Source of the DNA: a phage
Reading direction: 5' to 3' (one strand)
Assembly: GCA_012212665.1 (NCBI GenBank)
Contig: GCA_012212665.1_4517.1
Length of the DNA: 64,000 nucleotides
How positions within the stretch are numbered: the stretch's first letter is position 1; the number at the start of each line of letters is the position of its first letter. The notes below the pieces were generated by a model, which was given only the letters and a program-made list of their open reading frames with translations, did not search any database and was not told the origin of the DNA. Positions 1 through 64,000 of this stretch are shown piece after piece. Both the position numbers and the translations under genes were made by a program.

Positions 1-657
1 ATTATTCGTGTAGGTAATCAGGAAAACGGTTACGACCCACAAGCTGTATATGAATTCCATCATAACGGTACTTTTTATGCTCCAAGCTTACTTAAGAGCA
101 GTAGAGTATCAGCTGGTGGTGGTGACCCTGCATGGGGCGGGCCGTGTATTGTACTTGGAGATAACGATACCGGTTTGCTTTGGGAAAACGATGGTATTTT
201 CAACGCATATGCAAACGGCCAAGGTGTGTTTAGTTTTAGACCTGGTTTAGCTCAGACATTCGGTGATGTTAACTTCCACTGTAATGCAGGTATGTATGTT
301 CGTGATAACATTGATGTTAACGACGTTTATATTCGTTCTGATATTCGTTGTAAGTCGGAAATTAAGCTTATTAAGAACGCTCAAGAGAAATCTAAACTAT
401 TGGGCGGTTATACTTATCTGCTTAAAAACTCTGTTACAGACGAAGTTAAACCGTCCGCAGGTTTAATTGCTCAGGAAGTTCAAGAAGTATTACCTGAACT
501 TGTTTCTGAAGATAAAGAGACCGGACTGCTTCGTTTGAACTATAACGGTATTATTGGTTTAAATACAGCTGCAATAAACGAGCATACAGATGAAATCAAG
601 GAATTGAAATCTGAAATTACCGAATTGAAAGCATTAATTAAATCATTGATAAAATAA
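1..657 (+). CDS. 37: Long tail fibre distal subunit gp37, C-terminal part (5' end lies upstream of the window)
   Basis: Frame 1 is open from base 1 to the stop at 657; C-terminal motif GLIAQEVQEVLPELV followed by a coiled coil resembles tail-fibre intramolecular chaperone domains; immediately precedes gene 38. Confidence 0.6.
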   Translation: MIRVGNQENGYDPQAVYEFHHNGTFYAPSLLKSSRVSAGGGDPAWGGPCIVLGDNDTGLLWENDGIFNAYANGQGVFSFRPGLAQTFGDVNFHCNAGMYVRDNIDVNDVYIRSDIRCKSEIKLIKNAQEKSKLLGGYTYLLKNSVTDEVKPSAGLIAQEVQEVLPELVSEDKETGLLRLNYNGIIGLNTAAINEHTDEIKELKSEITELKALIKSLIK

Positions 658-662
658 TAAAA

Positions 663-676
663 GGGCCTTCGGGCCC
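663..676 (+). other. GC-rich hairpin GGGCC-UUCG-GGCCC between genes 37 and 38
   Basis: Perfect 5-bp stem with UUCG tetraloop directly upstream of the gene 38 Shine-Dalgarno (GGAGG); no U-tract follows. Confidence 0.5.
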
Positions 677-687
677 TGGAGGTTTAT

Positions 688-1467
688 ATGGCAGTAGTAG
701 GAATCCCTGGTTGGATTGGGACTTCAGCCGTTGCTGAAACGGGACAAAGATGGATGACGGCTGCTTCAAGGGAACTTCGTTTAGGAAACCCTTCATGGAT
801 GTCCCAATTCGCGGGCCGTTCAAGAGAAATAATTCACACACTTGGAGCAGACCATAACTTCAACGGTCAATGGTTCCGAGATAGATGTTTTGAGGCAGGT
901 AGTGCACCTATAGTGTTTAATATCACCGGAAATTTGGTATCATATAGTAAAGATGTTCCATTATTCTTTATGTATGGCGATACGCCAAATGAATATGTTA
1001 CTTTGAATATTCATGGTGGAGTTCATATGTGGGGACGAGGTGGTAACGGTACTGTAAACGGAAACCCAGGCACTAATGGTGGCGATGTAATCCAAAATGA
1101 TATCGGCGGAAGACTTCGTATTTGGAACTATGGTGTTATTGCATCAGGCGGTGGCGGAGGTGGTGCAGTGTCATTACAGAATAGCTGGGCGCCAAATGCT
1201 ACAGCAGGTGGCGGTGGTGGTAGACCATTTGGCATCGGCGGAGGTGGCGTTAATTGGCCGGGTGGTAATGCTAGTTATGACGCCCCGGGCGGGGCCGGTT
1301 ACACTTCCCAATTCGGCGGAGGCAATGGCGGTGATGCTGGAGGTCGTGGCGGAGATGGATGGGGTAATCACTTATCTAGATCTGGCGGTGGTGCTCCTGG
1401 CAGAGCAGTATTCGGAAGTTCACCGTCATGGGGTGCTACAGGCACAATCTACGGCTCCTGGATTTAA
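688..1467 (+). CDS. 38: Tail-fibre adhesin gp38, T2-type receptor-recognition protein with glycine-rich motifs
   Basis: 259 aa with multiple poly-Gly blocks ([30 protein letters not shown]) typical of T2-like gp38 adhesins; follows gene 37; GGAGG Shine-Dalgarno. Confidence 0.65.
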
Positions 1468-1485
1468 ACGATAATACCTCTCAAT

Positions 1486-1493
1486 TATAAATA
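1486..1493 (+). promoter_or_regulatory. Late promoter (TATAAATA) upstream of holin t
   Basis: Exact TATAAATA about 20 nt upstream of the t start codon; T4 late promoter consensus recognised by gp55. Confidence 0.6.
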
Positions 1494-1512
1494 TTGATAA
1501 ATGGGAGGTAAT

Positions 1513-2172
1513 ATGGCAGCACCAAAAGTATCATTTTCGCCTAGTGATATTTTATTTGGGTTGCTAGACCGCATTTTCAAAGATAACGCCTCTGGAAATA
1601 TTCTTATTTCAAGAGTTGCTGTTGTAGTTCTTTTGTTCCTAATGGCACTAATATGGTACAAAGGGAATATTTTTATGGATTATTACGTGAGGTCGAAATA
1701 TGATACTTACACAGAAGTAATTCAAAAAGAAAGAAATACACGATTTGAATCTGCGGCTTTAGAACAACTACAAATAGTCCACGTCACATCAAGGGCGGAT
1801 TTTAGTTCGGTGTATTCTTTCAGACCTAAAAATCTAAATTATTTCGTCGACCTTATTGCGTATGAAGGTAAGTTACCTAGCACAGTAACTGAAAAATCTA
1901 TGGGAGGATTTCCTGTTGATAAAACGACAGCAGAATATTCGGTCCATTTAAGTGGACTTCACTTTACTTCTAAAACAGATTTTGCTTTCTTACCTACCAA
2001 ATCAAAAACTCCGGAACTGGCGTATATGTATAGTTGTCCTTACTTCAATTTGGATAACATATATGCGGGAACTGTTTCTATGTATTGGTATAAGGGATCG
2101 GATGTGCTAAATGAAGAACGCTTGGCTGCAATATGCAACCAAGCAGCAAGGATATTAGGGCGGGCTAAATAA
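1513..2172 (+). CDS. t: Holin t (lysis timing protein)
   Basis: Strong similarity to T4 holin T (MAAP..SFSPSDILFG..RVAVV..FRPKNLNYFVD..MYSCPYFNLDNIYAG); start taken at the second ATG, which has a GGGAGG Shine-Dalgarno. Confidence 0.9.
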   Translation: MAAPKVSFSPSDILFGLLDRIFKDNASGNILISRVAVVVLLFLMALIWYKGNIFMDYYVRSKYDTYTEVIQKERNTRFESAALEQLQIVHVTSRADFSSVYSFRPKNLNYFVDLIAYEGKLPSTVTEKSMGGFPVDKTTAEYSVHLSGLHFTSKTDFAFLPTKSKTPELAYMYSCPYFNLDNIYAGTVSMYWYKGSDVLNEERLAAICNQAARILGRAK

Positions 2173-2445
2173 TTAGTTGTTAGAATACATCGCTAAATGA
2201 CGATAAATATTTTCAAAACCTTCATTGAATTCACTAATCAGTGTTTTCTTTTCTTCGGCAGTTAAATTTGTAATTAGTTTTCTGAACGAATTCTGATTTA
2301 GCTGCCGACCATCTTTTTTAATTCCAATCTCATTCAAGAATCCGATGAAATTTGCTCGGTCTTCAACAATATCTTCCCTAGAGAATTTAATCAAAATAGA
2401 AGCAATAGTAATAATTTCACGTACGATTTCAATGTCTTTATTCAT
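2173..2445 (-). CDS. asiA: Anti-sigma-70 factor AsiA
   Basis: 90 aa, near-identical to T4 AsiA (MNK.I..VREIIT.ASILIKFSREDIVE.RANFI.FLNEIG...NEGFE). Confidence 0.9.
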   Translation of the reverse strand: MNKDIEIVREIITIASILIKFSREDIVEDRANFIGFLNEIGIKKDGRQLNQNSFRKLITNLTAEEKKTLISEFNEGFENIYRHLAMYSNN

Positions 2446-2491
2446 AACGTTTTATTCATTCCACTTAATTGTTAGGAGTATAGTACCATTA

Positions 2492-2707
2492 TCAGTGTTG
2501 ATTGTAAACGGCTTTTTCTACGCTTTTAACGTAATCAATGTAGTCTTCCTGTTCGTACGAGTGTAAGGCTAAGAACGAGGCCAATAGTTCATTATAGATT
2601 AAAGCCTCACGCTCACGTTCGGCCTCTACTACGTTCTGAAGATTATGACTCATATTGTTCCTTATAACTATCAATGTAGTCCTGTATGTCAAAGAACGAC
2701 ATTTCAT
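2492..2707 (-). CDS. Hypothetical small protein
   Basis: ORF of 71 aa in the asiA-motA interval; start uncertain; partly overlaps the neighbouring ORF. Confidence 0.3.
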   Translation of the reverse strand: MKCRSLTYRTTLIVIRNNMSHNLQNVVEAEREREALIYNELLASFLALHSYEQEDYIDYVKSVEKAVYNQH

Positions 2708-2942
2708 ATTCTAGGACATTAAGAGCCCGTTCTTCAGTATAGTCAGAACCAAAGACGATAGTGATTTCACCAGGCTTCATATGATTGAAATCAACGCTAA
2801 AAGGAATACGAGAACATACTTCGTCTGCCATATCTACGATAACACTACGATACACTTCTCGGTTAACCTGATAAAGCTCTGCAAGTTCTTCACATCGAAT
2901 AACAAGTTCAGTGGCAGGATTTTCTTTGATTTTAGTAAACAT
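2643..2942 (-). CDS. Hypothetical acidic protein, possibly Arn-like anti-restriction protein
   Basis: Position next to asiA as for T4 arn; acidic C-terminus (EYEMSFFDIQDYIDSYKEQYES); start taken at an internal Met. Confidence 0.35.
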   Translation of the reverse strand: MFTKIKENPATELVIRCEELAELYQVNREVYRSVIVDMADEVCSRIPFSVDFNHMKPGEITIVFGSDYTEERALNVLEYEMSFFDIQDYIDSYKEQYES

Positions 2943-3025
2943 AGTCTTTACCCTTATGTTTTTGTTTACGCTTAGATTGAAGTTCTGATTTCTTCTTGTC
3001 CTTATGGACAGAAGCCTTATTGAAA

Positions 3026-3244
3026 TCATGTTTTGCTACAAGATTGTTCATAATGATTTATAACCTCATTTAAACATTTATCGGTAAAAGAAAACTTTTT
3101 AGCCACAGAACATTCGATATTGTGTTCTTTCAAATCTTTAGAGTCAGTATAACCCATCTCAGTAATAAAGTGGCGAATTAAAGCTTTATTCTTATCATTA
3201 ACAGAATTAAAATAATCTGCTTTAGAATCAATTATTCTCATCAT
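3026..3244 (-). CDS. Hypothetical protein
   Basis: ORF of 72 aa, minus strand, tightly packed with neighbours. Confidence 0.4.
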   Translation of the reverse strand: MMRIIDSKADYFNSVNDKNKALIRHFITEMGYTDSKDLKEHNIECSVAKKFSFTDKCLNEVINHYEQSCSKT

Positions 3245-3509
3245 CTAATTTCCTTAATTGATATTGCAACGAGCTAATAATTTCTTCGTTCATTTTAATA
3301 TACATGTCACGCAAGAAAGGTTTTAACCCATCACGAATAATTGCTAACGTATCACCTTTACATAAATTAACCAAATAAGGATGGTCTAAAGCATCCCAAC
3401 CAGGCTGATTAGCATACATACCATAGTTTTCTTCCATCATATGATTAAGGCGTTTGATATCTTGGATACGTGATTCAATAGCATCTTTCTGGAGTTGTTT
3501 AATATTCAT
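3228..3509 (-). CDS. Hypothetical protein
   Basis: ORF of 93 aa, minus strand. Confidence 0.4.
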   Translation of the reverse strand: MNIKQLQKDAIESRIQDIKRLNHMMEENYGMYANQPGWDALDHPYLVNLCKGDTLAIIRDGLKPFLRDMYIKMNEEIISSLQYQLRKLDDENN

Positions 3510-3970
3510 TAATAAAGGTCCTCTGAATAAAGTTCTTTCTCACTTCCGCCACGTTCAATACGTACCTGTCCAGCATACGTTGCAATAATCATTGCTTCTT
3601 CCCGCGTCCAGTAATTAGAGTATTGGTCGATAAAGCCTTGGTCGTCACCACAAACTTGTTGCGAGACTAATTGAGGACCAACTATATCAAGTACTTCAGC
3701 CATATCTTTAGAGTAATGACGAACTCCAGGAATAACCAGAGTTCCACCGCTCTTCAATTTAAACCTATTAGCTGCACATACTATAACACGTTGAACTTTT
3801 TGGTCGTTATTCCAATAGCACGTTTGCCAACAGATTTCAGGAACTTCATTCATTATATCATCAGCAGAATAATTATAACCGTAGGACTGGAATTTTTCTG
3901 CTAGACTTTCAGGAGTCTCACGAGACAAGGCCAAATCTAATAGCTCTAAACGTTCTTTAAATGATTTCAT
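3509..3970 (-). CDS. Hypothetical protein
   Basis: ORF of 153 aa; stop/start overlap with flanking ORFs suggests translational coupling. Confidence 0.45.
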
Positions 3971-4296
3971 TTAAACCATTCCTTAATACGTTGCCAAATA
4001 GATTTTTGTGCTTGTTTATTTACACCAATCGAACGAATAACCGGTTGCGACTGCTGATATTCTTTATAATCTTCTTTATAGATTTCGTAAGCTGCATCAA
4101 CAAATGAACTGATCGCTGCCATGTAGTTTTTACGAAGGCCAAATGGCGCGTCATTATTTTCACGAATAACCGTATATTGGCCTGCTTTAATCTTTACAAT
4201 TGTCCCTAAATAAGCCCCGTGGTACCAAATATCCCATCCTTCCTGAGTAGGTTCTGCACATTTACGAAGTTCGTTAATAATATTCAGCTTATTCAT
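3967..4296 (-). CDS. Hypothetical protein (motA.1 position)
   Basis: ORF of 109 aa directly downstream of motA. Confidence 0.45.
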
Positions 4297-4306
4297 TATA
4301 TATTCC

Positions 4307-4939
4307 TCACAGTACGTTAGTTACAAGGGTAATGATTTCTTTGGACACATTAGGGAAGTCAATGTAAGTATATTTACCACCGATTTTAATCTTAACATCA
4401 TTTTCAAGAGAAGTAAACAGCTTTGATTCAGTTTCTGACATGTTGTATGCAAAGATTCTAAGAGCGCCATCTCGTCGAATTTCAATTTGGCGAATGCCTA
4501 GAACTCGTTTAGCGAATCGAACTTCTAAGTTACTACGGTTTTCACCAATTTCTTTAACTTCAACTTTATCTTTAATATTTTCAAAAACAAAGTTCGCTAG
4601 TTCATGCATTTCAGGAGTAACTCCACGTGCTTTTCTGGTGTTACGTTTCTGGAGAAGTTCTGGAGCATTTTCTTGAGCAAATAGGTCTGCAGCTTTTTGG
4701 ATAATATCCATTGCTTCGCCGGTTGCCACAAGTCCATCACCGGATTTTTCGACTAAACCTTTCTTAATCAATACACCAATGTTAGAGTTAACAACTGACG
4801 CATTGTATTCCGCTTCCAGAGCTTCACGGACATTGGCAGCAGTGGTGAAGTTGTTCTTAATGATATAAACCATTATTGCAGCAGTTTTTTCATTCAGAGC
4901 GTTTTCAGAAGCTTTGATGATGTAAGTAACTTTAGACAT
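4307..4939 (-). CDS. motA: Middle-transcription activator MotA
   Basis: 210 aa, N-terminus MSKVTYIIKAS..NEKTA and internal NSNIGVLIKKGLVEKSGDGL match T4 MotA; synteny with gene 52. Confidence 0.9.
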   Translation of the reverse strand: MSKVTYIIKASENALNEKTAAIMVYIIKNNFTTAANVREALEAEYNASVVNSNIGVLIKKGLVEKSGDGLVATGEAMDIIQKAADLFAQENAPELLQKRNTRKARGVTPEMHELANFVFENIKDKVEVKEIGENRSNLEVRFAKRVLGIRQIEIRRDGALRIFAYNMSETESKLFTSLENDVKIKIGGKYTYIDFPNVSKEIITLVTNVL

Positions 4940-4978
4940 TTTATTTCTCCAATTTGGTTGTTTTGTTTTGATAGGTCT

Positions 4979-5007
4979 ATAATATCATGTTTGAAGCACA
5001 TGTAAAC
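4979..5007 (-). promoter_or_regulatory. Early promoter (GTTTAC -35 / TATTAT -10) for motA
   Basis: Minus strand reads GTTTAC-17 nt-TATTAT about 40 nt upstream of the motA start. Confidence 0.55.
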
Positions 5008-5013
5008 TGTTTT

Positions 5014-5052
5014 GTGAGAAAAAAAAATGCACAAAAGGGAGCTTCGGCTCCC
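5014..5052 (-). terminator. Intrinsic terminator downstream of gene 52
   Basis: Minus-strand hairpin GGGAGC-CGAA-GCUCCC followed by UUUUGUGCAUUUUUUUUU. Confidence 0.65.
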
Positions 5053-5128
5053 TAATCATGTTTGTCTAACCAATACAGCCAAATCACTAGTGCAGCTATT
5101 GCACCGAGAAATCCTAAGGCTAGGGCAC

Positions 5129-6454
5129 TCAAAGTGCCTCCAAGTCTTTAGTGTACTCTGTCACAACATCAGTAGACTTCCAATACTCATTTTCTTCTTT
5201 CTTAGCTTTAGCTTCTTCTGCTAGTTTACGTGCTTCGTCAGAAGTGATATGGAAGATGTTAAGACCTACCAATTTATCGATATGTTCTTTATACATTTCG
5301 ATTTGTGCTAGCTCTTCAGTCAAAGCTTTACGAGTCTTGCCTTGAATCACAATTTCGCCACTGATAACTTTTTTGATGAAGTGTGCCTTAGCAAAAGCCA
5401 GTTTAAATGCTTTTTCAGATTCAATGATTTTGTTATCAATACGTTTCTGAACGTAAGTCTTACGGACTTCAACAAAATCTTTGATTAAGTCCACTACGTT
5501 ATCGTAGACCGTTAATTTACCCTTTTCATTAATCACTGTGATGTTTTGTGAACGACGTTCGATGAGACTAAAATCTTTCATGGTTTTTTCATGACGTAGC
5601 TCTTCATCATCAGGAAGCGAGTACTCTTTACGGAACTTCACCTTAAACCCAAAACCGTGTTCACCACAATCATCTTCCCATGAGATTAGACCTTTGTCTT
5701 CCAACGGGTCAAGAACCTTACTCACATACGTTTCACGGTCGAATTTATATGGGATTTCAGTTATCTGCATTTGAGTGCGAGATGTGAACTTATATGTTCC
5801 GTGAATCTCATAACGCCCATCAACTTCATGCACTTCACCGCGGAATTCCGGGAATTCAACTTTTGGTTTAGTGACATTTTTACCTTGAAGAGCTTGTAAT
5901 ACAGCCTTTTTGACCGATTTAAAACTATGAGGCAGAATATTTGTTGCGTAACCGGTTGCAATACCAGAGACACCGTTCAAAAGAACTGTCGGAATAATAG
6001 GAAGATAGAATTTTGGTGGAACGTGTTCTTTATCTTCATGAGCTGGAGCATATTCGGTATCTTTATAGACATTATAGAAATTTTTGCTTACACGAGCAAA
6101 AATATAACGAGATGCTGCAGCTTTTTGGACTGTTCGAGAACCAAAGTTGCCTTGACCATCTAATAGTGGATAGTTGTTATTCCATGTGTTAGCCATCAAT
6201 GCACCTGCATCTTGTGCAGAAGATTCACCATGGTGATAACCTAAATCTGCAACACCGCCTGCAATTGACGCAAGTTTATGAAATTTTTCTTTATTACCAC
6301 GAGCCAAATCTAATGCACGATGAACCACAAAACGTTGAACCGGCTTAAATCCATCAATCATGTTTGGGATTGCACGGTTTTCAACGGTGTACATAGCATA
6401 TGCTAAGGCTTCGTTATCAATAATACTTTTTAGATTACGAGAATTCAATTGCAT
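5129..6454 (-). CDS. 52: DNA topoisomerase II medium subunit gp52 (GyrA-like)
   Basis: 441 aa; topoisomerase II DNA-cleavage core similarity (GFKPVQRF.., LLDGQGNFGS, active-site region); T4 synteny motA-52. Confidence 0.9.
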   Translation of the reverse strand: MQLNSRNLKSIIDNEALAYAMYTVENRAIPNMIDGFKPVQRFVVHRALDLARGNKEKFHKLASIAGGVADLGYHHGESSAQDAGALMANTWNNNYPLLDGQGNFGSRTVQKAAASRYIFARVSKNFYNVYKDTEYAPAHEDKEHVPPKFYLPIIPTVLLNGVSGIATGYATNILPHSFKSVKKAVLQALQGKNVTKPKVEFPEFRGEVHEVDGRYEIHGTYKFTSRTQMQITEIPYKFDRETYVSKVLDPLEDKGLISWEDDCGEHGFGFKVKFRKEYSLPDDEELRHEKTMKDFSLIERRSQNITVINEKGKLTVYDNVVDLIKDFVEVRKTYVQKRIDNKIIESEKAFKLAFAKAHFIKKVISGEIVIQGKTRKALTEELAQIEMYKEHIDKLVGLNIFHITSDEARKLAEEAKAKKEENEYWKSTDVVTEYTKDLEAL

Positions 6455-6458
6455 ATTT

Positions 6459-6596
6459 TCACCATATTAATGAACGAATAACCATTATAACATCTGAAAT
6501 GAAAAGCACTACTTGGATTAGTCCAAACATCACACCGTAGTACAGAATCGTAAACAACAAGAGCCCGAAGGCTCCTGCTAAGATTTTCTTAATCAT
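6459..6596 (-). CDS. Small hydrophobic peptide (about 45 aa)
   Basis: Unannotated ORF below the 60-aa cut-off (MIKKILAGAFGLLLFTILYYGVMFGL...); occupies the T4 ac/stp position between gene 52 and ndd. Confidence 0.3.
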   Translation of the reverse strand: MIKKILAGAFGLLLFTILYYGVMFGLIQVVLFISDVIMVIRSLIW

Positions 6597-6734
6597 TACT
6601 CGCCTTTTAACACGTTAAGAAGAGCTAAGACCGCTAAGGTACCTTGTGATACGGCCTGTTGAAATACCGTTGTTTCGCCTGTAACTAAAGTGTTAACGAA
6701 TAAAAACGACCAACACAACAATGCAATAATCCAT
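6597..6734 (-). CDS. Small hydrophobic peptide (about 45 aa)
   Basis: Unannotated ORF (MVSWIIALLCWSFLFVNTLVTGE...), stop adjacent to the start of the next small ORF. Confidence 0.3.
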
Positions 6735-6794
6735 GATACCATTTTAATTACCTCACAAATAAATTAAAGGCCTAACTTAATAGGCCTGTATAAA

Positions 6795-7241
6795 TTAATA
6801 ACTCTGCAGAATGAATTTGAAATTATCAGCCAGAAGACGGTTCATTTCGGTGAGTGTTTGATATTCTGATGTATGATTGCGAGTGAATGCCAGAGCCAAT
6901 TGTCCTTTACCATAGCCAGTAGTCAGGGGTTTCATGTTCTTAGCTGCAACAAAGATTACATCGTATTCAATATTGTTAGTGCCCATGGTACGGGCGAGTT
7001 GTGAACGGCCTTGACGAATGTGAGAAAGAATTGCATCCAACCCTTGTTTAGAACGTTGACGACCTACAAAGAATCGTGCTGCCACTTGTCGCCAGTCAGA
7101 TGAACCTTTAACAAAGAAGTAAAAACCTTCACGAGAACGAAACTCTTTAGAAACTTCAGAACCGTATTCACCGTTACGAACTACTGCAACAACTTCACCG
7201 CCAACTGCCAGAAGGTCTTTACGAGTTAAATATTTGGACAT
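6795..7241 (-). CDS. ndd: Nucleoid disruption protein Ndd
   Basis: 148 aa; strong similarity to T4 Ndd (GFYF.V....RFYVGNQRSKQG..A.LSHIRQ.RSQLART...[41 protein letters not shown]). Confidence 0.85.
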
Positions 7242-7285
7242 GCTAATTTCCTCAATTGATTAATGTTTTTGTAATCCATGAGAGC

Positions 7286-7314
7286 ATTATACTCTGCTCT
7301 CAAGAGTTTGTACA
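7286..7314 (-). promoter_or_regulatory. Early promoter upstream of ndd
   Basis: Minus strand TGTACA-17 nt-TATAAT; a near-identical block recurs at 51952..51980. Confidence 0.45.
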
Positions 7315-7317
7315 ATT

Positions 7318-7518
7318 TTATTCGGCCATATCAGAACGTTCAAAAAGCTCTTCAACAGTTAAACATTCAGTGTCATCCTCGATAAAGAATCGGGTCCAAC
7401 ACGTTGGGGCGATGCAGTTATGAGTTTGTCCAGCTATAGAAGCTACACGAATAAGCTGCTGTCCATTATTCAGGACAAATTTTTCACCAATTTCAACATC
7501 TTTAAAAAGCTTAGCCAT
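7318..7518 (-). CDS. Hypothetical protein
   Basis: ORF of 71 aa; start placed at the second ATG, which has a GAGGAA Shine-Dalgarno; promoter immediately upstream. Confidence 0.4.
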   Translation of the reverse strand: MAKLFKDVEIGEKFVLNNGQQLIRVASIAGQTHNCIAPTCWTRFFIEDDTECLTVEELFERSDMAE

Positions 7519-7547
7519 TTTTGTATTCCTCATGTTTAAGTAGGACT

Positions 7548-7577
7548 ACTATACCATAATCCTACTGTGTTGTAAAC
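7548..7577 (-). promoter_or_regulatory. Early promoter, copy 1 of a perfectly duplicated 38-bp promoter block
   Basis: Minus strand GTTTAC-18 nt-TATAGT with TGG extended -10; block 7541..7578 is identical to 8053..8090. Confidence 0.55.
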
Positions 7578-7769
7578 AATTAAATTACATTAAAATATGT
7601 TAAAGCCAACCATGTTCCAGTGAACGAACATGCAATGTAAAAAACCGTATCACAAAATGTTCTTAGTACAATAAGAAGTGCATTTTTCATAAGTACCTCA
7701 ACACAATTGAAAATATTATACAAATCATTGGGATACTAAGCAACCATATTCCTATCCACATTTTAGAGC

Positions 7770-8033
7770 TCATATCTCAACTTCCGTGAGTTCCATATAT
7801 CCTTTGTTGATAACCTCTTTAAGGTCTTTAGAAAGAATAACACCAAAATGGTCGTTCATATGTCCATTAACTAAACGAGTTATTTCGGCTTCAGATGACA
7901 TATAAGGCACGTCTGAGTCCCAATGAGATAGACCTAAATGGGTATAAATCATCCCTTCGTCATCTGCCGTGTTGTACATTGAAACAAATTCGCCTGTTAC
8001 TTTATGTTTTGCGTAGAAAAATTTAAATTTCAT
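7770..8033 (-). CDS. Hypothetical protein
   Basis: ORF of 87 aa with AGAGGA Shine-Dalgarno; preceded by promoter copy 2. Confidence 0.45.
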   Translation of the reverse strand: MKFKFFYAKHKVTGEFVSMYNTADDEGMIYTHLGLSHWDSDVPYMSSEAEITRLVNGHMNDHFGVILSKDLKEVINKGYMELTEVEI

Positions 8034-8059
8034 GGTGTTATCCTCTTTTAGATAGGACT

Positions 8060-8089
8060 ACTATACCATAATCCTACTGTGTTGTAAAC
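8060..8089 (-). promoter_or_regulatory. Early promoter, copy 2 of the duplicated 38-bp block
   Basis: Identical to 7548..7577; GTTTAC -35 and TGgTATAGT -10. Confidence 0.55.
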
Positions 8090-8101
8090 ACTTTTATGAA
8101 A

Positions 8102-8659
8102 TTAAAGATGAAGATACCATCCGTTGTAGTTGCTCTTGCGGACGATTTTCTTTAGGTCTTCATGGTCTCCCACGAACTTTATAGAATAAGAGAAGACGTC
8201 AGGTGAGGTTTCTTTGACATTCAATATAATAATACAGTCAGCGACTCGATGATTCAGGAAGGGCCCTATGTTGATTCCGTTGCCGCCTGGATAATCACCA
8301 CTGTATCCTGTTGTAACAGAAATCCATTTAGAATCCATCTGATGTGTCTTGACTTCTACACGAATTCCACAATATTTGGGATGGGCTAACACATCCCATG
8401 CATATGTGTACGGGTCTTCTACGTCTTCATTACCTTTATTAACATATCCGTCTAGCCAATTTGCTACTACATACTCTGCAAAGACTGCAACCTTACAACG
8501 TCGAACTACATCTTCTTTGTTTTGGTCTGGATTTTGGCTCAGGGAATACCGAGCGGTGTCAGCAATCTTCACTTTCATTTCACTAGTCAAAAACTCATTC
8601 GACAGGATAAATGTCGGAAGATTCTTCAGTCTCAACAGTCCCAAGTTCGTCTTTACCAT
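8102..8659 (-). CDS. Hypothetical protein, possibly DenB-like (endonuclease IV position)
   Basis: ORF between ndd and rIIB as for T4 denB; start ambiguous (M1 at 8722, M22 at 8659, M49 at 8578); no motif confirmed. Confidence 0.35.
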   Translation of the reverse strand: MVKTNLGLLRLKNLPTFILSNEFLTSEMKVKIADTARYSLSQNPDQNKEDVVRRCKVAVFAEYVVANWLDGYVNKGNEDVEDPYTYAWDVLAHPKYCGIRVEVKTHQMDSKWISVTTGYSGDYPGGNGINIGPFLNHRVADCIIILNVKETSPDVFSYSIKFVGDHEDLKKIVRKSNYNGWYLHL

Positions 8660-8879
8660 AGATACCTCTGATGTGTAGTTCACCAAAATAAATGCGGTCT
8701 CCTTCTTCAAGATATTCTGCATCTACAGGTGGGATTTCAATAACAACTTCGTCGCATTCTAACCAGCCGTAGTGTGCATCACCAGGATGTTTTACCAATT
8801 TAGCACAATAAACTGATTTACACTTATGATGACCACGAAGATTAGCAATTTTGGATTCTGATACGTCAAATGGATGAAT
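8595..8879 (-). CDS. Hypothetical protein
   Basis: ORF in the rIIB-denB spacer; start placed at an internal Met; overlaps the preceding ORF depending on start choice. Confidence 0.35.
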   Translation of the reverse strand: MHPFDVSESKIANLRGHHKCKSVYCAKLVKHPGDAHYGWLECDEVVIEIPPVDAEYLEEGDRIYFGELHIRGIYGKDELGTVETEESSDIYPVE

Positions 8880-8894
8880 CATAATTACCCCTAA

Positions 8895-8919
8895 AGAAAA
8901 AAAGGGGACCGAAGTCACC
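8895..8919 (-). terminator. Putative weak terminator downstream of rIIB
   Basis: Imperfect UUCG-loop hairpin (GGUGAC-UUCG-GUCCCC, one mismatch) followed by a U7 run on the minus strand. Confidence 0.35.
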
Positions 8920-8924
8920 AATTA

Positions 8925-9860
8925 TTATTCTGCAAATAATTCAGTAACGTCTGAAATTACTTCATAACGACAAGTACGCATCTTAGCATCACCGTAGTCA
9001 ACCGGGATGGATACAACATCGCGTGGATGAACTTTAACTTTCACAACTTTATCTGAGCTTGAACCAAAGTGGCGAATATAAGATTTAGCACAAACGTGGA
9101 GACCGCGAGAACAGGTTTGAGTATCATCGTCGTTAACTCGAGTACGAGGCATTGAAACAACTTTACCTGGGGAGTTATCAAATGTACCACTATAGCAGTC
9201 TAAATAGTCTTTACGAACTACTTTCCACGCATAGAAATACCCATCTTCAGTGATTTCAATATCGTTTGCAACCAAGAAGTCGAATAAACGTTGTACAGCT
9301 TTTTCGCTTGGGTTTTCTAACAGGTTTTCAAGGAACGGCAGATAGAATTTAAAGTCTTCGCCTTTTTCCATAGAATCAATAATACGATTAACCAGTCCTG
9401 AACGAATTTCTATACCTTGATAAAATAAACTACCACCTTCAATAGTAACATTACCGTCAACAAACTTAGTAATAGCTTTCTTGATGTTAATAAGTTCGAC
9501 AGCTTTACTAAGGTTTCCTGCGACCAGATTAGCTTTAATTTCTTCAAAATTTGCATGACTTGATGGGGTCGCATTGTATGCTACGCGTCCTTCAATGATT
9601 GAAATAAATTTAGATGATGCGTTCCATACGATTTCTGGACGATGTCCGCCGATAATAGGTTCATTATTTTCTTGGACTTGTTCTTCGTCTTCAAATTCAG
9701 CGGCTTTCTCTTCGGCTTTAAAATTCTTAACAATCTTACGAAGAGTGTCAGTGGAAATATTGAAGTAATCAGCAATTTCCCGACGGGTCCATTGGCCTGA
9801 TTTAACCAGATCGTAAGCTTCTAACTGTTCTTCTTGAGACAAGCATTTAATATTGTACAT
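8925..9860 (-). CDS. rIIB: rIIB membrane-associated protein
   Basis: 311 aa; N-terminus MYNIKCL and C-terminal block RTRVNDDDTQTCSRGLHVC.KSYIRHFGSS.D.VVKVKVHPRDVVSIP.DYGDAKMRTC.YEVISDV match T4 rIIB. Confidence 0.9.
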   Translation of the reverse strand: MYNIKCLSQEEQLEAYDLVKSGQWTRREIADYFNISTDTLRKIVKNFKAEEKAAEFEDEEQVQENNEPIIGGHRPEIVWNASSKFISIIEGRVAYNATPSSHANFEEIKANLVAGNLSKAVELINIKKAITKFVDGNVTIEGGSLFYQGIEIRSGLVNRIIDSMEKGEDFKFYLPFLENLLENPSEKAVQRLFDFLVANDIEITEDGYFYAWKVVRKDYLDCYSGTFDNSPGKVVSMPRTRVNDDDTQTCSRGLHVCAKSYIRHFGSSSDKVVKVKVHPRDVVSIPVDYGDAKMRTCRYEVISDVTELFAE

Positions 9861-9869
9861 AATGTTTCC

Positions 9870-12083
9870 TTATTTGGCTGCTTCCACAGCCTTCATGAAT
9901 TTAACGATTTGAGCGACTTGTTCTTTAGAAAGAGTACCACGTCGTCCCATGTAGTCTGACACAATATGATAATTGGTTTCGAATTCAATAACCATTTTAT
10001 CATCATTATCGTAAGCATTATCTTTAAGCTTATCGAAAATTTTAGCACACAATTCTAACTTTTTATTCAGTTCTCTGTTAGTAGCACCTGAGAATCGATT
10101 CCATCCCCAACGATTATTTACTGTTGAGAGTTTTGCAAAATCTTTACTGATTTCTTTGTTTTTAGAGCTAAAATACTTACTAAGGAAGTTAAGCTCTTCA
10201 TTACGAGTAATATGATTCAAATAAGGCTGTGCTCTACGACTTGGTGATACATACTCATCATAATCCACTTTATCGATTAGCGTAATATAGTCATTAATTG
10301 ATTTTTCGAACAAGCATTCTACTTCACCAAGTTTACGAACTTTCTTAGCAATCTGTGGACGAACTACAGTGAACTCTTTAATACCTGACAAATCAGCAAT
10401 ACGGGTCAAGAAATTGGAGTCATAGTTCAACCAACCTTTATCTGCGTCAAGACATTCAGCATTAGAACGATTACGAACTATAGCATAACCTTGGATTTCA
10501 TCTGCTTCACTTGCCGGAATAAAGAGGTCTTCTGATACCCAAACATCGTTTTCATTCTTAAAGAATCGATGAGCACTTGGCGATTTAGGACGAGGCTCAT
10601 TAGTCCGTTTCCTGACTTCAATCCATGGCTTAACGATTTGTAAAAGCTCTGAAGTCTTGTACATGTTAATGTTGTCGCCATCAAAGATAACTTTAAGGCG
10701 TTCCAGAAGTTTCATTGCATCTTCGTCTGTAGGGTCAACGAATAGTACACTTTTACCAAAACCGCGTGGAACTTTACCAGTTAATTTAACCTCGTCTTTA
10801 GACATTTCAATTGAATTAAGAGCTCGCATTAATGGAACGCGTCCCTTAACGTCGTCAATAACAATTTCAACGTTTTTAATGTTAATGCCAATCAAACTGT
10901 TAATTGAAATGGTTGTCGTTGAGCTACCACTTTCACGAATACGACGAAGACGAGGGGATTCAACGATATCGTATACGACGCCAAGATTACACCACTCAGG
11001 CCCCATTTTAAAACGTTTGTACAACTCAGAATAAGTTAGTTGTTCTTTAGAGTATTTCAGTGATTCAATATTGGACCCGGCCTTTTCCATGTATTTACGA
11101 GCGGTATAGCCAAGAGAATCAATTTCACGGAACACATGGCGTGGGTATTTACAATCAATCCATTTCTTAGAATCTTCAGCGAACAATTTAGCATCGATTT
11201 CTGCAACACGTTTATGGATATTTGCTACTGTACGTTTATCAAATGACAATGCTTCACGAGACGGGGCTACATCTAGTTCACCCATAGGGAATTTAATATA
11301 AGCTGTAGTGCATCGCGTCATCATCCATGTTTGTTCTTTAATAACACTTCCGATCGGATATACAATACCGCCATAAACAGCCATGATATTACCACGTTCA
11401 CCCCATGGAGCTTCCTTGGCCAAATATACATCGTCAAATTCCGGGAAGTATTTGATATCTTTAACACCACGAACTTCTGCAATATCACCTAGAGGACGCA
11501 TAACATATGCAATTTCGGATGCAAACTTTTCAAAATCTTCCGGGTTAACCGGTACGACTACTTCTACACCCGTACGGTCATCAGGACCCATCTTATCTAC
11601 AAAGGTCGGCTTAATTTGTGGACCCGTGTCATCTTGGTAGATTACGTAACCACGAACTTCACCATTGTGATAAGACGTAAGGTTAAACGTATCGGTATAT
11701 GCTAGCGGAGCTTTAGAGCCGAGTCCGAATCCACCGATGAAATCGTTACTCGATGTTTTAGTTGAAGCAAAATATGAGTTATAGATTCCTGGCTCTTCGT
11801 CATTACCTCTAATGGTGAAATCACTCATACCAGGACCAAAGTCTCGAACTACAAAACGTGGGTCTAAACGACCTGGAGCCTGAACAATAAACTTATCAGT
11901 GCAACCGTTAAGAATTTGTCCATCGATACAGTTTGTAATTAATTCACGTACACAAGCCAATTCTTTGTTTGTATAAAGGTCATTAGACAAAATCTTATAA
12001 ACTTTGCTATTGCCTTGAATAGTGAATGCTGTGCTCTTACCGCCTGAACCAATAATCGTTTCTTTAGCCGTTTCAATAATCAT
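9870..12083 (-). CDS. rIIA: rIIA protein
   Basis: 737 aa; N-terminal region (LYTNK...VRELITN, PGRLDPRFV.RDFGPGMSDF, NDFIGGFGLGSK, GPQIKPTFV..MGPDD) matches T4 rIIA. Confidence 0.9.
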   Translation of the reverse strand: MIIETAKETIIGSGGKSTAFTIQGNSKVYKILSNDLYTNKELACVRELITNCIDGQILNGCTDKFIVQAPGRLDPRFVVRDFGPGMSDFTIRGNDEEPGIYNSYFASTKTSSNDFIGGFGLGSKAPLAYTDTFNLTSYHNGEVRGYVIYQDDTGPQIKPTFVDKMGPDDRTGVEVVVPVNPEDFEKFASEIAYVMRPLGDIAEVRGVKDIKYFPEFDDVYLAKEAPWGERGNIMAVYGGIVYPIGSVIKEQTWMMTRCTTAYIKFPMGELDVAPSREALSFDKRTVANIHKRVAEIDAKLFAEDSKKWIDCKYPRHVFREIDSLGYTARKYMEKAGSNIESLKYSKEQLTYSELYKRFKMGPEWCNLGVVYDIVESPRLRRIRESGSSTTTISINSLIGINIKNVEIVIDDVKGRVPLMRALNSIEMSKDEVKLTGKVPRGFGKSVLFVDPTDEDAMKLLERLKVIFDGDNINMYKTSELLQIVKPWIEVRKRTNEPRPKSPSAHRFFKNENDVWVSEDLFIPASEADEIQGYAIVRNRSNAECLDADKGWLNYDSNFLTRIADLSGIKEFTVVRPQIAKKVRKLGEVECLFEKSINDYITLIDKVDYDEYVSPSRRAQPYLNHITRNEELNFLSKYFSSKNKEISKDFAKLSTVNNRWGWNRFSGATNRELNKKLELCAKIFDKLKDNAYDNDDKMVIEFETNYHIVSDYMGRRGTLSKEQVAQIVKFMKAVEAAK

Positions 12084-12095
12084 ATTTTTCTCTCA

Positions 12096-12296
12096 TCACA
12101 AGTTACGTTTAAAAATTTCTGCTACTTCAAGAAGTTCTTCTTTAGTAGCTGTATCGGTTTGTATTTTATATCGAATTTCTTTAAAGCGTTCTTTAAAGGA
12201 CTCTGCTGATTCGATATCAAAAAATCTTTGGATAAGCCGGAATTCCCGGAGCACTGCTTTATCAAAAAGTTCCAAGTCCACGTTATACGTTCTCAT
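12096..12296 (-). CDS. Hypothetical protein (rIIA.1 position)
   Basis: ORF of 66 aa immediately upstream of rIIA. Confidence 0.5.
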   Translation of the reverse strand: MRTYNVDLELFDKAVLREFRLIQRFFDIESAESFKERFKEIRYKIQTDTATKEELLEVAEIFKRNL

Positions 12297-12321
12297 AATA
12301 TTCTCTTCAGTAGATTCCTAG

Positions 12322-12372
12322 GGCACTATTACTAAAGACCATATAATCTATCATCTTATGTGTAATAGTGCC
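12322..12372 (-). other. 11-bp perfect inverted repeat (GGCACTATTAC / GTAATAGTGCC) with 29-nt loop
   Basis: Located between the glycosyltransferase stop and the rIIA.1 start; loop contains a TATAAT-like element. Confidence 0.5.
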
Positions 12373-12388
12373 TCAGGCGATTCAGGAT

Positions 12389-13489
12389 TTACGCTGTGAA
12401 GATTTTATCCCACATCGCAACAACTGCATCTCGGTTATACTTCTTCCATACGGCTTCAGCACGTTTAACTCGAGCTTCGTATGTGTCAGTGAATTCTAAT
12501 ACAGCTTTTGTGTAAAGCGCAACTACTTCTTTCTTAGGAGTAGAGGAATCAATTTCTACACGCACAGTATCTGGGTCATATTCGAATGTCGCGTGCGGAT
12601 AATCCTTAAAAACTAACTGAATCACAGGGACACCTTTAGAGATGGCTTCAATAGAACTATTCTCTACCGTACCCGTGTCAGGACACGTATTGATAAGTGC
12701 TTTAGCTGTTTTAAGACGTTCCATGATTTCACTGTGTGGAGCATCAATAATAACAGGATACTTAGCCGGTGGTGCCCATTTACTAGGACAGTATCCTGCA
12801 CCATTTTCGCCTAGTGCTTTAATCGCTTCAAGAGCAACATCAGTACGACGCATTTTAGTGTCATAACGTTGTGCACTAATAATCAGATCAGTCGCCGGAA
12901 GAACTTCAGGTTTCTCATTCAAACAAATAACCGGATAATCTTCGGCTTCAAACAACGGATTTGCTCGCCAATAATCATAATCAATTTTGTCAGTCAGACC
13001 TGAAGTCATATAACAATATTTGCGTTCAAATTCACGGAAGGCTTTAGTAGGAGCATAACTCTTACCACCGTTCTTATGAATTTGAATAGTCTGGTCCCAA
13101 ATTTGAACAATGCCACGAGATACCGGTTCAAATGGTGTTGCCATAAAATTCTTATGAACTTTAGAGAGACCTGCGTCTTTAATTGCCTGAACGGTTAGTT
13201 TGGTCGGTTCCATTGTAACAACGAAATCGTACTCATTAATGCCGGCTAGTTCAACAATCTTACGAGCCATAGTATAACTCATACCTAGACTGAATTTAGT
13301 CAGATGACCAACAGGATGATGATTAACCTTCCAATCACCAAATGTGTCATTATCAAAACCGATATAATCAATATCGGCACCGATAGAAACTAAATATTTC
13401 AACACATTTAAATGTACTGCTTCAAGACCACCTTGTACACGTTCAGGATTAAATGGGACTGCACGAGATGGGATAAACATAACTTTCAT
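12389..13489 (-). CDS. GT-B fold glycosyltransferase (GT4-like), candidate DNA sugar transferase
   Basis: 366 aa; C-terminal motif TGTVENSSIEAISKGVPVI resembles the E-x7-E / EAxxxGxPVI signature of GT4 glycosyltransferases; lies between rIIA and gene 39. Confidence 0.6.
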   Translation of the reverse strand: MKVMFIPSRAVPFNPERVQGGLEAVHLNVLKYLVSIGADIDYIGFDNDTFGDWKVNHHPVGHLTKFSLGMSYTMARKIVELAGINEYDFVVTMEPTKLTVQAIKDAGLSKVHKNFMATPFEPVSRGIVQIWDQTIQIHKNGGKSYAPTKAFREFERKYCYMTSGLTDKIDYDYWRANPLFEAEDYPVICLNEKPEVLPATDLIISAQRYDTKMRRTDVALEAIKALGENGAGYCPSKWAPPAKYPVIIDAPHSEIMERLKTAKALINTCPDTGTVENSSIEAISKGVPVIQLVFKDYPHATFEYDPDTVRVEIDSSTPKKEVVALYTKAVLEFTDTYEARVKRAEAVWKKYNRDAVVAMWDKIFTA

Positions 13490-13500
13490 AATTAAGCCTT

Positions 13501-13533
13501 ATTAAAATTAAAATGAAGCTCCTAAAGGAGCTT
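13501..13533 (-). terminator. Terminator-like hairpin downstream of gene 39
   Basis: Minus-strand hairpin AAGCUCC-UUUA-GGAGCUU overlapping the gene 39 stop, followed by a U-rich tract. Confidence 0.45.
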
Positions 13534-15349
13534 AGGACATCCATTCTTTACGAAGTTCTGAATCATCACCCAACAACATTTCAAAGAGTTCTTTCCAATT
13601 TTCAGGAAGTTTAACTACGTCGTACACAGGGTTCTGAATCATTTCACGATACTCTGACTTTTCAAGGGAGCCTAATCCCTTGATGTATCGAATACTATGC
13701 TTAGGCAGTGTATCTTTAACTTCTTCATACTCAGCTACAGTATAAAACCATTTTTGAGTTTTGCCAATTTGTGCAATAATTACAGGTGTTTTAACAAAGC
13801 GAATACGTCCTTGTTCAAACAATTCAGGCCAATTACTAAAGAAAGCAAGCAAAGCCGGATAGATACTTCCAAGACCGTCATGATCGGCATCGGTCATAAT
13901 TGCAATATTACGATAGTTCGTATTCTCTGCCTTTTCACCAAGAATAAGACCTGTGATAGCACAGATATCGAATAACTCTTTGTTCTTCATCATATCAGCA
14001 TATGACATACCCCAGCTATTCATCACCTTACCACGTAATGGGAATCCACCGTGTAGTTCACGGTCACGAACATCAATGAGATATCCAATTGCCGAATCAC
14101 CTTCTGTTAAGAACAATGTCGTATCTGCATCTTTACCACATTGGTTAGCTTTAATATGCTTATGAACCTTAGCTTTAGTTGCCTTTTTAGCTGCTTTAGT
14201 TTCTGCAGCCTTTTCTGCTGCCAATTTACGAGCTAATGCTGCTTCAACAATAGGCATAATCAAGGCTTCGTTTTTAAGAAGTGCCTGGGCAATTTTCTTA
14301 GCATCTAATTGGATATGATTACGAATATCACCATACGTTGACGTTAAACGTTCTTTAGTCTGAGAATCAAAACGCATGTTGCTCATGTCTCGAATAAACA
14401 TCAACATTGTGAGGCATTCTTTAACACGAGCTTTAGTGACTTCAATACCCTTATATTTCTTTTTAATACCTGGCAAAAGATGTTCGCAGATATCATCCAT
14501 TACACATTCAACATGATGACCACCATTTTTAGTATGGATGTTATTCACATAAGTTAAATGACGGAAGCCATCTGGTGATGTTGTGAATGCTATAGAGACT
14601 TTATCATTTTCTTGAATGATGTTATCTTCACCAAATTGTTTAGCAAATCGTTTAAAATTACCATCGACCTTTTTACCATTAAATGTGAACTTGATATCAG
14701 GATAAACGACTGCCAATGTTTGAAGTCGATCTAAAGTAATATCTAAATAAATTTGAGATAAATTATGCTCTTCAAATGAAGTGAAATCAGGAGTGAAGAT
14801 TACTTTAGTGCCTTTACCTTTAGATTTCTTAGAAGACCATGATTTGTTTTCCATTCCGTTTGAACAGTTAACAGTGATTTCATTTTCGCCATCTGACGTG
14901 ATGCCTGTAAACAACGTAGAGAAGATATTAGTTAAACTACTCCCGACGCCGTTCATACCACCAGTCTTGCGTTCAGAGTCATCACCAAAGTTACCACCGG
15001 CCTTTGGAATAGTCCAGGCTGCTACAGGCCCAGGAATTTGTTCACCTGTTTGGTCGGTAACTAAACCTTGAGGAATACCACGTCCGTTATCTTCCACCGA
15101 AACTTGATTATTTTTAATTTGCACATCAATTTTATTTGCAAACTTAAATGATGTACGAATAGCTTCATCAACCGAGTTGTCAATAATCTCATCGATTAAT
15201 TTAACCAGGCCAGGAACATATTCAACTTGTTGATATTTACCAAACAAAAACCGCTCGTGGGCTTCTTTAGCAGAAGAACCAATATACATACCACTACGTT
15301 TCTTAATATGTTCTACATCTGACAATACCTTAATTTCATTTTTAATCAT
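13532..15349 (-). CDS. 39: DNA topoisomerase II large subunit, single fused polypeptide equivalent to T4 gp39 plus gp60
   Basis: 605 aa continuous ORF with GyrB-like ATPase (GHKL) and TOPRIM regions; T4 encodes this as gene 39 (516 aa) plus split gene 60. Confidence 0.9.
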   Translation of the reverse strand: MIKNEIKVLSDVEHIKKRSGMYIGSSAKEAHERFLFGKYQQVEYVPGLVKLIDEIIDNSVDEAIRTSFKFANKIDVQIKNNQVSVEDNGRGIPQGLVTDQTGEQIPGPVAAWTIPKAGGNFGDDSERKTGGMNGVGSSLTNIFSTLFTGITSDGENEITVNCSNGMENKSWSSKKSKGKGTKVIFTPDFTSFEEHNLSQIYLDITLDRLQTLAVVYPDIKFTFNGKKVDGNFKRFAKQFGEDNIIQENDKVSIAFTTSPDGFRHLTYVNNIHTKNGGHHVECVMDDICEHLLPGIKKKYKGIEVTKARVKECLTMLMFIRDMSNMRFDSQTKERLTSTYGDIRNHIQLDAKKIAQALLKNEALIMPIVEAALARKLAAEKAAETKAAKKATKAKVHKHIKANQCGKDADTTLFLTEGDSAIGYLIDVRDRELHGGFPLRGKVMNSWGMSYADMMKNKELFDICAITGLILGEKAENTNYRNIAIMTDADHDGLGSIYPALLAFFSNWPELFEQGRIRFVKTPVIIAQIGKTQKWFYTVAEYEEVKDTLPKHSIRYIKGLGSLEKSEYREMIQNPVYDVVKLPENWKELFEMLLGDDSELRKEWMS

Positions 15350-15371
15350 GTTGTCTCCTCGTTATGAAGGT

Positions 15372-15397
15372 ATTCTATCATCCGAAATCTAAAGCAA
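15372..15397 (-). promoter_or_regulatory. MotA-dependent middle promoter upstream of gene 39
   Basis: Minus strand TTGCTTTAG (MotA box) -12 nt- TAGAAT; same module as at 49498..49522. Confidence 0.6.
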
Positions 15398-15412
15398 AAA
15401 GGGCCGAAGCCC
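15391..15412 (-). terminator. Intrinsic terminator overlapping the MotA box
   Basis: Minus-strand hairpin GGGC-UUCG-GCCC followed by UUUUUUGCUUU, directly after the stop of the upstream ORF. Confidence 0.6.
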
Positions 15413-15835
15413 TTATTTAAATTTAATTTTCTGAAGTGCATCAATTGCAGCCAAACGCCCTTGTTCACTTTTAACCGTAATGACCACATCACCTGATACG
15501 ATCACTGAACCATCAACAAATTCTATAGAGCCTTTTTTGAAATCGACAGCTGTATCTGATTCCGGAACTTCTTCAAAGAATTTAAATTCTGCACCATAAA
15601 TCAGAATATCACCTTGCATACTAATGATTGTACGTCCAGGTCCATCGGTTTCAGCGGCAATCATTGAAACACCGTAGCCAATCATCTCTTCTACAATAAA
15701 ATCTCTTGATAATAAAACTGTATGCAGAGTAGTGTTAAGACGTTTACCAGTTGTATTAAGAATTCTCAAGAAATTATCTTCTTGGCCTTTGATAATACGA
15801 TATTTCTTACCAACTTCAAAACCTTTAAAAGCCAT
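15413..15835 (-). CDS. Hypothetical protein
   Basis: ORF of 140 aa upstream of gene 39. Confidence 0.5.
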   Translation of the reverse strand: MAFKGFEVGKKYRIIKGQEDNFLRILNTTGKRLNTTLHTVLLSRDFIVEEMIGYGVSMIAAETDGPGRTIISMQGDILIYGAEFKFFEEVPESDTAVDFKKGSIEFVDGSVIVSGDVVITVKSEQGRLAAIDALQKIKFK

Positions 15836-15837
15836 AA

Positions 15838-16017
15838 TTATCCCTTCTTAAGTAAGTCGTAAAAACCACCATTCACATGTTTAGGAGCAGAAACCCGACG
15901 AGTAGACAGACGATGACATTCAGGGCAAACATCGTTTTCTCGTTCAGAAATCCTTTTAATTTTTTCATATTCATGGCCACAATCTTCAGATTGACATTTA
16001 TAGTCGTATAACGGCAT
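15838..16017 (-). CDS. Small zinc-ribbon protein (FmdB-like CxxC...CxxC)
   Basis: Unannotated 59-aa ORF MPLYDYKCQSEDCGHEYEKIKRISERENDVCPECH..., two CxxC pairs; tightly packed between flanking genes. Confidence 0.45.
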   Translation of the reverse strand: MPLYDYKCQSEDCGHEYEKIKRISERENDVCPECHRLSTRRVSAPKHVNGGFYDLLKKG

Positions 16018-16019
16018 TA

Positions 16020-16442
16020 TTATTCCTTAAAATGTGCTTTCAACATTTGATACAAAGACCATGCCTGGTCGTTATTTTCGATAGTAACTTTCATTACTGG
16101 GAATTCTGTGAAATCTTCTATCTGTTCTTGCTCTTCAGATGCTTGATACGGATTTCCCACTTCATCAAAAAACTCTGCTTCACTAGTAGAGAGCCAGATA
16201 AAGTTTTCATCAAGAATATCACCGCCTGTTGCGTATCCAACCATGCCAGTAGATGTCACAATTTTAGTAGGACGACCAAGATGGTCAACATCTAATACTT
16301 TAAATGGTTCCAGGCCAAGACGTCGCGCATAAATCCCATTATCAGTGTGGTCTTTAATAAACTCTTCTTGGGCACGTTTATCTTTAAATTTGTACCATGA
16401 GTTAACGCGGAATTTATTAGCCATTAGTAAGTTTCCTTCCAA
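16020..16442 (-). CDS. Hypothetical protein
   Basis: ORF of 140 aa. Confidence 0.5.
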
Positions 16443-16651
16443 TAAGTTGTACCGTTTTCAGTGATTTCACGGAAGATACCATAGATAGGCATTTCATCAC
16501 CGAGTTTTTCGTAAACGTAAACCACTTCAGTGTAGCATAAAAATTCAGTCCAGTTTTTCTGTACAACAACTAAATCAGGATTAAACAGAACATCTTCAAA
16601 CTCATCGATGTTTGAATCAGTAGTTACGTTTTTAATGATTTGACGTTTCAT
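16424..16651 (-). CDS. Hypothetical protein
   Basis: ORF; start placed at the internal Met preceded by a GAGGAG Shine-Dalgarno. Confidence 0.4.
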
Positions 16652-16679
16652 AATATTCTCCTCTTGTTTTGATAGGTCT

Positions 16680-16708
16680 ATAGTATCATAGACCATAGTT
16701 GTTGTACA
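16680..16708 (-). promoter_or_regulatory. Early promoter
   Basis: Minus strand TGTACA-17 nt-TACTAT embedded in the GGTCTAT/ATAGACC inverted repeat. Confidence 0.45.
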
Positions 16709-17233
16709 TCATTTTAGCAAAATAAAATCAACTTGTTCTGCCAATGAACGTCTAAACATTAATTGACAACTTCCGAGGATGAAATCAGGTGCTTCATAGA
16801 CCGCGATGTAGTATCCTTTAGCTTTCAAGAGTTCAACATCTACCTGGTCATCAAACCATGCATAAACAGCGTCAACACTTTCAAATCCAAAATAGAACCC
16901 TTGAGCCCAATCTTCGTTCAATTCAAATGTGTGCTCAATTCTATAGTATCTTAAGATATTTTGTTCAAGGAGTTTGTCTTCATTTACTGTAGGACGATTA
17001 GGGACATTATAGTTGTCGCCGTGATGGTAGAAGTTACCTGAGAGTATTCCATGCTTATCAAGGAACTCCCATGTTTCTTCAGAGTTGTCGGTGCCTGACC
17101 AACCGTAAGGTGAGCGAGGTTCTTTATTCCAGGAGATTTCCCAAATTCTGACGGCTTTACCATCTTCGATAGCAACTCCTGGTAAAGATTCACGTTGGGT
17201 ACAAAAACTACGTTCTACGCGGTAAACTAACAT
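16709..17233 (-). CDS. Hypothetical protein
   Basis: ORF of 174 aa with AGAGGAG Shine-Dalgarno. Confidence 0.5.
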   Translation of the reverse strand: MLVYRVERSFCTQRESLPGVAIEDGKAVRIWEISWNKEPRSPYGWSGTDNSEETWEFLDKHGILSGNFYHHGDNYNVPNRPTVNEDKLLEQNILRYYRIEHTFELNEDWAQGFYFGFESVDAVYAWFDDQVDVELLKAKGYYIAVYEAPDFILGSCQLMFRRSLAEQVDFILLK

Positions 17234-17259
17234 ATTATTCTCCTCTAGTCGATAGATTT

Positions 17260-17288
17260 ATAGTATCAAAACTAGAGGAGAAGTAAAC
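17260..17288 (-). promoter_or_regulatory. Early promoter inside a Shine-Dalgarno-sequestering inverted repeat
   Basis: Minus strand GTTTAC-17 nt-TACTAT; 12-bp arms UUCUCCUCUAGU / ACUAGAGGAGAA flank the -10, and the 3' arm contains the Shine-Dalgarno of the downstream gene. Confidence 0.55.
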
Positions 17289-17292
17289 AACT

Positions 17293-17712
17293 TTATGCGA
17301 AAGCAGCTGGGCTATATTTTTTAATTTGGAATTCAGGAACTACCATGAACTGACCAGCGAAAACGATGTTATAAAGCTTAACACCATCTTCAACCCATTG
17401 GTCACTAATAAATCCGGCGATTTGCTTAGTTTTCCATGGCGTTCCATCAGTTGCCGCAGCAATAGTGAATTCATGGTCTTTTTCAACAGAAACTGATCTG
17501 CATAGTCCCCATTTGAACGCTTTTTCTTCTGGCTCAATGAACTGGCTTGAGACGTAGCCAATATTACCGTTAGCATCACGAACTTTAACTTGGTTACGAC
17601 CAAAAACCGGATCACTCACAGAAAGAACTTCAACCAACTTCCCGGCAACTTTAGAGCGAGAAGCAACAGATACATATACGTAATCACCTGTAGAGAGATT
17701 TACAATATTCAT
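17293..17712 (-). CDS. Hypothetical protein, member of a tandem paralogue family (shared C-terminal SDQWVEDG..LYNIVF motif)
   Basis: 139 aa; C-terminus GFISDQWVEDGVKLYNIVFAGQF.VV shared with the next two ORFs. Confidence 0.55.
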   Translation of the reverse strand: MNIVNLSTGDYVYVSVASRSKVAGKLVEVLSVSDPVFGRNQVKVRDANGNIGYVSSQFIEPEEKAFKWGLCRSVSVEKDHEFTIAAATDGTPWKTKQIAGFISDQWVEDGVKLYNIVFAGQFMVVPEFQIKKYSPAAFA

Positions 17713-17721
17713 AATAATTCC

Positions 17722-18207
17722 TTAAGCTTTACGAGGAGACACATAGCGAGTGATTTCAGATTCTTTAACAACTCGGAAGTCACCTAAGAATACGATATTG
17801 TATAACTTTTCACCATCTTCAACCCATTGGTCACTAATGAAGCCACACATAGTATCAGTTTTGTTTGGATAACCGTATTCATCGATGAAGTCAAATTCTT
17901 TATCAGTCTGGAATTCAACACCTTTACACAAGGCCCATTTGAACTGTGCATTAGGCTCTGTGGATTCAACTTTTTCTCTTGAAGCAAAAGCACCACTCAC
18001 AGGAGTTTCCAAGAACTTTGCACGAACATAAGCAAATTGGGTGTCCTGTGTCCCATGACTAGGAATAATACGAACTTTTACCTCAGAATCTTCATCTTTA
18101 ACGCCTTCTTTAAGTTGAATACTTACAACTTCGACCAATTTTCCTGCTGCTTTAGAACGAGATTTGTTAGATACGCGAACGATTTCACCAATAATACCAA
18201 GATTCAT
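17722..18207 (-). CDS. Hypothetical protein, tandem paralogue family member
   Basis: 161 aa; C-terminus GFISDQWVEDGEKLYNIVFLGDFRVV; N-terminal region also resembles the 17293..17712 product (KSRSKAAGKLVEV.S). Confidence 0.55.
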   Translation of the reverse strand: MNLGIIGEIVRVSNKSRSKAAGKLVEVVSIQLKEGVKDEDSEVKVRIIPSHGTQDTQFAYVRAKFLETPVSGAFASREKVESTEPNAQFKWALCKGVEFQTDKEFDFIDEYGYPNKTDTMCGFISDQWVEDGEKLYNIVFLGDFRVVKESEITRYVSPRKA

Positions 18208-18236
18208 AATTTTCTCTCTTTGTTTAAGTTGAATTC

Positions 18237-18266
18237 ATTATACTCCATCCGTCCTTGGATGTACAA
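18237..18266 (-). promoter_or_regulatory. Early promoter (variant of the TTATACTCCAACCATCCTTGGTTGTAAAC family)
   Basis: Minus strand TTGTAC-18 nt-TATAAT upstream of the 17722..18207 gene. Confidence 0.45.
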
Positions 18267-18268
18267 CA

Positions 18269-18763
18269 TTAATTAAGGATATTAACCACAGCACTACGTG
18301 GAACTACACTAAAATCACCTGCATGAACAACGTTCAGAAGTTCAACACCGTCTTCAATCCACTGGTCAGTTACCCATCCATTTACTGGACCTGCGAACGG
18401 GCGTCGAATTGAAACATATTTACACAACAAATCAGTAGGCTCAATAGGCTTAATCAGAGTACCGTACATACAAGCGATATCCATATCAATACAGATGTCT
18501 TTAACGGGTTCTACTTCTTCAATCAACAGTTCAAAGTCGGTGCTTGGAAGGGCGGTAGTAGAAATTGTACCATATGAATTTTTAATTTCTAAGAATAACC
18601 AAGGGCCTTCAGCTTGTTTGATGAAGTTAACAATAGTGAAACTATTGCCTTGAGTGGCACCTAAAATTTCACAAAACTTTTCGTAAGCTCGCACTGAAGC
18701 ACTGTACCAGTTGATTTGTTTTTCGTCTTTCAGGATGTAAGTAGCCGTAGTATTGATATTCAT
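18269..18763 (-). CDS. Hypothetical protein, divergent tandem paralogue family member
   Basis: 164 aa; C-terminus GWVTDQWIEDGVELLNVVHAGDFSVV. Confidence 0.5.
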   Translation of the reverse strand: MNINTTATYILKDEKQINWYSASVRAYEKFCEILGATQGNSFTIVNFIKQAEGPWLFLEIKNSYGTISTTALPSTDFELLIEEVEPVKDICIDMDIACMYGTLIKPIEPTDLLCKYVSIRRPFAGPVNGWVTDQWIEDGVELLNVVHAGDFSVVPRSAVVNILN

Positions 18764-18794
18764 AATGTTTTTCCTGTTTGGTTAAGATAGAAAG

Positions 18795-18824
18795 ATTATA
18801 CTCCAACCATCCTTGGTTGTAAAC
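18795..18824 (-). promoter_or_regulatory. Early promoter (conserved family block)
   Basis: Minus strand GTTTAC-18 nt-TATAAT; 30-bp block nearly identical to 60774..60803 and 61794..61822. Confidence 0.55.
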
Positions 18825-18829
18825 TGATT

Positions 18830-19507
18830 TTATCGCTGTTTTACACTTATCGGGTCAGGATTCTCAGGGACATCTTCAAGGCCAAGCGCATAACGCTGAG
18901 CATATTTTAACATCAAAATATCTTTAGCACAATCATGAACACTATCATGGGCAACGAATCCTTTTAGCGTACCCATCGGTAATGGACACATACTTAATCC
19001 TCGTGTCAACGAGTAAGCTTCGATTGCCGTACGAATATCGCGTTGAGCCCAGAATTTAACCGGTTCTAATTTATCAGTATCAATATCTGGTTCAAGAACA
19101 CCTTCATCACGATAGAGATCACGAATCAAATCGACCAATATCGGGAAGTCAAAGCTCATACCACGGCACCACATCTGTGATTTCCATTGGTCAACTTTAT
19201 TAGCTCGACAATAATCTAAAAAGATTTTAATGCCTTCAAGCGTAGTGACATCGTCTTCAGACGGGGCCAGGTTTTTACGTGCTTCTGCCGATTGTTCTTT
19301 CCACCATTTCATAGTGGATTTAGCGAAAACTCGCTTCCCTTTTTGAGAAGCTAAATTAAATTTAATTCGCTTACCTCGTTGAACAAGTTCTTCGAATGAT
19401 TCAACAACTTCAGGGTCTGAATTATATGCAATAACCGCAAGGTCAATAACAGCCGCTTTTGATGTATTGCCGAATGTTTCAAAATCTATAATAACATCAG
19501 TGCTCAT
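18830..19507 (-). CDS. dexA: Exonuclease A (DexA), DEDD-type 3'-5' exonuclease
   Basis: 225 aa; N-terminal D.E motif (VIIDFETFG); T4 synteny with dda. Confidence 0.8.
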   Translation of the reverse strand: MSTDVIIDFETFGNTSKAAVIDLAVIAYNSDPEVVESFEELVQRGKRIKFNLASQKGKRVFAKSTMKWWKEQSAEARKNLAPSEDDVTTLEGIKIFLDYCRANKVDQWKSQMWCRGMSFDFPILVDLIRDLYRDEGVLEPDIDTDKLEPVKFWAQRDIRTAIEAYSLTRGLSMCPLPMGTLKGFVAHDSVHDCAKDILMLKYAQRYALGLEDVPENPDPISVKQR

Positions 19508-19516
19508 AATTTTCTC

Positions 19517-20830
19517 TCAAATAAAATGGACGTCAAAACGACCACGAGTTGTGCCGACATACAATAACTGTTTAGCTAATTCTGAATCAGCATAATGGAT
19601 ACACGGTGTATAAACAAAGGCCGTGTCAACAGACATACCCTGGGCCTTATGGAAGGTTGATACTGGTAGTGCCTTTACCTTAGTGAACATACGTTTAGCA
19701 TCCCAGAATTCACTCCATGGAGCTTTACCACCTTTATTCCAGAATTTGTATGTTTCTGCAGTCTTAGCCAAAAACAAATTGAATTTATAAAGCTCTTCTT
19801 CAGAAGAAATAACCTTTATATCCTCGCGGACATATTCTTCGTCATCCCCATATGTTTCTACTGTAAGATTCCAGTATCGTATCATATATTCGCCTGAAAC
19901 ACCACGCGCTTTAACGAATGTAGTCGTTTCTACAGCATCTCGAATACGAACGAATTGCCCGTTATTGAAAAGCATTTCAGTCATATTTTTGCCATCTAGC
20001 TTATACGTCTTGGTAAACGGCTCTTGTAGAACAATGACTTCATCTTTAATAAATGGCTTTTCTGTTTCGAGAAGTTTTCGGCGAATAATTGAATTTAACT
20101 TGTCCACCGACTTATTTGTGAATGCCATCATTCGATTTTCGAAAAGGTCTTCAGGAGTTTTAACGACATTAAAATAGTTCATCATATACGATTTAAGGTC
20201 TGTATATCCATGAACACCATGCCCGTCAACTACTTTATCATAAATCCATTTGCCATTACGAATATCGGTCGCAACATCAATAATTGGTGCATTGCTACGT
20301 TTAACTTCTGTAAGGTCGCATTGCACGAAGTCTTTGTGCGTGAAGAAAGGACTTAGATACGCAGTGGATTCGCCGGGGTCGACCGGACGAATCTGACATC
20401 GGTCACCGATTCCAATTACTGTACACCATTTAGGGATACTAGCTAACATTATTTTAAACAGAGAACGGTCACACATTGACGCTTCATCAAATAACAGTAC
20501 ACGACACAAGGCTAAGTCGGGAACCTTTTTCTGTTCAAATAATACGTTTTCTTCGTATGTAGTTGGGTTGATTTTAAGAATGCTATGAATAGTCGATGCT
20601 TCTTGACCCGCAAGTTTGCTTAGAACCTTTTTAGCAGCATGTGTAGGGGCTGCTAAAATAATACCTGATTCTCCGGCGGAAATAAGAGCTTCAACGATGA
20701 ATCTAGTAAGAGTTGTTTTACCTGTACCAGCAGGCCCGTTAATAGTTACGTGATGTTTCTTTTCTTTAATAGCTTTCATAACAACGTTGAAGGCGTTTTT
20801 CTGGCCTTCGGTCAAATCATCAAATGTCAT
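19517..20830 (-). CDS. dda: Dda DNA helicase (SF1B)
   Basis: 437 aa; Walker A GPAGTGKTT and SF1 motifs; matches the T4 Dda N-terminus. Confidence 0.9.
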   Translation of the reverse strand: MTFDDLTEGQKNAFNVVMKAIKEKKHHVTINGPAGTGKTTLTRFIVEALISAGESGIILAAPTHAAKKVLSKLAGQEASTIHSILKINPTTYEENVLFEQKKVPDLALCRVLLFDEASMCDRSLFKIMLASIPKWCTVIGIGDRCQIRPVDPGESTAYLSPFFTHKDFVQCDLTEVKRSNAPIIDVATDIRNGKWIYDKVVDGHGVHGYTDLKSYMMNYFNVVKTPEDLFENRMMAFTNKSVDKLNSIIRRKLLETEKPFIKDEVIVLQEPFTKTYKLDGKNMTEMLFNNGQFVRIRDAVETTTFVKARGVSGEYMIRYWNLTVETYGDDEEYVREDIKVISSEEELYKFNLFLAKTAETYKFWNKGGKAPWSEFWDAKRMFTKVKALPVSTFHKAQGMSVDTAFVYTPCIHYADSELAKQLLYVGTTRGRFDVHFI

Positions 20831-21138
20831 CGTAAAGTCCCTGCAATTGGAATACTAACAATACGGCCAGTATCTAGAATTCGTTGATACAATCTTTGCG
20901 TCTCCGCATCTAGTTTAATGTGTTTCATTTCAAGCTTATTAAACCAGAACTTACGCGGAGTTTCGACCATTCTTAGAACTCCCATTTTTAAATCTGTTTT
21001 ATACTGTGTTTTCAAAGTATCGAAAACTTTATCTGCAATATCCTTTCTAAAAAATACTGCAGGACGATGTTCATCAAGTGGAACTGGGACAGTAAATCCT
21101 TCCATATCTCGATAAACTATTGCATATACATAAACCAT
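20827..21138 (-). CDS. Hypothetical protein (dda.1 position)
   Basis: ORF of 103 aa; ATGA-type overlap with the dda start. Confidence 0.5.
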   Translation of the reverse strand: MVYVYAIVYRDMEGFTVPVPLDEHRPAVFFRKDIADKVFDTLKTQYKTDLKMGVLRMVETPRKFWFNKLEMKHIKLDAETQRLYQRILDTGRIVSIPIAGTLR

Positions 21139-21140
21139 AA

Positions 21141-21887
21141 TTAACCTTTAATCAGTTGGAATAATGATGCGCTAAGTGGTAGGCCACGTTTCAATTTTAA
21201 TTTACCAATGAAACCAATCTTTTCAAAACGTTGCAAACCTTGGATAACTTTATCATATGTATCGAAAAGCGATTCAGCGTCAGTTAATTTAGTTTTAGTT
21301 TTCCAGTCAGAGCCTTTAAGAAGAACGTTGAGTTTAGTAAGTTCATGTCCTTCTGCTTGATGTGAGCCATTAATGCGTGCTTTCAAAGCAACAATTCTAA
21401 GTTTAGACTCGTTGGATAAAGGTTGATTTTTCATCATGTTCGCCATATGCTTAACACGATTTTCACGTTTTGCTCGGATTTTTAAAATAGTACCATAAAC
21501 CTTTTTAATTTGGGCCCATTTCTTCTCGTCGAGATTAAGTTTCTCTACTTTGCGGGCAGAAGGATTAGCGATACGTCTTGCAATGGCATCACGTTTCTCA
21601 ATAAGTTCTTCTAATGTTAAATCAGAACGAGCCGTGTTATATTTTTTCTTAACTGGGATAACATTACCTTTAATGTAGCCGATATCATTATTAAAACGTT
21701 CTAAGGATAATTTCTCACCTTCAACAGAGTTATTGAAAGATTCACCTGAGTAAGCGCAGACCTTTTGATCAAGAATGTTTTTAAGGTAATTAAAGTCTAA
21801 GTTAAAATCCTTAGAGCGCCTCTTCGCAGAAGCTCTGGTGTGGTCAAGACGACGATTGATTTTGTTAATTTTATTATTTGATACCAT
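21141..21887 (-). CDS. Hypothetical basic protein, possibly Srd-like (by position)
   Basis: 248 aa, Lys/Arg-rich; sits between dda and modA where T4 srd lies; no motif confirmed. Confidence 0.4.
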   Translation of the reverse strand: MVSNNKINKINRRLDHTRASAKRRSKDFNLDFNYLKNILDQKVCAYSGESFNNSVEGEKLSLERFNNDIGYIKGNVIPVKKKYNTARSDLTLEELIEKRDAIARRIANPSARKVEKLNLDEKKWAQIKKVYGTILKIRAKRENRVKHMANMMKNQPLSNESKLRIVALKARINGSHQAEGHELTKLNVLLKGSDWKTKTKLTDAESLFDTYDKVIQGLQRFEKIGFIGKLKLKRGLPLSASLFQLIKG

Positions 21888-21936
21888 AATATTTTCCTCT
21901 GTCTTACGGACGTTAGGTCATTTAGCTGATAAGTTT

Positions 21937-21965
21937 ATAATATCATGCCCTCAGGTAGTGTACAC
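21937..21965 (-). promoter_or_regulatory. Early promoter upstream of the 21141..21887 gene
   Basis: Minus strand GTGTAC-17 nt-TATTAT. Confidence 0.4.
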
Positions 21966-22039
21966 TCCTTTTTCATAAAATGCTTTAATTTTTTATGTGT
22001 TATAATGGTTCTGAGTTCCATCCGGTTATTCCAATCCAG

Positions 22040-22648
22040 TCAGTAACTGACAATAGTCAGATTCCAGATTGTATAATTTCCATCTTGAATAATAGAATCT
22101 ACACGCAGTGTAGTCCCTATAGGGAGCATAAATTCACATTCGTCAGATATAAGTCTAGCATTAGACCGTCTTGTCGCTTCAGGGAAAGCTCCATTGAACT
22201 CACAAGATGGCGCAGCCAGAATCATGTTAAGCATATGTTCACGGAAGTTGAAAGCAAACGGTGCATCTTTGATGCAGAACATATTAAATGTTCCATAAAA
22301 ATTATATGAAGCGAAGTTACGTGCTACACTGAACACCGGGCTGAAGCTCATTACTCTATCAAATTTAATAATACTACCAATGCCTTTATCATCGAGTGTG
22401 GTCATAGTTTTCTTAGAGATTCCACGATACATTGTCTCTGGAACTGAAGACGTCCAATTTCTACGAACAATTGCACTTAAATCTTGTTGAATGCTATCAG
22501 GCTTGTTTTCCATACATTGCCATAGTACACTTTGTTCAATGTCGCTGAATTGCTCATCGATTTTGTACTGAAGCATATCTTGATAATCTGGGCATTGAGC
22601 ACGACGAACCATTTCTTCAATTTCACACTCGTTATACGGCATAAACAT
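22040..22648 (-). CDS. modA: ADP-ribosyltransferase ModA-like
   Basis: 202 aa; R-S-E ADP-ribosyltransferase signature candidates (YRGIS, SFSP, ECEF); paralogue of the adjacent gene; T4 synteny srd-modA-modB. Confidence 0.65.
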   Translation of the reverse strand: MFMPYNECEIEEMVRRAQCPDYQDMLQYKIDEQFSDIEQSVLWQCMENKPDSIQQDLSAIVRRNWTSSVPETMYRGISKKTMTTLDDKGIGSIIKFDRVMSFSPVFSVARNFASYNFYGTFNMFCIKDAPFAFNFREHMLNMILAAPSCEFNGAFPEATRRSNARLISDECEFMLPIGTTLRVDSIIQDGNYTIWNLTIVSY

Positions 22649-22676
22649 TTAGGTTTCTCCTGTGGTTGATAAAGGT

Positions 22677-22705
22677 ATAGTATCATCATCGGAAGAGTTT
22701 GTACA
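22677..22705 (-). promoter_or_regulatory. Early promoter upstream of modA
   Basis: Minus strand TGTACA-17 nt-TACTAT. Confidence 0.4.
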
Positions 22706-23287
22706 CTAAAAATTCAACATTTTCAAATGAATGATTTTGTATAACCGAGATAAAGGGTCATATTCTAAGTCTTCAATTTCTACAATCTCAAATCTAGAGA
22801 TACTTGAGACCATGTATTCTTGTTCAGATTCAATCATATCTAGGACGTCAACACGTTTTTCTTCCATAACATGCTTAGGGTTCTTTCCGGCGAGTACAAT
22901 GTTAACCATGTTTTGGTAGTAATCGAAAATGAACGGAGCATTCCTGAGACTAAGAATAGTGTACGTTTGATATTCCCAACTCCCAGAGAACTGTCTGGCC
23001 GTACCAAAGTCTGTTGTAAACGATGTTACTCGTCCGGGAGACCAATGACATCCAACAGAAAGAAGGGAAAGACGTTCTACTTCTTCTGGAGTTACACCAC
23101 GGTAGAGTTCTACTGGTACTGTAGAAGTCATATGCTTACGAACAAGATGGTCTAATTCATAGTGGAAATCTGGGTCTTCCTTAGAATCAGTGCAAGCCCA
23201 GAGAATGTTTTGTTCTTGTTTAGTGAATTTATCATCAATTAGTGCTGCGAGATATTCGCGTTCTTGAAGTTCAGATTGACATGTCAT
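22706..23287 (-). CDS. modB: ADP-ribosyltransferase ModB-like
   Basis: 193 aa; shares architecture with ModA-like (NILWAC, LYRGV, SFTTDFG, E-rich C-terminal half). Confidence 0.65.
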   Translation of the reverse strand: MTCQSELQEREYLAALIDDKFTKQEQNILWACTDSKEDPDFHYELDHLVRKHMTSTVPVELYRGVTPEEVERLSLLSVGCHWSPGRVTSFTTDFGTARQFSGSWEYQTYTILSLRNAPFIFDYYQNMVNIVLAGKNPKHVMEEKRVDVLDMIESEQEYMVSSISRFEIVEIEDLEYDPLSRLYKIIHLKMLNF

Positions 23288-23342
23288 GATAGACCTCCAT
23301 TTAAAGATAAGCCTATCATAACACGAGAGGAGGGAATGTAAA

Positions 23343-23507
23343 CTACTTTTTAAGCTTTCCTACTAAAGGTCCATCAGGGCCAGGTTGTTCTAACATGAAT
23401 AACGATGCTTTAAAAAGCAATGTCAACCCTTTCACCATTCGATACCATGTCTCAAAGTCTTTTTCCTTGATTTCTAGTAAGAATTTCTCTTTAAATTTCT
23501 CTTTCAT
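23343..23507 (-). CDS. Small hypothetical protein (54 aa)
   Basis: Unannotated ORF whose ATG overlaps the TGA of the upstream gene (ATGA coupling). Confidence 0.3.
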   Translation of the reverse strand: MKEKFKEKFLLEIKEKDFETWYRMVKGLTLLFKASLFMLEQPGPDGPLVGKLKK

Positions 23508-23692
23508 TTCCAAGGACTCCATGGTGGAGGGTCGTCATAATAAGAGGCAAGGTCTTTCAGGGCTTCAACAGGTAAACTAAAGCCGTGTCGTTGTATAATA
23601 CTATCTAGTTCATCAACAAGTTCACTACGATGCACTTTAGGAGCCTTGACTTCAGGCTCATCAAACATACTCATAAGGTCCATATTATTCAC
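23504..23692 (-). CDS. Hypothetical acidic protein
   Basis: ORF of 62 aa. Confidence 0.45.
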   Translation of the reverse strand: MNNMDLMSMFDEPEVKAPKVHRSELVDELDSIIQRHGFSLPVEALKDLASYYDDPPPWSPWK

Positions 23693-24149
23693 CTAAATAA
23701 AAACTAGCAGGTTCAGAGAATGTTTCTAGTGCTACACCTTTTGTCTTAAAAAATTTCCAAATAGCTCGTTGCAAATGGATTAAATCTGCTAATGATGTAA
23801 TAAAGTATTTTTTGGCAAAATACGTATGGTCTCGCTTTTCAAACAGGTCTAAACGCTTTTCAGGATTCACATAAACAGCATTTTCTGTAGATTCATAACC
23901 TAAGTCCTTTATGCCTTCTTCAAGACTAAACGGAGAATTTTTAGAATGAGTAATAGCTCCAACTCGCTCTACACGAATTTTGTAACCTTTAGGAATCTGC
24001 AATTTGCAGAATTCTTCTACGATATATTGCGGATTATTTAGACTTTTGTTAATGAGAATAGCTATTTCTAGTGGAGTCTTATCTTCTACTGGTATATGTT
24101 TAAATGACTTGGCTTCAAGCAAATACATTTTAAATAACATAGCATCCAT
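23685..24149 (-). CDS. Hypothetical protein
   Basis: ORF of 154 aa. Confidence 0.5.
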   Translation of the reverse strand: MDAMLFKMYLLEAKSFKHIPVEDKTPLEIAILINKSLNNPQYIVEEFCKLQIPKGYKIRVERVGAITHSKNSPFSLEEGIKDLGYESTENAVYVNPEKRLDLFEKRDHTYFAKKYFITSLADLIHLQRAIWKFFKTKGVALETFSEPASFYLGE

Positions 24150-24355
24150 TATAATTTCCTCGATGGTTCACCCATATAAAGTTTTACAATACGTTCGCCT
24201 TCATCTTCGACGAGCTTTTCTTCATGTTTCTGGAATTCTTTAGCCATATTCTCTTCAAGAACATCTAACCAATCTTCTGGACCGACACCATCGTCCCAGC
24301 TTTTAAACCATTTAACTATCTTGTTCATTCGCAGCTCCCTGAGCTTGAACCACAA
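24149..24355 (-). CDS. Hypothetical protein
   Basis: ORF of 68 aa; start overlaps the stop of the upstream ORF. Confidence 0.45.
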   Translation of the reverse strand: MWFKLRELRMNKIVKWFKSWDDGVGPEDWLDVLEENMAKEFQKHEEKLVEDEGERIVKLYMGEPSRKL

Positions 24356-24513
24356 TCAGAATAACTTGACCCGGAATCACCAGGCCAAGACGATACGTAT
24401 GAATGATTATAACTTGAAGAGCTTGAAGCAGACTTAGGACGAATAACTTCTTCCATCATGCCGTCACCAATGTATTCCCAACTTTTTTCGTGTGTATCAG
24501 GAATAGGCATCAT
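24325..24513 (-). CDS. Hypothetical Ser-rich protein
   Basis: ORF with Ser/Gly/Cys-rich C-terminus (SSSSSYNHSYVSSWPGDSGSSYSDCGSSSGSCE); start placed at an internal Met to avoid overlap. Confidence 0.3.
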   Translation of the reverse strand: MMPIPDTHEKSWEYIGDGMMEEVIRPKSASSSSSYNHSYVSSWPGDSGSSYSDCGSSSGSCE

Positions 24514-24526
24514 ACCTTCGCCTGGT

Positions 24527-24754
24527 TTAACAGCAAATAACTTCTTCAGTATCGTAAGCATTAATTGTTCCTCGAACAAAACGAACACCACCATCATCCC
24601 AACGGATTTCGGCATTAAATTTGACGTCTTCACCATCCATCATGAATGAGTGTACGACTACGTCATCATAATATCCAAGTCCGTATTTCAACGAAACTTC
24701 TTGTGCAATCAAAGCGCCTAATGTGTTATTAGGTTTAATCCAACGATTTAACAT
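24527..24754 (-). CDS. Hypothetical protein
   Basis: ORF of 75 aa with GAGGAG Shine-Dalgarno, promoter upstream. Confidence 0.45.
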   Translation of the reverse strand: MLNRWIKPNNTLGALIAQEVSLKYGLGYYDDVVVHSFMMDGEDVKFNAEIRWDDGGVRFVRGTINAYDTEEVICC

Positions 24755-24782
24755 AATGTTCTCCTCTTGAGTAAGTAAGAAT

Positions 24783-24812
24783 ATCTTAACATAGTTTTTA
24801 GTGGATGTAAAC
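24783..24812 (-). promoter_or_regulatory. Early promoter
   Basis: Minus strand GTTTACATCC-...-TAAGAT; same GTTTACATCC start as the promoters at 30411..30440 and 53380..53408. Confidence 0.45.
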
Positions 24813-24820
24813 TCTAGAAA

Positions 24821-24846
24821 CGAAAAAAGGAATCCCGAAGGATTCC
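24821..24846 (-). terminator. Intrinsic terminator downstream of soc
   Basis: Minus-strand hairpin GGAAUCC-UUCG-GGAUUCC followed by UUUUUUCG. Confidence 0.65.
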
Positions 24847-24855
24847 TTAAATTAT

Positions 24856-25092
24856 TTAACCACTTACTGGTGTAGGGGTAAACATTGCAGCGTTCTTAGT
24901 ACGCCAATCTGCTGCGTCAGTCACCACAGTAGTGTAAGCAGCTTTTTCAGACGGGAAAGTCTGATAATGAGAATCTGCAATCCGATGTTCGTTTGAATAA
25001 ATCTCAAACGGAACAGAAACTTCCATACCTTTAACTTCTTTGCCTTCACCAGCAGGATGCGTAAAGGTTTTGATGTTTACATAACCACCCAT
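24856..25092 (-). CDS. soc: Small outer capsid protein Soc
   Basis: 78 aa; matches T4 Soc (GYVNIKTF, HYQTFPSEKAAY.TV). Confidence 0.85.
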   Translation of the reverse strand: MGGYVNIKTFTHPAGEGKEVKGMEVSVPFEIYSNEHRIADSHYQTFPSEKAAYTTVVTDAADWRTKNAAMFTPTPVSG

Positions 25093-25123
25093 AATTAACT
25101 CCTTTGTTGTTTAATTACAGGTG

Positions 25124-25131
25124 TATTTATA
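25124..25131 (-). promoter_or_regulatory. Late promoter (TATAAATA) upstream of soc
   Basis: Exact TATAAATA on the minus strand about 30 nt upstream of the soc start; soc is a late capsid gene. Confidence 0.6.
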
Positions 25132-25137
25132 ACTTAA

Positions 25138-25659
25138 TTAGTAACCATTATCCTGACGTTCAAAGTTGTGTTGGTTTTTCAAGTAGTAAAGTTTAAAGAT
25201 TTCTTCAGCAGAAAGACCAAGACCTTGGAACATATTTAGAACGAAATGCAGAATATCAATCATTTCAAATTTAATTTCAAGCTGGTCTTCAGGAGACAGT
25301 TCATCGATACGACGATTTCGATATTCAGCATGTTGTGCTTTCCATGGCTTCCATACACTGCTAGCGGCTTTTTCACCATTGCTCATACCACCAAGTGAAG
25401 TCAGCAGTTCACGGAATTCATCATCAATATAATCTTTCTGATTACGCAGCCAATCAACAACATCACCAGCAGTAGCCAATTCATCAGGATGTTTGTTATG
25501 TTCAGGCTTGTCATTTGCCAGACGAACCTGTAAAGATTTCTGCATATCAAGCATTACCTGCAGTGGGTCTTTATCTTCGTGAATCAGAGCATTAAAATAA
25601 GCTTCTTCTGCTTTATCAACACCAGAAATAAGTTGTGAACATTCATTAAAGTGCGCCAT
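25138..25659 (-). CDS. 56: dCTP pyrophosphatase gp56 (MazG-like dCTPase/dUTPase)
   Basis: Near-identical blocks to T4 gp56 (MAHFNEC, DPLQVMLDMQ, ETAGDVV.W.R.QKD.IDDEFRELLTSLG, SPEDQLEIKFE..DI.HFVLNMF.GLG); start at MAHF. Confidence 0.9.
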   Translation of the reverse strand: MAHFNECSQLISGVDKAEEAYFNALIHEDKDPLQVMLDMQKSLQVRLANDKPEHNKHPDELATAGDVVDWLRNQKDYIDDEFRELLTSLGGMSNGEKAASSVWKPWKAQHAEYRNRRIDELSPEDQLEIKFEMIDILHFVLNMFQGLGLSAEEIFKLYYLKNQHNFERQDNGY

Positions 25660-25747
25660 TATTTTTCCTTTCAATTCAGTATAAGAGAGTTAATTCTAAT
25701 ATTAATTTTATAAAGCGTAATAAATAATAGGTAACTAAGGAGATATT

Positions 25748-25945
25748 ATGTTTAAACTTCCATCGTTAATCAACGCTATTAAAGGCAATAAAAAGAAAAC
25801 TGCTATCGCCGCAATAGTTGTAGGTGGCATTATTTCATGGAACTTCGGGATTGCACCATTGTTAGTTGCCCATGGTATTATAGTTCCTTCTGTTCCATTG
25901 GATACTGTAGTTGATTTGGCCTTTGCTATTATAGGGCTTGTTTAA
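25748..25945 (+). CDS. Small membrane protein (plus strand)
   Basis: 65 aa, two predicted TM segments, strong AAGGAG Shine-Dalgarno 7 nt upstream of the ATG; convergent with gene 61. Confidence 0.45.
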   Translation: MFKLPSLINAIKGNKKKTAIAAIVVGGIISWNFGIAPLLVAHGIIVPSVPLDTVVDLAFAIIGLV

Positions 25946-26964
25946 ATCTTCGAATAACGAGATAATCTCATTTTAGCATGCAACCCACTTGAAATATTCT
26001 GTTTCATATATTCTAAAATTTCTTGTGGTGTTGCATTTTCTTTCATTACCATATCATTCACATCCTTTGAACTCCATGGAGCTCGGTCCCAGAACATAAC
26101 ACGTTCGCCTGCATCTACTAATCGCTTCATACGAGCTATAGTATCCGGATGCCTAGGTTCATTATCCATCACCCATACCCGACGTTCTTTAAATGGTACC
26201 ACATCTAAATCTATTGAACCGCCTGTAATAGCGATTGCATTGGGTATGAATAAACTATCAATAGGGCCTTCCATTACCCAGACGTCTCCTTCCTTAACAC
26301 GTTCAACACCATAAATTTTTGTTGCAGACTCAAACGCTTTAATAGTTATATATTTCTGAGGAGCATCTTTGCGAAGTGCACGTCCTTGAAATGACTCAGC
26401 CTTCCCGTCTTTATTAAAAATAGGAATCACTAAACGCGGTTCTGGAATCTCTTTCTTATACGTGCCTGGTTGAATCTTGTTGACCAATTTAGGCCATTCT
26501 AATGTGAACCATAATCTGTTCCACGATTCTTTAGGAATACACCGAGACTTAACATATTTCACAATAGGATGCTCTTCAGGCAACTTGTCCAGACGAGAAC
26601 AAGACGGCAAAGAATTTATAGTCTTTTTCTCCGGTTCTGGTTTATGTTCAGGAACCTTTTCAATCTTTGGTTCCATTCTAGCTTTTTCTTTACGAACTTC
26701 CATTAGATATTCACGATAAAGCTCTTCGTCATACTCTTTTAAGTATCCGGAAATCGTATTATGATATTGACAGTTATAGCAATGCACATTACCTGGAGTA
26801 CCGCCATAATACCATCCGCGGGCTTTCATTGCATCTGTCTGAGAGTCGCCACAAACTGGACAACGAAACGTTAATTTAAATGTGCTTGAATTATTGATTT
26901 GTCTAAAACGAGGGAGGTGAGAAAACGCACGATAAGCAAATTCATTATCTATCCATTCAGCCAT
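25942..26964 (-). CDS. 61: DNA primase gp61
   Basis: 340 aa; N-terminal zinc ribbon CPVCGDS...CYNC and TOPRIM-like core; T4 synteny 61-41. Confidence 0.9.
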   Translation of the reverse strand: MAEWIDNEFAYRAFSHLPRFRQINNSSTFKLTFRCPVCGDSQTDAMKARGWYYGGTPGNVHCYNCQYHNTISGYLKEYDEELYREYLMEVRKEKARMEPKIEKVPEHKPEPEKKTINSLPSCSRLDKLPEEHPIVKYVKSRCIPKESWNRLWFTLEWPKLVNKIQPGTYKKEIPEPRLVIPIFNKDGKAESFQGRALRKDAPQKYITIKAFESATKIYGVERVKEGDVWVMEGPIDSLFIPNAIAITGGSIDLDVVPFKERRVWVMDNEPRHPDTIARMKRLVDAGERVMFWDRAPWSSKDVNDMVMKENATPQEILEYMKQNISSGLHAKMRLSRYSKI

Positions 26965-27003
26965 AGTATTCTCCAGAGGCCTTAAATTAATAAGGCCATC
27001 ATA

Positions 27004-27498
27004 TCACAACTTATTGATATTTACTTTAATTCGCTTTCTTTTCTTGGAAGGAATTTGTTCTGGACCTTTATTTACGACTGCACCTGTAGTTGTTCCTGAT
27101 GCAATAGCTTGAGGGCTGCCACCTGAATCACCGGCCACCATATCCTCAAATAAAGGGAGTTCTTTAAATATTTCTTTCTGCTGTTCTTCCGTAATGTTAT
27201 AGCGTGAAGCTACAGCACTCCAGGCAGACATCATTGAGGCCATTCCATTAAGACCTGGAACAGTACTCATCATTCGCTTCATTGAACGAACTGAAGCGTG
27301 AAAAGGTGTATAAGCCGCTTTCTCTTCGGGAGTAGAAGGACGTTTAAGAACACTTCCACGTTCGTCGATTATTTTGGCTTCGTACGCTTTCCATTCGGTA
27401 AAAGGTTTTTGCATTAGTCGAATAAACTTATATGCGTAAACAGAATCTATTGCAGTGTTAATAATACCCATAGGTACCTCCTGAGTATATTTAATCAA
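27004..27498 (-). CDS. Hypothetical protein (61.1 position)
   Basis: ORF of 164 aa with basic C-terminal tail. Confidence 0.5.
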   Translation of the reverse strand: MIKYTQEVPMGIINTAIDSVYAYKFIRLMQKPFTEWKAYEAKIIDERGSVLKRPSTPEEKAAYTPFHASVRSMKRMMSTVPGLNGMASMMSAWSAVASRYNITEEQQKEIFKELPLFEDMVAGDSGGSPQAIASGTTTGAVVNKGPEQIPSKKRKRIKVNINKL

Positions 27499-27688
27499 TC
27501 ACAAAGATCGCTTTATCACCGTTCGCATCTGTGACTTCATATGTAGTGTCTTCATAGTGTGGAATATTCCAAATTACACCATCATTAGCTTTTACGCTAA
27601 TATGGTATTGGTGTTTTGAAACAACTTCATAATCTTCAAAACTTGTAAAAACACTAATTTTAGAACCAGTGCAAATTGCAGTAGTCAT
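27491..27688 (-). CDS. Hypothetical protein
   Basis: ORF of 65 aa. Confidence 0.4.
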   Translation of the reverse strand: MTTAICTGSKISVFTSFEDYEVVSKHQYHISVKANDGVIWNIPHYEDTTYEVTDANGDKAIFVID

Positions 27689-27689
27689 T

Positions 27690-28349
27690 TTAACCTCGAT
27701 TCATAAATGCATTAAATATTTGGTCATCAACAGAAATTTCTAATTCGGCTTCAATTGCTTCAGCCTTTTCTTCAGGTGGTAATTCGTATCCACACACTAC
27801 AATTTTTTCATCGATATCAAAATATACAGAAGCAATACGATTAATGTTACTTTCAGTTAAGTCTAAATCAACATCAACATCTTTTTGACCTACACTTAAA
27901 GGATAACTAATACGGGTTATTTTATTATCTTTAACAAAGAGTCCACCAACATACTCTGTACTACGTTTGAAGTTTACACGTTTCCGAATTGAAAGATATG
28001 ATACATCTTTACCGTGAGCTCGGCTCATAGGACATAATGAATAGCTAGAATAAGAGATGTCAAATCCTACACCTTCAATATGAGCCAACGTGTCATGAGT
28101 AAACCAATTATAATCATATGCCAAATCCATTAAATTATAATATGTGAAAGGCACTGGATTAACATCATATGTTGTACCTTTAAAATCAGCCCAGGCAACG
28201 ATTTCGTTATCTTTAACAATTACAAAAATTACACCAATATGGTATCCGTTATTATTTTCATTCGGCGTTATATTATAACATTGTGCATTAGGAAATTTAC
28301 CATATTTAAATGGTGCGTTTTTGTGCATGTAATAAATCATATTATTCAC
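27690..28349 (-). CDS. Hypothetical protein
   Basis: ORF of 219 aa. Confidence 0.5.
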   Translation of the reverse strand: MNNMIYYMHKNAPFKYGKFPNAQCYNITPNENNNGYHIGVIFVIVKDNEIVAWADFKGTTYDVNPVPFTYYNLMDLAYDYNWFTHDTLAHIEGVGFDISYSSYSLCPMSRAHGKDVSYLSIRKRVNFKRSTEYVGGLFVKDNKITRISYPLSVGQKDVDVDLDLTESNINRIASVYFDIDEKIVVCGYELPPEEKAEAIEAELEISVDDQIFNAFMNRG

Positions 28350-28635
28350 CTGTGATTTCGGTTACGATATCTTTGTTATCGAAATTAGGGTCACAATACA
28401 AAACATAGTTGTACTGCATGATACCGCCAGACTTAAGTTGTTCAACAACTTTATTAACCATATTAGGACGGTCTCGTTTAGTGATGTTCATGATATCAGA
28501 GAAGATTTGTTGTTCAACATCTTCTTGATTTGCAGTCATTGACCACTCACAGAGGTCTTTATCATAACCTGCTGTAACTGGAGCTGGTGCACATGATACT
28601 GCGAGTAAGATTGCTGCCAATGATAACTTTTTCAT
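28342..28635 (-). CDS. sp: Spackle periplasmic protein (superinfection exclusion, lysozyme inhibitor)
   Basis: 97 aa with signal peptide; GYDKDLCEWSMTA and KSGG.MQYNYVLYCD match T4 Sp (gene 61.3). Confidence 0.8.
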   Translation of the reverse strand: MKKLSLAAILLAVSCAPAPVTAGYDKDLCEWSMTANQEDVEQQIFSDIMNITKRDRPNMVNKVVEQLKSGGIMQYNYVLYCDPNFDNKDIVTEITGE

Positions 28636-28663
28636 TTTAACTCCTTAGTTGATTTGATAGGAC

Positions 28664-28694
28664 TACTATACCATAGTCCATCTATAATGTAAAC
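28664..28694 (-). promoter_or_regulatory. Early promoter upstream of sp
   Basis: Minus strand GTTTAC...TGGTATAGT; shares the GGACTACTATACCATA block with 7541 and 8053. Confidence 0.5.
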
Positions 28695-28698
28695 AAGT

Positions 28699-28947
28699 TT
28701 ATTCTTTTTCGCGAATAATAATTACTTGTTGAGGCTGCTGAGCAGATTTCTTTTCGGCAACGATAGACCAAATTAAAGTTCCAATCCAACCAACCATCGT
28801 CCAGTTAAAGAGTAAAGATACAAAGAAGATTGCTGTTGTGCTTTTTGTGCCACGAATAAGTGCGATTACCCAAGGCAACATGTAAATGATGATCGAACCA
28901 ATACCTGCGATTAAAACTGCTACTGAACTAGCTACGAATAATTCCAT
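28699..28947 (-). CDS. Small membrane protein, superinfection-immunity-like
   Basis: 82 aa with two TM helices; motif WVIALIRG resembles the superinfection immunity protein family. Confidence 0.45.
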   Translation of the reverse strand: MELFVASSVAVLIAGIGSIIIYMLPWVIALIRGTKSTTAIFFVSLLFNWTMVGWIGTLIWSIVAEKKSAQQPQQVIIIREKE

Positions 28948-29008
28948 GTTAATTTCCTCTTGATTTGTTATGTTTATAGTATCTTGTTTTAACTTTGGCG
29001 TAAACCAA

Positions 29009-29377
29009 TTAATTAAATTTGTTTAAACGTTCAATACACTGGACGTAGTTATTCGCGATTTGTTTCTGGGTAGGCTCTTTACCAGTTGTTTCAACATAGC
29101 GAATGAATGCGATTTCAGTAGCCTGTAAGCAATGTTCTTTAACGCGTTGTTCTTTTGACAATGCTACAGTATCAGAGTCACGATAACGTTGAGCATGGGC
29201 ATCAGCTTGAATCATTCGATTACCTACAGTAACCGGGTCTTCTACTTCAACTTTAGGTTGGTTGTACTGTTTAACATTCGGGTTATAAATCAATTGGCCA
29301 ACATTATTAGGGATAAAGCCGTGAGCACCACATCCAGTTAATCCAAATACCATTGCTAAAGCGATTAATTTTTTCAT
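29009..29377 (-). CDS. Putative lipoprotein
   Basis: 122 aa; signal peptide with lipobox LTGC. Confidence 0.5.
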   Translation of the reverse strand: MKKLIALAMVFGLTGCGAHGFIPNNVGQLIYNPNVKQYNQPKVEVEDPVTVGNRMIQADAHAQRYRDSDTVALSKEQRVKEHCLQATEIAFIRYVETTGKEPTQKQIANNYVQCIERLNKFN

Positions 29378-29448
29378 TTCAATTTCCTCTGTAGTTGATA
29401 GAAAGATAGTAACACAGTATGCGGTGCTTGTAAACAGTTATTTTAAAA

Positions 29449-29637
29449 TTATCGAAAATCTGCTTCGAAAACTTTCTCGTCATTAATAAATGCTTTAACT
29501 AATGCATTGTTCACTTCAGCAAGTTGTACCGTAACCCACTCGATTTCTTCGCGATCACCTGATAATATGATATCTTTAGTGAACATCTCGCCGCTTTTAA
29601 ACCAGCCAATAAAAGTAACTTTAGTTAATTTGCTCAT
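29449..29637 (-). CDS. dmd: Dmd antitoxin (inhibitor of host RnlA/LsoA toxins)
   Basis: About 62 aa; matches T4 Dmd (V.F.GWFK...MFTK.I......V....AEVN.ALVKAFI.D.KV.E.D.R). Confidence 0.75.
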   Translation of the reverse strand: MSKLTKVTFIGWFKSGEMFTKDIILSGDREEIEWVTVQLAEVNNALVKAFINDEKVFEADFR

Positions 29638-29951
29638 ATTTCCTCGCAAAATGCCCATTCAGCATGATAAACTGTAGCACCTTTAGTATCATTCATTTGA
29701 ACTACATCTACCGGAGAAATTACTCGATAGAGACGTGGTTCACCTCCATAAGAGCGTGCTGCTCGTCCTGCGTAAATCTTTGCTAAACCGATATCTTCAG
29801 TAAAGAATACACGATTCAAGTTTTTCTTACGTCCGGTTTCAGACAGAACTCCTGTTTCTTCAGGAGGACAAAGCATGTTTTCGATTTTAGCTGAACTACT
29901 TGAACCGTGATAAAAAATCTTAAATTCTGCTTTACAATCGATGGTTTTCAT
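29634..29951 (-). CDS. Hypothetical protein
   Basis: ORF of 105 aa with GGAGAA Shine-Dalgarno. Confidence 0.5.
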   Translation of the reverse strand: MKTIDCKAEFKIFYHGSSSSAKIENMLCPPEETGVLSETGRKKNLNRVFFTEDIGLAKIYAGRAARSYGGEPRLYRVISPVDVVQMNDTKGATVYHAEWAFCEEI

Positions 29952-29978
29952 TTTGTTCTCCAGTAGTTGATAGGTCTA

Positions 29979-30006
29979 TAATAACACAACTACTGGAGAA
30001 GTAAAC
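29979..30006 (-). promoter_or_regulatory. Early promoter inside a Shine-Dalgarno-sequestering inverted repeat
   Basis: Minus strand GTTTAC-17 nt-TATTAT; 12-bp arms CUCCAGUAGUUG / CAACUACUGGAG flank the -10 and the 3' arm carries the Shine-Dalgarno. Confidence 0.55.
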
Positions 30007-30381
30007 TTAAAAACGTAATTTAGATATATCTGCGTTGATTTCGTTTTGGTTTGCGTCGTATGCAATTAAACGAACCGCTTTAGATGGGTCATTCAATGCA
30101 TAGAAATGATGGAACATTGCTCGAACGATATCACCATTTACGAGTTCTACCTGGATAGGAGAACCTTTTTCGAGTTGGAAATGTTCATAAGCTTTGATGG
30201 TTCGCAGATAATCAAGTTTTTGATTTCCAGCTCCAACTATTTGTACGATACGTTTGCCCATGTTTTCCATACGAGATACAATAGTTTTAGGAGCAAGAAT
30301 AACGTAGGTTGCCAGTGGAGAAACTACTTCAACAGTTGTGTTTTCGGTGATTGCAGTAAAAATTGCTTGAGACATATTCAT
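30007..30381 (-). CDS. Hypothetical protein
   Basis: ORF of 124 aa. Confidence 0.5.
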   Translation of the reverse strand: MNMSQAIFTAITENTTVEVVSPLATYVILAPKTIVSRMENMGKRIVQIVGAGNQKLDYLRTIKAYEHFQLEKGSPIQVELVNGDIVRAMFHHFYALNDPSKAVRLIAYDANQNEINADISKLRF

Positions 30382-30410
30382 AATGTTTTCCTCTTGGTTG
30401 GTGTAAGTTC

Positions 30411-30440
30411 ATCATATCATGCCTAGAGGAAGATGTAAAC
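30411..30440 (-). promoter_or_regulatory. Early promoter
   Basis: Minus strand GTTTACATC-...-TGATATGAT. Confidence 0.45.
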
Positions 30441-30447
30441 CCCGAAA

Positions 30448-30463
30448 GGAGACCGAAGTCTCC
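30448..30463. terminator. UUCG-tetraloop hairpin downstream of gene 41 (terminator-like, strand ambiguous)
   Basis: GGAGAC-CGAA-GUCUCC; a T-run follows on the plus strand and UUUCGGGG on the minus strand. Confidence 0.4.
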
Positions 30464-30469
30464 TTTTTA

Positions 30470-31912
30470 TTAAAATTTTAACTCATTGGCTAAGCTATCT
30501 AGGTCCGCCCGTGTTGCTTTGGCTTTACCTACGCGTTCCGTGCGATTCACCTCTGCCTGACGCATCTGAGCACCTGCGTTTTCATTTACCGTGTTAGGTG
30601 TGTTCATGCCTTCTTGCTCAATCTCAACCCATTTCTGATTGCCTTTACGTACACCCATCAAGAACTTGTTCCACTTATTCTTATCACCGTATCGTGATTT
30701 GATTTGTTTGATAAGTTGTTGTTCAGCTTGTGCAAGTTCTTCGGTTTCAATTACAGCCAACATGAAATCTGCCGTTGCTGGTAAACCTGCTGATTCTGCG
30801 ATATCACTCATGTTCATGTCTGAAGCATCCCATGCTGCACGTCCTACTTGAGCTGCAGTCCATAGAACTGTTTCAGATTCTACTGCTAATGCACGAAGTT
30901 CTTCTGCGATAGCTTTAACTAATGTGTAGCTATTTTCAGTGTAAACTCTGATACGACAAGACCCACAAATACCTAAGTAATCGACTATGATTACAGACGG
31001 CACAAAGTTCTTCTTGAGTTTCAATTCATTAAGCAATGCACGGAATGTATTAGCATTAGCTCCACCAGTAGGATACTGTTTGACTACTAAACGTCCTAAT
31101 GTTGATTTTGAACGCCATTTTTCCATCTTGGCTTTATATTCAGCATAAGATACATTACCATCATCGATATCATCGAGTGATACGTCAAGCATGTTTGCAT
31201 CTATACGCTTAGCACAAACTTCTTCAGCCATTTCCATGGAAATATAAAGAACATTATGTCCTGTTTGAAGATAATCTGCAGCAAGTGAACAAAGGCCTAA
31301 AGATTTACCAACGTTAACACCGGCCATTAAAACGTTCAGTGTACCTGTTTCTGCACCGCCTTTGGTGATTTTATTCAAAATGTTTAATTTGAACGGGACC
31401 TTACGTGCTTTATTTAGATAAGAAAGCCAGCGTGCTTCATAGTCTTCCATCCAGTCATGACCAACATAACTATCAAACGAAATTGAAAGTGCTTGACGCA
31501 TAATATCAGGAATAGCTCCTACGTCAGGCATTTTCTTGTTACGTTGTTCTGGAGGTAGTTCAGCATTAGACTGAATCTCAATGATTTTGGATGTAGCATT
31601 ATACATCGCTTTTTGCTGAACATATTTCTCAGTTTCTTTAACCAACCATTCATGGTCTTCAGGAGTGTCAGCCAATTTTTCAATTAGGTCTGAAGTTCCT
31701 TTATATTCGGCTTCAGTTAAAGAACTGTTATCTAAAGCCACCTTTAATGCATTGATAGATGGCATTGCATTATATTCGTTAACGTGGCTCTTTATAATTT
31801 TAAAGACATTTTTTGCCGGTCCACGCTCAAAATACTCAGAATCCATATAAGGCCAGACCTTAGAAAAATAAGCCTGGTCATATACGAGATGAGACAAAAT
31901 AATTTCTACCAC
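30470..31912 (-). CDS. 41: Replicative DNA helicase gp41 (DnaB-like)
   Basis: 480 aa; Walker A GVNVGKS and DnaB-family motifs; T4 synteny. Confidence 0.9.
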   Translation of the reverse strand: MVEIILSHLVYDQAYFSKVWPYMDSEYFERGPAKNVFKIIKSHVNEYNAMPSINALKVALDNSSLTEAEYKGTSDLIEKLADTPEDHEWLVKETEKYVQQKAMYNATSKIIEIQSNAELPPEQRNKKMPDVGAIPDIMRQALSISFDSYVGHDWMEDYEARWLSYLNKARKVPFKLNILNKITKGGAETGTLNVLMAGVNVGKSLGLCSLAADYLQTGHNVLYISMEMAEEVCAKRIDANMLDVSLDDIDDGNVSYAEYKAKMEKWRSKSTLGRLVVKQYPTGGANANTFRALLNELKLKKNFVPSVIIVDYLGICGSCRIRVYTENSYTLVKAIAEELRALAVESETVLWTAAQVGRAAWDASDMNMSDIAESAGLPATADFMLAVIETEELAQAEQQLIKQIKSRYGDKNKWNKFLMGVRKGNQKWVEIEQEGMNTPNTVNENAGAQMRQAEVNRTERVGKAKATRADLDSLANELKF

Positions 31913-31921
31913 GATAACTCC

Positions 31922-32263
31922 TTAAAAGAATTTAAATTTTTTCTTGGTTCGTTCATTAAAAGCTTGTTGTACCTGCATTGTAACACATTTTTCAACATGT
32001 GGTGCAAGTTCTGCTTTTCTGTCCTGGTCAAGAACTGCAAAGTCCATTACGATTTTACCATCAACCCAATCTAGTTTTGTAATATAGACTATATGATGGG
32101 AACCATCTTCAAGTGTAATCAGAATCTCTTGAATGACATTTTCCATTGCTGAACGGATAATTTTAAGAGATTCATTAAACACTCGTTCTTTGCGAATGTC
32201 TTCCCCTTCCGAAGAAGGGGATTCATCAACGATTTCTAGATTTAAATCATCGAGATTATTCAT
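31922..32263 (-). CDS. 40: Head vertex assembly protein gp40
   Basis: About 113 aa from internal Met MNNLDDLNLEIVDES; position between 41 and uvsX. Confidence 0.55.
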   Translation of the reverse strand: MNNLDDLNLEIVDESPSSEGEDIRKERVFNESLKIIRSAMENVIQEILITLEDGSHHIVYITKLDWVDGKIVMDFAVLDQDRKAELAPHVEKCVTMQVQQAFNERTKKKFKFF

Positions 32264-33428
32264 CGAAATCTTCCATTTCGTCAAGGTCGTTTTCAATATC
32301 TGCTGCAGACGGAGCATCAGAAGCTTTAACCGGAACTTTAGTTGTTGCTTTGCAATTAATAAGGTCGTTAACAGCGTCATCAACTTCTTTAATAGAAGAG
32401 ATAGCGCCTAGTTTATATTTAGTTTCAATTGCATCTCGGAAAGGTTTGTGTTTAAACAACGGTCCCCAGAATTCTACACAATCAGTAGCTTTAGCACGCC
32501 ATGATTTCTCTTCACGAACCATTTCGCCTGTTTCTTCGTCAAGAAATTCGCGAGCATACCAACCGGCTTTAGGTTTAACTACAAAACCAATTTCAGTTGC
32601 CATTTCTAGCAAGCCACTGAATGGGTCAATACCGCCATCAAAATTAACCGTGATCGGGAAAGTAGATTTCTCTTTAACTGTACGAGATTTTTCTGCTTTC
32701 AACGTGAAGTCATAACCGGTCAATTCTGTACCTTCTTTAACCTGACGTTTAGAGATAAAGAATACAGTGTTAGCAGAGTAAAGAATACCTGTACCACCAC
32801 CCATAATCTCTTTAGGATATAGTCCGCCGATTTCCATTGCTGTATGGTTGATTGCAACACATGGAATATCTTTAATAGTCAGATACGGGGTTACAATACG
32901 GAAAAGAGATTTAAGTGCCTTAGCACGAGACATATCACCTACGACTTTCTCGTTCAATGCATCTTCGGTTTCTTTCTTAGATGCAGTATTACCGATTGAA
33001 TCGATAAAGATAATAACTTTATCACCGCGTTCAATAGCGTCAAGCTGATTAGTCATATCAACTTTAAGTTGTTCGACGGACTGAATTGGTGTGTGAACTA
33101 CACGGTCTAAATCAACACCCATTGAACGAAAATAAGATTCTGAAGCACCAAATTCCGAGTCATAAAACAAACAGATTGCATCTTTATATTTCTTCATATA
33201 CGCTGCAACCATAGTCAGCCCAAACAATGTTTTAAAATGTTTAGAAGGTGCAGCAAAAATAGTCAAGCCTGATTGCAATCCTGCATTCAGAGCACCACCT
33301 AGTGCGATATTCAACATCGGAATACGAGTAGGGACTTCATCACGATTATTAAACAGCTTAGACTTAGTCAAGTCTGCAGTCATTTTAGAAGTAGAAGCTT
33401 TAATCAGACGAGATTTTAAATCAGACAT
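32256..33428 (-). CDS. uvsX: Recombinase UvsX (RecA-like)
   Basis: 390 aa; RecA-fold Walker A (AAPSKHFKT) and T4 UvsX N-terminus MSDLKSRLIKASTSK. Confidence 0.9.
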   Translation of the reverse strand: MSDLKSRLIKASTSKMTADLTKSKLFNNRDEVPTRIPMLNIALGGALNAGLQSGLTIFAAPSKHFKTLFGLTMVAAYMKKYKDAICLFYDSEFGASESYFRSMGVDLDRVVHTPIQSVEQLKVDMTNQLDAIERGDKVIIFIDSIGNTASKKETEDALNEKVVGDMSRAKALKSLFRIVTPYLTIKDIPCVAINHTAMEIGGLYPKEIMGGGTGILYSANTVFFISKRQVKEGTELTGYDFTLKAEKSRTVKEKSTFPITVNFDGGIDPFSGLLEMATEIGFVVKPKAGWYAREFLDEETGEMVREEKSWRAKATDCVEFWGPLFKHKPFRDAIETKYKLGAISSIKEVDDAVNDLINCKATTKVPVKASDAPSAADIENDLDEMEDFDE

Positions 33429-33526
33429 TGTATTTTTCCATAGGCATCATTATATTTTACTCATGTTTAAAAGATAAGACGATTATATACTAAGGGTTAT
33501 ACAGCATTTAAAACTTTAAATGGCTC

Positions 33527-34075
33527 TTAACGAGCCCATTTGATGATTTCTGTAATCAAACCATTACGTTCGCTTGCATTAAATCCTATAACTTTGTTAG
33601 CACCATCATGATTAAGTAATTGATATGTTTGGATTTTGTTATGAATTGCAAACTCTTCAAAATGTGAAATGACTGTATTAAAACCGAATGAAGACAAAGT
33701 AATAAGGTCGTCTTCAAAACTTTCAGTCATTTCATTACGTGTTAAAATAATTGTGAACACATCATGGTTTTGGCAAAGACGAACATAGTCCTGTTCATAA
33801 ACGTCAAGAACCGAGTCCGCATCTTGTCGAATACGTCCATAAACCCAGTTACTAATATATCCACGGTCTAACAGATAAATCTTAGTAGGGTCTAAATAAT
33901 TCAACATCGTTTCGAAACAGCCAACTTCATTTCGAGACTTAACATCGAAACGTCCATCAACTGTTCGTTTAGGGAAATCAATCTTTACATATCTTTCACT
34001 AATTTCCATTATGTCATTAATGAAAGTTGTTTTACCAGCATTATCTGGGCCGTCTACTAAAATAATTTTAGCCAT
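33527..34075 (-). CDS. P-loop nucleotide/nucleoside kinase-like protein (thymidylate kinase / dNK fold)
   Basis: 182 aa; Walker A GPDNAGKTT and LLDRGYIS (DRY/DRH-like) motif; part of the uvsX-43 insertion. Confidence 0.5.
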   Translation of the reverse strand: MAKIILVDGPDNAGKTTFINDIMEISERYVKIDFPKRTVDGRFDVKSRNEVGCFETMLNYLDPTKIYLLDRGYISNWVYGRIRQDADSVLDVYEQDYVRLCQNHDVFTIILTRNEMTESFEDDLITLSSFGFNTVISHFEEFAIHNKIQTYQLLNHDGANKVIGFNASERNGLITEIIKWAR

Positions 34076-34076
34076 T

Positions 34077-34976
34077 TTATTCCTCGATTACGACATCTTC
34101 GTATTTAGGTATATTATACGGTGAAGAAATTAAAGCATTAAAGTAGATGAACTCACCAAGACCTGGATGGAATACTTCTTCAGGATTTTCGAAATATTGA
34201 ATCTTCGGACGTCCTTTAAGAATTTGATAGTACTCAGTTTTAGTTGGATTAAAAATTCGAATCAGCGCTTCTTCAGGATACTTATTTCTGTCGAAGCTAT
34301 TATTTGGATCGGTTATATAAAGCGGTTGACCTAATTGAATTGCACATTCAACCACTTGTTCAAAACGATAACATGGGTCACTAATTCGAAATGGATGAAA
34401 AATACCATCTAGATGAATAGGAGCCAAATCACCTACAAGACGCTGCATGATGGAAGGACGTATAACTTTCTGAGTTACGATAATCTTATTACCATCTGCA
34501 CCTGCGTTAACCAGCACTTCCTTTTGACGTTCATTCAACACAGTAGTTTGAAGTGAACGATTAACTGACAACATATCGGTTTTTAAGAATTCATCAATAT
34601 AAAAGCGTGGTTTATTAGGGTCTGCAGTGATATTGAAATTGAATTCTACGTCAAAAGCGCCATCATATCCAGTGATATCTGTGATTAGAAAATCACAATC
34701 ATAATAAGCAATTAATGAATCAACAACAAATTCATTTTCAGACCAGAAATATTTACGAGTGTTATACGCGTTATCTTTATACCATAATGGAACAAACTTA
34801 AATTCTGGGAAAAGACGTTCACATTCTTTAATATCAGATGCATTACGTGGATATGTAATCACATCACCCGGATTAGCACGGTGCAAATGAAGTTGGAAGT
34901 TGCCATCCTTAAGGATAGCATACTGTCCAGTTTCATAAGACCGCATACTCAAGATTGGTACGCGGAAAATAGCCAT
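34077..34976 (-). CDS. Hypothetical protein at the T4 beta-gt locus; candidate modification transferase
   Basis: 299 aa, no recognisable motif; occupies the position of beta-glucosyltransferase between uvsX and gene 42. Confidence 0.4.
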   Translation of the reverse strand: MAIFRVPILSMRSYETGQYAILKDGNFQLHLHRANPGDVITYPRNASDIKECERLFPEFKFVPLWYKDNAYNTRKYFWSENEFVVDSLIAYYDCDFLITDITGYDGAFDVEFNFNITADPNKPRFYIDEFLKTDMLSVNRSLQTTVLNERQKEVLVNAGADGNKIIVTQKVIRPSIMQRLVGDLAPIHLDGIFHPFRISDPCYRFEQVVECAIQLGQPLYITDPNNSFDRNKYPEEALIRIFNPTKTEYYQILKGRPKIQYFENPEEVFHPGLGEFIYFNALISSPYNIPKYEDVVIEE

Positions 34977-35692
34977 TAGTCAAGGAATCCTTTAACATAA
35001 TCAAAATCACGTTCAAACACATGGGCACTTACCATGGTATGAGTATAATCACCAACTTCTACACCGCATTCGTTAGCGATATAATGAAGTAATTTTCCTT
35101 GGAGATAAAAATCCAACTGCATAACAACAGCACAGTTCTGAGAACGCATATGGCAGTGGGTATAAAGCTTACCATCACGAATATAATAAGTCACTGAGTC
35201 AGTACATGGATATTCAAGTGTTTCGTCCGAATCAAGCAAAGCCTGATCAGAACTTTCTAGAATTTGGAACACAACTCTTCGAGAGTTAGGTTTCTCTTTA
35301 AGTTCTTTTAGAAGAGCTGGTAATTGGGCCGCAATGCGAGGACCATAGAAAGTGTTGAAGTTCGCCGGCAAAGCGTCTGATTTAGGTTTAGAAATAAATT
35401 TAGCGACATTAGGATATGCCTTAAACGCTTCTTCTGCATCAGTACCACCAGAAATCATAAACTTCCAGAAGTCTTCGGCATATTCATAAGAGATGCGGTT
35501 AATACGTGGGTCGGTCATTTTGAATGATGATGGATTGTCAACAACTACTGTCATGGACCCAATTTCATTACAACGTCCAATACGAGAATCAGTTACGAAT
35601 TCAGGGTTTTCTAAAATTTCACGATTGACTGCTTTAAATGCGGTTTGAAAATCTGCGGCTTTGATATATTTCATTGTGTTATGTTTTCCCAT
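34976..35692 (-). CDS. 42: dCMP hydroxymethylase gp42 (thymidylate synthase family)
   Basis: 238 aa; active-site region YPCTDSVTYYIRDGKL...HMRSQN aligns with T4 gp42 (FMCTNTVQYLIRD...NMRSND). Confidence 0.85.
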   Translation of the reverse strand: MGKHNTMKYIKAADFQTAFKAVNREILENPEFVTDSRIGRCNEIGSMTVVVDNPSSFKMTDPRINRISYEYAEDFWKFMISGGTDAEEAFKAYPNVAKFISKPKSDALPANFNTFYGPRIAAQLPALLKELKEKPNSRRVVFQILESSDQALLDSDETLEYPCTDSVTYYIRDGKLYTHCHMRSQNCAVVMQLDFYLQGKLLHYIANECGVEVGDYTHTMVSAHVFERDFDYVKGFLD

Positions 35693-35734
35693 GTTTACCT
35701 CAATACAATTTATTATATACTCAATTCATAAAGC

Positions 35735-35974
35735 TTATTTGAATTTCTTGGCAATGTTGATATAACGTAAAGCTTCAGAATCTATACTTCCAAGAACACT
35801 ATGAAGGAATGCATCAGTGTAGTATTCCAATTGAACAGGTTCTTTAATCACTTTAGCCGCTTTGGTTTCAAACAGGCCCATAAGGGCCTTTTTAAGAATT
35901 TGTTCGTTAGTGTTCAGTTTCATAGTCAAAATCTCTTCGTTAAGTTTATAATTAAAACTTTTTCTAGAAATCAT
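35735..35974 (-). CDS. Hypothetical protein (imm position, but not hydrophobic)
   Basis: ORF of 79 aa between gene 42 and the Cys-rich protein. Confidence 0.4.
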   Translation of the reverse strand: MISRKSFNYKLNEEILTMKLNTNEQILKKALMGLFETKAAKVIKEPVQLEYYTDAFLHSVLGSIDSEALRYINIAKKFK

Positions 35975-37131
35975 TCCGGGTACCTCAAAGCGTCATCAGA
36001 GTTAGTTATATCAATAATAGATATGGAGTTTTCTGCTAACCCGTTTTTAGATAATTGACGTTTATAATACCTTTCACAATATGTACACGTTGACCCACAG
36101 ATTTCATTAGCACAATCAAAATCTGGGTGTCTGAACCACCTTTTTTCTAAAAAGCCATCTAACAAAGAGGTTTCAATATTTACTGTATGTGAAAACTCAG
36201 TCTCATTTTCAAGAGTGAAAATAGTCTCTAAAGGCTTCCACAGTTCTAACAAATTACCTTCAAACTTTTCAGAAGCGTATGCTTCAAGAACTTTCAAAAT
36301 GTAGTCTGTGCTACCTGTACGTCCTGAAACTTTGAATTGAGTGATACCAATATCATTATAAAGTTTCAAATCTTGAGGACGAACAAAACGAGTTCTCAAC
36401 CAGTTAAATGGGTCTGTATCACGAGCTTTAATACAGTGCTGCATAGGATATCCATTTAAGGATTTAGCATCGTCAGCGGTAACATCAGTACTATGGAAAA
36501 TATAGCAAGAGTCACGATAGCTACAATGTGTTGTATACCCTTTACCAGCATTAGAACAGAACTCATTTACAAGAACTTCAAATATTATATTGTTCTTATT
36601 GCAAAACTCTGCTGCACGCTTCAGGAAAGAAACTGAACGGTTCTTATGAATTCCGCAGCAGACCTTTTTGATGTTATATTGGTCATGTAAGTATTTGATT
36701 TGAGTTACAGCATCGACATGTAGAATTGTTGAAACTTCAATCTCAATATCTTTATTGACTTCACGAACAATTTCCATAACAACAGGGTTAGCGATAGTAA
36801 TACGCCATACGCCTATTGACCAAAGATACTGAACATAATCCTGAATAGCTTTCTTCTTCCACTCAACTAGTTCTCTTTTTGAACCAGGATTTATCGTGTT
36901 GAGTGTATAGTTAAAGCAAATACCTAATTCGTTACAACGTTTAACGTAGTCTTCTAACATCTTTTTGTCAACGTCAGGAAGCCTAAAATCAGGTCTGGCT
37001 GCTACAAAAGCCATTTCTCTTGTAGAGCCATATACTTCGTTTATCAAGCTATTAGGATAGGTTTTATTGAGCTCTACGATTTTATCAAGAAGAGCTAAAT
37101 CAAAATTCGTTCCGATTTTAAAAGTATTCAT
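35971..37131 (-). CDS. Cys-rich putative metalloenzyme (possible peptidase U32-like / Fe-S protein)
   Basis: 386 aa; C-terminal CANEICGSTCTYC cluster (C-x4-C-x3-C-x2-C) and EVLVNEFCSNAGKG block loosely resembling the U32 family signature; assignment tentative. Confidence 0.45.
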   Translation of the reverse strand: MNTFKIGTNFDLALLDKIVELNKTYPNSLINEVYGSTREMAFVAARPDFRLPDVDKKMLEDYVKRCNELGICFNYTLNTINPGSKRELVEWKKKAIQDYVQYLWSIGVWRITIANPVVMEIVREVNKDIEIEVSTILHVDAVTQIKYLHDQYNIKKVCCGIHKNRSVSFLKRAAEFCNKNNIIFEVLVNEFCSNAGKGYTTHCSYRDSCYIFHSTDVTADDAKSLNGYPMQHCIKARDTDPFNWLRTRFVRPQDLKLYNDIGITQFKVSGRTGSTDYILKVLEAYASEKFEGNLLELWKPLETIFTLENETEFSHTVNIETSLLDGFLEKRWFRHPDFDCANEICGSTCTYCERYYKRQLSKNGLAENSISIIDITNSDDALRYPE

Positions 37132-37191
37132 TTTTTTTGCATCTCGCGTTAATTGATGCGATGGTTTTTTTTGCAGGTCTTACTTAAATTA

Positions 37192-37593
37192 TTATAGATT
37201 CGGTTTATACGATTTAAATGTTTCGAATTCGCCTTTATTCATAAGAGCTTTGAATTCGTCAGGACGCATAGCTTTGTCGTCGATAATCCAATCATATACT
37301 GGTTTATGTGTTAGCAAATTATGGTACTTCAAGCCAATGTTTGCCAAGTTCTGAATCAGACTTGGGAGAATGTCAATTGCTATACGACCAGGACCTACTG
37401 ACTTCATACCGCGAGCAGTGTAAAGCGTTATGGTATGCCCTGCATCATACAGGGCATTAATGGCGGTCACCATTTCGACGTCTGGTTTGAAGTTCACATA
37501 ATCACGATTGTTATTCCACTCTGTTATACAATCATCGACATCAAAACAAAGATTAAGCATGTTTTCTACACGGTGCATTAGATTCGTTCCCAT
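37192..37593 (-). CDS. HAD-superfamily phosphatase (KdsC-like small sugar-phosphate phosphatase)
   Basis: 133 aa; motif I FDVDDCIT (DxDx[TV]) near the N-terminus. Confidence 0.55.
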   Translation of the reverse strand: MGTNLMHRVENMLNLCFDVDDCITEWNNNRDYVNFKPDVEMVTAINALYDAGHTITLYTARGMKSVGPGRIAIDILPSLIQNLANIGLKYHNLLTHKPVYDWIIDDKAMRPDEFKALMNKGEFETFKSYKPNL

Positions 37594-39266
37594 TGATGAG
37601 TGATATCGCCACCGATTGGACGATAGGAAACACCAGTTTCTTTATCAGTTAGTACCCATTTACCAGGATTTTTTGTAATCAGAGTAGCCGTTACAGGTTC
37701 TGCTACGTCATAACTAATAGAGCCGTCTTGAAGTACACGGCCCATGTTACGTAATTGCTTAGTCAGAAGTTCCATACCTTTATAATATGCGGCAACCGCT
37801 TTAAGTGGATTATTCTTGAAATAACCACCTAATGCAATCCAGATAATTGCTACTGCCAAATGATGATACTCGTTAAACGAACTCATCTTTCCATATTTGT
37901 AAACTAATGGATTGATGTTAATAGTCACATTACAAGTTGTTTCATCAATAGTAAACTGACCCCAGGTCGGATTAGCATTGAATTCATCATAACCTGAAAC
38001 AGCATAAAGCACTTTAGCTTCATCATACAATTTTGGCCCGTAAATCTTGGTTTCACCAAAATATCCACGAGGGTCGATAAACTTGACTTCGCCGTTATCG
38101 GTAATCATAGTATTACTGAAGTTCGGGTCACCATGAATAACAGAGTACTGTCCCTGAGAACGGTTATGATAACGAATAAGATGTTCTAAAGCTTGTTTCA
38201 ACATTGGCTTCAGACGTCCAATCTTAGTGTAGTTCACATGTGTGATTTTACCAAATGAATCAATCAATGGCTGAATGCTTTCACAACGATCAATAACTTT
38301 CGTATAGAACTCTTTAGTGAAATCACGGCGAACAGTTTCAGGACTTACAAAATAAGTGTCCGTGCTGAATTTCAGTGCATCTAAAATTGCATCAACAATT
38401 TGTGGACGAGCAAGACTTGATTTGGATTTAATATATTCAAATGCCGGCTTACCTTTAATGCGTTCCATAATAAAGTGGCCGCCAGGATGATAACTTACAA
38501 TCCGTGGAACTGAATCTGATTTAACTTTCTTATACCAATTGACTTCATCTTTTTGAAGTGCAACGCCCTGTTCTGTTAAAGCAATCTTTGTTACAGTTTC
38601 TTCGCCAATTTCAACTGCATTAAAACTACGATTCAGTTCACGAACTTCATGAGCCTTTTCAAGTTTAGGCATATCACCTAAATCAATTAGATTCATAAGC
38701 TCTGATTTATTGAATGCACTGCCGTAAAGGAATTCTACGAAATCACGACCTTTGCAGTATTCGTGAATTTCCTCATCAGTAGAACCCATGTAGAATTCCC
38801 AGTCTTTGAACTGATAAATTCCTACAACATTACCACCTGTTGAACCTACGTTAGTGATATTTTCACCATCGAAATTATATCGACATTCATCACCCTTAAC
38901 ATAGATTGCGTTAACATTCCAAGACCATGAACCAAAGTCAGGAATAATATCACACCAGTTAACAATTACGTTATGGCCATCTAAATCTTTGTATAATTTA
39001 GCAAGAGCATAAGCAGAACCATACGCTTCATCAACTGTACGAATAGTCACATTGAACCCTTCTTGCTCGCAATAAGCTCGAACAGTTTCAGCAAATTTTG
39101 AATGAACTACTACAATAATTTCATCTGCGCCAAGGTCAGAATAAATTGTATACAAATTGCTCAGAATAGTGTCTTGTTTATAGTTAACAAGCACCTTAGG
39201 AATATGGTGCGTTATTGGATACAAACGAGTTGCCAGTCCAGCACCAAGAATAACAGCTTTTTTCAT
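37578..39266 (-). CDS. Bifunctional sugar-1-phosphate nucleotidyltransferase / anomeric sugar kinase (APH/choline-kinase fold)
   Basis: 562 aa; N-terminus KAVILGAGLATRLYPIT (G-x-G-T-R-L nucleotidyltransferase); C-terminus VIHGDPNFSN...FIDPRGYFG (APH/ChoK catalytic motifs). Confidence 0.7.
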   Translation of the reverse strand: MKKAVILGAGLATRLYPITHHIPKVLVNYKQDTILSNLYTIYSDLGADEIIVVVHSKFAETVRAYCEQEGFNVTIRTVDEAYGSAYALAKLYKDLDGHNVIVNWCDIIPDFGSWSWNVNAIYVKGDECRYNFDGENITNVGSTGGNVVGIYQFKDWEFYMGSTDEEIHEYCKGRDFVEFLYGSAFNKSELMNLIDLGDMPKLEKAHEVRELNRSFNAVEIGEETVTKIALTEQGVALQKDEVNWYKKVKSDSVPRIVSYHPGGHFIMERIKGKPAFEYIKSKSSLARPQIVDAILDALKFSTDTYFVSPETVRRDFTKEFYTKVIDRCESIQPLIDSFGKITHVNYTKIGRLKPMLKQALEHLIRYHNRSQGQYSVIHGDPNFSNTMITDNGEVKFIDPRGYFGETKIYGPKLYDEAKVLYAVSGYDEFNANPTWGQFTIDETTCNVTININPLVYKYGKMSSFNEYHHLAVAIIWIALGGYFKNNPLKAVAAYYKGMELLTKQLRNMGRVLQDGSISYDVAEPVTATLITKNPGKWVLTDKETGVSYRPIGGDITHQWERI

Positions 39267-39307
39267 GTTGTGGTCCTCATTGGTAAGTAGGTGTATCGTA
39301 CACTATT

Positions 39308-39451
39308 CTAGTTAAAGCATTCATACTTTGCTTGTAGTCCAATCATAATCCATCCGATTATAAGAGTCGGAATCATTACTGGAGCCGTTAAGCTCCAGTA
39401 GATAGTCATGACAAGCATCAATAGTAAAAGTCCTATTGTTATTGCTTTCAT
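39308..39451 (-). CDS. Small hydrophobic peptide (47 aa)
   Basis: Unannotated ORF MKAITIGLLLLMLVMTIYWSL...; its ATG overlaps the TGA of the SIS gene (ATGA). Confidence 0.3.
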   Translation of the reverse strand: MKAITIGLLLLMLVMTIYWSLTAPVMIPTLIIGWIMIGLQAKYECFN

Positions 39452-40083
39452 TGTTCGCCTCGTAACATGGCACCTAGTGCACCACCAGGGTGGAACTTAA
39501 GGAAGTCATTAGAGGTAAATCCACGTTCAGACGAAAGGTTGATAGCAAACGTATCGATAAGCGCTAACAACAATGTAGTGGACATGGTCGGAGCCAGAGA
39601 ATTCTCATCAACCTCTACCGCGATGCCTGTACAGAACGTATAATCAAAAAGAGCTTCGTATTCTTGCGGAATGTCAGGGTTACAATGTAACAGAATCTGT
39701 TTAACCTGAGGACGAATCATACGAAGATGTTTAGCAACACCTATCATTTCTTCAGTCTTACCAGAACGACTGATGTGAACTAATACATCATTAGGCGCAA
39801 TGAATCCTGCATCACCGTGAGAATAATGCCCGGTGTTCAAATACATGCTAGGAATACCTAGTGAAGCAAAAGTCTCGGAAGCTTTAGTTGCGATATTAGC
39901 GTTCTTACCAACACCTGTAATAATTACTCGGCTTTCATAATTACTCAGTCCAGGGCGACGAAGAGTTTCAAGAATAGCATTATATCGGGCAGAGTTTTGA
40001 CTAATTACTTTAGCCATAGTGGCAAGAGATGAAGCTTGTTTTACGATTGCGTCAATAGCGATAGTGATTGGTGTAGTTTTCAT
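39448..40083 (-). CDS. SIS-domain sugar-phosphate isomerase, arabinose-5-phosphate isomerase (KdsD/GutQ)-like
   Basis: 211 aa; motifs ITGVGKNANIA, HGDAG, SRSGKTEE, APTMSTT, FHPGGALG align with the KdsD SIS domain; no CBS domains. Confidence 0.75.
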   Translation of the reverse strand: MKTTPITIAIDAIVKQASSLATMAKVISQNSARYNAILETLRRPGLSNYESRVIITGVGKNANIATKASETFASLGIPSMYLNTGHYSHGDAGFIAPNDVLVHISRSGKTEEMIGVAKHLRMIRPQVKQILLHCNPDIPQEYEALFDYTFCTGIAVEVDENSLAPTMSTTLLLALIDTFAINLSSERGFTSNDFLKFHPGGALGAMLRGEQ

Positions 40084-40123
40084 ATTTCTCTCATTTAATT
40101 AGTTTACCGTCCATGGCATTATA

Positions 40124-42835
40124 TCAAAAATCGAACATATCGAACAGAGATGCTTTCTTCTCGTAATCGAGTTTCGCTGCTGATGTGAATCCTTCAAGTG
40201 GTTTAATAAATGTCTTCTCAAGGAGAACAGTGTAGTCCATCCAATGAAGTACGTCGTCTTTAATTAAATCTGTGATTTCAGTACCAGAAGGCCATGCGAT
40301 ACATTTATCACCGAATGGGTTTCCTTCACGTAAAGGCAGAACATATACTTTTTCACCTTCTACAACTTGTGGAGCATCAATATTACCTTTGATAGCTCTG
40401 TTATATGTCAGAATTCCACGAATATGGAACGGGCATTTAGGACCAGGGAATCCACCAACGTCGTATTTAGCAATGTTATTCGCAGAAGATACTGACGCGA
40501 TGCTAATATAATTCAATTGACGGAATTCTTTTTCAAACTCTTTAAAATATTCTTGTAATGATTCTTCACCTTCCTGAAGCATACGACGAATACATTCCTT
40601 AAGAGCTTTCTGTACTGCTTTAGGAGTCGAAGATTTCTGTGTTTCGAGACCCATGATTTTGAGTTTAGGCTCAGCGTAACGAGTACCTTCCATATCCCAC
40701 ACGTTTAATGCATAACGTTTCTTACCTGTCCAAAATCCGCCAATACCTTTAGAACCAAGCGGAGGACCAGCGATAGCTTCTCGGTCCATGAACATTAAGT
40801 GTTGTTTATTGTTCATGTATTCACACATTTCACAGAAACCTCTATCAATAGCTGGTTCCATACGTTCACGTGCAAACTTATCTAAGAAGTCTACCCAATG
40901 GTTGGTATCACGGAATTTAGATTCACCAACCTTATCGATAATTTTATCAGCAGATACGTAAATAGAGTCTGTATCACCATAAAGAACGAAAGCTTCACCT
41001 TCTGTACCGCAAACTTCGTTCAGATATTCATTAACTTTACGTTCAATCCACTGTAAAGCCATTTGCCCGAATGTTGTGATTGCAGTTGCATTACGCAAAT
41101 CATAATAACGGAACCAAACGTTTCCAAGTGCACCATAAAGCGAGTTGATGAGCAATTTACGGTTAATCTGTGCAGTCATACCTGCAACTTCAGTACGTTG
41201 AGCTCTAAACAACATTTCATTAAGAGATTTAGCAGACAACTTTTTAATCTTTTCTTTAATCTCATCACTGAAGTCAAAACGATAATCAACGTCTAATGGT
41301 TCATCAACAGAAAGATTAGGATTATGTAAGGCTTCTTTAATTATTTCACCATTACGTTGAGCTGCAAGCATGTAACCTTTATGTTCTTTACGTTGATTAA
41401 AGACCTTAGTGATTTCAGTTGGAACTACACCATCACGGTCTTTATAATACATCATGCCGTTAGGAGAGCAACTGTACACATCTGAAGGACGTTCAGCGAT
41501 TGCGTTAATATAATCATGCAATGGAGCTACTTTAAACGTTCCTGCTATTGTTTCTGGGCTAATATTCACTTGGCGAATAATACTTGGATACAGAGATGTA
41601 AGGTCGAAACTCATTACATATTTGTATCGATTTGGAATAGGTTCCTTAACAAAAGCGCCAGGATAAGGTTGAACCGGGTGAGAACGACCTTGTGGAATCA
41701 CCTTGTTCTGCTCTTTAAGGCTATTAAAAATAATAGCATCCCATGTTTTAATTGGACTGAACACGGATTGAATCTGAATTTTAGCATAATAACCCATGTC
41801 CAAACTCAAGTTAATGAACTGGCGTTTAGCATCAATTTGCAATACACGATATACGTCGATGATGTTATAAGAAATATATCGTTGATGATTGCTTTCACGA
41901 AGTTTAGAAATAGGACCGTCATATTTCAGTTTACCAACGTTCAATTCAAATTCTGAAATGTAATCCAGAGAATATGACGGTTGGTTCGTGAAAGAGAACT
42001 TTTTGTAAAGGTCAATATAATCAAGAACAGAGATACCAAACAATGTAATGATTTCACGAGAACCATACATGTTTTCGATAACTTTAACACGAGTTTTACG
42101 ATGTGGTGATAAACGTTTCGCAGTAGATTCGCCAAAAATATTCTTGATTCGGTTATACACATATGGAATATCAAATGACTCAACGTTCCATCCAGTCAAA
42201 ATGACAGGAGTTTTCTGTTGCCAGAAGTTGAGATATTCCATCAACAATTCTTTTTCATTATCGAATGGCATATAAATGATTTTATCGATAATTTCGGATG
42301 GAACTTCATCACCACCTTGTTCTTGAAGCTTAGCCGCAATTTCGATAGACCATTCTTCCACATTACCGTATGGAGAATTCAATAGATCAAATACGTAGAA
42401 CCTGTCGTCAATTGAGTCATAATGGGTGATAGCATCAATCGGATGTTTTGCTTGTGACGGCTCAGGGAACCCATCCGGAGATGTTACTTCGATGTCGAAG
42501 TTAGCCACACGAATTTTTGTATGGTCGTATTTGATTTCATAGTTATAAGTGTCAGACAAATACGCCAATTTGAAATCGTCCATGCCAAGTGCTTCAAGTC
42601 CGATATCTTCCATGCGTTTAATCCATTGGGAGGCATCACGCATATTAGCGAACAACTTACGAGTACACGGTTTACCGTAGATATCGAAATATTTCGTAGC
42701 CTGGCTTTCTGGACAATGAGCAAACAGTGATGGTTTATATTCTACTTCACGAGTACGTTCACGACCATTAGAATCGATGTAACGTTCAAAAATTGAATCA
42801 CCAATCTGTTCAACCGTTAAGTAAAATTCTTTCAT
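40124..42835 (-). CDS. 43: DNA polymerase gp43 (family B)
   Basis: 903 aa; exonuclease and polymerase motifs (FDIE, YGDTDS, K.KK.YA); T4 synteny regA-43. Confidence 0.95.
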   Translation of the reverse strand: MKEFYLTVEQIGDSIFERYIDSNGRERTREVEYKPSLFAHCPESQATKYFDIYGKPCTRKLFANMRDASQWIKRMEDIGLEALGMDDFKLAYLSDTYNYEIKYDHTKIRVANFDIEVTSPDGFPEPSQAKHPIDAITHYDSIDDRFYVFDLLNSPYGNVEEWSIEIAAKLQEQGGDEVPSEIIDKIIYMPFDNEKELLMEYLNFWQQKTPVILTGWNVESFDIPYVYNRIKNIFGESTAKRLSPHRKTRVKVIENMYGSREIITLFGISVLDYIDLYKKFSFTNQPSYSLDYISEFELNVGKLKYDGPISKLRESNHQRYISYNIIDVYRVLQIDAKRQFINLSLDMGYYAKIQIQSVFSPIKTWDAIIFNSLKEQNKVIPQGRSHPVQPYPGAFVKEPIPNRYKYVMSFDLTSLYPSIIRQVNISPETIAGTFKVAPLHDYINAIAERPSDVYSCSPNGMMYYKDRDGVVPTEITKVFNQRKEHKGYMLAAQRNGEIIKEALHNPNLSVDEPLDVDYRFDFSDEIKEKIKKLSAKSLNEMLFRAQRTEVAGMTAQINRKLLINSLYGALGNVWFRYYDLRNATAITTFGQMALQWIERKVNEYLNEVCGTEGEAFVLYGDTDSIYVSADKIIDKVGESKFRDTNHWVDFLDKFARERMEPAIDRGFCEMCEYMNNKQHLMFMDREAIAGPPLGSKGIGGFWTGKKRYALNVWDMEGTRYAEPKLKIMGLETQKSSTPKAVQKALKECIRRMLQEGEESLQEYFKEFEKEFRQLNYISIASVSSANNIAKYDVGGFPGPKCPFHIRGILTYNRAIKGNIDAPQVVEGEKVYVLPLREGNPFGDKCIAWPSGTEITDLIKDDVLHWMDYTVLLEKTFIKPLEGFTSAAKLDYEKKASLFDMFDF

Positions 42836-42889
42836 TTAATTTCCTTTAGACGAGTTATTGTCTTTTGTTTGTTGATGAACTTATTATAC

Positions 42890-42907
42890 TCCAAATGGGA
42901 CCGAAGT
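42890..42907 (-). promoter_or_regulatory. Hairpin upstream of gene 43 (candidate translational operator)
   Basis: Minus-strand AUGGGAC-UUCG-GUCCCAU, about 55 nt upstream of the gene 43 ATG, between regA and 43. Confidence 0.35.
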
Positions 42908-42916
42908 CCCATTGCT

Positions 42917-43285
42917 TTAATTACCAATTGTATATTTTGCTTTCAAAGTCCAGTCATCTTTCTGTTTAAAAGAGATAACACGGAAGTTATTAGTCAGGCC
43001 AAACAGATCTTCACGAGCAGAGTCTTCAATAACAATCAATCCCCAGTCTTCAAGCAACTGAGCAATCGAATCACGTCGCTGATAGTCTTCACCGTCAATA
43101 TCAACCTGACGTCCGTCCATACGCAGCATTTCTTTAAAGTGGACGATGTAATATTTACCTTGCTTTTGGAGGATATGACAGGACTGATAAAGAACTTTAT
43201 CCTTGTTATTAGCGATGCCCATACGGGTTAGAGTCTCTTTGACTTTCAGAAAATCTTCGGGGTTCTTCAATTTAATTTCGATCAT
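42917..43285 (-). CDS. regA: Translational repressor RegA
   Basis: About 122 aa from MIEIKLKNPEDFLKVKETLTRMGIANNKDKVLYQSCHILQK; matches T4 RegA. Confidence 0.85.
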   Translation of the reverse strand: MIEIKLKNPEDFLKVKETLTRMGIANNKDKVLYQSCHILQKQGKYYIVHFKEMLRMDGRQVDIDGEDYQRRDSIAQLLEDWGLIVIEDSAREDLFGLTNNFRVISFKQKDDWTLKAKYTIGN

Positions 43286-43287
43286 TT

Positions 43288-43851
43288 TTACCATTCCAAT
43301 GCTAATTTTTTAAATTGTTTTTGTTCTTTCACGTTTTTGGTAACTTCTTTGAGAAATTCATCAGTGACCATGGCCTTCAGTTCTTTAAGGACTATTGGCA
43401 GCTTGTTATTTTTTTCAAGGAGCCGCTTATACTCAGTAGCATCATTCATGTCGATTGTGTAATGTTTCATCAACAGTTTGATAACTAGTAACTCTGAAGT
43501 GTCTTCGACTAGTTTAGCCCATTTAGAGAATCGACGACCACGAGGAATTGCCGCCATCATATAGTTGAAGTGCGCTTCATCACTTAATTCAGAACCGACT
43601 AAGTTCATCATGTAAACAGCTGGCATACATTCTGGGAACTGGGATAATGAGTTCTCAACCATAAATTTTGAGTAGTCGACCTGAGCAATTGACATAGATT
43701 TCTTTTCATTAATAGCATTAATGATTTTAAAGAATTCATTCTCAGGTTTTTCTTTAAACATATCAGCACATTTTTGAATCGCATCGGCGTCATTAGACTT
43801 CCATGCAATTTGGTGCTCGTTAAGCTGGACGTCATCATCAAATAAGTTCAT
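43288..43851 (-). CDS. 62: Clamp loader small subunit gp62
   Basis: 187 aa; blocks [29 protein letters not shown] and VKEQKQ.KKLALEW match T4 gp62. Confidence 0.9.
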
Positions 43852-43852
43852 A

Positions 43853-44815
43853 TTATTTCCAAGTCAGTTCGCAGGTCAGTTGAAGAAGCATATACATAAC
43901 ATGTAATTCAATATTACTTGCTAATCCATGAAACTTATTATTTTCGCCTGCGATTTCATAAAGCGAAATAATACTTTTACCAGGTGCAACTTGGTCATAA
44001 CATTCTGAAACTAATTTATCGATGAACCATGAATAATCTGCGGCATATTTTGGAGCTAATGCACGAAGCTGTTTGATATCTTTGTTCTTCATTGCTTCGA
44101 TAACATCAGAGACTGTGCCACGGTCATTAGTTACGATAGACAAAATACCCGCATCAAGAACACCTTTAGACGAGTACTGGTCTAATTGACCAATTGTACG
44201 ACGAAAGTCCGGGAAGTTCTTTTTAACCAGAGCTGCAACAACTTTCATATCAGCGATTTCGATATTTTCGTTCTTACAGATTTCAACCATACGATGAATC
44301 ATTTTCTTCATCATCGAGATTTTATCTTCTTCGGTTGGACGTCCGAATTCGATAACTCGACAACGACTACGTAATGGTTCAATAATTCCATCGATGTTGT
44401 TAGCAGTAATAACAATAGAGCAGTTACTAGAGAATTCTTCCATAAACGTACGAAGATGGCGTTGTGATTCGGCGAGGCCACTACGGTCGAATTCATCAAT
44501 AACAATAACTTTAGGCTTGCCTTCCATTGAGACCGAACGAGCGAATGCAGTTAACGGACCACGCACAAAATCAATCTTACAATCAGAACCGTTGACGAAC
44601 ATCATTTCGGCATTGATATCATTACATAGTGCTTTTGCTACGGTTGTTTTACCTGTACCAGGAGAAGGAGAGTGCAAAATAATATGAGGAAGTTTTCCTT
44701 TAGATACTAAAGACTTGAATGTTTCATGGTCATACGCAGGCAGAATACATTCGTCAATGGAAGAAGGACGATATTTCTGTTCTAGAATGTGTTCTTTGGA
44801 ATTGATAGTAATCAT
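43853..44815 (-). CDS. 44: Clamp loader large subunit gp44 (AAA+ ATPase)
   Basis: 320 aa; Walker [11 protein letters not shown], Walker B VIVIDEFD. Confidence 0.9.
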
Positions 44816-44841
44816 GTAATTTTCCTCATTATCATTAAACT

Positions 44842-44857
44842 GGAGGATTTCTCCTCC
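44842..44857 (-). other. Hairpin GGAGGA-UUUC-UCCUCC in the 45-44 intergenic region
   Basis: Perfect 6-bp stem about 27 nt upstream of the gene 44 ATG. Confidence 0.45.
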
Positions 44858-44890
44858 ATAATCGTACTACATTAAACGTAAAGCTTTGAC

Positions 44891-45577
44891 TTAGAAGTCG
44901 TGGGTAGAATCGGCTTCCATCGCAATAACATAACTTACTTGAGAGCTTTCAAACTTGGCTGCAACTTTATCACCAGCTCCCCACAACATTACTTTATAGT
45001 TACCTGGCTGGATTTTCATATTAGCCATATTGATTACGAAGTTAAAGTTGTTAGAACCATCATAATCGGTAAGAGTCAAAGAGTACTTAGGACGAGTTAG
45101 TCCAGAATCTTCAACTTTATTATAGCCATTGATAACAATTTTACCATCTTTATTTGTAATAGCAATTGTATCAATCTGAAGACCACGTGAAACTCGAAGC
45201 AATTGTTGAAGGTCTTCAGCTTTAATTTCAGTAATCACAGAAGCCACTGGGAATTGAATTGGCTTATTAGGAAAAACAATGGTGCTCTTGTCGGCAGCAG
45301 GCCAATAAACTGTGGAACGTGTATCTGCAATTTTAATATTGCCATCAGTGTGCATTGAAATTTCAGCATCATCAGACACTAGACTCAAAATGCTTAAGAA
45401 GCTATTCAAATCATAAAGTGCTACGTCAAAATCAATTTCATCAGAGATATTTGCTTCCGCATAAGTGGTGCCATTAACTGCACGGGTCATAATAAATTTA
45501 CCTTGACTCAGCAGAATACCGGAGTTAATAGAGGCAAAGTTTTTCAGAATAGCGATAGTATCTTTAGACAGTTTCAT
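44891..45577 (-). CDS. 45: Sliding clamp gp45
   Basis: 228 aa from MKLSKDTIAILKNFASINSGILL; matches T4 gp45. Confidence 0.9.
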   Translation of the reverse strand: MKLSKDTIAILKNFASINSGILLSQGKFIMTRAVNGTTYAEANISDEIDFDVALYDLNSFLSILSLVSDDAEISMHTDGNIKIADTRSTVYWPAADKSTIVFPNKPIQFPVASVITEIKAEDLQQLLRVSRGLQIDTIAITNKDGKIVINGYNKVEDSGLTRPKYSLTLTDYDGSNNFNFVINMANMKIQPGNYKVMLWGAGDKVAAKFESSQVSYVIAMEADSTHDF

Positions 45578-45617
45578 TTTATTTCCTTTCAAGACAATTC
45601 AAAGTATAACAAATTTA

Positions 45618-46034
45618 TTACGCAGCAACCATCTGCTTTTTAATAGCTTCAGGCAGCGATTCAATATATTCTGGAATTTTAGAAGCAACAATTTCGCCGG
45701 CTGCAATTAATTGTTCGTCGGCATCAACACAGTAGAAATCTTCCAGACGCTCAGAACCATCTTTATCAAGAACGATTTTTCCACCAGCTTCAATAGAATC
45801 TTTATAGTGCTTACGCATCAGATGAATCCACATATCAGATACATCGTTATCAATAAAACCATAAATCATAAAACGAGTTTCTTGTGGCAAAGATTGAAGC
45901 TTTTTAGCACTTGCGTCATCACAATGCAGGACCCATGCTTTACGAACACGATTATGGTTATGTGGGTTAGCGTCAGTACGGATAGAAGTAACTTTCAGAT
46001 CAGCAGCAGTGAAACCTTTAGCAGTAGTAAACAT
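45618..46034 (-). CDS. rpbA: RNA polymerase-binding protein RpbA
   Basis: 138 aa; position between 46 and 45 as in T4. Confidence 0.6.
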   Translation of the reverse strand: MFTTAKGFTAADLKVTSIRTDANPHNHNRVRKAWVLHCDDASAKKLQSLPQETRFMIYGFIDNDVSDMWIHLMRKHYKDSIEAGGKIVLDKDGSERLEDFYCVDADEQLIAAGEIVASKIPEYIESLPEAIKKQMVAA

Positions 46035-46046
46035 ATTATTTCTCTC

Positions 46047-46247
46047 TTATTCGTAGAAGTCAGTAACTGTCCATGCGGAATTGCGATTAGACATTATTTT
46101 ATTATACTCATCTTTAAAAGCAGATTTGAGCATTTGTTCAGTAACAATATGTTCTTCACCTGAAAACGTATTGGTCAAAACATATTTTTTAATTTCAGGG
46201 ACAACGAGAAGATGTTGACCGGTTGAATACTCCATGTTGTTCTCCAT
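46047..46247 (-). CDS. Hypothetical protein
   Basis: ORF of 66 aa. Confidence 0.45.
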   Translation of the reverse strand: MENNMEYSTGQHLLVVPEIKKYVLTNTFSGEEHIVTEQMLKSAFKDEYNKIMSNRNSAWTVTDFYE

Positions 46248-46289
46248 TTAATTTGATGTGGTCATTATAACCACATCGTGTTAAAGCGT

Positions 46290-47978
46290 TTATGAAACAG
46301 ACATTACAGTAAATCGTCCAACTTTACTCATCTGAAGATGTTGTCCATAAGCTTGTGGGTCATGGTCTCTGTGACTAATTATAAACACGTTTGCATCGGT
46401 TAGAGAGTTAAGAATTGTTGAAATAGCTTTAATACCTTCAGAATCAGTCGCGGAATCCATGACTTCGTCCATAATTAATGTATTGATTCTAACACCAGAG
46501 ACCTTTTCAGCAATATCTCGCCATGTAAACAACAATGCGATATCGATACGTGCCTTTTCACCTTGACTAAATGAAGCATAACTAAAATCTTCACGACCAC
46601 GTGATTTTATAGATTCATTGAATTCTTCATCAATAGAAAACACGTAATCGGCTTCCATGATTTTAAGATAATGGTTAATCTGCTTGTTGAACAGAGGCAC
46701 ATATTTTTTAATGATAGCACCTTTAATACCAGAATCTTTTAACATATCTGTGATAATACCACGATGGTATTTTTCAAGAACGATATCTGATTTTGTTTTA
46801 ATGATTTTATCAAGTTCTTTTTGAAGCAAAGCTATCTCATCGGCATGGTCGATAAATTCCGCCGAGGCTTGCTCTATTGCAGCTTTAACTTTCTTAGCTT
46901 TATCAATAGTGGCAATCATTGCTTGTTTCTTGGTACGGATATCGGATGCAAGGTCCTGTTTAGTCTTAACATTAGCTCGATATTCGTCCACTAGGACACT
47001 CAGATTATCTCTGTGGCAGGTAAGTTGCTCGAATGAGTGATTACATTCATGAAGCTTATCGGTAATCTTAGAGACAATAGGGTCACCCTGGTGCAACTGT
47101 GATGCGCAAGTAGGACATGTACCGCCATCATGATACATCTTAATAACTTTGTTATATGAGTCAATTTTAGATTTAATCAAGAATGCTTCTTGTCCGATCT
47201 TGTTGAATGCCTCAGTAGGGTCTTCGTCAAGAACGATATTAAGTAGACGCTCGTTAGCTTCTTCAATTTCTGCTTTTAATGAACGAGCTTCTTTGGCTAG
47301 GTCGTCATACATATTCTGTAGACGCGCTACATTATCGCCAGATAATTTCTTTTGACGTTCGATATTCTCGTTATAAATCTTAATTTGTTGGATAATACCA
47401 TCTTTCTTGGCATCGAGAACTTGTCCCTGGGAATTAAGTTCTCGAACTTGAGACTTATTGATTTTATCCATTTCAGCTAGTGTTCCAACTTCTAATAAGT
47501 CTTCAACAAGCTTTCTGCGAGCAGGGGTGCTAAGAGCCATGAAAGGGGTATACCCTGCCGTCCCAAGCACAACGATTTGTTTAAAAGACGCGTATGACAT
47601 TCCGATGCTACGTTCAAATTCTTCTTGGAAGTCCCGACTGCTGGCAGATTCATCAAGACGAACACCGTCAACGGAGATTTCGAAAATATTGGGCTTTTGG
47701 CCGCGTTTAATGAAGTATTTTTTACCATCGAATTCCATCCAAAGCTCAACTAAGAGCTCTTTCTTGTTCGTGCTATTAATGATTTGTCCTTTCTTAACAT
47801 CACGAAATGGTTTACCGAAAAGTCCGAAAGTAATGGCTTCTAACATCGTAGATTTACCACCACCATTTTTACCAGTGATTAATGTCTTTTGGACTTTATC
47901 TAATTGGATATCAATAGGATTCCCACCTACCGACATGATGTTTTGATAACGAACACGATTTAATTTAAATGATTTCAT
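46290..47978 (-). CDS. 46: Recombination nuclease subunit gp46 (Rad50/SbcC-like ATPase)
   Basis: 562 aa; Walker A GKNGGGKST, coiled-coil middle with CxxC hook (CPTC), signature/Walker B near the C-terminus. Confidence 0.9.
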   Translation of the reverse strand: MKSFKLNRVRYQNIMSVGGNPIDIQLDKVQKTLITGKNGGGKSTMLEAITFGLFGKPFRDVKKGQIINSTNKKELLVELWMEFDGKKYFIKRGQKPNIFEISVDGVRLDESASSRDFQEEFERSIGMSYASFKQIVVLGTAGYTPFMALSTPARRKLVEDLLEVGTLAEMDKINKSQVRELNSQGQVLDAKKDGIIQQIKIYNENIERQKKLSGDNVARLQNMYDDLAKEARSLKAEIEEANERLLNIVLDEDPTEAFNKIGQEAFLIKSKIDSYNKVIKMYHDGGTCPTCASQLHQGDPIVSKITDKLHECNHSFEQLTCHRDNLSVLVDEYRANVKTKQDLASDIRTKKQAMIATIDKAKKVKAAIEQASAEFIDHADEIALLQKELDKIIKTKSDIVLEKYHRGIITDMLKDSGIKGAIIKKYVPLFNKQINHYLKIMEADYVFSIDEEFNESIKSRGREDFSYASFSQGEKARIDIALLFTWRDIAEKVSGVRINTLIMDEVMDSATDSEGIKAISTILNSLTDANVFIISHRDHDPQAYGQHLQMSKVGRFTVMSVS

Positions 47979-48229
47979 ATGTATTCTCTTCGAATGAAGT
48001 CCTCTACATATTTTAACATGTCATCCCTATCAGCAAAATATTCATCTAGTTCTGCATACATAACAACACCTGGTGCGTACTCACAGGTAACATACATTGT
48101 TCCAAAGAAACGAGGAGTTGATTCCTCGTAATTCTCAGTCCATTCAACGATACCAATATAACCGTCACCAATACTAAATTCGTGACGATGGATTTCATAG
48201 TCAGTCTTCGTTATTATACGCATCCTCAA
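47975..48229 (-). CDS. Hypothetical protein
   Basis: ORF of 84 aa between 47 and 46. Confidence 0.45.
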   Translation of the reverse strand: MRMRIITKTDYEIHRHEFSIGDGYIGIVEWTENYEESTPRFFGTMYVTCEYAPGVVMYAELDEYFADRDDMLKYVEDFIRREYI

Positions 48230-48458
48230 TACACGCTTCAGCCATTTTAAGAATAGAGCCAGGAGTATCGTTGTCCATTATATTAAAGCTAAATTCAATA
48301 GCCCAGTCGGTACAGACATGAACGGCTTTAACTTCATTGCCTTCAACGCGTAACGGCTCAATCCAATACTTGATAGTGTTCTCGAATCCATCATCATCTT
48401 TAACGTCTATTTCAACTTCAAGCCCAAGCCCAGCATTGTTAAATTCATCTAAAGTCAT
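48201..48458 (-). CDS. Hypothetical acidic protein
   Basis: ORF of 85 aa. Confidence 0.45.
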   Translation of the reverse strand: MTLDEFNNAGLGLEVEIDVKDDDGFENTIKYWIEPLRVEGNEVKAVHVCTDWAIEFSFNIMDNDTPGSILKMAEACIEDAYNNED

Positions 48459-49474
48459 TGTGTTGCCTCAATATAAAGTTCGTTGGAATATTTGACCAGC
48501 GCTTCTCTGTCTTCGTCTGAGATATCTGGAATCGCGTCAATATATTCTTTAATGATATCTTGAAGTGATTTAATCTCGATTTCCTGGTCGTCATCAGATT
48601 CAACACTGTTATCAACTTTAGAAACCATACGAAGAGAGTGAACTACTTTTTCAAGTTCAGATTCAAACTTAGTCAACTCTGAATCAATTTCTGATACTAT
48701 AACACGTACGGCTAGATTAGTATAATCAGAATAATTGATTTTGCCTTTAAATGGATAAGTGATTCGTCGATGCCATGTCGTTTCATTAGGAATAAATTCC
48801 ATACGTTCAACATCAGTGTCAAATACCCAGAATCCACGTGGGTCGTTCTCGTCACCTGCAGTAAGGGTCCATGGTGTCCCAATATATTTGACGTTAGCAG
48901 CTTCAGAGATTGTGTGGAAGTGGCCGGACCAGACTTGTTTATAGGTCTTTAAGAAATCAGGTTCAAGCCCATGAGACTTCATTCCTTTATAGAAATAAAA
49001 GCCATTCAGTTCCCAGTGCCCAACACAATACGCAGCAGAAGAAGTCTTGATATGCTCTAAGATTTCACCTGTATTTTCTTCACACATCCATGGAACGATA
49101 TCAATCAGACATCCATCAAAATCTACAGTAGTTGGATGTTCGTAAATAGTAAAGTTTTCAAATTGAGTTAACAATTCAGAAACAGTGTTAGGTGTTATTG
49201 TATTCTTAAACGCCATGTCATGGTTTCCTATCGTGACATGAACGTGAATGCCTGCTTTAGAAATCATATCAACGATTTCACGATTGAATTCCATTGTACG
49301 ATGTGTTATTGCTTTACGGACGTCGAACCAATCACCGTACTGAATCCAAGTTTTAATCCCGTGTTTCTTAGAGTATTCAATTGCTTGACGAATACCATCA
49401 CGTTGAATATCTTGAACCCATGGGTCATCTTGTTTGACTCCGATATGGAAGTCTCCTAAGTGCAAAATTTTCAT
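48455..49474 (-). CDS. 47: Recombination nuclease subunit gp47 (Mre11/SbcD-like phosphoesterase)
   Basis: 339 aa; calcineurin-like motifs (HLGDFH, GNHD, GHFH). Confidence 0.9.
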   Translation of the reverse strand: MKILHLGDFHIGVKQDDPWVQDIQRDGIRQAIEYSKKHGIKTWIQYGDWFDVRKAITHRTMEFNREIVDMISKAGIHVHVTIGNHDMAFKNTITPNTVSELLTQFENFTIYEHPTTVDFDGCLIDIVPWMCEENTGEILEHIKTSSAAYCVGHWELNGFYFYKGMKSHGLEPDFLKTYKQVWSGHFHTISEAANVKYIGTPWTLTAGDENDPRGFWVFDTDVERMEFIPNETTWHRRITYPFKGKINYSDYTNLAVRVIVSEIDSELTKFESELEKVVHSLRMVSKVDNSVESDDDQEIEIKSLQDIIKEYIDAIPDISDEDREALVKYSNELYIEATQ

Positions 49475-49497
49475 ATTATTTCCTCATTAGTTAATTC

Positions 49498-49522
49498 ATT
49501 CTATCATCCGTTTATAAAGCAA
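49498..49522 (-). promoter_or_regulatory. MotA-dependent middle promoter upstream of gene 47
   Basis: Minus strand TTGCTTTAT (MotA box) -11 nt- TAGAAT; GGATGATAGAAT identical to the gene 39 middle promoter. Confidence 0.6.
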
Positions 49523-49544
49523 AAAAGGAACTCCGAAGAGTTCC
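49513..49544 (-). terminator. Intrinsic terminator overlapping the MotA box
   Basis: Minus-strand hairpin GGAACUC-UUCG-GAGUUCC followed by UUUUUUGCUUU. Confidence 0.6.
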
Positions 49545-49717
49545 TATCCACATAGTACACCGTACAGAGGCTCATTTGGACTTTTAAATCGAATGGGCTT
49601 GTACGTAATAGTTCCTTCGGCTTTAGCTTTATCATAAGACTCTTTAAAACGTCTCATTCTTTCTGCTTTGCCTTTACGGATTTTATCGAAATTTTCAGAA
49701 GTCGGGATGTTCATCAT
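49544..49717 (-). CDS. Small hypothetical basic protein (57 aa)
   Basis: Unannotated ORF with GAGAGGTG Shine-Dalgarno-like sequence; its stop abuts the terminator hairpin. Confidence 0.3.
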   Translation of the reverse strand: MMNIPTSENFDKIRKGKAERMRRFKESYDKAKAEGTITYKPIRFKSPNEPLYGVLCG

Positions 49718-49756
49718 GCATAAGCACCTCTCGGAAAATGCCTAAATCGATTTCTC

Positions 49757-49978
49757 TCATCGTTTCCACCATTTCTTAACTTGAAATGAATCAACCCACA
49801 CGAGTTGTTTTGGGTCTGCCTTTACAATAGGCGGACAAATTTCTGTAATAGAACCGTCGTGATATTCCTTTTCAGAAATTTTAACACAAAGAGGACCACC
49901 CAATTTAACGGTGAACCCTGCGTTCAGCTTCAGACGTTTAAACTTTGTTTGAACTAGCGCCATTAATGATGTCCTCAA
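49757..49978 (-). CDS. Hypothetical protein
   Basis: ORF of 73 aa in the interval where T4 carries alpha-gt. Confidence 0.4.
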   Translation of the reverse strand: MRTSLMALVQTKFKRLKLNAGFTVKLGGPLCVKISEKEYHDGSITEICPPIVKADPKQLVWVDSFQVKKWWKR

Positions 49979-50261
49979 TAGCCTGACGAGTAGTAACCCA
50001 CTGGATTTTAATTAACTTGTCATTATATGGTTGTCGTAGAATATCCCGAGATTTCTTAATAGCGTATTCGTAAGCTTCGAAGTTGTTTTGAATTGCTGCT
50101 TCTTGAGCATGAGCATAAAGACGGTTTAGTTCAAAACGATTCTTTTTAAGAATCTTTTCGGATTTTTTACGTGCTTCAGCTTCGTTTTTCTTTTGGATTT
50201 CTTGTAGCATTTTAGCTACTGCATCTTCTGCTTCTTTATTTTCAATAATCTCGGTAGTCAT
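49938..50261 (-). CDS. Hypothetical protein
   Basis: ORF of 107 aa, Lys/Glu-rich, in the alpha-gt interval. Confidence 0.45.
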   Translation of the reverse strand: MTTEIIENKEAEDAVAKMLQEIQKKNEAEARKKSEKILKKNRFELNRLYAHAQEAAIQNNFEAYEYAIKKSRDILRQPYNDKLIKIQWVTTRQAIEDIINGASSNKV

Positions 50262-50262
50262 A

Positions 50263-50478
50263 TTATCTCATTAAATTAAAATAAAAACGTCCGTCCTCTT
50301 CAATACAGAACTCGTACTCAACTGGAGTCCCATTTATCGAAAATGACACGTCATGTGGGTTCAAAGGGTCGATGTCAAAATTAATTTTAAATTCTCGGCC
50401 CAACAGTTTTACCAAATAAGGGATTGCTTCGTCAAAAGGTTCTTCTAAGTAGTTAGAGATGTCAATTGTCATCCTCAT
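50263..50478 (-). CDS. Hypothetical protein
   Basis: ORF immediately downstream of gene 55; start placed at an internal Met to limit overlap. Confidence 0.4.
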
Positions 50479-51037
50479 ATAAAAAATCCAAACTAGGTGA
50501 ATCGCTAACAACTTCCTTCTTTTCAGCCCCAGGAGCTTTATAAGCGGATTCTTCATAATGCGTCATTTTATCGTAGATGTCTTGAATAAACGTTTCATCT
50601 ACCAACGCTACCATATCATCGTCATGACTGTCGTAGACATTATGAACGAAGTAACTATATTTCTTTGCAACTTCCTTACGTTCTTTTTTGATACGTTGGA
50701 CAAAAGCATTAAAACAAGCTCGAGTTATGTATGCATGTGGGTTATTGTACTTAGTTTCGTCGAAATTATGAAGTCCCTTAATAGAGGCTTCAATCCCATC
50801 TGCAATCATCTCCTGCTTCCAAGACTGGGTATATCCTGAAAAGTTGAAACGTTTGGACAGGCCTTCGGCGATAAGCATAATTGCTAAACCGATGGTATCA
50901 TTCTGACGAATAATTTTGTTTGGGTCTTTATTATTTAAGAGCTCCTTTTTCCACTCGATTATAGCAGCGAGAAGCTCTTTATTATTCACATAGTTATTTT
51001 TAGGTTTTTGTTCAGTCATAAGTACCTCTTGGCTCAA
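50462..51037 (-). CDS. 55: Late sigma factor gp55
   Basis: 191 aa; long identical blocks to T4 gp55 ([77 protein letters not shown]). Confidence 0.92.
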
Positions 51038-51091
51038 TTCATAGGTCTATTATATCATAATATTTAGAGACCTATCTTAAAGCACGAGATA

Positions 51092-51361
51092 CTATCGGAG
51101 CAAACAATAAGCCTGAAACACTTTTTCCATTAAACGTTTGAACTCATGGATATCGATATAAAGCTCAGTAAGACCGGCGTTATAAAGAAAATCTAAAAAG
51201 TTCTCATGTGTTTCGTTATAGTCGCCTTCGTTTAATTGAGATACATGAGATTCCCAAAAACCGACACCTTTAACAAATGGAAAATACGTAACTTTCATAA
51301 AGTTGTCGACGTAAAATTCGCCCAGCTTTTCTTCAGTTATACTGATTCGAGTTAATTTCAT
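51092..51361 (-). CDS. Hypothetical protein (55.x)
   Basis: ORF of 89 aa. Confidence 0.45.
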   Translation of the reverse strand: MKLTRISITEEKLGEFYVDNFMKVTYFPFVKGVGFWESHVSQLNEGDYNETHENFLDFLYNAGLTELYIDIHEFKRLMEKVFQAYCLLR

Positions 51362-51585
51362 TCTAGTTCCTTTGCTGCAAATAAGGCAGCATCCAATGAA
51401 TCAAATTGGTCAACGAAATCAATATTCAACGCATCGTCAACCGTAGCATATAACCACCATTGTTTGAATTCGTATTCTAGAATAAATCCAGGACCTTCAA
51501 TCTGAGGAAGACCTAGGCTATTTGTACCAACTTCGTAACCAGCTAGACGCAGGTCATTAATCAAAGTTTCTGTTAATACGCTCAT
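51358..51585 (-). CDS. Hypothetical protein (55.x)
   Basis: ORF of 75 aa; ATGA overlap with its neighbour. Confidence 0.45.
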   Translation of the reverse strand: MSVLTETLINDLRLAGYEVGTNSLGLPQIEGPGFILEYEFKQWWLYATVDDALNIDFVDQFDSLDAALFAAKELE

Positions 51586-51914
51586 TTTACCGCCTTAACA
51601 ATTTTCAGGTCAACGAATTTTTTCTTACGTTGATTTTTCATACGACGGATAGTCTTTTCAGAGATTTCATGTTTCTGATAAGCTTTAGATTCAACACCAA
51701 ATGCAGCAACGTCAAATTCAGAAAGAATATATTGTACTAGAATTTCGCGAATAGAATTACGTCCAATTTTCTGGTCGTGTTTTTGCATGATTTCATAAAG
51801 ACGGAATTCCCACGCGTCAAGAACTTGAGGAGTAACAATATTGCCGGATTCCAGAAGAGCAACAACTTTATCGAAAGCGAAAGAATTAACTACGTTTTTG
51901 ATTTTAGTAGACAT
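51582..51914 (-). CDS. Hypothetical protein (55.x)
   Basis: ORF; start placed at the internal Met preceded by a GAGGAAA Shine-Dalgarno. Confidence 0.45.
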   Translation of the reverse strand: MSTKIKNVVNSFAFDKVVALLESGNIVTPQVLDAWEFRLYEIMQKHDQKIGRNSIREILVQYILSEFDVAAFGVESKAYQKHEISEKTIRRMKNQRKKKFVDLKIVKAVK

Positions 51915-51951
51915 ATTATTTTCCTCGGTTATTTTATTATCCAATGAGAGA

Positions 51952-51980
51952 ATTATACTCATCTCTCAAGAGTTTGTATA
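51952..51980 (-). promoter_or_regulatory. Early promoter (copy of the ndd-type promoter block)
   Basis: GAGAATTATACTCATCTCTCAAGAGTTTGTA closely matches 7281..7315. Confidence 0.45.
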
Positions 51981-52220
51981 TTATTTTTTAAGCATGAAAA
52001 GTAAGTAATTTGTATCACGTGGAGTAATATCAACACCCATATCAAAGATGCCTTTATAGATTGGGTATTTGTTTTCGGTTGTATCGAAGCTGAAACTATT
52101 TCCATCACAACTAACAGTAATAGCATCTGTTAAAATGTCATACTCAATCCTAACAATTGAATTACCAATTTTAACGTCGAGGTGTTTTTTGAATTTGATA
52201 AAATCTAATTCTTGGGCCAT
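51981..52220 (-). CDS. Hypothetical protein (55.x)
   Basis: ORF of 79 aa. Confidence 0.45.
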   Translation of the reverse strand: MAQELDFIKFKKHLDVKIGNSIVRIEYDILTDAITVSCDGNSFSFDTTENKYPIYKGIFDMGVDITPRDTNYLLFMLKK

Positions 52221-52283
52221 GATATTTTCCTCATTTTAAGACGATAGGAAGATAATAACATGTCTTCCTATCGTTGTACATTA

Positions 52284-52496
52284 TTAACCGAACTTTTTAG
52301 CGCCTTTCCAGCCTTCGTACATAGTTGCGCAAGTCAATAGCACAGCATGTTGACATTCTTTGTATTTGTAAATCCAGAACCAACGTAAAAAGTCTTCATC
52401 CTCAACACCGTTGAGTTTCATATTGGCAAAGAATTCGGCACGTTCTTCACGAAGTTGCCATGACACAATATTTTCAGGATTCATTTTGTGTTCCAC
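52284..52496 (-). CDS. Hypothetical protein (55.x)
   Basis: ORF of 70 aa. Confidence 0.4.
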   Translation of the reverse strand: MEHKMNPENIVSWQLREERAEFFANMKLNGVEDEDFLRWFWIYKYKECQHAVLLTCATMYEGWKGAKKFG

Positions 52497-52615
52497 GCCC
52501 CGTTTTCGTCGATGAACTTAATCCAGTCATTTACAGACCATTTAGTTGTATCACCCTTTGGATTAGCATTTAAAGTATATAATCCCTGCTTAAAAAGCAT
52601 TCGTTTGATATTCAT
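52481..52615 (-). CDS. Hypothetical small protein
   Basis: Start placed at the internal Met with a GAGGAAA Shine-Dalgarno; the longer ORF would overlap its neighbour. Confidence 0.35.
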   Translation of the reverse strand: MNIKRMLFKQGLYTLNANPKGDTTKWSVNDWIKFIDENGAWNTK

Positions 52616-52622
52616 AATTTCC

Positions 52623-52916
52623 TCAACTATAACGATAACATTCATTAGCTTTACGTTTGGCTTCAGTATGAGAAGTATTATAATCATAATCTTCTTTACT
52701 GTAAACATCTTTTTTCAACTTACGAACTTCTTTGCGGAGTTGTCGATTCATTTCGTTCTTGACTTCGGAATCAACGCCTTTCATACGTTTCCATTTATCT
52801 GAGCGGAAAATGTTTTCAACCATGTCTTTGTGGCTAACACCGTCAGGAGCTTTACGTTTACCAAAATAGTCGTAATCACGAACTTTCAAATCTTTACGAC
52901 GATACGTTTTACCCAT
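52623..52916 (-). CDS. Hypothetical basic protein
   Basis: Lys/Arg-rich ORF; start placed at an internal Met. Confidence 0.4.
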   Translation of the reverse strand: MGKTYRRKDLKVRDYDYFGKRKAPDGVSHKDMVENIFRSDKWKRMKGVDSEVKNEMNRQLRKEVRKLKKDVYSKEDYDYNTSHTEAKRKANECYRYS

Positions 52917-52923
52917 AAGTACC

Positions 52924-53172
52924 TCAGAGGTTGATTGATACGACACGTTTGATAAAATTCACTTCACTTACTGAAAGGTCTTTGAGACCGATTGATTCTA
53001 AACGCTGAGTAAGCGTCAACATCGGGATATAATCCCATTGTGTTTTAGTCGTTTGATAAGTACGGACGCCATTAGCAATTTCAACATGTAAATCGGAAAT
53101 GGTAATGAATACCAGTCGCTCGTCATTAACTTTAAGGGTTAGAACAACTTTCTTTGAATCTAAACTAATCAT
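52924..53172 (-). CDS. Hypothetical protein (55.x)
   Basis: ORF of 82 aa. Confidence 0.45.
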   Translation of the reverse strand: MISLDSKKVVLTLKVNDERLVFITISDLHVEIANGVRTYQTTKTQWDYIPMLTLTQRLESIGLKDLSVSEVNFIKRVVSINL

Positions 53173-53351
53173 GGCTTAATTTCCTTCGCAATTGAACAAA
53201 AGATACCACGGTCACAAAGCATTTCACCAATTTCTGGATATTTGATTGAACGGTACCAAACATCCAGGCTTGAAACTCTGGTTATCTGTACTGCATTACC
53301 GTTGACAGAATAGTACTGGTCAACCTTAATTTCTTTATCTTCAATTGTCAT
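53169..53351 (-). CDS. Hypothetical protein
   Basis: Start placed at the internal Met with a GAGGAAAA Shine-Dalgarno downstream of a promoter. Confidence 0.4.
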   Translation of the reverse strand: MTIEDKEIKVDQYYSVNGNAVQITRVSSLDVWYRSIKYPEIGEMLCDRGIFCSIAKEIKP

Positions 53352-53379
53352 TTTATTTTCCTCTATAGTAGATGGTTTA

Positions 53380-53408
53380 ATCTTAACACATCTATTGAGG
53401 ATGTAAAC
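53380..53408 (-). promoter_or_regulatory. Early promoter
   Basis: Minus strand GTTTACATCC-17 nt-TAAGAT. Confidence 0.45.
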
Positions 53409-53485
53409 TGTTTTATGAAAATATTTTTGATTTGAGAGGGGCACAAGGAGATAGTGAAGTGAAGATTCCAATGGATTATATTAGA

Positions 53486-53518
53486 AATGAGATAAAGAAG
53501 ACCAGGCGGCACCTGGTC
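53486..53518 (-). terminator. Terminator-like hairpin downstream of the nrdH-like gene
   Basis: Minus-strand GACCAGG-UGCCG-CCUGGUC overlapping the stop codon, followed by a U-rich tract. Confidence 0.45.
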
Positions 53519-53840
53519 AATCTTCTATGATATCGGAGTCATATCCTAATGAAATCAAGGACTTTTTAAACTCTGCAATATTCTTTTGTTTCTTATCATT
53601 TAAAAATATGACAGGATAACGAATATTAAGTGAAGTGAATCCTGCACGTTTAGCAAGAGATACGATTAAAGGACGGTCATATTCAATCTTACCATTATTA
53701 GTGAGGACTTTATAAAATGTATAAGGAGCATTGAGCTCCTTTAAAAGTTTTGTAACAGTATAACATCCCGGACAACGTCCTACTTCTTCAGGGATGCCAT
53801 AAATTTCAATCTTGTTCTTTAAGTTCGAGTTTTGTTCCAC
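53517..53840 (-). CDS. nrdH: NrdH/glutaredoxin-like small redoxin (CPGC motif), probable GTG start
   Basis: KIEIYGIPEEVGRCPGCY...GKIEYDRPLIVSLAKRAGFTSLNIRYPVIF; no in-frame ATG near the N-terminus, but a GTG with AAGGAA 9 nt upstream. Confidence 0.5.
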   Translation of the reverse strand: MEQNSNLKNKIEIYGIPEEVGRCPGCYTVTKLLKELNAPYTFYKVLTNNGKIEYDRPLIVSLAKRAGFTSLNIRYPVIFLNDKKQKNIAEFKKSLISLGYDSDIIED

Positions 53841-54123
53841 GAGAAATAATTCCTTGGTAAGCCCAATAAGGAGGATTAACAGAATCCTCGCCAGAGTTTT
53901 CTTCAGGAAAATAAACCTGGATAACAAATCCAGATTCATCAAAGGTAAAATAAACTGTAGGCAGTTCACCTAACAATTCGGCACGAGCATTAATTTCTTC
54001 GAGATCTCGTTCACGTCCAGCCCAAAAACTAGGATTTAGACTACATTCGTAAAAATAATAGTCATTACCGAACATATCAAACCCCTTCCAACTCTCTACC
54101 ACATACCGCTCAAAACTAATCAT
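53806..54123 (-). CDS. Hypothetical acidic protein
   Basis: ORF of 105 aa; its 3' end overlaps the 5' end of the nrdH-like gene in another frame. Confidence 0.45.
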   Translation of the reverse strand: MISFERYVVESWKGFDMFGNDYYFYECSLNPSFWAGRERDLEEINARAELLGELPTVYFTFDESGFVIQVYFPEENSGEDSVNPPYWAYQGIISRGTKLELKEQD

Positions 54124-54125
54124 AA

Positions 54126-54365
54126 TTAAGCCTTTTTATCAAGAACAGAATTCAGTTTATTAGTAATTTTGTCCAAACGTTCATTGAATTCGCTGGAGGA
54201 TAAACCCTTTTCCGGAGAAATTAAACTAATCACGAAAAATACAACAGTAAAAGGAATAAGAAAAATAGCTCCAACTGCCATAAACAAAAAGAACGTTACA
54301 GTTGTAAGAAAATCAGCTAAACCTTTACGAAATTTATACATATTTACCCTTAATTGGTTAACCAA
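54126..54365 (-). CDS. Small membrane protein
   Basis: 79 aa with a hydrophobic central segment. Confidence 0.45.
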   Translation of the reverse strand: MVNQLRVNMYKFRKGLADFLTTVTFFLFMAVGAIFLIPFTVVFFVISLISPEKGLSSSEFNERLDKITNKLNSVLDKKA

Positions 54366-54455
54366 GCATTGATAAGCACTAAACTACACTGTGAATAAAA
54401 TTCTGGACCAAAATGAAAAATCATATCATTTATAGTATCCATAATATAATTCAAT

Positions 54456-54926
54456 TTAATCATGTTTCCACACCCCATCGGTATTTGACCAAAGTCGCTG
54501 ATTATCTGATCCTCGCCACAACTTTTTGGTCGGAAGATTTTTCTCATACTTCCCATCAATAATAACATCAACATATTTAAGCATTTCTAGTTGTTTAATA
54601 TCTTCAAACTTATATCCTGTCCACAACCAAATGCTTTTATTGGGATAAAGATTTTTAATAGTTTGTACCACAGAGTGAATCACGTCTCTGTTATCAGGAT
54701 AAAGAGGGTCACCTCCAGTTATAGTTAATCCTTCTATATAATCATTATTCAAACATTCAATTAATTGTTCTAGTGTTTCACCAGTGAATGGAATACCATT
54801 TCTAGCATTCCATGTTGATTTATTATAACACCCTTCGCATTTATGCAAACAACCTGTAACGAAAAGAACGACCCTGCAACCAGGGCCATTCACAAAATCA
54901 CAAGGATAAAATCTATCATAATTCAT
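54456..54926 (-). CDS. nrdG: Anaerobic ribonucleotide reductase activating protein NrdG (radical SAM)
   Basis: 156 aa; N-terminal Cys cluster (CRVVLFVTGCLHKCEGC) typical of NrdG; T4 synteny. Confidence 0.9.
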   Translation of the reverse strand: MNYDRFYPCDFVNGPGCRVVLFVTGCLHKCEGCYNKSTWNARNGIPFTGETLEQLIECLNNDYIEGLTITGGDPLYPDNRDVIHSVVQTIKNLYPNKSIWLWTGYKFEDIKQLEMLKYVDVIIDGKYEKNLPTKKLWRGSDNQRLWSNTDGVWKHD

Positions 54927-56740
54927 TGGTGTTTAACCCTATGCATTATTTCTTTATTTTTACCGAGATTAAATCCGCGTTCGTTCGGATTTCCCAGATA
55001 GCCGCATGTTCTTCTTATTGTGTTCATCTTTTTAGGATCAGTTTCTCCACAAACTGAACAAACAAATCCATTTTCAGTAGGAGTCATTTCATGGGTACTT
55101 CCGCATGTAAAACATTTATCTACTGGCATATTAACACCAAAATAATCTAAATGCTGTGCAGCATAATCCCATACAGCCTCAAGTCCCTTTAAGTTATTTT
55201 TCATATCAGGAAGTTCAACATAAGAAATGTGACCACCCGTCGCAATGAAATGATATGGCGCTTCACGAGAAATTTTTTCAAACGGAGTGATATTTTCTTC
55301 TACTGAAACGTGGAAACTGTTAGTGTACCATCCTTTATCAGTAACATCCTTTACACTTCCATATTTTTCAGTATCGAGTTTACAGAAACGATAACACAAG
55401 TTTTCAGCAGGAGTAGAATACAAGCTAAAAGCAAATCCGGTTCTTTCTGTCCACTGTTTAAGACGGGCATTCATTTTAGTTAAAATTTCTTGTCCGATAT
55501 CACGACCAACAAGAATATTCAATTCGTGAATACCAATGTATCCTAAGGACACTGAACTTCTGCCGTTTTTAAATAACTCAATTATATCGTCATCGGGTTT
55601 AAGACGAACCCCGAATGCACCTTCTTGGTAAAGAATAGGAGCAACAGTCGCTTTAACTCCTTTTAAGGAACTAATTCTACACATCAATGCTTCAAAACAC
55701 AAATCCATTCGTTCATTGAACAATTCAACAAATTTCTGTTCGTTAAATTGTGTTCCAACATAAGAATCTAACGCAATTCGAGGAAGATTCAGCGTTACAA
55801 CACCAAGATTATTACGTCCATCAAGAATTTCATTACCAGTCGAATCTTTCCATACGCTCAAGAAACTACGGCAACCCATCGGAGAAACAGGAATAGATGA
55901 ACCAGTGATAGCTTTATTATTCTTAACTGAAATAATATCAGGATACATCCTTTTACTTGCACACTCTAGAGCAAGCTGCTTAATATCATAGTTCGGGTCG
56001 TCTTTATAAAGATTAACACCTTCTTCAACGAACATGACAAGCTTAGGAAAAATAGGAGTTATCCCATCACGGCCAAGACCTTTAATACGATTTTTCAGAA
56101 TTGCTTTCTGAATCATTCGCTCGGCCCAGTCAGTTCCCGTACCAAATGTAATCGTTACAAAAGGCGTTTGCCCGTTTGAACTAAAGAGAGTATTTACTTC
56201 ATATTCATAAGCTTGGAATGCATCATATACATCTTTTTCTGTTTTAGATTGAGCATAATTCAGTGCATCAGCGATTTGCCATTTTTCCGCGTCCTCGATA
56301 TGTTTTGCATAGGTGCGTTTAACATAAGGAGAAAGTACTTTATCTACATTCGCAAAAGTCGTTCCGCCGTATTGATGAGAAGCAACTTGCGCAGTAATTT
56401 GTGCCATAATTGCAGTAGCAACACCGATTGATTTAGGTGTTTCAATCTGCGCATTACCAAGCTTAAACCCGTTCTCAAGCATTCCTTTTAAATCTACTAA
56501 ACAGCAATTAGTAAACGGAAGAGCAGGAGAATAATCAATATCGTGGAAATGGATAATTCCGCTTTCATGCGCTTTCATAATAAAAGACGGGACCATATTT
56601 TTGGCAATGTGTTTAGACACAATACCAGCCATAAGGTCCCGTTGAGTTGGAAAAACACGAGAATCTTTATTAGCATTCTCGTTCAAAAGATCTTTATTAG
56701 TTTTACGAATTAATCCTTCAATTTCTTTTTCAATTTTCAT
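54923..56740 (-). CDS. nrdD: Anaerobic ribonucleoside-triphosphate reductase NrdD (intronless)
   Basis: 605 aa continuous ORF; C-terminal zinc ribbon (CFTCGSTH...CSVCG) and glycyl-radical motif RRTCGYLG. Confidence 0.92.
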   Translation of the reverse strand: MKIEKEIEGLIRKTNKDLLNENANKDSRVFPTQRDLMAGIVSKHIAKNMVPSFIMKAHESGIIHFHDIDYSPALPFTNCCLVDLKGMLENGFKLGNAQIETPKSIGVATAIMAQITAQVASHQYGGTTFANVDKVLSPYVKRTYAKHIEDAEKWQIADALNYAQSKTEKDVYDAFQAYEYEVNTLFSSNGQTPFVTITFGTGTDWAERMIQKAILKNRIKGLGRDGITPIFPKLVMFVEEGVNLYKDDPNYDIKQLALECASKRMYPDIISVKNNKAITGSSIPVSPMGCRSFLSVWKDSTGNEILDGRNNLGVVTLNLPRIALDSYVGTQFNEQKFVELFNERMDLCFEALMCRISSLKGVKATVAPILYQEGAFGVRLKPDDDIIELFKNGRSSVSLGYIGIHELNILVGRDIGQEILTKMNARLKQWTERTGFAFSLYSTPAENLCYRFCKLDTEKYGSVKDVTDKGWYTNSFHVSVEENITPFEKISREAPYHFIATGGHISYVELPDMKNNLKGLEAVWDYAAQHLDYFGVNMPVDKCFTCGSTHEMTPTENGFVCSVCGETDPKKMNTIRRTCGYLGNPNERGFNLGKNKEIMHRVKHQ

Positions 56741-57210
56741 TTTAAACTCTTTCTAAGCTGCTTTTTGAATGAAGCTATTAATTGTGTTTTAGTATCAGAT
56801 TCATTATATTCAAATCCTCTTTGAAGCATCTCGGCCATCATTTCATCTTTACCTAGTCTTGAGAACTCTTTAGTTTTGTCTGGAACAAAATTAGGATGGA
56901 TATTATTATCAGAATAATCTTGTTTCAAATAATCAAGAAGAGATTCAAGCCATTCTAGGTAGTCAACGTTTTGACCTTTCAAACCGGAACGGTTGAACTT
57001 ATGCTTCATTTGACCTTCTGCTGCGTTGCACAGATTACAGAGTAATCCACGAACTCTACCGGCTTTTGGCCCATTTAATTCGTGGTCATGGTCAAGATGG
57101 TTACCTTGAACATCAGGGTCTAATTCACGGTGGCAAATAGGACACTTACCGTTCTGTGCATCATAAAATTTTTGTTTTTCTTCTTTATATTTTGCGCCTG
57201 ATAATAACAT
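56737..57210 (-). CDS. 49: Recombination endonuclease VII gp49 (Holliday junction resolvase)
   Basis: 157 aa; near-identical to T4 endo VII (KYKEEKQKFYDAQNGKC.IC.REL.PDVQ.NHLDHDHELNGPKAG.VRGLLCNLCNAAEGQMKHKFNRSGLKGQ). Confidence 0.92.
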   Translation of the reverse strand: MLLSGAKYKEEKQKFYDAQNGKCPICHRELDPDVQGNHLDHDHELNGPKAGRVRGLLCNLCNAAEGQMKHKFNRSGLKGQNVDYLEWLESLLDYLKQDYSDNNIHPNFVPDKTKEFSRLGKDEMMAEMLQRGFEYNESDTKTQLIASFKKQLRKSLK

Positions 57211-57239
57211 GATAAACCCTTACCTTAAATAGATAAGGG

Positions 57240-57247
57240 TATTTATA
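57240..57247 (-). promoter_or_regulatory. Late promoter (TATAAATA) upstream of gene 49
   Basis: Exact TATAAATA on the minus strand about 30 nt upstream of the gene 49 ATG; T4 gene 49 is known to have a late promoter. Confidence 0.55.
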
Positions 57248-57248
57248 A

Positions 57249-57428
57249 TTTAGTAAACGTTATAAAAGTCTCGATGGAAACGCTTATACTGTCGAATCAT
57301 TCTTTTAGTAGGACGAGTTTCTGAAATAATTGAAGTCCTCATATTTGGATTGTTTGGGGCCCCAATCATAATAAATTTCCAGGATTTTTGCCCATTTTTT
57401 CTTTCACCATAAAATAATTCAGTTTTCA
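57249..57428 (-). CDS. Small basic protein (59 aa), paralogue of 57854..58051
   Basis: Unannotated ORF; C-terminus SETRPTKRMIRQYKRFHRDFYNVY parallels FTVRPTKRQLRKAKRSHRNFYRGY. Confidence 0.35.
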
Positions 57429-57438
57429 TAATAAACCT

Positions 57439-57852
57439 TTAACTTAAACGTCTTTCTAAATATTCAATGTATTCCGCTGCGGCTTGCATCAGATTACCTT
57501 CATAGCCATCGTTATTTTCTTGTCCAGCTAATTTAGCTAACGCATAAGAAATACGTTCACCTTCGAATTCGCCAAGTCCACCATCACAAACTACTCGGTC
57601 AATTTCTTCGAGTTCATCTATTGAATGGGATTCCCAGAAGCACCAAAGAGAAGTATCACGGTCATAGATGCAAAGTTTCTCACCTGTGTTCAACATCACT
57701 TCGATAATGCCATGGTCGCCATAACCATCTTCGGTAGTAGTACCAATTACCTTGATGATCGTATCTTTCTTTAATTCAGGAAACTTGTCTTGTAGTTCTT
57801 CATCTTCTTTAACAATCTTGAACCATTTACCGCGAGTTTCAGAAATATTCAT
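57439..57852 (-). CDS. Hypothetical acidic protein (pin-region)
   Basis: Start placed at internal Met MNISETRGKWFK; the upstream part of the ORF looks like non-coding read-through. Confidence 0.4.
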   Translation of the reverse strand: MNISETRGKWFKIVKEDEELQDKFPELKKDTIIKVIGTTTEDGYGDHGIIEVMLNTGEKLCIYDRDTSLWCFWESHSIDELEEIDRVVCDGGLGEFEGERISYALAKLAGQENNDGYEGNLMQAAAEYIEYLERRLS

Positions 57853-57853
57853 A

Positions 57854-58051
57854 TCAATATCCTCTATAAAAGTTACGATGAGAACGTTTAGCTTTGCGAA
57901 GCTGACGTTTAGTAGGACGAACTGTAAATGGTTGCCCAGAGAAAAAATTCGGATCGGTTTTAATAAGCAAATACCAATCATGTTTGCCATTTTTTAATAA
58001 ACGGTACAATAATTTAACTTGCATAATAATCTCTTCCAATTTCCATATCAA
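57854..58051 (-). CDS. Small basic protein, paralogue of 57249..57428
   Basis: 65 aa; shared C-terminal RPTKR...R.HR.FY..Y motif. Confidence 0.4.
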   Translation of the reverse strand: MIWKLEEIIMQVKLLYRLLKNGKHDWYLLIKTDPNFFSGQPFTVRPTKRQLRKAKRSHRNFYRGY

Positions 58052-58152
58052 TTAATTCATTTATTGAAGGTTCATCATAACATGGTTCTTCGTCGTTGTA
58101 AACCGTTTCGACGTCTGGCTCGACAGTCTCCCATCGAGCAGAATACCACGGT

Positions 58153-58509
58153 TTAACCCCGGAGTTTATTGAGCTCTTCATAATCAATCCAGGATTCTAG
58201 CCCTGACGGCAGGTCACATTCAATGTTCCACAGAAGCTCTTCAATGGCTTGCAGGCGATTATATTCTTCAACGGTAATGGTAACCATTGGTGCAACCGGT
58301 TCTGCCTTTTTAACAATCATATCGTTCATCAGGATGTAAAGGTCATCACGAACGACAGTGTCGTTCCATCCCCATGATTTGGCTTCGTAAGCTAATGTTG
58401 AAGGTAGCACATTTAAAACTTCAATAATAGTTGGAGCATCAGGACCAAGTTCATTGGCACAAACTTCGTATACATCCTGGAAATCTTTAAGATTTAATGA
58501 ATATGTCAT
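58153..58509 (-). CDS. Hypothetical acidic protein
   Basis: ORF of 118 aa. Confidence 0.5.
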   Translation of the reverse strand: MTYSLNLKDFQDVYEVCANELGPDAPTIIEVLNVLPSTLAYEAKSWGWNDTVVRDDLYILMNDMIVKKAEPVAPMVTITVEEYNRLQAIEELLWNIECDLPSGLESWIDYEELNKLRG

Positions 58510-58527
58510 TTAAAATTTTCTCGCAGG

Positions 58528-58824
58528 TTATTGTTCTACCCATGAACAAGAGACTTCAAAATCAGGACCACCGTATTCCCAGTGATATTCACCAACAGGA
58601 ATCCAGTCACCGTGCTCGTTTTCTTCATAGTCCTCAGGCTCAAGGCCAACGAATCGCCATTGGACACCGATGATTCGATTACCCATCATTACTCGAAATT
58701 CGCCCCATGGATTATCGATAGCATACTGAATATCGTTCTTGGCACGAGAGCACATTTCTTGATATAATAAAGCTTCTAATTCACCCTGGTCATAAGGGCC
58801 AGGGAAAGTTAAATCAATACTCAT
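58528..58824 (-). CDS. Hypothetical acidic protein
   Basis: ORF of 98 aa. Confidence 0.5.
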   Translation of the reverse strand: MSIDLTFPGPYDQGELEALLYQEMCSRAKNDIQYAIDNPWGEFRVMMGNRIIGVQWRFVGLEPEDYEENEHGDWIPVGEYHWEYGGPDFEVSCSWVEQ

Positions 58825-59084
58825 TTAAAATATTCTCGTAGTTGGTCAAATCCACCAATGTGACTTCCGTCAGGAGCAAACACCTGAGGCATCGTCAATC
58901 CAACATGTGTTTCACGTCCAAGCTTAGCCAGAAGCTCAGCAATTTTCTCATCATCAAAAACACCTTTTTCCGGCATAACATTAATGAATTCGAATGGCTG
59001 TTTCTTAACAGTCAGCAATCGTTTCGCATTATCGCAATAAATGCATTTATGAATAGTAGAGTCGTACCCGTACACTTTAAACAT
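58821..59084 (-). CDS. nrdC: Thioredoxin/glutaredoxin NrdC
   Basis: About 87 aa from MFKVYGYD; CIYC active site; near-identical to T4 NrdC (KRLLTVKKQPFEFIN.MPEKGVFDDEKIAELL.KLGR.T..GLTMPQVFAPDGSHIGGFDQLREYFK). Confidence 0.88.
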   Translation of the reverse strand: MFKVYGYDSTIHKCIYCDNAKRLLTVKKQPFEFINVMPEKGVFDDEKIAELLAKLGRETHVGLTMPQVFAPDGSHIGGFDQLREYFK

Positions 59085-59490
59085 TATTTTTCCTTTCATC
59101 GATTAAATATGCAACGCCAAATACAATACATGTAATAAAACCTGTGATACAGATAGAAACCAACAACACTGTACCAAAGAACCAAATCAAGTTATCTTTA
59201 GTAGTTTGTTTGATATCCATCTCACGAATTTCTATAGCTATCGTATCACCTTTATTCAGAAGCGTATAAAACGACGGTGATACACGCCTGTCAAAAACTC
59301 GTCCTTGCTCATCTTTATAGACTGCAATAAATTCCAATTTAGAATATTTTCCTGTAGATTGTCCTGAGATTAATTCCACTACCTCCACAGGAATTACTTT
59401 AGTTTCCATGTAAGTATTCTGGCTGTTCCAAATGAATGGAATAATAGCAAAAACTAAAGCTGCGATAAAACAACGAAGGCTATATCTCAT
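59077..59490 (-). CDS. Membrane protein
   Basis: 137 aa; N- and C-terminal hydrophobic helices. Confidence 0.5.
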   Translation of the reverse strand: MRYSLRCFIAALVFAIIPFIWNSQNTYMETKVIPVEVVELISGQSTGKYSKLEFIAVYKDEQGRVFDRRVSPSFYTLLNKGDTIAIEIREMDIKQTTKDNLIWFFGTVLLVSICITGFITCIVFGVAYLIDERKNNV

Positions 59491-59795
59491 TATAATGTTC
59501 TCTCAAAATTGTGGAAGCATTTACGGCATTTCAATTTCAAGTTATCAGTGGTCCAGTTAACCAGTTGGACTTGGATAGTTCCACATTCCGGACATGGGTG
59601 TTTTGCTGCCGATTTGGCAGCATTTTCACGTCGTTCAACCATTTTCATGATTTCGTTCCATGCTGGAGGAACGAACTCTTCTTCACCGTGGATTTTATCT
59701 CGCTGAACAAATTCAATCTTTGAACTATCGTCAATAAACTTAACCAAGCTGTGATTAGTGTTCATATCAATATCCTCTAAAAGACGTAGTTTCAT
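59490..59795 (-). CDS. Hypothetical protein with C-terminal zinc ribbon
   Basis: 101 aa; CPECG...CRKC. Confidence 0.5.
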   Translation of the reverse strand: MKLRLLEDIDMNTNHSLVKFIDDSSKIEFVQRDKIHGEEEFVPPAWNEIMKMVERRENAAKSAAKHPCPECGTIQVQLVNWTTDNLKLKCRKCFHNFERTL

Positions 59796-60745
59796 TATAA
59801 AACCTCAATGGCATTTCGTAAACCATCCGCTTTCGCATTCAGAGCTTTTAACGATTTAGTTTGTTCTGCAATCTGGGCTTCGACTTCTTTCAGACGAGAT
59901 TTGAGATATTCGCGTTCTTCTCTTAAGTTATCAACTTTTTCTGCTTTAGGCTCTTTAATAGTCTTAAGTTTATACTCGTTAGGGGACTTCAGCTTAATTC
60001 GGGTACGAGAACTGTATAACATTGAACCGTTATCTTCGGATTCGTCGAACGTTTCAACAACATCCATAGTCTCTAACAATGTAATAAGTTTATAAGACAA
60101 CGAACGAACGGTTTTGTTATGCTTATTAATTTCTTCAGCTTTCATGGTACCGAGATTACGTGAGTAGTAATAAGGAACCTGGATATCAATTGATAATGAT
60201 GCGTTACCATTACCGGTTGGTTTGAATACTGCAGTAACCCAATCTTTAACATGAACTTTATTTGTACGACCATCGCCACCTGTGAATAATTTACGAGAAT
60301 GTTTAAAAAGCATATTCACTTGGTTATTGAATTCACAAGCAAATTTATCAGCAAATTTAGTTTCAGGAATGGTAGATAACCAATCAGCCAAATGAGTCTT
60401 TTTAACATCATTAACAATAGTGAATTCAACCAAATCGGTTTTAGATGTCACAGATTTAATAAAGCTCGGCTTCATAAAGTTTTTGATGTTATCACGAGCT
60501 ACAGTAGAAGATAATAAACGAGAACGTTTGAACCATTGAAGCAGTGTCCCTAATGAATGAGAATATGCATTTTGAGTATCTTTACAGATATGATTTTCTT
60601 GGCCTGTGTATGTACCAAAATCGCGAAGAATACCACTTACTACATCTCGGTGTGGAACATCAAATCCTAGTGCACCAGAAGCGCGCTGAGCATGAACGTT
60701 AGCGATAAGACCGGCAAAGTATTCAATGTAATGTGAACGTGTCAT
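59795..60745 (-). CDS. Hypothetical protein with C-terminal coiled coil
   Basis: 316 aa; C-terminus LREEREYLKSRLKEVEAQIAEQTKSLKALNAKADGLRNAIEVL; own conserved early promoter. Confidence 0.5.
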   Translation of the reverse strand: MTRSHYIEYFAGLIANVHAQRASGALGFDVPHRDVVSGILRDFGTYTGQENHICKDTQNAYSHSLGTLLQWFKRSRLLSSTVARDNIKNFMKPSFIKSVTSKTDLVEFTIVNDVKKTHLADWLSTIPETKFADKFACEFNNQVNMLFKHSRKLFTGGDGRTNKVHVKDWVTAVFKPTGNGNASLSIDIQVPYYYSRNLGTMKAEEINKHNKTVRSLSYKLITLLETMDVVETFDESEDNGSMLYSSRTRIKLKSPNEYKLKTIKEPKAEKVDNLREEREYLKSRLKEVEAQIAEQTKSLKALNAKADGLRNAIEVL

Positions 60746-60773
60746 AATATTTTCCTCTCGTTAAGATAGGTTC

Positions 60774-60803
60774 ATTATACTCCAACCATCCTTGGTTGTA
60801 AAC
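60774..60803 (-). promoter_or_regulatory. Early promoter (conserved family block)
   Basis: TTATACTCCAACCATCCTTGGTTGTAAAC on the forward strand, i.e. GTTTAC-18 nt-TATAAT on the minus strand; near-identical to 18795..18824. Confidence 0.55.
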
Positions 60804-60807
60804 TGAT

Positions 60808-61767
60808 TTATGATTTTAACGCATTCATTGCGTTAAAAAGTTTAGAGTACTGCAACTGGAGCTTAGTAACTACTTGTTGAGCATCACGAAGCTTAGCTTG
60901 TGCTTTGTCAAGTTCAACAGACAGTTGGTCCATAGTGGCCTTGATTTGATTGTAATGGTAATCTTCGACCGGAAGAAGGTCATTAGAAACATTTAGTTTT
61001 ACTGCAGACAGTTTGCACACATTTGGCAAACCTTTAAACATTGATTTACCCGAAGTAGAATAAGCACTTAGGACTTCGGCCTGTTCAATTGGGGTCCCAG
61101 TAAGCGATGCTTCAAACAATGCATTTTCCTTTTTAAGATTTTGATAATATTCGGAGTCTTTGTGCCACCATGGCGCAGGAACCTTTTTACCAATAGATAC
61201 ACGAGCCTGGATAGCGATATGGCCCTTATTCTTGATAGGGTCGATAATATTAAGCTCACGAGAATAAATTGCTTTAATCTGGTGGATATTATCACCTAAC
61301 ACTTCCAACGCTTGGTGGAATACACGAGCAACGTTATCATTCTTAGGTTTATACGTAAGAGTGAACTCATTCTCACTGATAACCATGATTTCCAACTTAT
61401 CGTAAGTATATTTCAAATGTTTCATGTTAATTGCTTGAGGACGAATACGAGAAGCAATGGCCATCAGATTGTTAAGGTTATTCCGGAACTGCTTAGCGAA
61501 ATATTGTCCTTCACCGCCAATACAAAAATTACGAAGTTTCTGTTTGGCTAATAAACGGCTGAACTCACCATTTTTAATGAACTCTTTAACGGGTGTGTTA
61601 GTAACGCATTCAAATTGGGTAAACATACGAGAAGTAATCCCATAATATGAACAGATTTCCTCAATCTCTTCAGGAGTCTTTACAGGCATACGGATAGGAT
61701 TAGGTCCTGGAGTATATGCGTTCGAGGTAAATTCTTTGATAAGTTCTCTACGTGTAATAAAAGCCAT
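60808..61767 (-). CDS. Hypothetical protein with C-terminal coiled coil
   Basis: 319 aa; C-terminus QLSVELDKAQAKLRDAQQVVTKLQLQYSKLFNAMNALKS. Confidence 0.5.
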   Translation of the reverse strand: MAFITRRELIKEFTSNAYTPGPNPIRMPVKTPEEIEEICSYYGITSRMFTQFECVTNTPVKEFIKNGEFSRLLAKQKLRNFCIGGEGQYFAKQFRNNLNNLMAIASRIRPQAINMKHLKYTYDKLEIMVISENEFTLTYKPKNDNVARVFHQALEVLGDNIHQIKAIYSRELNIIDPIKNKGHIAIQARVSIGKKVPAPWWHKDSEYYQNLKKENALFEASLTGTPIEQAEVLSAYSTSGKSMFKGLPNVCKLSAVKLNVSNDLLPVEDYHYNQIKATMDQLSVELDKAQAKLRDAQQVVTKLQLQYSKLFNAMNALKS

Positions 61768-61793
61768 TTTATATTCCTCATGTTGAAAAATTT

Positions 61794-61822
61794 ATTATAC
61801 TCCAACCATCCTTGGTTGTACA
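61794..61822 (-). promoter_or_regulatory. Early promoter (conserved family block, -35 variant TGTACA)
   Basis: TTATACTCCAACCATCCTTGGTTGTACA block upstream of the 60808..61767 gene. Confidence 0.5.
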
Positions 61823-62818
61823 TCATTCCTTAAGAAGTTTTACTACCTGAATAAGATTAGCTCGTTCTGTTTTATTTTTACCATTTAAGCCTGCTAATCG
61901 TGAGATTTCATCGTCAGTCTGTTGAATAGTTACATTAAGTTCATTAATCAAAGCTTCAAAGTATTTGATTTGCTCAGCATGTTTTGATTCAAATTTCTGA
62001 ACCGGAATAACGTCTTGGTTTAGTTCGTCAATAAGGTCTTTAAGAGCATCTTCTTGGTTGATATCATATTCAACTTCTTTTATTTCTTCAACGAGCTCGT
62101 CTTTATATCTAACGTCTTTTAGTCCTGGTGCTGGTCCTGAAATCTCTTCTTTAAGAGTACAAACATACCCAATACGGTATCCAATGCCGTCTCGCTTAAT
62201 ATCAACTTCGTCGATAAATCCACAATGTTTAAGACCAGAGCCGATTATGTCAAAATATCCTTGACGTCGTCCTTCAAACGTTACACGAACTACTAAGACA
62301 GTTTTGCCACCAACCTTTTGAAGCTCACATTTATAAAAGTCTGTTGAACCTGAATAACGTGGATGAGTTTTAAAGTTCATCTGACGATCTAGGCCCATTT
62401 GTAAACGTGCTGTTACGGCCATAAAACGTGTTTGGTTCTCGTTAAGATGAGCAACAATCCATTTCAAAGGCATTTTACACTGTTCACGACCGAACAAATC
62501 AGTACGTCCTAGATTACGCAGGATATTGTTAGAGTTAATCATCGACAGAACGTTAAGTTTATTCAGCGCGCTGAAGATTCCATCAGCCATTGATTTTCCA
62601 TAACCTTTACACGCTTTAATAAGTGCTCGCGGCAGATTAGTATAGATTTCAGACGGCATATGAAAATCAAATTTACTAGTCAGTAATTGATGAACTTGGA
62701 TAGCAATTTGCTCATAATTAAGTGCTCTGCGATCGTTATGGTCTTTAAACCACACTTTAATCTGTGAAGCACATAAACCGTTAATTTCATGTTTTACCGC
62801 ATCAGATGTAATGCTCAT
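61823..62818 (-). CDS. Hypothetical protein with acidic region and C-terminal coiled coil
   Basis: 331 aa. Confidence 0.5.
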   Translation of the reverse strand: MSITSDAVKHEINGLCASQIKVWFKDHNDRRALNYEQIAIQVHQLLTSKFDFHMPSEIYTNLPRALIKACKGYGKSMADGIFSALNKLNVLSMINSNNILRNLGRTDLFGREQCKMPLKWIVAHLNENQTRFMAVTARLQMGLDRQMNFKTHPRYSGSTDFYKCELQKVGGKTVLVVRVTFEGRRQGYFDIIGSGLKHCGFIDEVDIKRDGIGYRIGYVCTLKEEISGPAPGLKDVRYKDELVEEIKEVEYDINQEDALKDLIDELNQDVIPVQKFESKHAEQIKYFEALINELNVTIQQTDDEISRLAGLNGKNKTERANLIQVVKLLKE

Positions 62819-62880
62819 AACTATTTCCTCAGATTGAATTGGAACTCAAAACCATTATAACCCGTCCTTGGGTAAAGCGT

Positions 62881-63408
62881 TTATGCGTGAACCGTCTTTA
62901 AACGTTCTTCAAATTTCCGAAGAGTACTAATACGTTCTGCTTTCTGTTTTGTATAGTTTGCAATACGTTCTGAAGTGAGAGCGTATCGTTCGTTTACTGT
63001 TTCTTTCATGAAGTCAGGGATTTCACGAGAAGCTTTAATTTCATCAAACTTGTCGAGTACTGCCTGGTCTTCAGCGATTAAATTTTCATACATCTCGATA
63101 TCTTTCTTGATAAACTCGATATCTTCCTGGGTTACTTTGGATAAACGAGACGCTTTATCCTTTTTGTACTGCTCGTTAGTTTCACGAGACCAGAATAATG
63201 TACGTTTTTTGTTAGTGTTTTTGTAGACTTCCACAATTCCAACTGAATCGATGATAACAATCCAATTCCAGCGAGATTTGAAAATCTGACCTCCGTCAAC
63301 GGTAATCTCGTTATCATAAGCAACGTCATTAAAGAACTTGCTTTGTGCTTCAGATTTAAATTTACCGTCGTTATAATTTACCAGGTTGAAAATATCTTTA
63401 GCGTTCAT
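62881..63408 (-). CDS. Hypothetical protein
   Basis: 175 aa with GGAGGT Shine-Dalgarno and upstream early promoter. Confidence 0.5.
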   Translation of the reverse strand: MNAKDIFNLVNYNDGKFKSEAQSKFFNDVAYDNEITVDGGQIFKSRWNWIVIIDSVGIVEVYKNTNKKRTLFWSRETNEQYKKDKASRLSKVTQEDIEFIKKDIEMYENLIAEDQAVLDKFDEIKASREIPDFMKETVNERYALTSERIANYTKQKAERISTLRKFEERLKTVHA

Positions 63409-63435
63409 GTTTTACCTCCAGTAGTTGATAGGTCT

Positions 63436-63464
63436 ATAATAACATAACCATAGACCTTGTAAAC
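63436..63464 (-). promoter_or_regulatory. Early promoter
   Basis: Minus strand GTTTAC-17 nt-TATTAT with the GGTCTATAATA block shared with 4971 and 29971. Confidence 0.5.
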
Positions 63465-63466
63465 AA

Positions 63467-63754
63467 CTAAAAGAAACTTTTTTCAGTATTTTTTCCACTG
63501 AACCAAACAGACTTCGGGATTTTTTGTAATTTTTCAGATTTAAGTTTCTCTTCCTGTTCTTTCTTATATACACTCTTGTCGTACTGGAGCATCTCTATGG
63601 CATTCTTTTGCAAATGATCTAAGGTAATTAAGGCTTTAGTTTTTCCTTTCAAGGAAGAGTCCTGGCGAACTTCCTCGCTATATTGCATCGTAGAACTAAC
63701 CATACGATGTGCATACAGTTCGACTGCGGCTTTGATTTTTTGCATAAAATCCAT
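63467..63754 (-). CDS. Hypothetical protein
   Basis: ORF of 95 aa. Confidence 0.45.
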   Translation of the reverse strand: MDFMQKIKAAVELYAHRMVSSTMQYSEEVRQDSSLKGKTKALITLDHLQKNAIEMLQYDKSVYKKEQEEKLKSEKLQKIPKSVWFSGKNTEKSFF

Positions 63755-64000
63755 AACATATCCTCTTTGATTTGTACATCATTATTTTTAAATATTTCTA
63801 TGCCCTCAGTAGGTTCCTAGTGTCCTTCTTTGAGGTAAGCCATATGATTATTCATCTTTATGGCTTTTGTTACCTCAGGACTTCCTGTAAGCTTATTTCA
63901 GTAAAGTTACTTCAGAGATTTCCTCCCAACCATCTTTATCAGTTGAAATAAAATCTGCTACATAAAGAGCCGTACGTAATGATACATTGCGAAGACGAGA

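Follow-up and report, generated by a model that had tools for sequence, protein, structure and literature searches.

Organization of the gene 39 locus

The stretch of phage DNA analysed here, hereafter the window, is 64 kb long and its features of interest are collected in Table 1. Gene 39 has an ATG start, preceded by a strong ribosome-binding site, and a TAA stop and encodes a protein of 605 aa, and no in-frame stop was found ahead of the terminal TAA anywhere in the ORF. The earlier note had the coordinates and the length of this single ORF exactly right. The protein belongs to PHROG 543, 'DNA topoisomerase II large subunit' (E = 1e-286).

The GHKL motifs identified in a motif scan are E54 and N58 (in EIIDN, aa 54-58) and D87 (in DNGRG, aa 87-91); the ATP lid, GGMNGVG, is at aa 130-136 and the QTK loop of the transducer domain at aa 330-332. 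EGDSA and DADHDG are both found on this one polypeptide, and the TOPRIM of the 605-aa protein is thus complete. The core Toprim Pfam model had no match in the gene 39 protein at E <=0.001, and the TOPRIM_C model (PF16898) scored 28.2 bits, marginally below its gathering score of 29; despite this shortfall, the TOPRIM is covered by the motifs and by a full-length alignment to solved structures, in which it is paired with the TOPRIM of T6 gp39, human TOP2 and ParE chains. The full catalytic motif set of a type IIA topoisomerase B subunit is present in the protein.

Table 1. Features of the gene 39 region and the gene for the partner subunit
Feature	Position in window	Strand	Basis
Gene 52 homologue, GyrA/ParC-like partner, 441 aa	5129..6454	minus	Pfam PF00521 DNA_topoisoIV, E = 4.7e-78
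366-aa homologue of RB69 ORF003c (RB69p003), predicted GT-B arabinosyltransferase, downstream of gene 39	12389..13489	minus	Sequence identity, PHROG 8302
Putative terminator-like hairpin AAGCTCC-TTTA-GGAGCTT over gene 39 stop codon	13516..13533	minus	Consensus scan
Gene 39, uninterrupted, GyrB/ParE-like large subunit of type IIA DNA topoisomerase	13532..15349	minus	ORF list
TOPRIM-associated C-terminal domain, aa 520-604	13538..13792	minus	Pfam PF16898 TOPRIM_C and T6 gp39 alignment
Bypass-site equivalent, Gly492 (GGT) followed directly by Leu493 (CTT)	13871..13876	minus	Codon table, sequence, alignments
TOPRIM DxDxDG motif, D487-A-D-H-D-G492, gp60-equivalent part	13874..13891	minus	Codon table and motif scan
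Empty MobA-element insertion site, codons A474-E-N-T477	13919..13930	minus	Protein alignment, DNA homology blocks, boundary arithmetic
TOPRIM EGDSA glutamate motif, aa 416-420, gp39-equivalent part	14090..14104	minus	Motif scan and T4 gp39 alignment
Transducer domain, aa 249-385	14195..14605	minus	Pfam PF00204 DNA_gyraseB, E = 2.8e-14
GHKL ATPase domain, aa 47-190	14780..15211	minus	Pfam PF02518 HATPase_c, E = 3e-11
Shine-Dalgarno sequence GAGGAG, 5 nt 5' of gene 39 ATG (15349)	15355..15360	minus	Read from sequence

The gene for the gp52 homologue lies approximately 7 kb from gene 39 in the same 64-kb window. The T4 and T6 enzymes have been shown biochemically to carry out ATP-dependent DNA relaxation or decatenation (PMC11461880), and both ATP-dependent topoisomerase activity and assembly from two subunits would be expected here from homologues that are 80-96 % identical.

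Relationship to RB69 and other close relatives

When positions 12300-16500 were used as the query in a megablast search, 581 phage records were matched. Escherichia phage PECP20 matched best, with 99.7 % identity across 100 % of the query. Behind it come about 140 records with 95-99 % identity, among them SHSML-52-1, JS09 and the O157 typing phages. In PECP20, which is 99.9 % identical over gene 39, the 1818-nt CDS is likewise annotated, under the name 'DNA topoisomerase large subunit'. The gene order is the same as in RB69, the type species of Mosigvirus, namely rIIA, rIIA.1, ORF003c (366 aa) and gene 39 (606 aa), and the match extends beyond gene 39 through a hypothetical gene, an FmdB-like gene, goF and cef. 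Judged on its sequence, the window can be assigned to an RB69-like (Mosigvirus-type) T-even phage.

The RB69 gp39 (NP_861694), also encoded by an unsplit single ORF, is 96 % identical to the window protein. The two differ in length (606 versus 605 aa), with a one-residue indel near residue 15, and by 23 substitutions, and are identical across the junction and bypass site described below; no functional difference between them is evident from the comparison. In RefSeq, RB69 gene 39 carries the note that an insertion in T4 splits the large Topo II subunit into gp60 and gp39. In a multiple alignment the gene 39 protein shares 96-98 % identity with its relatives, a level that would fit purifying selection.

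Genes flanking gene 39

Gene 39 is separated from the next gene by a spacer of 42 nt (13490-13531), which holds the terminator-like hairpin. The product of the next gene is 99.2 % identical to RB69 ORF003c, and a Pfam scan of this 366-aa protein matched no family. ORF003c (RB69p003) was put forward as an arabinosyltransferase from HMM and HHpred analysis (PMC6024577), and structure prediction makes it a putative beta-arabinosyltransferase 2, predicted to act in the second step (PMC13326640), the modified base of RB69 being arabinosylated 5-hydroxycytosine (PMC13326640, a 2026 NAR paper). The glycosyltransferase label of the 366-aa protein is thus a prediction only, taken from published remote-homology and structure-prediction work. 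The gene is absent from the equivalent position in T4 and RB6, where the 3' end (that of gene 60 in T4) adjoins rIIA.1, and hence represents an independent insertion between rIIA.1 and gene 39 in the RB69 lineage. It has no connection with the 39/60 junction. Though the earlier note placed the junction next to the glycosyltransferase gene, the equivalent position (13919-13930) is about 430 nt inside gene 39, counting from the start of the neighbour at 13489, and gene 39 borders the 366-aa gene with its 3' end.

In phiE142 (NC_055709), a 97-98 % identical relative, a free-standing homing endonuclease of 265 aa with a NUMOD3 motif (3275-4072) has inserted precisely into the spacer that separates the gene 39 stop from the ORF003c homologue, and its start overlaps the gene 39 stop. 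A location inside gene 39 was considered and rejected, as the endonuclease gene is intergenic and downstream of the stop codon. The clade therefore has a mobile endonuclease beside gene 39, at a site different from that of T4 mobA, and it is probably of a different family from T4 mobA.

Some further features of the surrounding region were recorded. Terminator-like hairpins are enriched in 12300-16100 (8 observed versus 1.9 +/- 1.1 expected), and one of them, AAGGGCTTCGGCCCTT (15399-15414), which is GC-rich and palindromic and lies between gene 39 and the upstream 140-aa ORF, was scored on both strands. Two ORFs of 140 aa on the minus strand (15413-15835 and 16020-16442), which flank a 59-aa FmdB-like zinc-ribbon ORF (15838-16017), both match PHROG 622 and goF-type families. 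They have no mutual BLASTP match at 1e-3, and any duplication must therefore be old; of the two, just the second is annotated as comC-alpha (goF) in PECP20. Three tandem paralogous ORFs, also on the minus strand (17293-17712, 17722-18207 and 18269-18763; 139, 161 and 164 aa), correspond to the MotB/MotB-like region of RB69 and have in common the C-terminal motif GFISDQWVEDG.KLYNIVF.G.F.VV. Identity between the first and second is 43 % along most of their length; the match to the third is confined to the C-terminal approximately 30 residues.

Comparison with T4 gp39 and gp60

The T4 proteins gp39 (516 aa) and gp60 (160 aa, joined over the annotated 50-nt bypass) were built from NC_000866 and compared with the gene 39 protein using BLASTP. 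Residues 1-474 of the gene 39 protein correspond to T4 gp39 1-473 (79.1 % identity, E = 0) and residues 473-605 to T4 gp60 27-159 (86.5 % identity, E = 2e-87), and together these two T4 segments cover all 605 residues found here. The matches argue strongly for homology over the whole length of the ORF, well beyond chance expectation.

In a multiple alignment with RB69, phiE142 and RB6, the four unsplit proteins are gap-free through ...GEKA/ENTNY..., and a 71-residue block at this junction is unique to T4. The block is made up of the 43 C-terminal residues of gp39 and about 28-30 N-terminal residues of gp60. These gp39 residues and the first ~26-30 residues of gp60 are element-derived and lack a counterpart in the window protein. 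At the DNA level, homology to T4 extends from 15421 to 13929 of the window (5406-3911 in T4) and picks up again at 13919, and where the window has three codons at the junction, T4 carries approximately 1009 nt more. The additional DNA comprises the gp39 C-terminal extension (CTE), the mobA pseudogene, 60.1 and the gp60 N-terminal extension (NTE). Published MobA elements are 1097-1106 nt long and insert at aa 466-473 of Topo2L (bioRxiv 10.1101/2022.08.31.505936), adding a CTE of approximately 44 aa, an NTE of 44-46 aa and the bypass cassette (bioRxiv 10.1101/2022.08.31.505936), a description that the T4 block matches.

The gp39-equivalent part includes EGDSA and the gp60-equivalent part includes DADHDG, and because of this the T4 split lies inside the TOPRIM, as also noted elsewhere (PMC11461880; bioRxiv 10.1101/2022.08.31.505936). 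The earlier note had the split between the ATPase and TOPRIM regions, which is incorrect, as the EGDSA and DxDxD motifs are on opposite sides of it. It also equated the C-terminal 160 residues with gp60, which overstates the correspondence; only 133 residues (473-605) correspond to gp60, at positions 27-159. An alignment in which the C-terminus was unrelated to gp60 was named there as grounds for abandoning the view that the gene is unsplit. The C-terminus does match gp60, at the identity given above, and that view therefore stands, as it does in the alignments proposed with T4 gp39 and gp60 and with RB69 gp39, where one ORF covers both T4 proteins and RB69 is 96 % identical.

One further difference from T4 was seen at a separate position. 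The T4 reference gp39 (NC_000866) has MRLIRQTK at codons ~325-327, versus MRFDSQTK in the window (codons 326-328, about 14366-14374), RB69, RB6 and T6. The difference is a compensated -1/+1 frameshift in T4 across three codons (CGA TTG ATT CGT versus CGA TTT GAT TCT), immediately 5' of the catalytic QTK loop. It is either a polymorphism of the laboratory strain or an old sequencing error that the reference and the PDB construct 8yo3 have inherited.

The bypass site and searches for the cassette

At the position equivalent to the bypass site, the window reads GAT CAT GAC GGT CTT GGA AGT without interruption (13885-13865), whereas T4 reads GAT CAC GAT GGA [TAG...50 nt...GGA] TTA GGT TCT, with the 50-nt coding gap after GGA46. 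The codon for Gly492 is GGT and not the GGA take-off codon. No in-frame GGA-stop was found in gene 39, and the one place where a stop triplet comes after GGA (gene nt 852) is out of frame.

Searches of the 64-kb window for other parts of the T4 cassette were also negative. The take-off hairpin pattern had 0 matches in 64 kb even when as many as 3 mismatches were allowed, and tblastn of T4 gp60.1, the MobA fragment, the gp39 CTE and the gp60 NTE against the window found nothing better than E = 0.6. Nothing significant was found in 64 kb by blastn with the whole 1.1-kb T4 cassette; the best match (13919-13875, E = 0.017) was discarded, as it is merely the homologous coding stretch 5' of the bypass site. 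The region of gp60 containing the nascent-peptide signal (KKYKLQNNVRRSIKSSS), which lies in the element-derived NTE, has no counterpart in the window. Hence, the features of the MobA/bypass cassette, i.e. a split ORF with CTE and NTE, MobA or a remnant of it, the GGA take-off and landing codons and a gap of approximately 50 nt, are absent. The statement made from the sequence earlier, that there is no gene 60 split, bypass element or mobA, is borne out by the BLASTP collinearity, the uninterrupted codons and the empty tblastn and hairpin searches, and the search it proposed for take-off and landing GGA codons and a hairpin found GGT at Gly492, no 50-nt gap and no hairpin.

Distribution of the unsplit gene

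The distribution of the unsplit state was assessed using as the probe an 85-aa peptide (window 13775-14029) that includes the junction as well as the bypass site, and a match was considered contiguous if at least 80 % of the probe was covered in one place. The peptide was contiguous in 1779 of the 1853 matching phage records, and these records span phages of Escherichia, Klebsiella, Salmonella, Acinetobacter, Aeromonas, Vibrio and Campylobacter. The DNA of the T4 cassette was at least 80 % covered in 41 records only, essentially T4 and its closest relatives, with partial and weaker matches in Salmonella S16-like, Proteus and Acinetobacter phages. This distribution is consistent with the six MobA clades described previously (bioRxiv 10.1101/2022.08.31.505936). 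At least 95 % identity to gene 39 was found in 144 records. Among the matches listed (60 of 303), gene 39 is in one full-length piece, except in one record that ends within the gene, and no MobA element was present in relatives from the window clade among the matches listed.

The unsplit gene 39 is the rule, the ordinary and ancestral form, and the split, ribosome-hopping form of T4 is the rare exception. The published label for the unsplit state is 'parental genome (no MobA insert)' (bioRxiv 10.1101/2022.08.31.505936). Hence, the reference in the earlier note to a 'former' junction, which would derive the window gene from a split allele, has the direction reversed, as the evidence points to the unsplit form as parental and to T4 as derived.

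A shortened bypass of approximately 20 nt has been reported for the Aeromonas clade (bioRxiv 10.1101/2022.08.31.505936). In Aeromonas phage Aes012 (JN377895), a split topoisomerase II at ~4119-4786 is annotated with a 'predicted 17 nt non-coding translational bypass region'.

Origin of the unsplit allele

The gene 39 of this RB69-like phage is almost certainly an ordinary parental allele, translated conventionally and in which the MobA element never inserted. No observation at odds with this reading was made. The continuity of the ORF, the homology, the intact motifs, the absence of the cassette and the distribution among phages, on which this reading draws, were all observed directly. One 605-aa polypeptide carries the GHKL ATPase, the transducer and the complete TOPRIM, and would pair with the gp52 homologue to form a (gp39)2(gp52)2, or A2B2, type IIA ATP-dependent topoisomerase, as in T2 and T6. 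Its translation would involve no recoding. It is the MobA homing-endonuclease element, approximately 1.1 kb including the 50-nt bypass cassette, that splits the T4 gene into 39 and 60; in the window phage it would never have inserted, and the site is empty for that reason.

A secondary re-fusion ('hit and run'), in which an ancestral MobA/bypass element was later excised and the single ORF re-created, is a process that exists in the family, as re-fused alleles have been reported in eight Aeromonas phages (bioRxiv 10.1101/2022.08.31.505936). However, those alleles keep insertions homologous to the CTE and NTE (bioRxiv 10.1101/2022.08.31.505936), whereas codons 474-477 of the window gene add no residues to those of the parental alleles in RB6 and RB69, neither the CTE nor the NTE peptide is matched in the 64-kb window, and the clade relatives among the matches listed have no element. 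Re-fusion after loss of the element was rejected on the basis of the gap-free junction and the lack of CTE and NTE remnants, and we consider it very improbable. A recoding event or interruption hidden elsewhere in gene 39, or an inactive pseudogene, is extremely improbable: nothing in support was found, the one GGA-stop being out of frame, and against it gene 39 has no in-frame stops and all catalytic motifs intact, the indels relative to RB69, phiE142, RB6 and T4/T6 are single-residue gaps only, apart from the 71-residue T4 junction block, and the 96-98 % protein identity to relatives argues against a pseudogene.

It is possible, though rather doubtful, that RB69-like alleles are refractory to MobA homing. 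The target region (codons 467-498) shares 77 % nucleotide identity (74/96) with the parental site of the Tequatrovirus RB6, and the cytosines in RB69-type DNA are arabinosylated, not glucosylated. Refractoriness, if true, could explain why no element is seen in the relatives listed despite the E. coli hosts that they share with MobA-bearing T4-like phages. It would be a small point on barriers to the spread of homing endonucleases and not a new type of system.

Comparison with known systems

An unsplit gene 39 has been known since T2 and T6 were compared. Annotations, publications and a solved structure all exist for it, and the work showing that MobA and the bypass cassette are mobile has the unsplit gene as its premise (Bonocora et al. 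2011, as cited in bioRxiv 10.1101/2022.08.31.505936). The window gene is one more empty-site allele, at most a parental comparator for mapping the boundaries of MobA insertions, and has little significance beyond the correct annotation of gene 39. For annotators, two corrections follow, namely that the T4 split cuts the TOPRIM metal-binding site and does not separate domains, and that the arabinosyltransferase-like neighbour is unconnected with the 39/60 junction.

The closest parallels outside the window clade are in Tequatrovirus, the genus of T2 and T6, which is different from that of the window phage. The unsplit gp39 of RB6, also a Tequatrovirus, is likewise 605 aa long, is 82.5 % identical to the window protein and is gap-free at the junction. 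The T2 and T6 topoisomerase II is a two-subunit enzyme (PMC11461880), and a cryo-EM structure exists for the single-chain gp39 of T6 (PDB 8ylu and related entries; PMC11461880). This chain (8ylu_C), of 604 aa, includes the GHKL, transducer and TOPRIM regions and pairs with gp52, and the gene 39 protein matches it from end to end (1160 bits) with a single one-residue gap. Further alignments of the gene 39 protein were obtained with 8yo3_C, in which T4 gp39 and gp60 are artificially fused, and with human TOP2A/B, yeast Top2, ParE and GyrB chains.

Follow-up and report, generated by a model that had tools for sequence, protein, structure and literature searches.

Middle promoters of bacteriophage T4 follow the consensus (a/t)3TGCTTtA, 12±1 bp, TAnnnT, in which the MotA box lies near −30 and a TGn extension of the −10 element is frequent (Hinton 2010, PMC2988021). 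Two of them, P39 (start 5349) and P47 (start 36576), are known to be MotA-dependent (Guild et al. 1988 and others, tabulated in Hinton 2010, PMC2988021). In RB69, the middle promoter Pm:5538 (5498-5538) overlaps a terminator predicted by TransTerm at 5535-5546 (Nolan et al. 2006, PMC1524935, Additional files 4 and 6), and Pm:40046 (40007-40046) overlaps another at 40044-40061 (Nolan et al. 2006, PMC1524935). Promoter and terminator elements were listed separately for that genome, and the overlap was not discussed (Nolan et al. 2006, PMC1524935). Elements that join a stem-loop to a promoter have also been described as classes of their own. A PeSL consists of a stem-loop terminator and an early promoter, and PeSLs recombine (Arbiol et al. 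2010, PMC2839356; Comeau et al. 2014, PMC4122927). A PmSL, described in vibriophage nt-1, combines a stem-loop with a TGCTT Mot box and a −10 element (Comeau et al. 2014, PMC4122927). The C(UUCG)G stem-loop is an extra-stable hairpin form that was recognised first in the mRNAs of T4 (Tuerk et al. 1988, as described in Hall 2015, PMC4371310).

The window analysed here is the whole 64,000-nt stretch of a phage contig (GCA_012212665.1_4517.1, assembly GCA_012212665.1; 36% G+C). It derives from a Mosigvirus of the RB69/ATK47 type, with 99.8-100% identity to PECP20 and ATK47 over the two 1-kb regions searched. A first-pass annotation, made from the sequence, had proposed that the minus strand carries a stem-UUCG-stem hairpin followed by a MotA box and a −10 element at two places. 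Direct reading of the sequence bears this out, with site 1 spanning 15414..15372 and site 2 spanning 49545..49498, both on the minus strand. The two sites share the same order of parts: a stop codon, a C(UUCG)G hairpin, a run of five or six T nucleotides, the box TTTTGCTTTA, 12 or 11 nt, and an extended −10 element, TGA-TAGAAT.

Site 1 reads TAA-(AA)GGGC-TTCG-GCCC(TT)-TTTTTGCTTTA-GATTTCGGATGA-TAGAAT on the minus strand. Its hairpin (AAGGGC-UUCG-GCCCUU, 15399..15414, minus strand) has a GGGC/GCCC core at 15412..15401 and begins within the TAA (15415..15413) that ends the upstream ORF, a 140-aa homologue of RB69ORF005c (15413..15835, minus strand) that has no Pfam match and whose transcripts would end at this hairpin. 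The T5 run after the stem (15400..15396, minus strand) supplies with its last nucleotides the first T nucleotides of the MotA box at 15390..15399 (minus strand), which was identified from the sequence with the consensus of PMC2988021. A 12-nt spacer separates the box from the −10 region, where TGA-TAGAAT occupies 15372..15380 and its hexamer 15377..15372 (minus strand). A Shine-Dalgarno sequence lies between this element and the ATG at 15349 of the gene that the site serves, gene 39 (13532..15349, minus strand), which encodes the 605-aa large subunit of topoisomerase II with GyrB-type ATPase domains.

Site 2 reads TAG-GAACTC-TTCG-GAGTTCC-TTTTTTGCTTTA-TAAACGGATGA-TAGAAT on the minus strand. Its hairpin (AGGAACUC-UUCG-GAGUUCCU, 49526..49545, minus strand) overlaps the TAG stop codon (49546..49544) of a 57-aa a-gt.2 homologue of the DUF5486 family (49544..49717, minus strand), with which the upstream transcription unit ends. 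A T6 run (49526..49521, minus strand) is overlapped by the MotA box at 49515..49524 (minus strand), so that at both sites the T-run continues into the box, as the first-pass annotation had noted. The spacer is 11 nt in this case, and TGA-TAGAAT lies at 49498..49506 with its hexamer at 49503..49498 (minus strand). Downstream, with its ATG at 49474, is gene 47 (48455..49474, minus strand), which encodes a 339-aa Mre11/SbcD-like nuclease subunit of the metallophosphoesterase type and is the first member of the 47-46.2-46.1-46 cluster. The names given earlier to genes 39 and 47 are correct. The −10 regions were likewise rightly described as identical, and the identity includes the extended −10 TGn. 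The string common to both sites is the 13-nt CGGATGATAGAAT, and the 12-mer GGATGATAGAAT occurs exactly only at these two sites in a search of the window. The stem sequences, GGGC and GGAACUC, are unrelated.

The window also encodes the factors needed to read a MotA box. The activator expected to act on both boxes is a 210-aa MotA (4307..4939, minus strand) that matches Pfam MotA_activ (2.4e-39) and MotCF, and its co-activator, the anti-sigma factor AsiA, is a 90-aa protein (2173..2445, minus strand) that matches Pfam AsiA (6.7e-33). Both sites carry the box TTTTGCTTTA and the TGA-TAGAAT element at spacings of 12 and 11 nt. Given the consensus match, the presence of motA and asiA in the genome, and counterparts in T4 that are the mapped MotA-dependent promoters P39 and P47, the proposed assignment of both sites to the MotA/AsiA class of middle promoters is strongly supported by comparison. 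It is safe to annotate them as the middle promoters P39 and P47, both with a predicted terminator upstream.

The T4 promoters resemble those in the window in position, directly upstream of gene 39 and of the gene 47 cluster, and in the order of their parts, namely a stop codon, a C(UUCG)G hairpin, a box, 12 nt and a −10 element, in a genome that likewise encodes the MotA and AsiA activators. T4 reads AAGGCC-UUCG-GGCCUU-tAGCTTTA-N12-TATAAT before gene 39 and AGGGC-UUCG-GCCCU-ttAGCTTTA-N12-TATAAT before 47.1/47, and the −10 hexamers of both promoters lie 7 nt upstream of the published starts. The two phages differ in detail. The T4 box is tAGCTTTA with a −10 element TATAAT, whereas the window has tTGCTTTA with TGA-TAGAAT, and the U-runs of T4 (UUUAGCUUUA) are weaker than those of the window. 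In addition, T4 P47 follows a-gt and precedes the small ORF 47.1, whereas site 2 follows a-gt.2 and directly precedes gene 47. Judged by its upstream flank, site 2 is the counterpart of another T4 promoter, PmobB (38682), with which it shares the 3′ end of a-gt.2, the hairpin and then TTGCTTTATAAA, while its downstream gene is that of T4 P47. RB69, which belongs to the same genus as the window phage, has a P39 site identical to that of the window over the 116 nt compared. Its P47 site differs at two positions in 116 nt, one of which makes the −10 element TAAAAT instead of TAGAAT.

This arrangement is rare among T4 middle promoters. We examined 56 of the 58 that are listed (all except P52 and Pndd.3), and a strong hairpin (−9.7 to −11.5 kcal/mol, all with UUCG loops) that ends at −31 to −33 is present only at P39, P47 and PmobB (38682). 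Similarly, sites 1 and 2 are the only MotA-box candidates on the minus strand of the window with a strong hairpin abutting the box. A different arrangement is seen at T4 P43, where a hairpin lies inside the promoter. Its counterpart in the window (42894..42913, minus strand), located upstream of gene 43 (40124..42835), also has the hairpin within the promoter and consists of the regA stop codon, AATGGGAC-UUCG-GUCCCAUU, 5 nt and TATAAT (approximately 42888..42883). The loop region GACTTCG lies 13 nt before this −10 element, at the place of a MotA box.

Comparative sequence analysis was extended to loci fetched from IMG/VR (48 for gene 39 and 44 for gene 47). The order of stop codon, hairpin, T-run, TGCTTT box, approximately 12 nt and TAnnAT is kept in 20 of 23 gene-39 loci whose gp39 identity is 63% or higher, as it is in about 25 gene-47 loci. 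The stems vary widely among these loci (GGGC, GGCC, GGAGC, GGAGCC, AGAGCC, GGGAUCC, GGAACUC, GGGCC, GGGAC and GGAAGC). The window hairpins share the UUCG loop and C-G closing pair of the hairpins in T4 mRNAs, whereas other lineages carry CUAGU, UACG, UAAC, UUAG or GUA loops at the same position, which indicates that the identity of the UUCG tetraloop is not essential. A plain MAFFT alignment of the gene-39 modules left the stems out of register because their lengths differ, and it was replaced by a 20-nt alignment anchored on the predicted loop of each sequence. With 12 distinct hairpins aligned in this way, 97.6% of cells are paired, a percentage that the anchoring inflates, and double changes occur in six of the seven pairs. 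The covariation score is 0.775 versus 0.284 in shuffled alignments, and none of 500 shuffles reached the observed value. The main message of this comparison is that the hairpin is retained beside the box while its stem sequence turns over by compensatory substitutions.

Two relatives depart from the common arrangement. Phage RB43, which lacks MotA, keeps a hairpin (ACCCC-GAAA-GGGGU) and a U-run at the same junction, before a fused 60plus39 gene (NC_007023, approximately 7186..7250; L103 in our collection). There the hairpin is followed by CTATATAAT, a different promoter-like sequence that is not a MotA-type promoter. The retention of a hairpin in a phage without MotA shows that it has a role of its own, independent of the MotA box. 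In a T-even relative (IMG/VR contig 2974736276; L061), the region 80 to 20 nt upstream of gene 47 contains a MotA box and TATAAT inside the 3′ end of a-gt, and a hairpin (AGCCCGGA-CC-UCCGGGCU) that comes after the promoter rather than before it, and so would be carried by the middle transcript at its 5′ end.

Each of the two sites in the window is likely to serve as a composite transcription boundary, where the 3′ hairpin of an early unit, with its run of five or six U nucleotides, is followed without a gap by a MotA/AsiA middle promoter for an essential gene of replication or recombination. On the same strand, early-type promoters (GTTTACA-N17-TATAAT and related sequences) are located upstream of site 1, at approximately 18823 and 18265, and of site 2, at approximately 52705, 52280 and 51613. 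Transcripts from such promoters would fold the hairpin, and part of them would terminate 7-9 nt past the stem, within the MotA box. The hairpin might additionally protect the 3′ ends of the early RNAs of the small upstream ORFs. After remodelling of sigma70 region 4 by AsiA, MotA would bind TTTTGCTTTA at about −30, and polymerase would start near A15365 at site 1, a position predicted from the 7-nt spacing of T4 P39, and near A49491 at site 2, giving leaders of approximately 16-17 nt. What presumably lets the hairpin lie against the box is that middle promoters make no use of DNA further upstream, since the ADP-ribosylated alpha-CTD no longer touches it (PMC2988021). The W-rich 5′ third of the box would then double as the U-tract. 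A terminator at the edge of the promoter might also shield it from occlusion by incoming polymerases.

That early read-through ends at these hairpins, as the first-pass annotation had predicted, is supported by several forms of prediction in addition to the conserved pairing. Each site carries the sequence signature of an intrinsic terminator, with a G+C-rich stem-loop and a U-rich tract directly after it, and both hairpins pass a terminator-like scan. ARNold terminators are annotated on both hairpins in the GenBank record of ATK47, and the orthologous RB69 terminators (5535-5546 for hairpin 1 and 40044-40061 for hairpin 2) have a TransTerm score of 100. Analogous PeSL stem-loops terminate transcription in reporter fusions (Arbiol et al. 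2010, PMC2839356). Termination at both hairpins is probably partial, because T4 middle genes are also expressed from early transcripts that read through (PMC2988021). It may also be inefficient because the U-run is short (5-6 U and then GCUUUA), and that of T4 is weaker still. Our literature search found no Term-seq or dRNA-seq study of T4, and a T4 DksA RNA-seq paper and a post-transcriptional review contain nothing on the P39 and P47 sites.

The hairpins might instead act mainly as stabilisers of RNA 3′ ends or as processing barriers that keep 3′ exonucleases away from the upstream mRNA once read-through and cleavage have occurred, rather than as terminators, in which case their contact with the promoter would merely reflect very tight intergenic spacing. 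Such a role is consistent with the poor U-tracts of the T4 orthologues and with the read-through transcripts that reach T4 middle genes. It also fits the unusual stability of C(UUCG)G hairpins and their frequent occurrence in T4 intercistronic regions (PMC4371310), as well as the seven further C(UUCG)G hairpins in the window, several of which lack U-runs. However, in the window phage and in most lineages the stem is directly followed by 4-6 T nucleotides, and three independent predictors call both hairpins terminators. We therefore consider a mainly stabilising function possible but doubtful, although the two roles are not exclusive.

Stable UUCG hairpins are found at other locations in the window, including 5036..5053, 662..677, 6555..6580 and 32202..32221. 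The first of these corresponds by position (in extrapolated coordinates) to the RB69 TransTerm terminator 'motA<--52', and an early-type promoter is present at approximately 5006, just before motA. Two others, at 30445..30466 and 24827..24848 (both on the minus strand), are strong C(UUCG)G hairpins with 9-bp stems that are followed after 4-14 nt by an early-type promoter and hence are PeSL-like. The promoter after the first hairpin reads GTTTACA-N17-TATGAT. That after the second reads GTTTACA ... TAAGAT, and the second hairpin also has a U-run.

The earlier description of the module as duplicated holds in that it occurs twice in the window. It does not hold as a recent duplication, since the P39 and P47 modules each have their own orthologues in other genera, and both copies are thus old. 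The string CGGATGA-TAAAAT is widespread at P47 across lineages, whereas its presence at P39 is specific to Mosigvirus. Because RB69 P47 reads TAAAAT, the identity of the two −10 regions is a recent, lineage-specific coincidence of a single base. We also considered general concerted evolution of P39 and P47 within a genome, an idea hinted at by the pairing of tAGCTTTA and TATAAT at both sites in T4 and of tTGCTTTA and TAGAAT at both sites in the window. This was rejected as a rule, since other lineages pair different boxes, spacers and −10 elements, and it is also contradicted by the TAAAAT of RB69 P47.

Structurally, the modules in the window have the anatomy of a PmSL, with a stem-loop, a Mot box and −10 element, a Shine-Dalgarno sequence and a start codon at both sites. 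They share with PeSLs and PmSLs the placement of the stem-loop just upstream of the promoter, followed by the Shine-Dalgarno sequence and the start codon, and neighbouring genes that vary between relatives. PeSLs differ in carrying early sigma70 promoters and in occurring as many similar copies in hyperplastic regions, and their recombination into mini-circles has been shown. In contrast, the modules described here are present in two copies (three in T4), lie beside core genes and have unrelated stems.

Gene content changes at both modules. In T4, a cassette of mobB and a-gt lies between two modules, PmobB (38682) and P47 (36576) (NC_000866), whereas Mosigvirus has a single module that combines the a-gt.2 flank of PmobB with the gene-47 side of P47. 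Among the lineages, the layouts a-gt.2/module/47, a-gt.2/module/47.1-47, a-gt/module/47.1-47 and a-gt/module/47 are all found, and the place before the P39 module is taken by 39.1, ORF005c or some other small ORF. In this comparison, which covered the two module junctions, insertions and replacements of genes appear to cluster on the side where the hairpin lies. Such lineage-specific changes at the module are as the PeSL linker model predicts.

These observations raise the possibility that the modules are primarily recombination linkers at the level of DNA (PmSL cassettes as Arbiol and Comeau understand them), whose repeated sequence of hairpin and promoter would mediate the insertion, deletion and exchange of neighbouring genes, in which case the likeness of the two copies would come from exchanges. 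PeSL and PmSL are published concepts, and a linker function would agree with an upstream neighbour that differs by lineage next to a module and a downstream core gene that are retained, with the bracketing of mobB and a-gt by two modules in T4 where Mosigvirus has one, and with the restriction of this build to P39, P47 and PmobB among the 56 T4 middle promoters. However, the present copies share exact runs of only 8-13 nt, which is short for homologous recombination, and the stems of the two copies in the window are unrelated. Moreover, insertions and deletions would gather at any intergenic boundary beside a core gene, and mobB is a homing endonuclease gene, which provides another route for cassette mobility. 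On balance, we find it unlikely that linkage is the primary function. A broader proposal can be put forward only tentatively, namely that the modules might be middle-promoter counterparts of the PeSL linkers, serving T-even-type phages as places to gain, lose or swap genes beside core replication genes. The single module before gene 47 in Mosigvirus and the pair in T4 would then be the same insertion site, empty in the former and filled in the latter, and the 13-nt identity between P39 and P47 would be a trace of exchange.

Whether the modules act as transcription boundaries or as linkers, they stand out from the background of the window. Both have stems of 4-8 bp with four G-C pairs, followed by T5 or T6 and then GCTTT. 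The core hairpin energies are −9.3 kcal/mol for site 1 and −12.0 kcal/mol for site 2, and folding in a context of 41-46 nt gave −11.1 (z −1.8) and −13.9 (z −3.8), respectively. The pattern TGCTTTA-N10-13-TANNNT occurs 11 times in the window versus 1.1 times expected. The composite of a UUCG hairpin ending at most 8 nt ahead of the box and a −10 element occurs twice, versus no occurrence in 500 first-order Markov simulations. Earlier composite criteria (four or five loop-proximal pairs, at least three of them G-C) missed site 2 because its G-C pairs are located at the base of the stem. No Rfam family matched the window at gathering thresholds. Matches to TGCTTTA-N-TANNNT on the plus strand (21981..22006, 42913..42938 and others) oppose the early and middle genes and are probably not promoters.

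That a hairpin and promoter-like words merely fell together in A+T-rich DNA, by chance and without function, has a vanishingly small probability. In its favour, short motifs are frequent in DNA of 36% G+C, and of the 11 matches several, the plus-strand ones for instance, probably do not mark promoters. Against it stand the composite count, the conservation of the composite at orthologous positions (in T4, in RB69 and in many further lineages) and the mapping of the T4 orthologues as promoters, and the last two already refute it.

Both sites are thus real, conserved and functional, and the interpretation given in the first-pass annotation is essentially right. Their elements are already known from T4 P39 and P47, from the RB69 lists of Nolan et al. 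2006 and from the PmSL type of Comeau et al. 2014. As a discovery the finding matters little, and what it illustrates is that a reading made free of annotation recovers real regulatory architecture. The modules provide a testable case for two questions, namely whether a terminator at the upstream edge of a promoter guards against read-through, and whether modules of a hairpin and a box guide the exchange of cassettes. For the T4-like phages, the value of these sites is modest and comparative: the junction between hairpin and box is conserved across genera with compensatory changes in the stem, it represents a rare build found at three of 56 T4 middle promoters, and it coincides with changes in gene content.

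What the first reader, a model, noticed from the sequence alone, without database searches (positions are those of the whole stretch)
17240..17282. Early promoter nested inside an inverted repeat that sequesters the downstream Shine-Dalgarno in read-through transcripts
The 12-bp arms UUCUCCUCUAGU and ACUAGAGGAGAA flank the -10 element; the 3' arm contains the Shine-Dalgarno of the 16709..17233 gene. Transcripts from upstream would fold and occlude the ribosome-binding site, while transcripts starting at this promoter begin inside the loop and leave it free. The same architecture is at 29952..30002 (arms CUCCAGUAGUUG / CAACUACUGGAG). This resembles the known T4 strategy for gene e and soc and implies promoter-specific translational control of these two unknown genes.
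Basis: partly seen in the sequence, partly recalled or inferred. Interest (0 to 1): 0.55.

Follow-up and report, generated by a model that had tools for sequence, protein, structure and literature searches.

The report
Early promoter inside RBS-hiding hairpin
In this RB69-like T-even phage, two early genes have a promoter whose spacer is complementary to the gene's own ribosome-binding site, so RNA arriving from upstream should fold and hide that site while RNA started at the gene's own promoter leaves it open; the same co-varying design precedes regB, denV, modB and motB.2 in T4 and relatives, which extends a trick known for T4 late genes to immediate-early genes.

Summary
Both inverted repeats exist: 12 bp at 17238-17249/17271-17282 and 14 bp at 29956-29969/29987-30000. 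Each straddles the TGn/-10 of a T4-type early promoter (GTTTAC -35), and each 3' arm holds the Shine-Dalgarno. They are far beyond chance. Predicted read-through RNA locks the SD in a hairpin of about -20 kcal/mol; promoter-proximal RNA is open.

The window is a Mosigvirus (RB69-like). The genes are a motB.2 homolog and RB69ORF040c.

The design is a conserved class, not a local oddity. In a close relative it gives the strongest promoter-dependent SD occlusion in the whole genome, at motB.2, ORF040c, regB, modB and denV. T4 motB.2, regB, denV and modB have it with different arm sequences. It is present in 24 of 30 regB and 25 of 27 denV upstream regions from diverse T4-like phages, against a 6% genome background. 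The arms co-vary.

The composite of promoter plus stem-loop is already known as "PeSL", read there as terminator and recombination site. RBS-hiding hairpins with nested late promoters are also known (e, soc, 49, I-TevI). I found no description of the early-promoter, SD-covering version. Verdict: new variant of a known kind, moderate interest.

The parts
17283..17288 (-). -35 element GTTTAC of the site-1 early promoter
   Evidence: Sequence. It matches the T4 early -35 GTTTAC described in PMC1524935 and the TTTACW..TAYWAT consensus in PMC4122927.
17271..17282 (-). 5' arm TTCTCCTCTAGT. It lies in the -35/-10 spacer and is complementary to the SD
17260..17268 (-). Extended -10 (TGa TACTAT) in the loop. 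The inferred +1 is near 17253
   Evidence: Sequence. The +1 is inferred as the 7th nt after the -10 and has not been mapped.
17238..17249 (-). 3' arm ACTAGAGGAGAA, containing the SD (GAGGAG 17245-17240, GGAG 17243-17240)
16709..17233 (-). Downstream gene, 174 aa, a motB.2 homolog of unknown function
   Evidence: phrog_1106. It is 34% identical to T4 MotB.2, E 6e-16.
17293..17712 (-). Upstream MotB-like gene. Its stop codon (17295-17293) lies 4 nt before GTTTAC, and it is the source of read-through RNA
   Evidence: No terminator-like site lies on the - strand between here and the promoters at 18265 and 18823.
30001..30006 (-). -35 GTTTAC of the site-2 early promoter. It directly follows the stop codon (30009-30007) of ORF041c
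29987..30000 (-). 5' arm TTCTCCAGTAGTTG in the spacer
29978..29986 (-). Extended -10 (TGt TATTAT) in the loop. The inferred +1 is near 29971
29956..29969 (-). 3' arm CAACTACTGGAGAA, containing the SD GGAG (29961-29958)
29634..29951 (-). Downstream gene, 105 aa, RB69ORF040c-like, immediately upstream of dmd
   Evidence: phrog_2110, unknown function.
23285..23320 (-). Same logic in a second mode. The 5' arm is the -10 hexamer plus the next nucleotides (23320-23305). It pairs with the SD-AUG region (23298-23285) of a ModB-like ADP-ribosylase gene (ATG 23287)
   Evidence: opening cost 15.5 vs 4.4 kcal/mol; phrog_832. T4 modB has the same arrangement.
30388..30431 (-). Weaker instance at the ORF041c promoter (-35 at 30439). 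CTTCCTCT pairs with AGAGGAA, which includes the SD
   Evidence: 8.6 vs 2.7 kcal/mol.
53359..53401 (-). Weaker instance. TCCTC plus ATAGATG pairs with CATCTA..GAGGA before a 60-aa gene (ATG 53351)
   Evidence: 9.9 vs 1.1 kcal/mol.

Best explanation
Each site is an immediate-early, sigma-70-type T-even promoter whose -35/-10 spacer doubles as an anti-Shine-Dalgarno sequence.

RNA polymerase arriving from upstream genes transcribes both arms. The RNA then folds into a 12-14-bp hairpin of about -20 kcal/mol, with the -10 in the loop and the SD in the 3' arm, so 30S subunits cannot bind. RNA started at the gene's own promoter begins in the loop, lacks the 5' arm and is freely translated.

The consequence (inferred) is that protein synthesis from these genes is tied to the brief activity of their own early promoter. 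It is insulated from the long delayed-early and middle transcripts that keep crossing the region. This would give a short pulse of products such as MotB.2, ORF040c, RegB, ModB and DenV. A side effect is that the GGAG of the SD is single-stranded, and so open to RegB, only in the promoter-proximal RNA.

Shown here: the repeats, their excess over chance, the predicted folds, conservation and co-variation. Inferred: the start sites, the existence of read-through RNA, and the translational outcome.
For: 1. Anatomy and statistics are given (see the observation check).

2. Genome-wide census in a 97%-identical relative, ECO111 5-P (285 of my own gene calls, of which 284 were scored; 37 have early promoters). 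The five largest differences between read-through and promoter-proximal SD opening cost include motB.2 (21.4 vs 2.3), ORF040c (20.0 vs 3.7), regB (19.6 vs 4.9) and modB-like (17.2 vs 2.4); denV (15.7 vs 2.6) ranks sixth. Known late-promoter cases such as soc are recovered as positive controls. A difference of at least 6 kcal/mol occurs in 7 of 37 early-promoter genes against 10 of 247 others (Fisher p = 0.003).

3. Orthologous conservation with different arms:
- Two motB.2 alleles, CTAGT/ACTAG and CTGGTT/AACCAG.
- T4 motB.2, UCCUCGGU..GUGGU/ACCAU..ACUGAGGA, -27.1 kcal/mol, z -5.8.
- T4 regB, 15 bp including 2 G.U pairs, -23.1 kcal/mol. T4 denV, UCUCCUGUAG/CUACAGGAGA, -20.3 kcal/mol.
- T4 modB.

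4. Across IMG/VR T4-like contigs, 24 of 30 distinct regB and 25 of 27 distinct denV upstream regions show at least 6 kcal/mol more occlusion in read-through RNA. The genome background is 6%.

5. The 5' arm sits either in the spacer (mode A) or on the -10/+1 region (mode B). The 3' arm always covers the SD/AUG, and the 5' arm always lies upstream of the inferred +1.

6. Chimeras joining the 5' half of one locus to the 3' half of another lose occlusion (native 15.2 vs 8.3 kcal/mol; permutation p = 5e-5).

7. Established knowledge. Hairpins that sequester the SD cut T4 gene e translation about 100-fold, and nested promoters relieve it (PMC3014915). Secondary structure protects GGAG from RegB. The T4 motB.2 SD is cleaved by RegB in vivo, and T4 modB RNA was noted to form a stable structure around its GGAG (PMC1702504).
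Against: - There is no experimental datum for these loci. Start sites are inferred from consensus spacing, and read-through RNA is inferred from the absence of terminator-like sites.
- About half of the spacer-dependent inverted repeats at early promoters in the relative do not touch the SD (11 of 18). A more general role for promoter-embedded stem-loops therefore exists, and SD coverage could in part be a by-product of short leaders.
- The stems at the two window sites are pure Watson-Crick. Over all 37 promoters there is no sense/antisense energy asymmetry (p = 0.87), so an RNA-level structure is not proven over a DNA-level one at these two sites.
- ORF040c homologs in LF82-16 and in Gaprivervirus lack the repeat, and in Dhakavirus it is reduced to 5 bp. 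It is therefore dispensable in some contexts.
- A ribosome terminating 6-11 nt upstream of the 5' arm could fray the helix base.
Confidence: 0.65

Rival explanations
1. It is simply a PeSL as published: a mobile promoter/stem-loop cassette. On this reading the hairpin terminates or attenuates transcription coming from upstream, and its conserved sequence serves as a recombination site for module shuffling. SD coverage is incidental.
For: - PeSLs are defined as early promoters with stem-loops between or overlapping the -35 and -10 boxes. One RB49 stem-loop reduced downstream lacZ as strongly as the rrnB T1 terminator (PMC2839356). They are also reported for T4/PST (PMC4122927).
- Homology between this phage and T4-like RB3 breaks exactly at the -35 of site 1.
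- Homology of several genera to site 2 starts at the promoter.
- Promoter cassettes recur in the window.
- One GenBank record annotates the site-1 hairpin as a rho-independent terminator.
Against: - No U-tract follows either stem (...GGAGAAUAAUAUG and ...GGAGAACAAAAUG), and the terminator scan finds nothing there.
- A terminator role does not explain why the 3' arm covers the SD/AUG in nearly all regB and denV orthologs through two different 5'-arm placements.
- It also does not explain why the arms co-vary with the SD region.
- Recombination needs sequence identity, not an inverted repeat.
Confidence: 0.12
2. The selected function is RNA protection rather than translational silencing. The hairpin hides the internal GGAG (and nearby A/U-rich sites) of long polycistronic delayed-early and middle transcripts from RegB and RNase E, so that downstream genes on those transcripts survive.
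For: - RegB cuts GGAG in early SDs, and secondary structure protects. [quoted passage not shown]
- Sixteen resistant T4 GGAG sites lie in stable structures (PMC1702504).
- Site 1 (GGAGAAUAAUA) matches 10 of 11 positions of the consensus GGAGRAYARAA, and site 2 (GGAGAACAAAA) matches every letter.
- regB itself carries the design.
Against: - Only 2 of 8 SD-occluded early genes in the relative match the RegB consensus within 1 mismatch.
- The T4 denV GGAG is intrinsically RegB-resistant by sequence, yet it has the hairpin.
- Durand et al. found no C at position 7 in naturally cleaved T4 sites, so RegB sensitivity of site 2 is uncertain.
- This reading is compatible with the main explanation rather than exclusive of it.
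Confidence: 0.12
3. The hairpin is a translational coupling device. In read-through RNA the downstream gene is translated only when ribosomes finishing the upstream gene melt the hairpin.
For: The upstream stop codons lie only 10 nt (site 1) and 6 nt (site 2) before the 5' arm. Coupling by hairpin melting is well established in RNA phages (my own knowledge).
Against: - A terminating ribosome would open at most the first 0-4 of 12-14 bp. This is inferred from a footprint of roughly 12-15 nt.
- Coupling does not explain why a strong promoter is always placed so that its transcript lacks the 5' arm.
Confidence: 0.05
4. The repeat acts at the DNA level, or is fortuitous. Candidate DNA-level roles are a cruciform or hairpin that aids promoter melting, a protein operator overlapping the -10, or a product of template-switch mutation.
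For: - A repeat straddling the -10 is classic operator geometry.
- The stems at the two window sites are pure Watson-Crick, and there is no overall strand asymmetry.
Against: - Arm sequences differ from promoter to promoter and co-vary, so there is no common operator sequence.
- Loops of 17-21 nt disfavour cruciform extrusion (general knowledge).
- The T4 regB and motB.2 stems contain G.U pairs that would be A.C mismatches on the other strand. The TAGGACTAT promoter family is 3-7 kcal/mol more stable on the sense strand.
- Chance is excluded.
Confidence: 0.04

Closest known systems
T4 e (lysozyme), soc, 49 and I-TevI/II/III; also segB and Aeh1 mobE: RBS-sequestering hairpins with a nested promoter
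   Same: The SD and/or AUG lies in a helix in transcripts from upstream promoters, and a promoter between the arms yields RNA without the 5' arm (PMC3014915; PMC2988022). My opening-cost metric recovers soc, 49 and I-TevII alongside the new cases.
   Different: In all the published cases the nested promoter is a late one (TATAAATA) or a middle one, and the purpose is to delay expression. Here it is a sigma-70 early promoter with GTTTAC, TGn and -10. The 5' arm is the promoter spacer itself, or the -10/+1 region. The implied logic is the reverse: confine expression to the immediate-early burst. The review of T4 homing endonucleases states that none of their dedicated promoters is early.
PeSL (promoter-early stem-loop) cassettes of T4-type phages (Arbiol 2010; Comeau 2014)
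   Same: A strong early promoter plus a stem-loop in intergenic regions, with the stem-loop lying between or overlapping the -35 and -10 boxes. The cassettes are repeated through variable regions and associated with mosaic junctions. In the close relative, 18 of 37 early promoters have a spacer-dependent fold.
   Different: The published reading is terminator or attenuator plus recombination site. The five described stem-loop positions all end before the start site, with the SD drawn as a separate downstream element. For T4/PST the stem-loops are described as lying just upstream of the promoter. SD/AUG coverage, promoter-specific translation, and conservation at regB, denV, modB and motB.2 are not mentioned in the text I could read; the figures are not held.
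RegB autoregulation and the RegB target site (GGAGRAYARAA)
   Same: The SDs at both sites are GGAG followed by an A-rich tract. regB is described as made from an early promoter that is shut off within 2-3 min, and as cutting its own SD.
   Different: The regB literature I could read does not mention that the regB promoter is nested in a hairpin hiding that SD in longer transcripts (T4; 24 of 30 orthologs). RegB action at the window sites is untested.
IS10/IS50 'fold-back inhibition' of transposase translation in read-through transcripts (recalled from my own knowledge, not checked here)
   Same: A sigma-70 promoter lies inside a structure. Transcripts entering from outside pair an upstream segment with the RBS, while the element's own transcript lacks that segment.
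   Different: That system belongs to a transposon and serves as protection from external promoters. It is not a phage temporal programme, and the 5' arm is not the promoter spacer.

Membership tests
Promoter-nested RBS-sequestering hairpins (T4 e/soc/49/I-TevI type) | The SD and/or start codon is base-paired in a stable helix in transcripts that start upstream | tested here: met
   Predicted folds and opening costs: 19.8 and 20.0 kcal/mol in read-through RNA.
Promoter-nested RBS-sequestering hairpins (T4 e/soc/49/I-TevI type) | A promoter lies between the arms, so that its transcript lacks the 5' arm and leaves the RBS free | tested here: met
   GTTTAC, TGn and the -10 lie between the arms. 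The inferred +1 falls in the loop. Proximal RNA opening cost is 3.3 and 3.7 kcal/mol. The +1 has not been mapped.
Promoter-nested RBS-sequestering hairpins (T4 e/soc/49/I-TevI type) | The nested promoter is a late (gp55, TATAAATA) promoter that delays expression | tested here: not met
   No TATAAATA is present. The promoters are of the early sigma-70 type.
Promoter-nested RBS-sequestering hairpins (T4 e/soc/49/I-TevI type) | Measured difference in translation between long and short transcripts | not testable with these tools
   This needs reporter fusions or ribosome profiling.
PeSL (promoter-early stem-loop) | A strong sigma-70-like early promoter with an A/T-rich upstream region, lying in an intergenic space between a stop codon and the next SD/ATG | tested here: met
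PeSL (promoter-early stem-loop) | A stable stem-loop adjacent to or overlapping the promoter boxes | tested here: met
PeSL (promoter-early stem-loop) | The stem-loop acts as a transcription terminator or attenuator | tested here: inconclusive
   No U-tract follows either stem and no terminator-like call is made. Termination itself cannot be measured here.
PeSL (promoter-early stem-loop) | The motif is repeated in variable regions and sits at mosaic or indel junctions | tested here: met
   Similar cassettes recur in the window and in the relative. Homology breakpoints fall at the promoters.
Intrinsic (rho-independent) terminator | A G+C-rich short-loop hairpin immediately followed by a U-run | tested here: not met
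   The loops are 17-21 nt and the tails are AAUAAUAUG and CAAAAUGAA. The scan is negative. The GenBank 'terminator' label in OL960577 comes from an automated tool.
RegB cleavage site | GGAG followed by the A-rich 7-mer (GGAGRAYARAA), single-stranded | tested here: inconclusive
   Site 2 fits all 11 letters and site 1 fits 10 of 11. Natural T4 sites lack C at position 7, and the RegB of RB69-type phages is diverged.

The most novel reading that the evidence does not exclude
T-even phages use complementarity between the promoter spacer and the Shine-Dalgarno as a general 'own-promoter-only' translation rule. Under this rule roughly a fifth of early genes, including regB, modB, denV and motB.2, are translated only from their own immediate-early transcripts. 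Together with early-promoter shut-off and RegB cleavage of the exposed SD, this would set the sharp immediate-early protein pulse. It would also explain why the same GGAG sites are RegB-resistant and silent on delayed-early and middle read-through RNAs.
Probability: 0.45. Interest if true: 0.65.

Novelty: new variant of a known kind. Interest (0 to 1): 0.5.

Why it matters
If the reading is right, it adds a missing layer to the classic T4 temporal programme. A class of immediate-early proteins, including the RegB nuclease, the ModB ADP-ribosyltransferase, DenV and MotB.2, would be insulated from the heavy read-through and middle-mode transcription that crosses their genes. Their synthesis would then stop when their own promoter stops.

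It would also give PeSL stem-loops a concrete post-transcriptional role. And it offers a structural reason why some GGAG sites are cut by RegB only on short early RNAs.

Practically, it warns annotators that these hairpins are not terminators. It also gives phage engineers a compact insulator design, a promoter whose spacer is the anti-SD.

The mechanism is directly testable in T4, where regB, denV, modB and motB.2 all carry the design.

Tried and rejected
- RNAalifold on a MAFFT alignment of 16 regB upstream regions predicted no structure, because the arms shift register and sequence between lineages. I replaced it with a native-versus-chimera test. An attempt to build a register-fixed arm alignment for pair counting was dropped, because the helices extend outward to different points.
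- Sense versus antisense folding energy over 37 promoters showed no asymmetry (p = 0.87). G.U evidence exists only for some families and for T4 regB and motB.2.
- I tested the idea that occlusion is strong only where no terminator precedes the promoter. It looks true within the ORF040c family (opening cost 19.5-20 with no terminator, 13.8 with a weak one, 1.5-7.7 with canonical ones). It is not supported genome-wide: only 4 of 37 early promoters have an upstream terminator (p = 0.49).
- The IMG/VR scan with the MotB.2 protein gave only 3 near-identical loci.
- Rfam found no family anywhere in the window.
- Sequence search of PDB for both proteins found nothing useful. Pfam found nothing for MotB.2, ORF040c or ORF041c.
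- Literature searches for an early-promoter version of RBS sequestration in T4-type phages found none. Miller et al. 2003 (MMBR) and Piesiniene et al. 2004 (NAR) are not held. Prior description in the older T4 literature therefore cannot be excluded.
- Rejected as primary readings: intrinsic terminator (no U-run), operator (no shared arm sequence) and RNase III site (stems too short; inference).

Full report
**What the window is**

A 2-kb stretch around the finding is 95-97% identical to many Mosigvirus (RB69-like T-even) phages. Genes run on the - strand. By the annotation of Shigella phage Shf125875 and Escherichia phage SA35RD, the local order is dda, dexA, motB.1, motB, a MotB-like ORF, motB.2, cef, goF, 39.2 ....

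The gene at 16709-17233 is the motB.2 homolog (phrog_1106, function unknown). It is 34% identical over its full length to T4 MotB.2 (E 6e-16). The gene at 29634-29951 is RB69ORF040c, which sits just upstream of dmd.

**The observation**

On the - strand, site 1 reads TAA-agtt-GTTTAC-TTCTCCTCTAGT-tt-TGa-TACTAT-aaatctatcg-ACTAGAGGAGAA-taat-ATG. Site 2 reads TAA-GTTTAC-TTCTCCAGTAGTTG-TGt-TATTAT-agacctat-CAACTACTGGAGAA-caaa-ATG.

The repeat finder confirms a perfect 12-bp pair at site 1. At site 2 it finds a 19-nt, 89% pair whose perfect core is 14 bp.

GTTTAC, TGn and TAYWAT match the T-even early promoter consensus quoted in PMC1524935 and PMC4122927. The generic sigma-70 scan lists the site-2 promoter. 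It misses site 1 only because TTTACT/TACTAT scores 8 of 12 against the E. coli consensus; most relatives have TATTAT there.

**Chance**

Only four perfect inverted repeats of at least 11 bp with 3-40-nt loops exist in the 64 kb, against 0.9 expected. Three of them straddle an early-type -10. Shuffling just the spacer removes the fold, with z about -5.5 at both sites.

**Folding**

Read-through RNAs place the SD in a 13-14-bp helix. RNAs beginning at the inferred +1 have no significant structure. The ensemble cost of freeing positions -16..+4 is about 20 kcal/mol in read-through RNA and about 3.5 kcal/mol in promoter-proximal RNA.

The upstream genes end 4 nt (site 1) and 0 nt (site 2) before the -35. 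No terminator-like site lies between these promoters and the next promoters upstream. Read-through is therefore expected, although it has not been shown.

**Not a local curiosity**

I assembled a 97%-identical, unannotated relative (ECO111 5-P) and called genes myself (285). For every scored gene (284) I computed the SD opening cost in read-through and in promoter-proximal RNA.

| Gene | Read-through (kcal/mol) | Proximal (kcal/mol) |
|---|---|---|
| motB.2 | 21.4 | 2.3 |
| ORF040c | 20.0 | 3.7 |
| 152-aa gene = RegB (PF10715, 6e-69) | 19.6 | 4.9 |
| 193-aa ModB-like ADP-ribosylase | 17.2 | 2.4 |
| 137-aa gene = DenV (PF03013) | 15.7 | 2.6 |

These five early-promoter genes dominate the top of the genome-wide ranking, taking five of its first six places. 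Late-promoter cases such as soc follow as positive controls.

A difference of at least 6 kcal/mol is found in 7 of 37 early-promoter genes against 10 of 247 others (p = 0.003).

More broadly, 18 of 37 early promoters have a spacer that stabilises a fold (p <= 0.05 against spacer shuffles). In 7 of these the partner is the SD. In 11 the partner lies just after the -10 or inside the spacer. This wider phenomenon is the published PeSL motif.

**Conservation and co-variation**

- Within Mosigvirus, motB.2 has two promoter alleles...CTCTAGT/ACTAGAG... and ...CTCTGGTT/AACCAGAG.... This is an A-U to G-C compensatory change.
- T4 motB.2 lies in a different genomic slot and shares only 34% protein identity. 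It has a 17-bp hairpin with different arms, the -10 in the loop and the SD in the 3' arm (-27.1 kcal/mol, z -5.8).
- T4 regB has UUUUCCUCUUGACUG/CAGUUAAGAGGAGAA, 15 bp including two G.U pairs.
- T4 denV has UCUCCUGUAG/CUACAGGAGA. The Mosigvirus denV has UUCCUCCAAG/CUUGGAGGAA.
- T4 modB and the window's modB-like gene use a second mode. There the 5' arm is the 3' part of the -10 hexamer plus the next 8 nt or so, pairing with SD-AUG.

From IMG/VR I fetched 39 regB and about 35 T4-like denV loci. Their upstream regions show at least ten different arm sequences per gene, in both modes. Every one of them has a predicted early promoter with a 16-24-nt leader. At least 6 kcal/mol of extra occlusion in read-through RNA is seen in 24 of 30 regB and 25 of 27 denV regions, against 6% of all genes in the reference genome.

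Joining the 5' half of one locus to the 3' half of another drops the opening cost from 15.2 to 8.3 kcal/mol on average (permutation p = 5e-5). So the arms track each other beyond the shared CUCC/GGAG core.

Two things stay constant across lineages: the SD/AUG is covered, and the 5' arm lies upstream of the start site. The position of the stem relative to the promoter boxes is not constant. That is what a promoter-gated RBS mask predicts. It is not what a terminator or a DNA operator predicts.

**Mechanism and rivals**

Known T4 cases show that such helices can lower translation about 100-fold.

The inferred biological logic is the mirror image of e and soc. Rather than delaying a late gene, the structure confines an early gene to the immediate-early burst and insulates it from delayed-early and middle read-through.

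The regB literature says that RegB production must be tightly limited, and that its promoter is off by 2-3 min. ModB is an ADP-ribosyltransferase. Both facts fit a pulse model.

The PeSL reading (terminator plus recombination site) remains partly valid. Homology with T4-like RB3 ends exactly at the site-1 -35. Several genera share only the promoter-plus-gene cassette at site 2. But the stems lack U-runs and are not called terminator-like. The 'terminator' label in one GenBank record comes from an automated tool.

RegB shielding of long transcripts is a plausible additional benefit. It does not cover all cases.

Translational coupling and DNA-level roles are less likely, for the reasons given under the rivals.

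**Limits**

- Start sites are inferred.
- Gene calls in the relative are my own.
- The IMG/VR contigs are identified only by size and gene content.
- No expression data were available.
- The pre-2005 T4 literature could not be searched.
- Within the ORF040c family, the hairpin weakens or vanishes where a canonical terminator lies upstream. That pattern is not significant genome-wide.

**Comparison with what is known, and novelty**

The design works like the T4 e/soc/49/I-TevI hairpins. From memory, it also works like IS10/IS50 fold-back inhibition. It fails the 'late promoter' feature of the T4 set.

It is a member of the PeSL motif class by anatomy. The text of the PeSL papers that I could read does not describe SD/AUG coverage, promoter-specific translation, or conservation at regB, denV, modB and motB.2.

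The reviews list only late- and middle-promoter examples, and they note that the homing endonuclease genes have no early ones.

I rate the finding a new variant of a known kind. The anatomy is well supported, the function is untested, and the interest is moderate.

Noticed in passing
window 52241-52274 (- strand): This is the third perfect 12-bp inverted repeat in the window (ACGATAGGAAGA / TCTTCCTATCGT). It also straddles an early-type promoter (TGTACA ... TGt TATTAT) in front of the gene starting at 52220. Here the 3' arm begins inside the -10 and does not reach the SD.
   Followed up: partly
window -35 elements at 28693, 8088 and 7576 (- strand); six copies in ECO111 5-P: A promoter family has TAGGACTAT in the spacer and TAGTCCTA right after a TATAGT -10. 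The stems contain U.G pairs and are 3-7 kcal/mol more stable on the sense strand than on the antisense strand. That points to an RNA or sense-strand structure that would exist only in read-through RNA and ends at the start site. Its function is unknown.
   Followed up: partly
window 61817-61794, 60797-60774, 18818-18795, 18260-18237 (- strand): A promoter cassette, (T/G)TACA-ACCAAGGATGGTTGGAG-TATAAT, is repeated with a small hairpin inside the spacer. The 18260 copy reads ATCCAAGGACGGATGG, a compensatory change in that spacer hairpin.
   Followed up: no
window 16675-16694: A GGTCTAT/ATAGACC repeat surrounds a TACTAT -10-like hexamer just upstream of cef. It overlaps the 3' end of motB.2. The scan tool flags it as terminator-like on the + strand.
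   Followed up: no
window 51040-51073 (- strand); ECO111 5-P gene at 113006; T4 gene 55: AGGTCTCT ... AGACCTAT flanks a TATAAT upstream of the gene-55-type start, with a GCTTTA (MotA-box-like) sequence further upstream. Read-through occlusion of the SD is 13.6-15.5 against 3.3-5.2 kcal/mol. A separate locus in the relative (75510) has CTCCATAT/ATATGAGG around gtTATAAT. These may be middle-promoter versions of the same trick.
   Followed up: no
L089-L093 (IMG/VR contigs of 345-378 kb carrying denV homologs): In these jumbo phages the -35 TTGAC lies inside the stem of a UUCG-loop terminator: aaaaGGGTTGACttcgGTCAgCCCtttttgcTATAAT. Terminator and promoter physically overlap.
   Followed up: no
L005 16144-16188 (OL960577.1, phage SA35RD): A public record annotates the site-1 hairpin as a rho-independent terminator (WebGeSTer/TransTermHP), although it ends at the start codon and has no U-run. 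This is probably a systematic mis-annotation of such promoter hairpins.
   Followed up: yes
L012 560-625 (phage RB3, T4-like): In the slot between the MotB-like ORF and cef, RB3 carries an unrelated 90-aa gene. Its promoter has ATCAGTAGTTG/CAACTACTGAT around TGgTACTAT, sharing the CAGTAGTTG/CAACTACTG arm core with site 2 of the window. The SD lies outside the stem.
   Followed up: partly

Follow-up and report, generated by a model that had tools for sequence, protein, structure and literature searches.

Three adjacent genes on the minus strand of a phage genome encode proteins of 139, 161 and 164 amino acids that end with a common motif, which raises the question of what these genes are and whether, as a first-pass annotation had proposed, they form a tandem triplication shaped by diversifying selection, of the kind found with host-takeover or anti-defence proteins. 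The genes lie in a window of 64,000 nucleotides, the whole stretch of DNA that was analysed, and all three open reading frames are present with exactly the annotated boundaries. The locus contains the following genes:

19517-20830: dda, upstream of the three-gene block
18830-19507: dexA, upstream of the three-gene block
18269-18763, minus strand: ORF164, 164 amino acids, a full-length MotB.1-type protein
17722-18207, minus strand: ORF161, 161 amino acids, MotB orthologue
17293-17712, minus strand: ORF139, 139 amino acids, second MotB paralogue ('MotB-like protein')
16709-17233, minus strand: ORF174, 174 amino acids, homologue of T4 motB.2 (phrog_1106), ~41% identical to T4 MotB.2
16020-16442, minus strand: goF-like paralogue 2 (phrog_622)
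15413-15835, minus strand: goF-like paralogue 1 (phrog_622)

The similarity between the three C-termini is far beyond chance. In BLASTP comparisons, ORF164 matched ORF161 with E = 3e-10 (16/36 residues identical) and ORF139 with E = 4e-11 (17/29 identical), whereas ORF139 and ORF161 matched over essentially their full length (E = 6e-30, 43% identity), which also confirms the N-terminal blocks that had been described for this pair. All three proteins scored above the gathering threshold (25 bits) of Pfam family PF17613 (MotB, modifier of transcription), with 181.5 bits for ORF161 (E = 1.4e-53, profile positions 5-157 of 162), 77.8 bits for ORF139 (1.1e-21) and 35.3 bits for ORF164 (1.3e-08), the latter by its C-terminal part only (residues 84-159). 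The similarity is visible at the DNA level as well, as a 92-nt direct repeat (family D1) in three copies with 74% and 62% identity, which covers the core of the shared domain:

17324-17415, minus strand: shared-domain core of ORF139, G-F-I-S-D-Q-W-V-E-D-G...L-Y-N-I-V-F...F-x-V-V (92-nt repeat D1)
17753-17844, minus strand: shared-domain core of ORF161 (92-nt repeat D1)
18288-18379, minus strand: shared-domain core of ORF164 (92-nt repeat D1)

When all six frames of the 64-kb window were searched with a domain profile, exactly these three copies were returned, with E = 7e-27 to 2e-33; the next match had E > 1, and this search found neither a fourth copy nor a 29-residue C-terminal-domain peptide of the RB69 type. 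ORF174 was considered as a fourth member, as MAFFT lined up its C-terminus, but the hhalign probability of 0.08% indicated that it is unrelated. The first-pass annotation was right about the shared similarity and too narrow about its extent, since the common unit is not a motif of ~30 residues but a whole domain of ~55 residues in ORF164 and ~70 in ORF161 and ORF139. It starts at a conserved L-C-(K/R)-x-V strand, carries an extra hairpin of ~15 residues in both MotB-type proteins, and has G, D, W, E, G, L, N, V and V as invariant residues among 24 diverse family members. The NCBIfam search gave no useful match, and among the PDB sequences there was no match to either the ORF161 sequence or the C-terminal-domain profile.

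To which phage type the locus belongs follows from its surroundings. Over the 5.2 kb around it, many phages of Escherichia and Shigella, for example PECP20, CAU_ECP01, phiE142 and Shf125875, show 96-98% identity. Close relatives that have this gene block are classed as Mosigvirus, a label that the identical proteins also carry in UniRef. The synteny, dda-dexA-[three genes]-motB.2-like-cef-goF, agrees with T4 and RB69-type phages. From these sequence comparisons, we assign the window to an RB69-type (Mosigvirus-like) T-even phage, and the three ORFs are the motB.1, motB and second motB early genes of an RB69-like T4-type phage. Neither the genes nor their arrangement are new: exact copies of all three proteins were already public in a database look-up, the three-gene block occurs in at least 155 phage records (with at least 80% of the query covered), and the gene family, its shared C-terminal domain and the multi-copy arrangement in RB69-type phages have been published (PMC7827196).

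The order of the genes differs between phages. It is dexA-motB.1-motB-motB'-motB.2-like-cef in the window phage and dexA-motB.2-motB.1-motB-cef in T4, and CAM-21 shows a third arrangement; therefore, the region is mosaic. The motB.2 homologue ORF174 lies downstream of the MotB genes here but between dexA and motB.1 in T4 and CAM-21, a shift that implies a local rearrangement. For the label 'transcriptional regulator' that some records give to this homologue we saw no basis. Further downstream, the two goF-like paralogues flank the 39.2 zinc-ribbon gene.

ORF161 corresponds to MotB itself. It matched phrog_1671 (3.4e-69), and its identity is 59% with T4 MotB and 76% with RB69 MotB. Its layout consists of a KOW/SH3-like N-terminal domain (residues 1-68), a disordered linker (69-87) and a C-terminal barrel of the long form (88-156). 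Several database entries have a longer N-terminus (175-182 amino acids), with a start upstream of the promoter-proximal ATG. ORF139 matched the same PHROG almost from end to end (2.9e-51, positions 2-166 of 166) and combines a KOW-like N-terminal domain with a long C-terminal domain and almost no linker. Both proteins contain the motif SRSK-x-AGKLVEV, and both have the full-length combination of a KOW-like N-terminal and a MotB C-terminal domain that characterizes MotB proper (Category 1 in the published classification, of which Categories 2 and 4 form the MotB.1 group; PMC7827196). The cluster of ORF139 has 205 member sequences and is named 'MotB-like protein' in Mosigvirus. In evolutionary terms, ORF139 is an old, second paralogue of MotB.

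ORF164 shares only the last domain with these two. It was assigned to the MotB.1 group by its match to phrog_2333 (1.3e-82) and by an alignment with T4 MotB.1 and 35 relatives, and it shows the combination typical of this group, a non-KOW N-terminal domain with the conserved C-terminal core GWVTDQWIEDGVELLNVVH. The protein is composed of an N-terminal barrel with an inserted helix (residues 1-85), a disordered linker with the motif DMDIACMYGTLIKPIEP (86-108) and the shared C-terminal barrel (109-164), which has the short form seen in MotB.1 relatives (GWVTDQWIEDGVELLNVVHAGDFSVVPRS). Since its N-terminal domain is unrelated to those of the other two proteins, the locus did not arise by simple tandem triplication; the proposed paralogy holds for the C-terminal domain. 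ORF164 is the product of a domain fusion or shuffle, and whole-gene paralogy is confined to ORF161 and ORF139. The N-terminal domain of MotB.1 has been placed in an LSm-like fold family together with GoF and Frd.2 of the Tevenvirinae (Kim et al. 2025, PMC12152347). The goF-like ORF at 15413-15835 showed a weak match to the N-terminal region of the MotB.1 PHROG (E = 0.0038), which is consistent with this published GoF/MotB.1/Frd.2 family.

The linker motif of ORF164, D-[MF]-D-[IV]-[AS]-x-M-Y-G-T-L-[IV]-K-P-[LI] (window positions 18440-18490, residues ~92-109), also occurs at the N-terminus of MotB.1-type proteins of 180 and 250 amino acids and in the linker of hybrids that join a KOW domain to a short C-terminal domain; proteins that carry it include P0037, P0043, P0032, P0096, P0065 and P0088. 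It gives the impression of a short linear motif that is mobile.

The MotB.1 protein of reference T4 differs from ORF164 in length. T4 motB.1 (NC_000866, 1700-2151, minus strand) encodes only 119 amino acids (13.8 kDa), and its product ends with GWVTDQWIGRWR at a stop codon within the shared motif (compare window positions 18269-18400). The early stop is caused by a one-base insertion, an extra G (GGATTGGAAGATGG). When this G is removed, a 143-amino-acid ORF results that is identical to P0011 (ADJ39729.1 and others; UniRef D9IE42_BPT4), and a cluster look-up placed the P0011 form on 256 contigs and the 119-amino-acid form on 2. An exact-pattern count of the frameshift allele in IMG/VR yielded zero matches for both patterns and is, therefore, uninformative. 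Alternatively, the extra G could be an error in the reference sequence. Deletion of T4 motB.1 gave no phenotype in laboratory conditions, although the T4 allele is truncated, and no effect of MotB.1 on RNA was found in the same study (PMC12152347). The published T4 experiments may have used a protein without most of the conserved C-terminal domain, and the results may thus understate what the intact protein does.

SH3-like barrels and OB folds differ in where a helix interrupts the strands: between strands 4 and 5 (a short helix) in the former, between strands 3 and 4 in the latter. For ORF161 and ORF164, models were computed with AF2 from family alignments, and each shows two small beta-barrels with a linker of low confidence between them (ORF161, model m69994aa34909: mean pLDDT 79.6, C-terminal domain > 90, low-confidence linker 71-86; ORF164, model m03a0b07656f8: mean pLDDT 78.6, linker 86-103 < 50), and the small N-terminal barrel of ORF161 is one of these. 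The C-terminal domain has five strands in both models. Because both models put the short helix between strands 4 and 5, and neither has one between strands 3 and 4, the domain models as an SH3/Tudor-like barrel and not as the OB fold (SCOPe b.40.4.5) that HHpred had predicted for the MotB C-terminal domain (PMC7827196). The shared module is the C-terminal half of PF17613, and the N-terminal barrel differs by protein: basic and KOW/SH3-like in ORF161 and ORF139, acidic and of the MotB.1 type (LSm-like according to the literature) in ORF164. The isoelectric points of the separate domains are:

ORF161: N-terminal domain 9.2, C-terminal domain 4.7
ORF139: N-terminal domain 8.1, C-terminal domain 6.8
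ORF164: N-terminal domain 4.6, C-terminal domain 4.9
T4 MotB: N-terminal domain 9.75, C-terminal domain 7.95

These values bear on the possibility that the shared barrel is itself an OB-fold or cold-shock-like domain that binds nucleic acid, by which all three proteins would bind DNA or RNA. We consider this doubtful: the published OB-fold prediction and the mildly basic C-terminal domain of T4 MotB (pI 7.95) are in line with it, but the AF2 models place the helix elsewhere, and ORF161 and ORF164 have acidic C-terminal domains with the invariant core D-x-W-x-E-x-G. As the conserved core (DQWxEDG) is acidic, a surface for protein contact or self-association is more likely than a DNA-binding surface, and charge and conservation together make DNA binding more plausible for the basic KOW-like N-terminal domain. 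A more elaborate version of this idea is that the shared barrel serves as a Tudor/SH3-like protein-contact module, for example with H-NS/StpA or with itself, that T-even phages freely combine with KOW-like heads for DNA or LSm-like heads for RNA, so that the paralogues deliver different cargos to one host target; in this full form we regard it as rather unlikely. The most economical reading of ORF139 and ORF164 is that they are sub-functionalised variants that use the shared C-terminal module.

Two sites resembling T4-type early promoters precede the genes:

18795-18824, minus strand: T4-type early promoter before ORF164, GTTTACA-N17-TATAAT, 11/12 consensus matches
18237-18265, minus strand: early-promoter-like site before ORF161, TGTACA-17-TATAAT, 10/12 consensus matches

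The window contains four exact GTTTAC..TATAAT pairs; 0.15 would be expected by chance. The ORF161 site lies in a stretch of 54 nt that has 76% identity with the upstream region of ORF164 (repeat family D3). The 30-nt early promoter of ORF164 (GTTTACAACCAAGGATGGTTGGAGTATAAT) has an exact second copy at 60774-60803 (minus strand), ~42 kb away. ORF139 starts 10 nt past the stop codon of ORF161 and has no promoter of its own, thus ORF161 and ORF139 are probably co-transcribed. These promoters, and the location between dexA and cef in a T-even genome, agree with what is known for MotB proper as an early gene.

Whether the genes are under diversifying selection was assessed by gene-wide, pairwise dN/dS values (Nei-Gojobori) against four related phages. 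These were 0.05-0.23 for ORF164, 0.07-0.18 for ORF139, and 0.23-0.37 for ORF161, apart from one ORF161 value of 0.82 that, at dS = 0.02, is noise. For comparison, dda gave 0.02-0.06, lower than the motB genes. Gene-wide pairwise values well below 1 indicate purifying selection with a somewhat relaxed constraint, and at this gene-wide level the diversifying selection suggested in the first-pass annotation is not seen. In the comparison with G2469 and moha, identity drops to 80% for ORF161, whereas neighbouring genes are 96-99% identical. Since dS is raised in parallel with this low identity, the divergence points to allele exchange by recombination rather than to positive selection.

Recombination is also apparent in the family at large. 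A search of 1.84 billion representatives with the C-terminal-domain profile gave 35 cluster matches, of which ~28 were genuine and all of these small two-domain proteins, so the shared module is narrowly distributed. The long matches in several stretches, among them P0275, were taken as spurious; they are Ig-like repeat proteins. In the shuffled architectures, a KOW N-terminal domain precedes either the long C-terminal domain or a short one of the MotB.1 type; others have LSm-like N-terminal domains that vary in length, or reach ~250 amino acids with duplicated N-terminal modules. The linker is the variable part across the family (50-66 extra alignment columns), and conservation within the MotB.1 group is highest in the C-terminal domain (majority-residue frequency 0.84). 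Family variation stems from domain shuffling, linker indels and allele exchange. That the locus evolves fast under diversifying selection as an anti-defence or host-range cassette, each paralogue acting against a different immunity or variant target, is very unlikely: the variable gene content and order of this dispensable early region (T4, CAM-21 and the window phage), the 80% identity of ORF161 where flanking genes are 98-99% identical, and the many recombined N-terminal domains, linkers and C-terminal domains would fit such a cassette, but the pairwise dN/dS of 0.05-0.37 and the parallel rise of dS in ORF161 speak for allele exchange, the shared domain is the part that changes least in the MotB.1 group, no PADLOC defence-related model matched (E <= 0.1), and the literature searched contained no anti-defence phenotype.

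MotB is said to be described in a 2021 NAR paper as a phage nucleoid-associated protein that compacts DNA. According to two other accounts (PMC6070864, PMC7827196), T4 MotB, an early protein, is toxic to E. coli. [quoted passage not shown] Together with the early promoters of ORF164 and ORF161, these properties agree with the proposed early host-takeover class. The function, which the first-pass annotation gave as unknown, is published for MotB of T4; for MotB.1 and the second MotB, that description stands.

Taken as a whole, the reading of the locus as an RB69-type motB.1/motB/second-motB early cluster, with two-barrel proteins and an ORF161 that works as T4 MotB does, is in our judgement very probably correct. 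The host RNA polymerase would transcribe the three genes from T4-type early promoters immediately after infection, with the ORF161 promoter driving the ORF161-ORF139 pair as one unit. From its homology to T4 MotB, ORF161 may coat DNA non-specifically, like a phage nucleoid-associated protein, and shift the placement of H-NS and StpA on DNA, which would modestly increase the burst size. ORF139 could provide a sub-functionalised variant of this activity, and ORF164 would join the shared C-terminal module to a different, possibly RNA-binding, N-terminal head. As a discovery the locus matters little, and the initial observation is real but ordinary. The small additions made here are the SH3/Tudor-like model, the confinement of the module to ~28 clusters, and the one-base insertion in T4 motB.1. 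When DNA contacts and H-NS contacts are mapped by mutation, the fold and the acidic conserved face can help to choose the domain, and phages with an intact MotB.1, like the window phage, are better suited than reference T4 for studies of MotB.1 function.

Several small proteins invite comparison. T7 gp5.5, T4 Arn and the archaeal proteins Sso7d and Cren7 are functional analogues that interfere with H-NS or bind DNA non-specifically, and Sso7d and Cren7 have an SH3-like barrel; no sequence relationship to them was detected when the C-terminal-domain profile was searched against PDB sequences. Within the LSm-like family, the ORF164 N-terminal domain represents the MotB.1 branch, and the shared MotB C-terminal domain, present in ORF164, is absent from GoF and Frd.2. 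T4 MotB.1 is 46% identical to ORF164 over 113 amino acids (the N-terminal domain), and its gene likewise lies directly upstream of motB, but ORF164 has the full length of 164 amino acids and the extra linker motif, as opposed to the 119 amino acids of the T4 protein.

T4 MotB (motB, NP_049626; PF17613) and ORF161 are built alike, from a KOW-like N-terminal domain, a linker and a C-terminal domain, and share the dexA-cef interval and an early promoter; ORF139 has this architecture too but is nearly linkerless, and MotB-type genes number two in tandem in the window phage against one in T4. The net charges also differ, -3 for ORF161 (pI 5.4) and 0 for ORF139 compared with +6 for T4 MotB (pI 9.2), so tight non-specific DNA binding may not carry over fully, and the T4 properties (DNA binding, H-NS/StpA copurification and toxicity) may hold only in part for ORF161 and ORF139. 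Patterson-West et al. (Viruses 2021, PMC7827196) described MotB and MotB.1 as proteins with a common conserved C-terminal domain and different N-terminal domains, of which one may have arisen by duplication of the other, and found both genes in 40 phages besides T4. RB69 has two motB genes and one motB.1 (PMC7827196), and an additional fourth C-terminal-domain peptide of 29 amino acids has been reported, which the six-frame search did not find in the window phage. Otherwise, the number and arrangement of the genes in the RB69/Mosigvirus motB locus equal those in the window phage.
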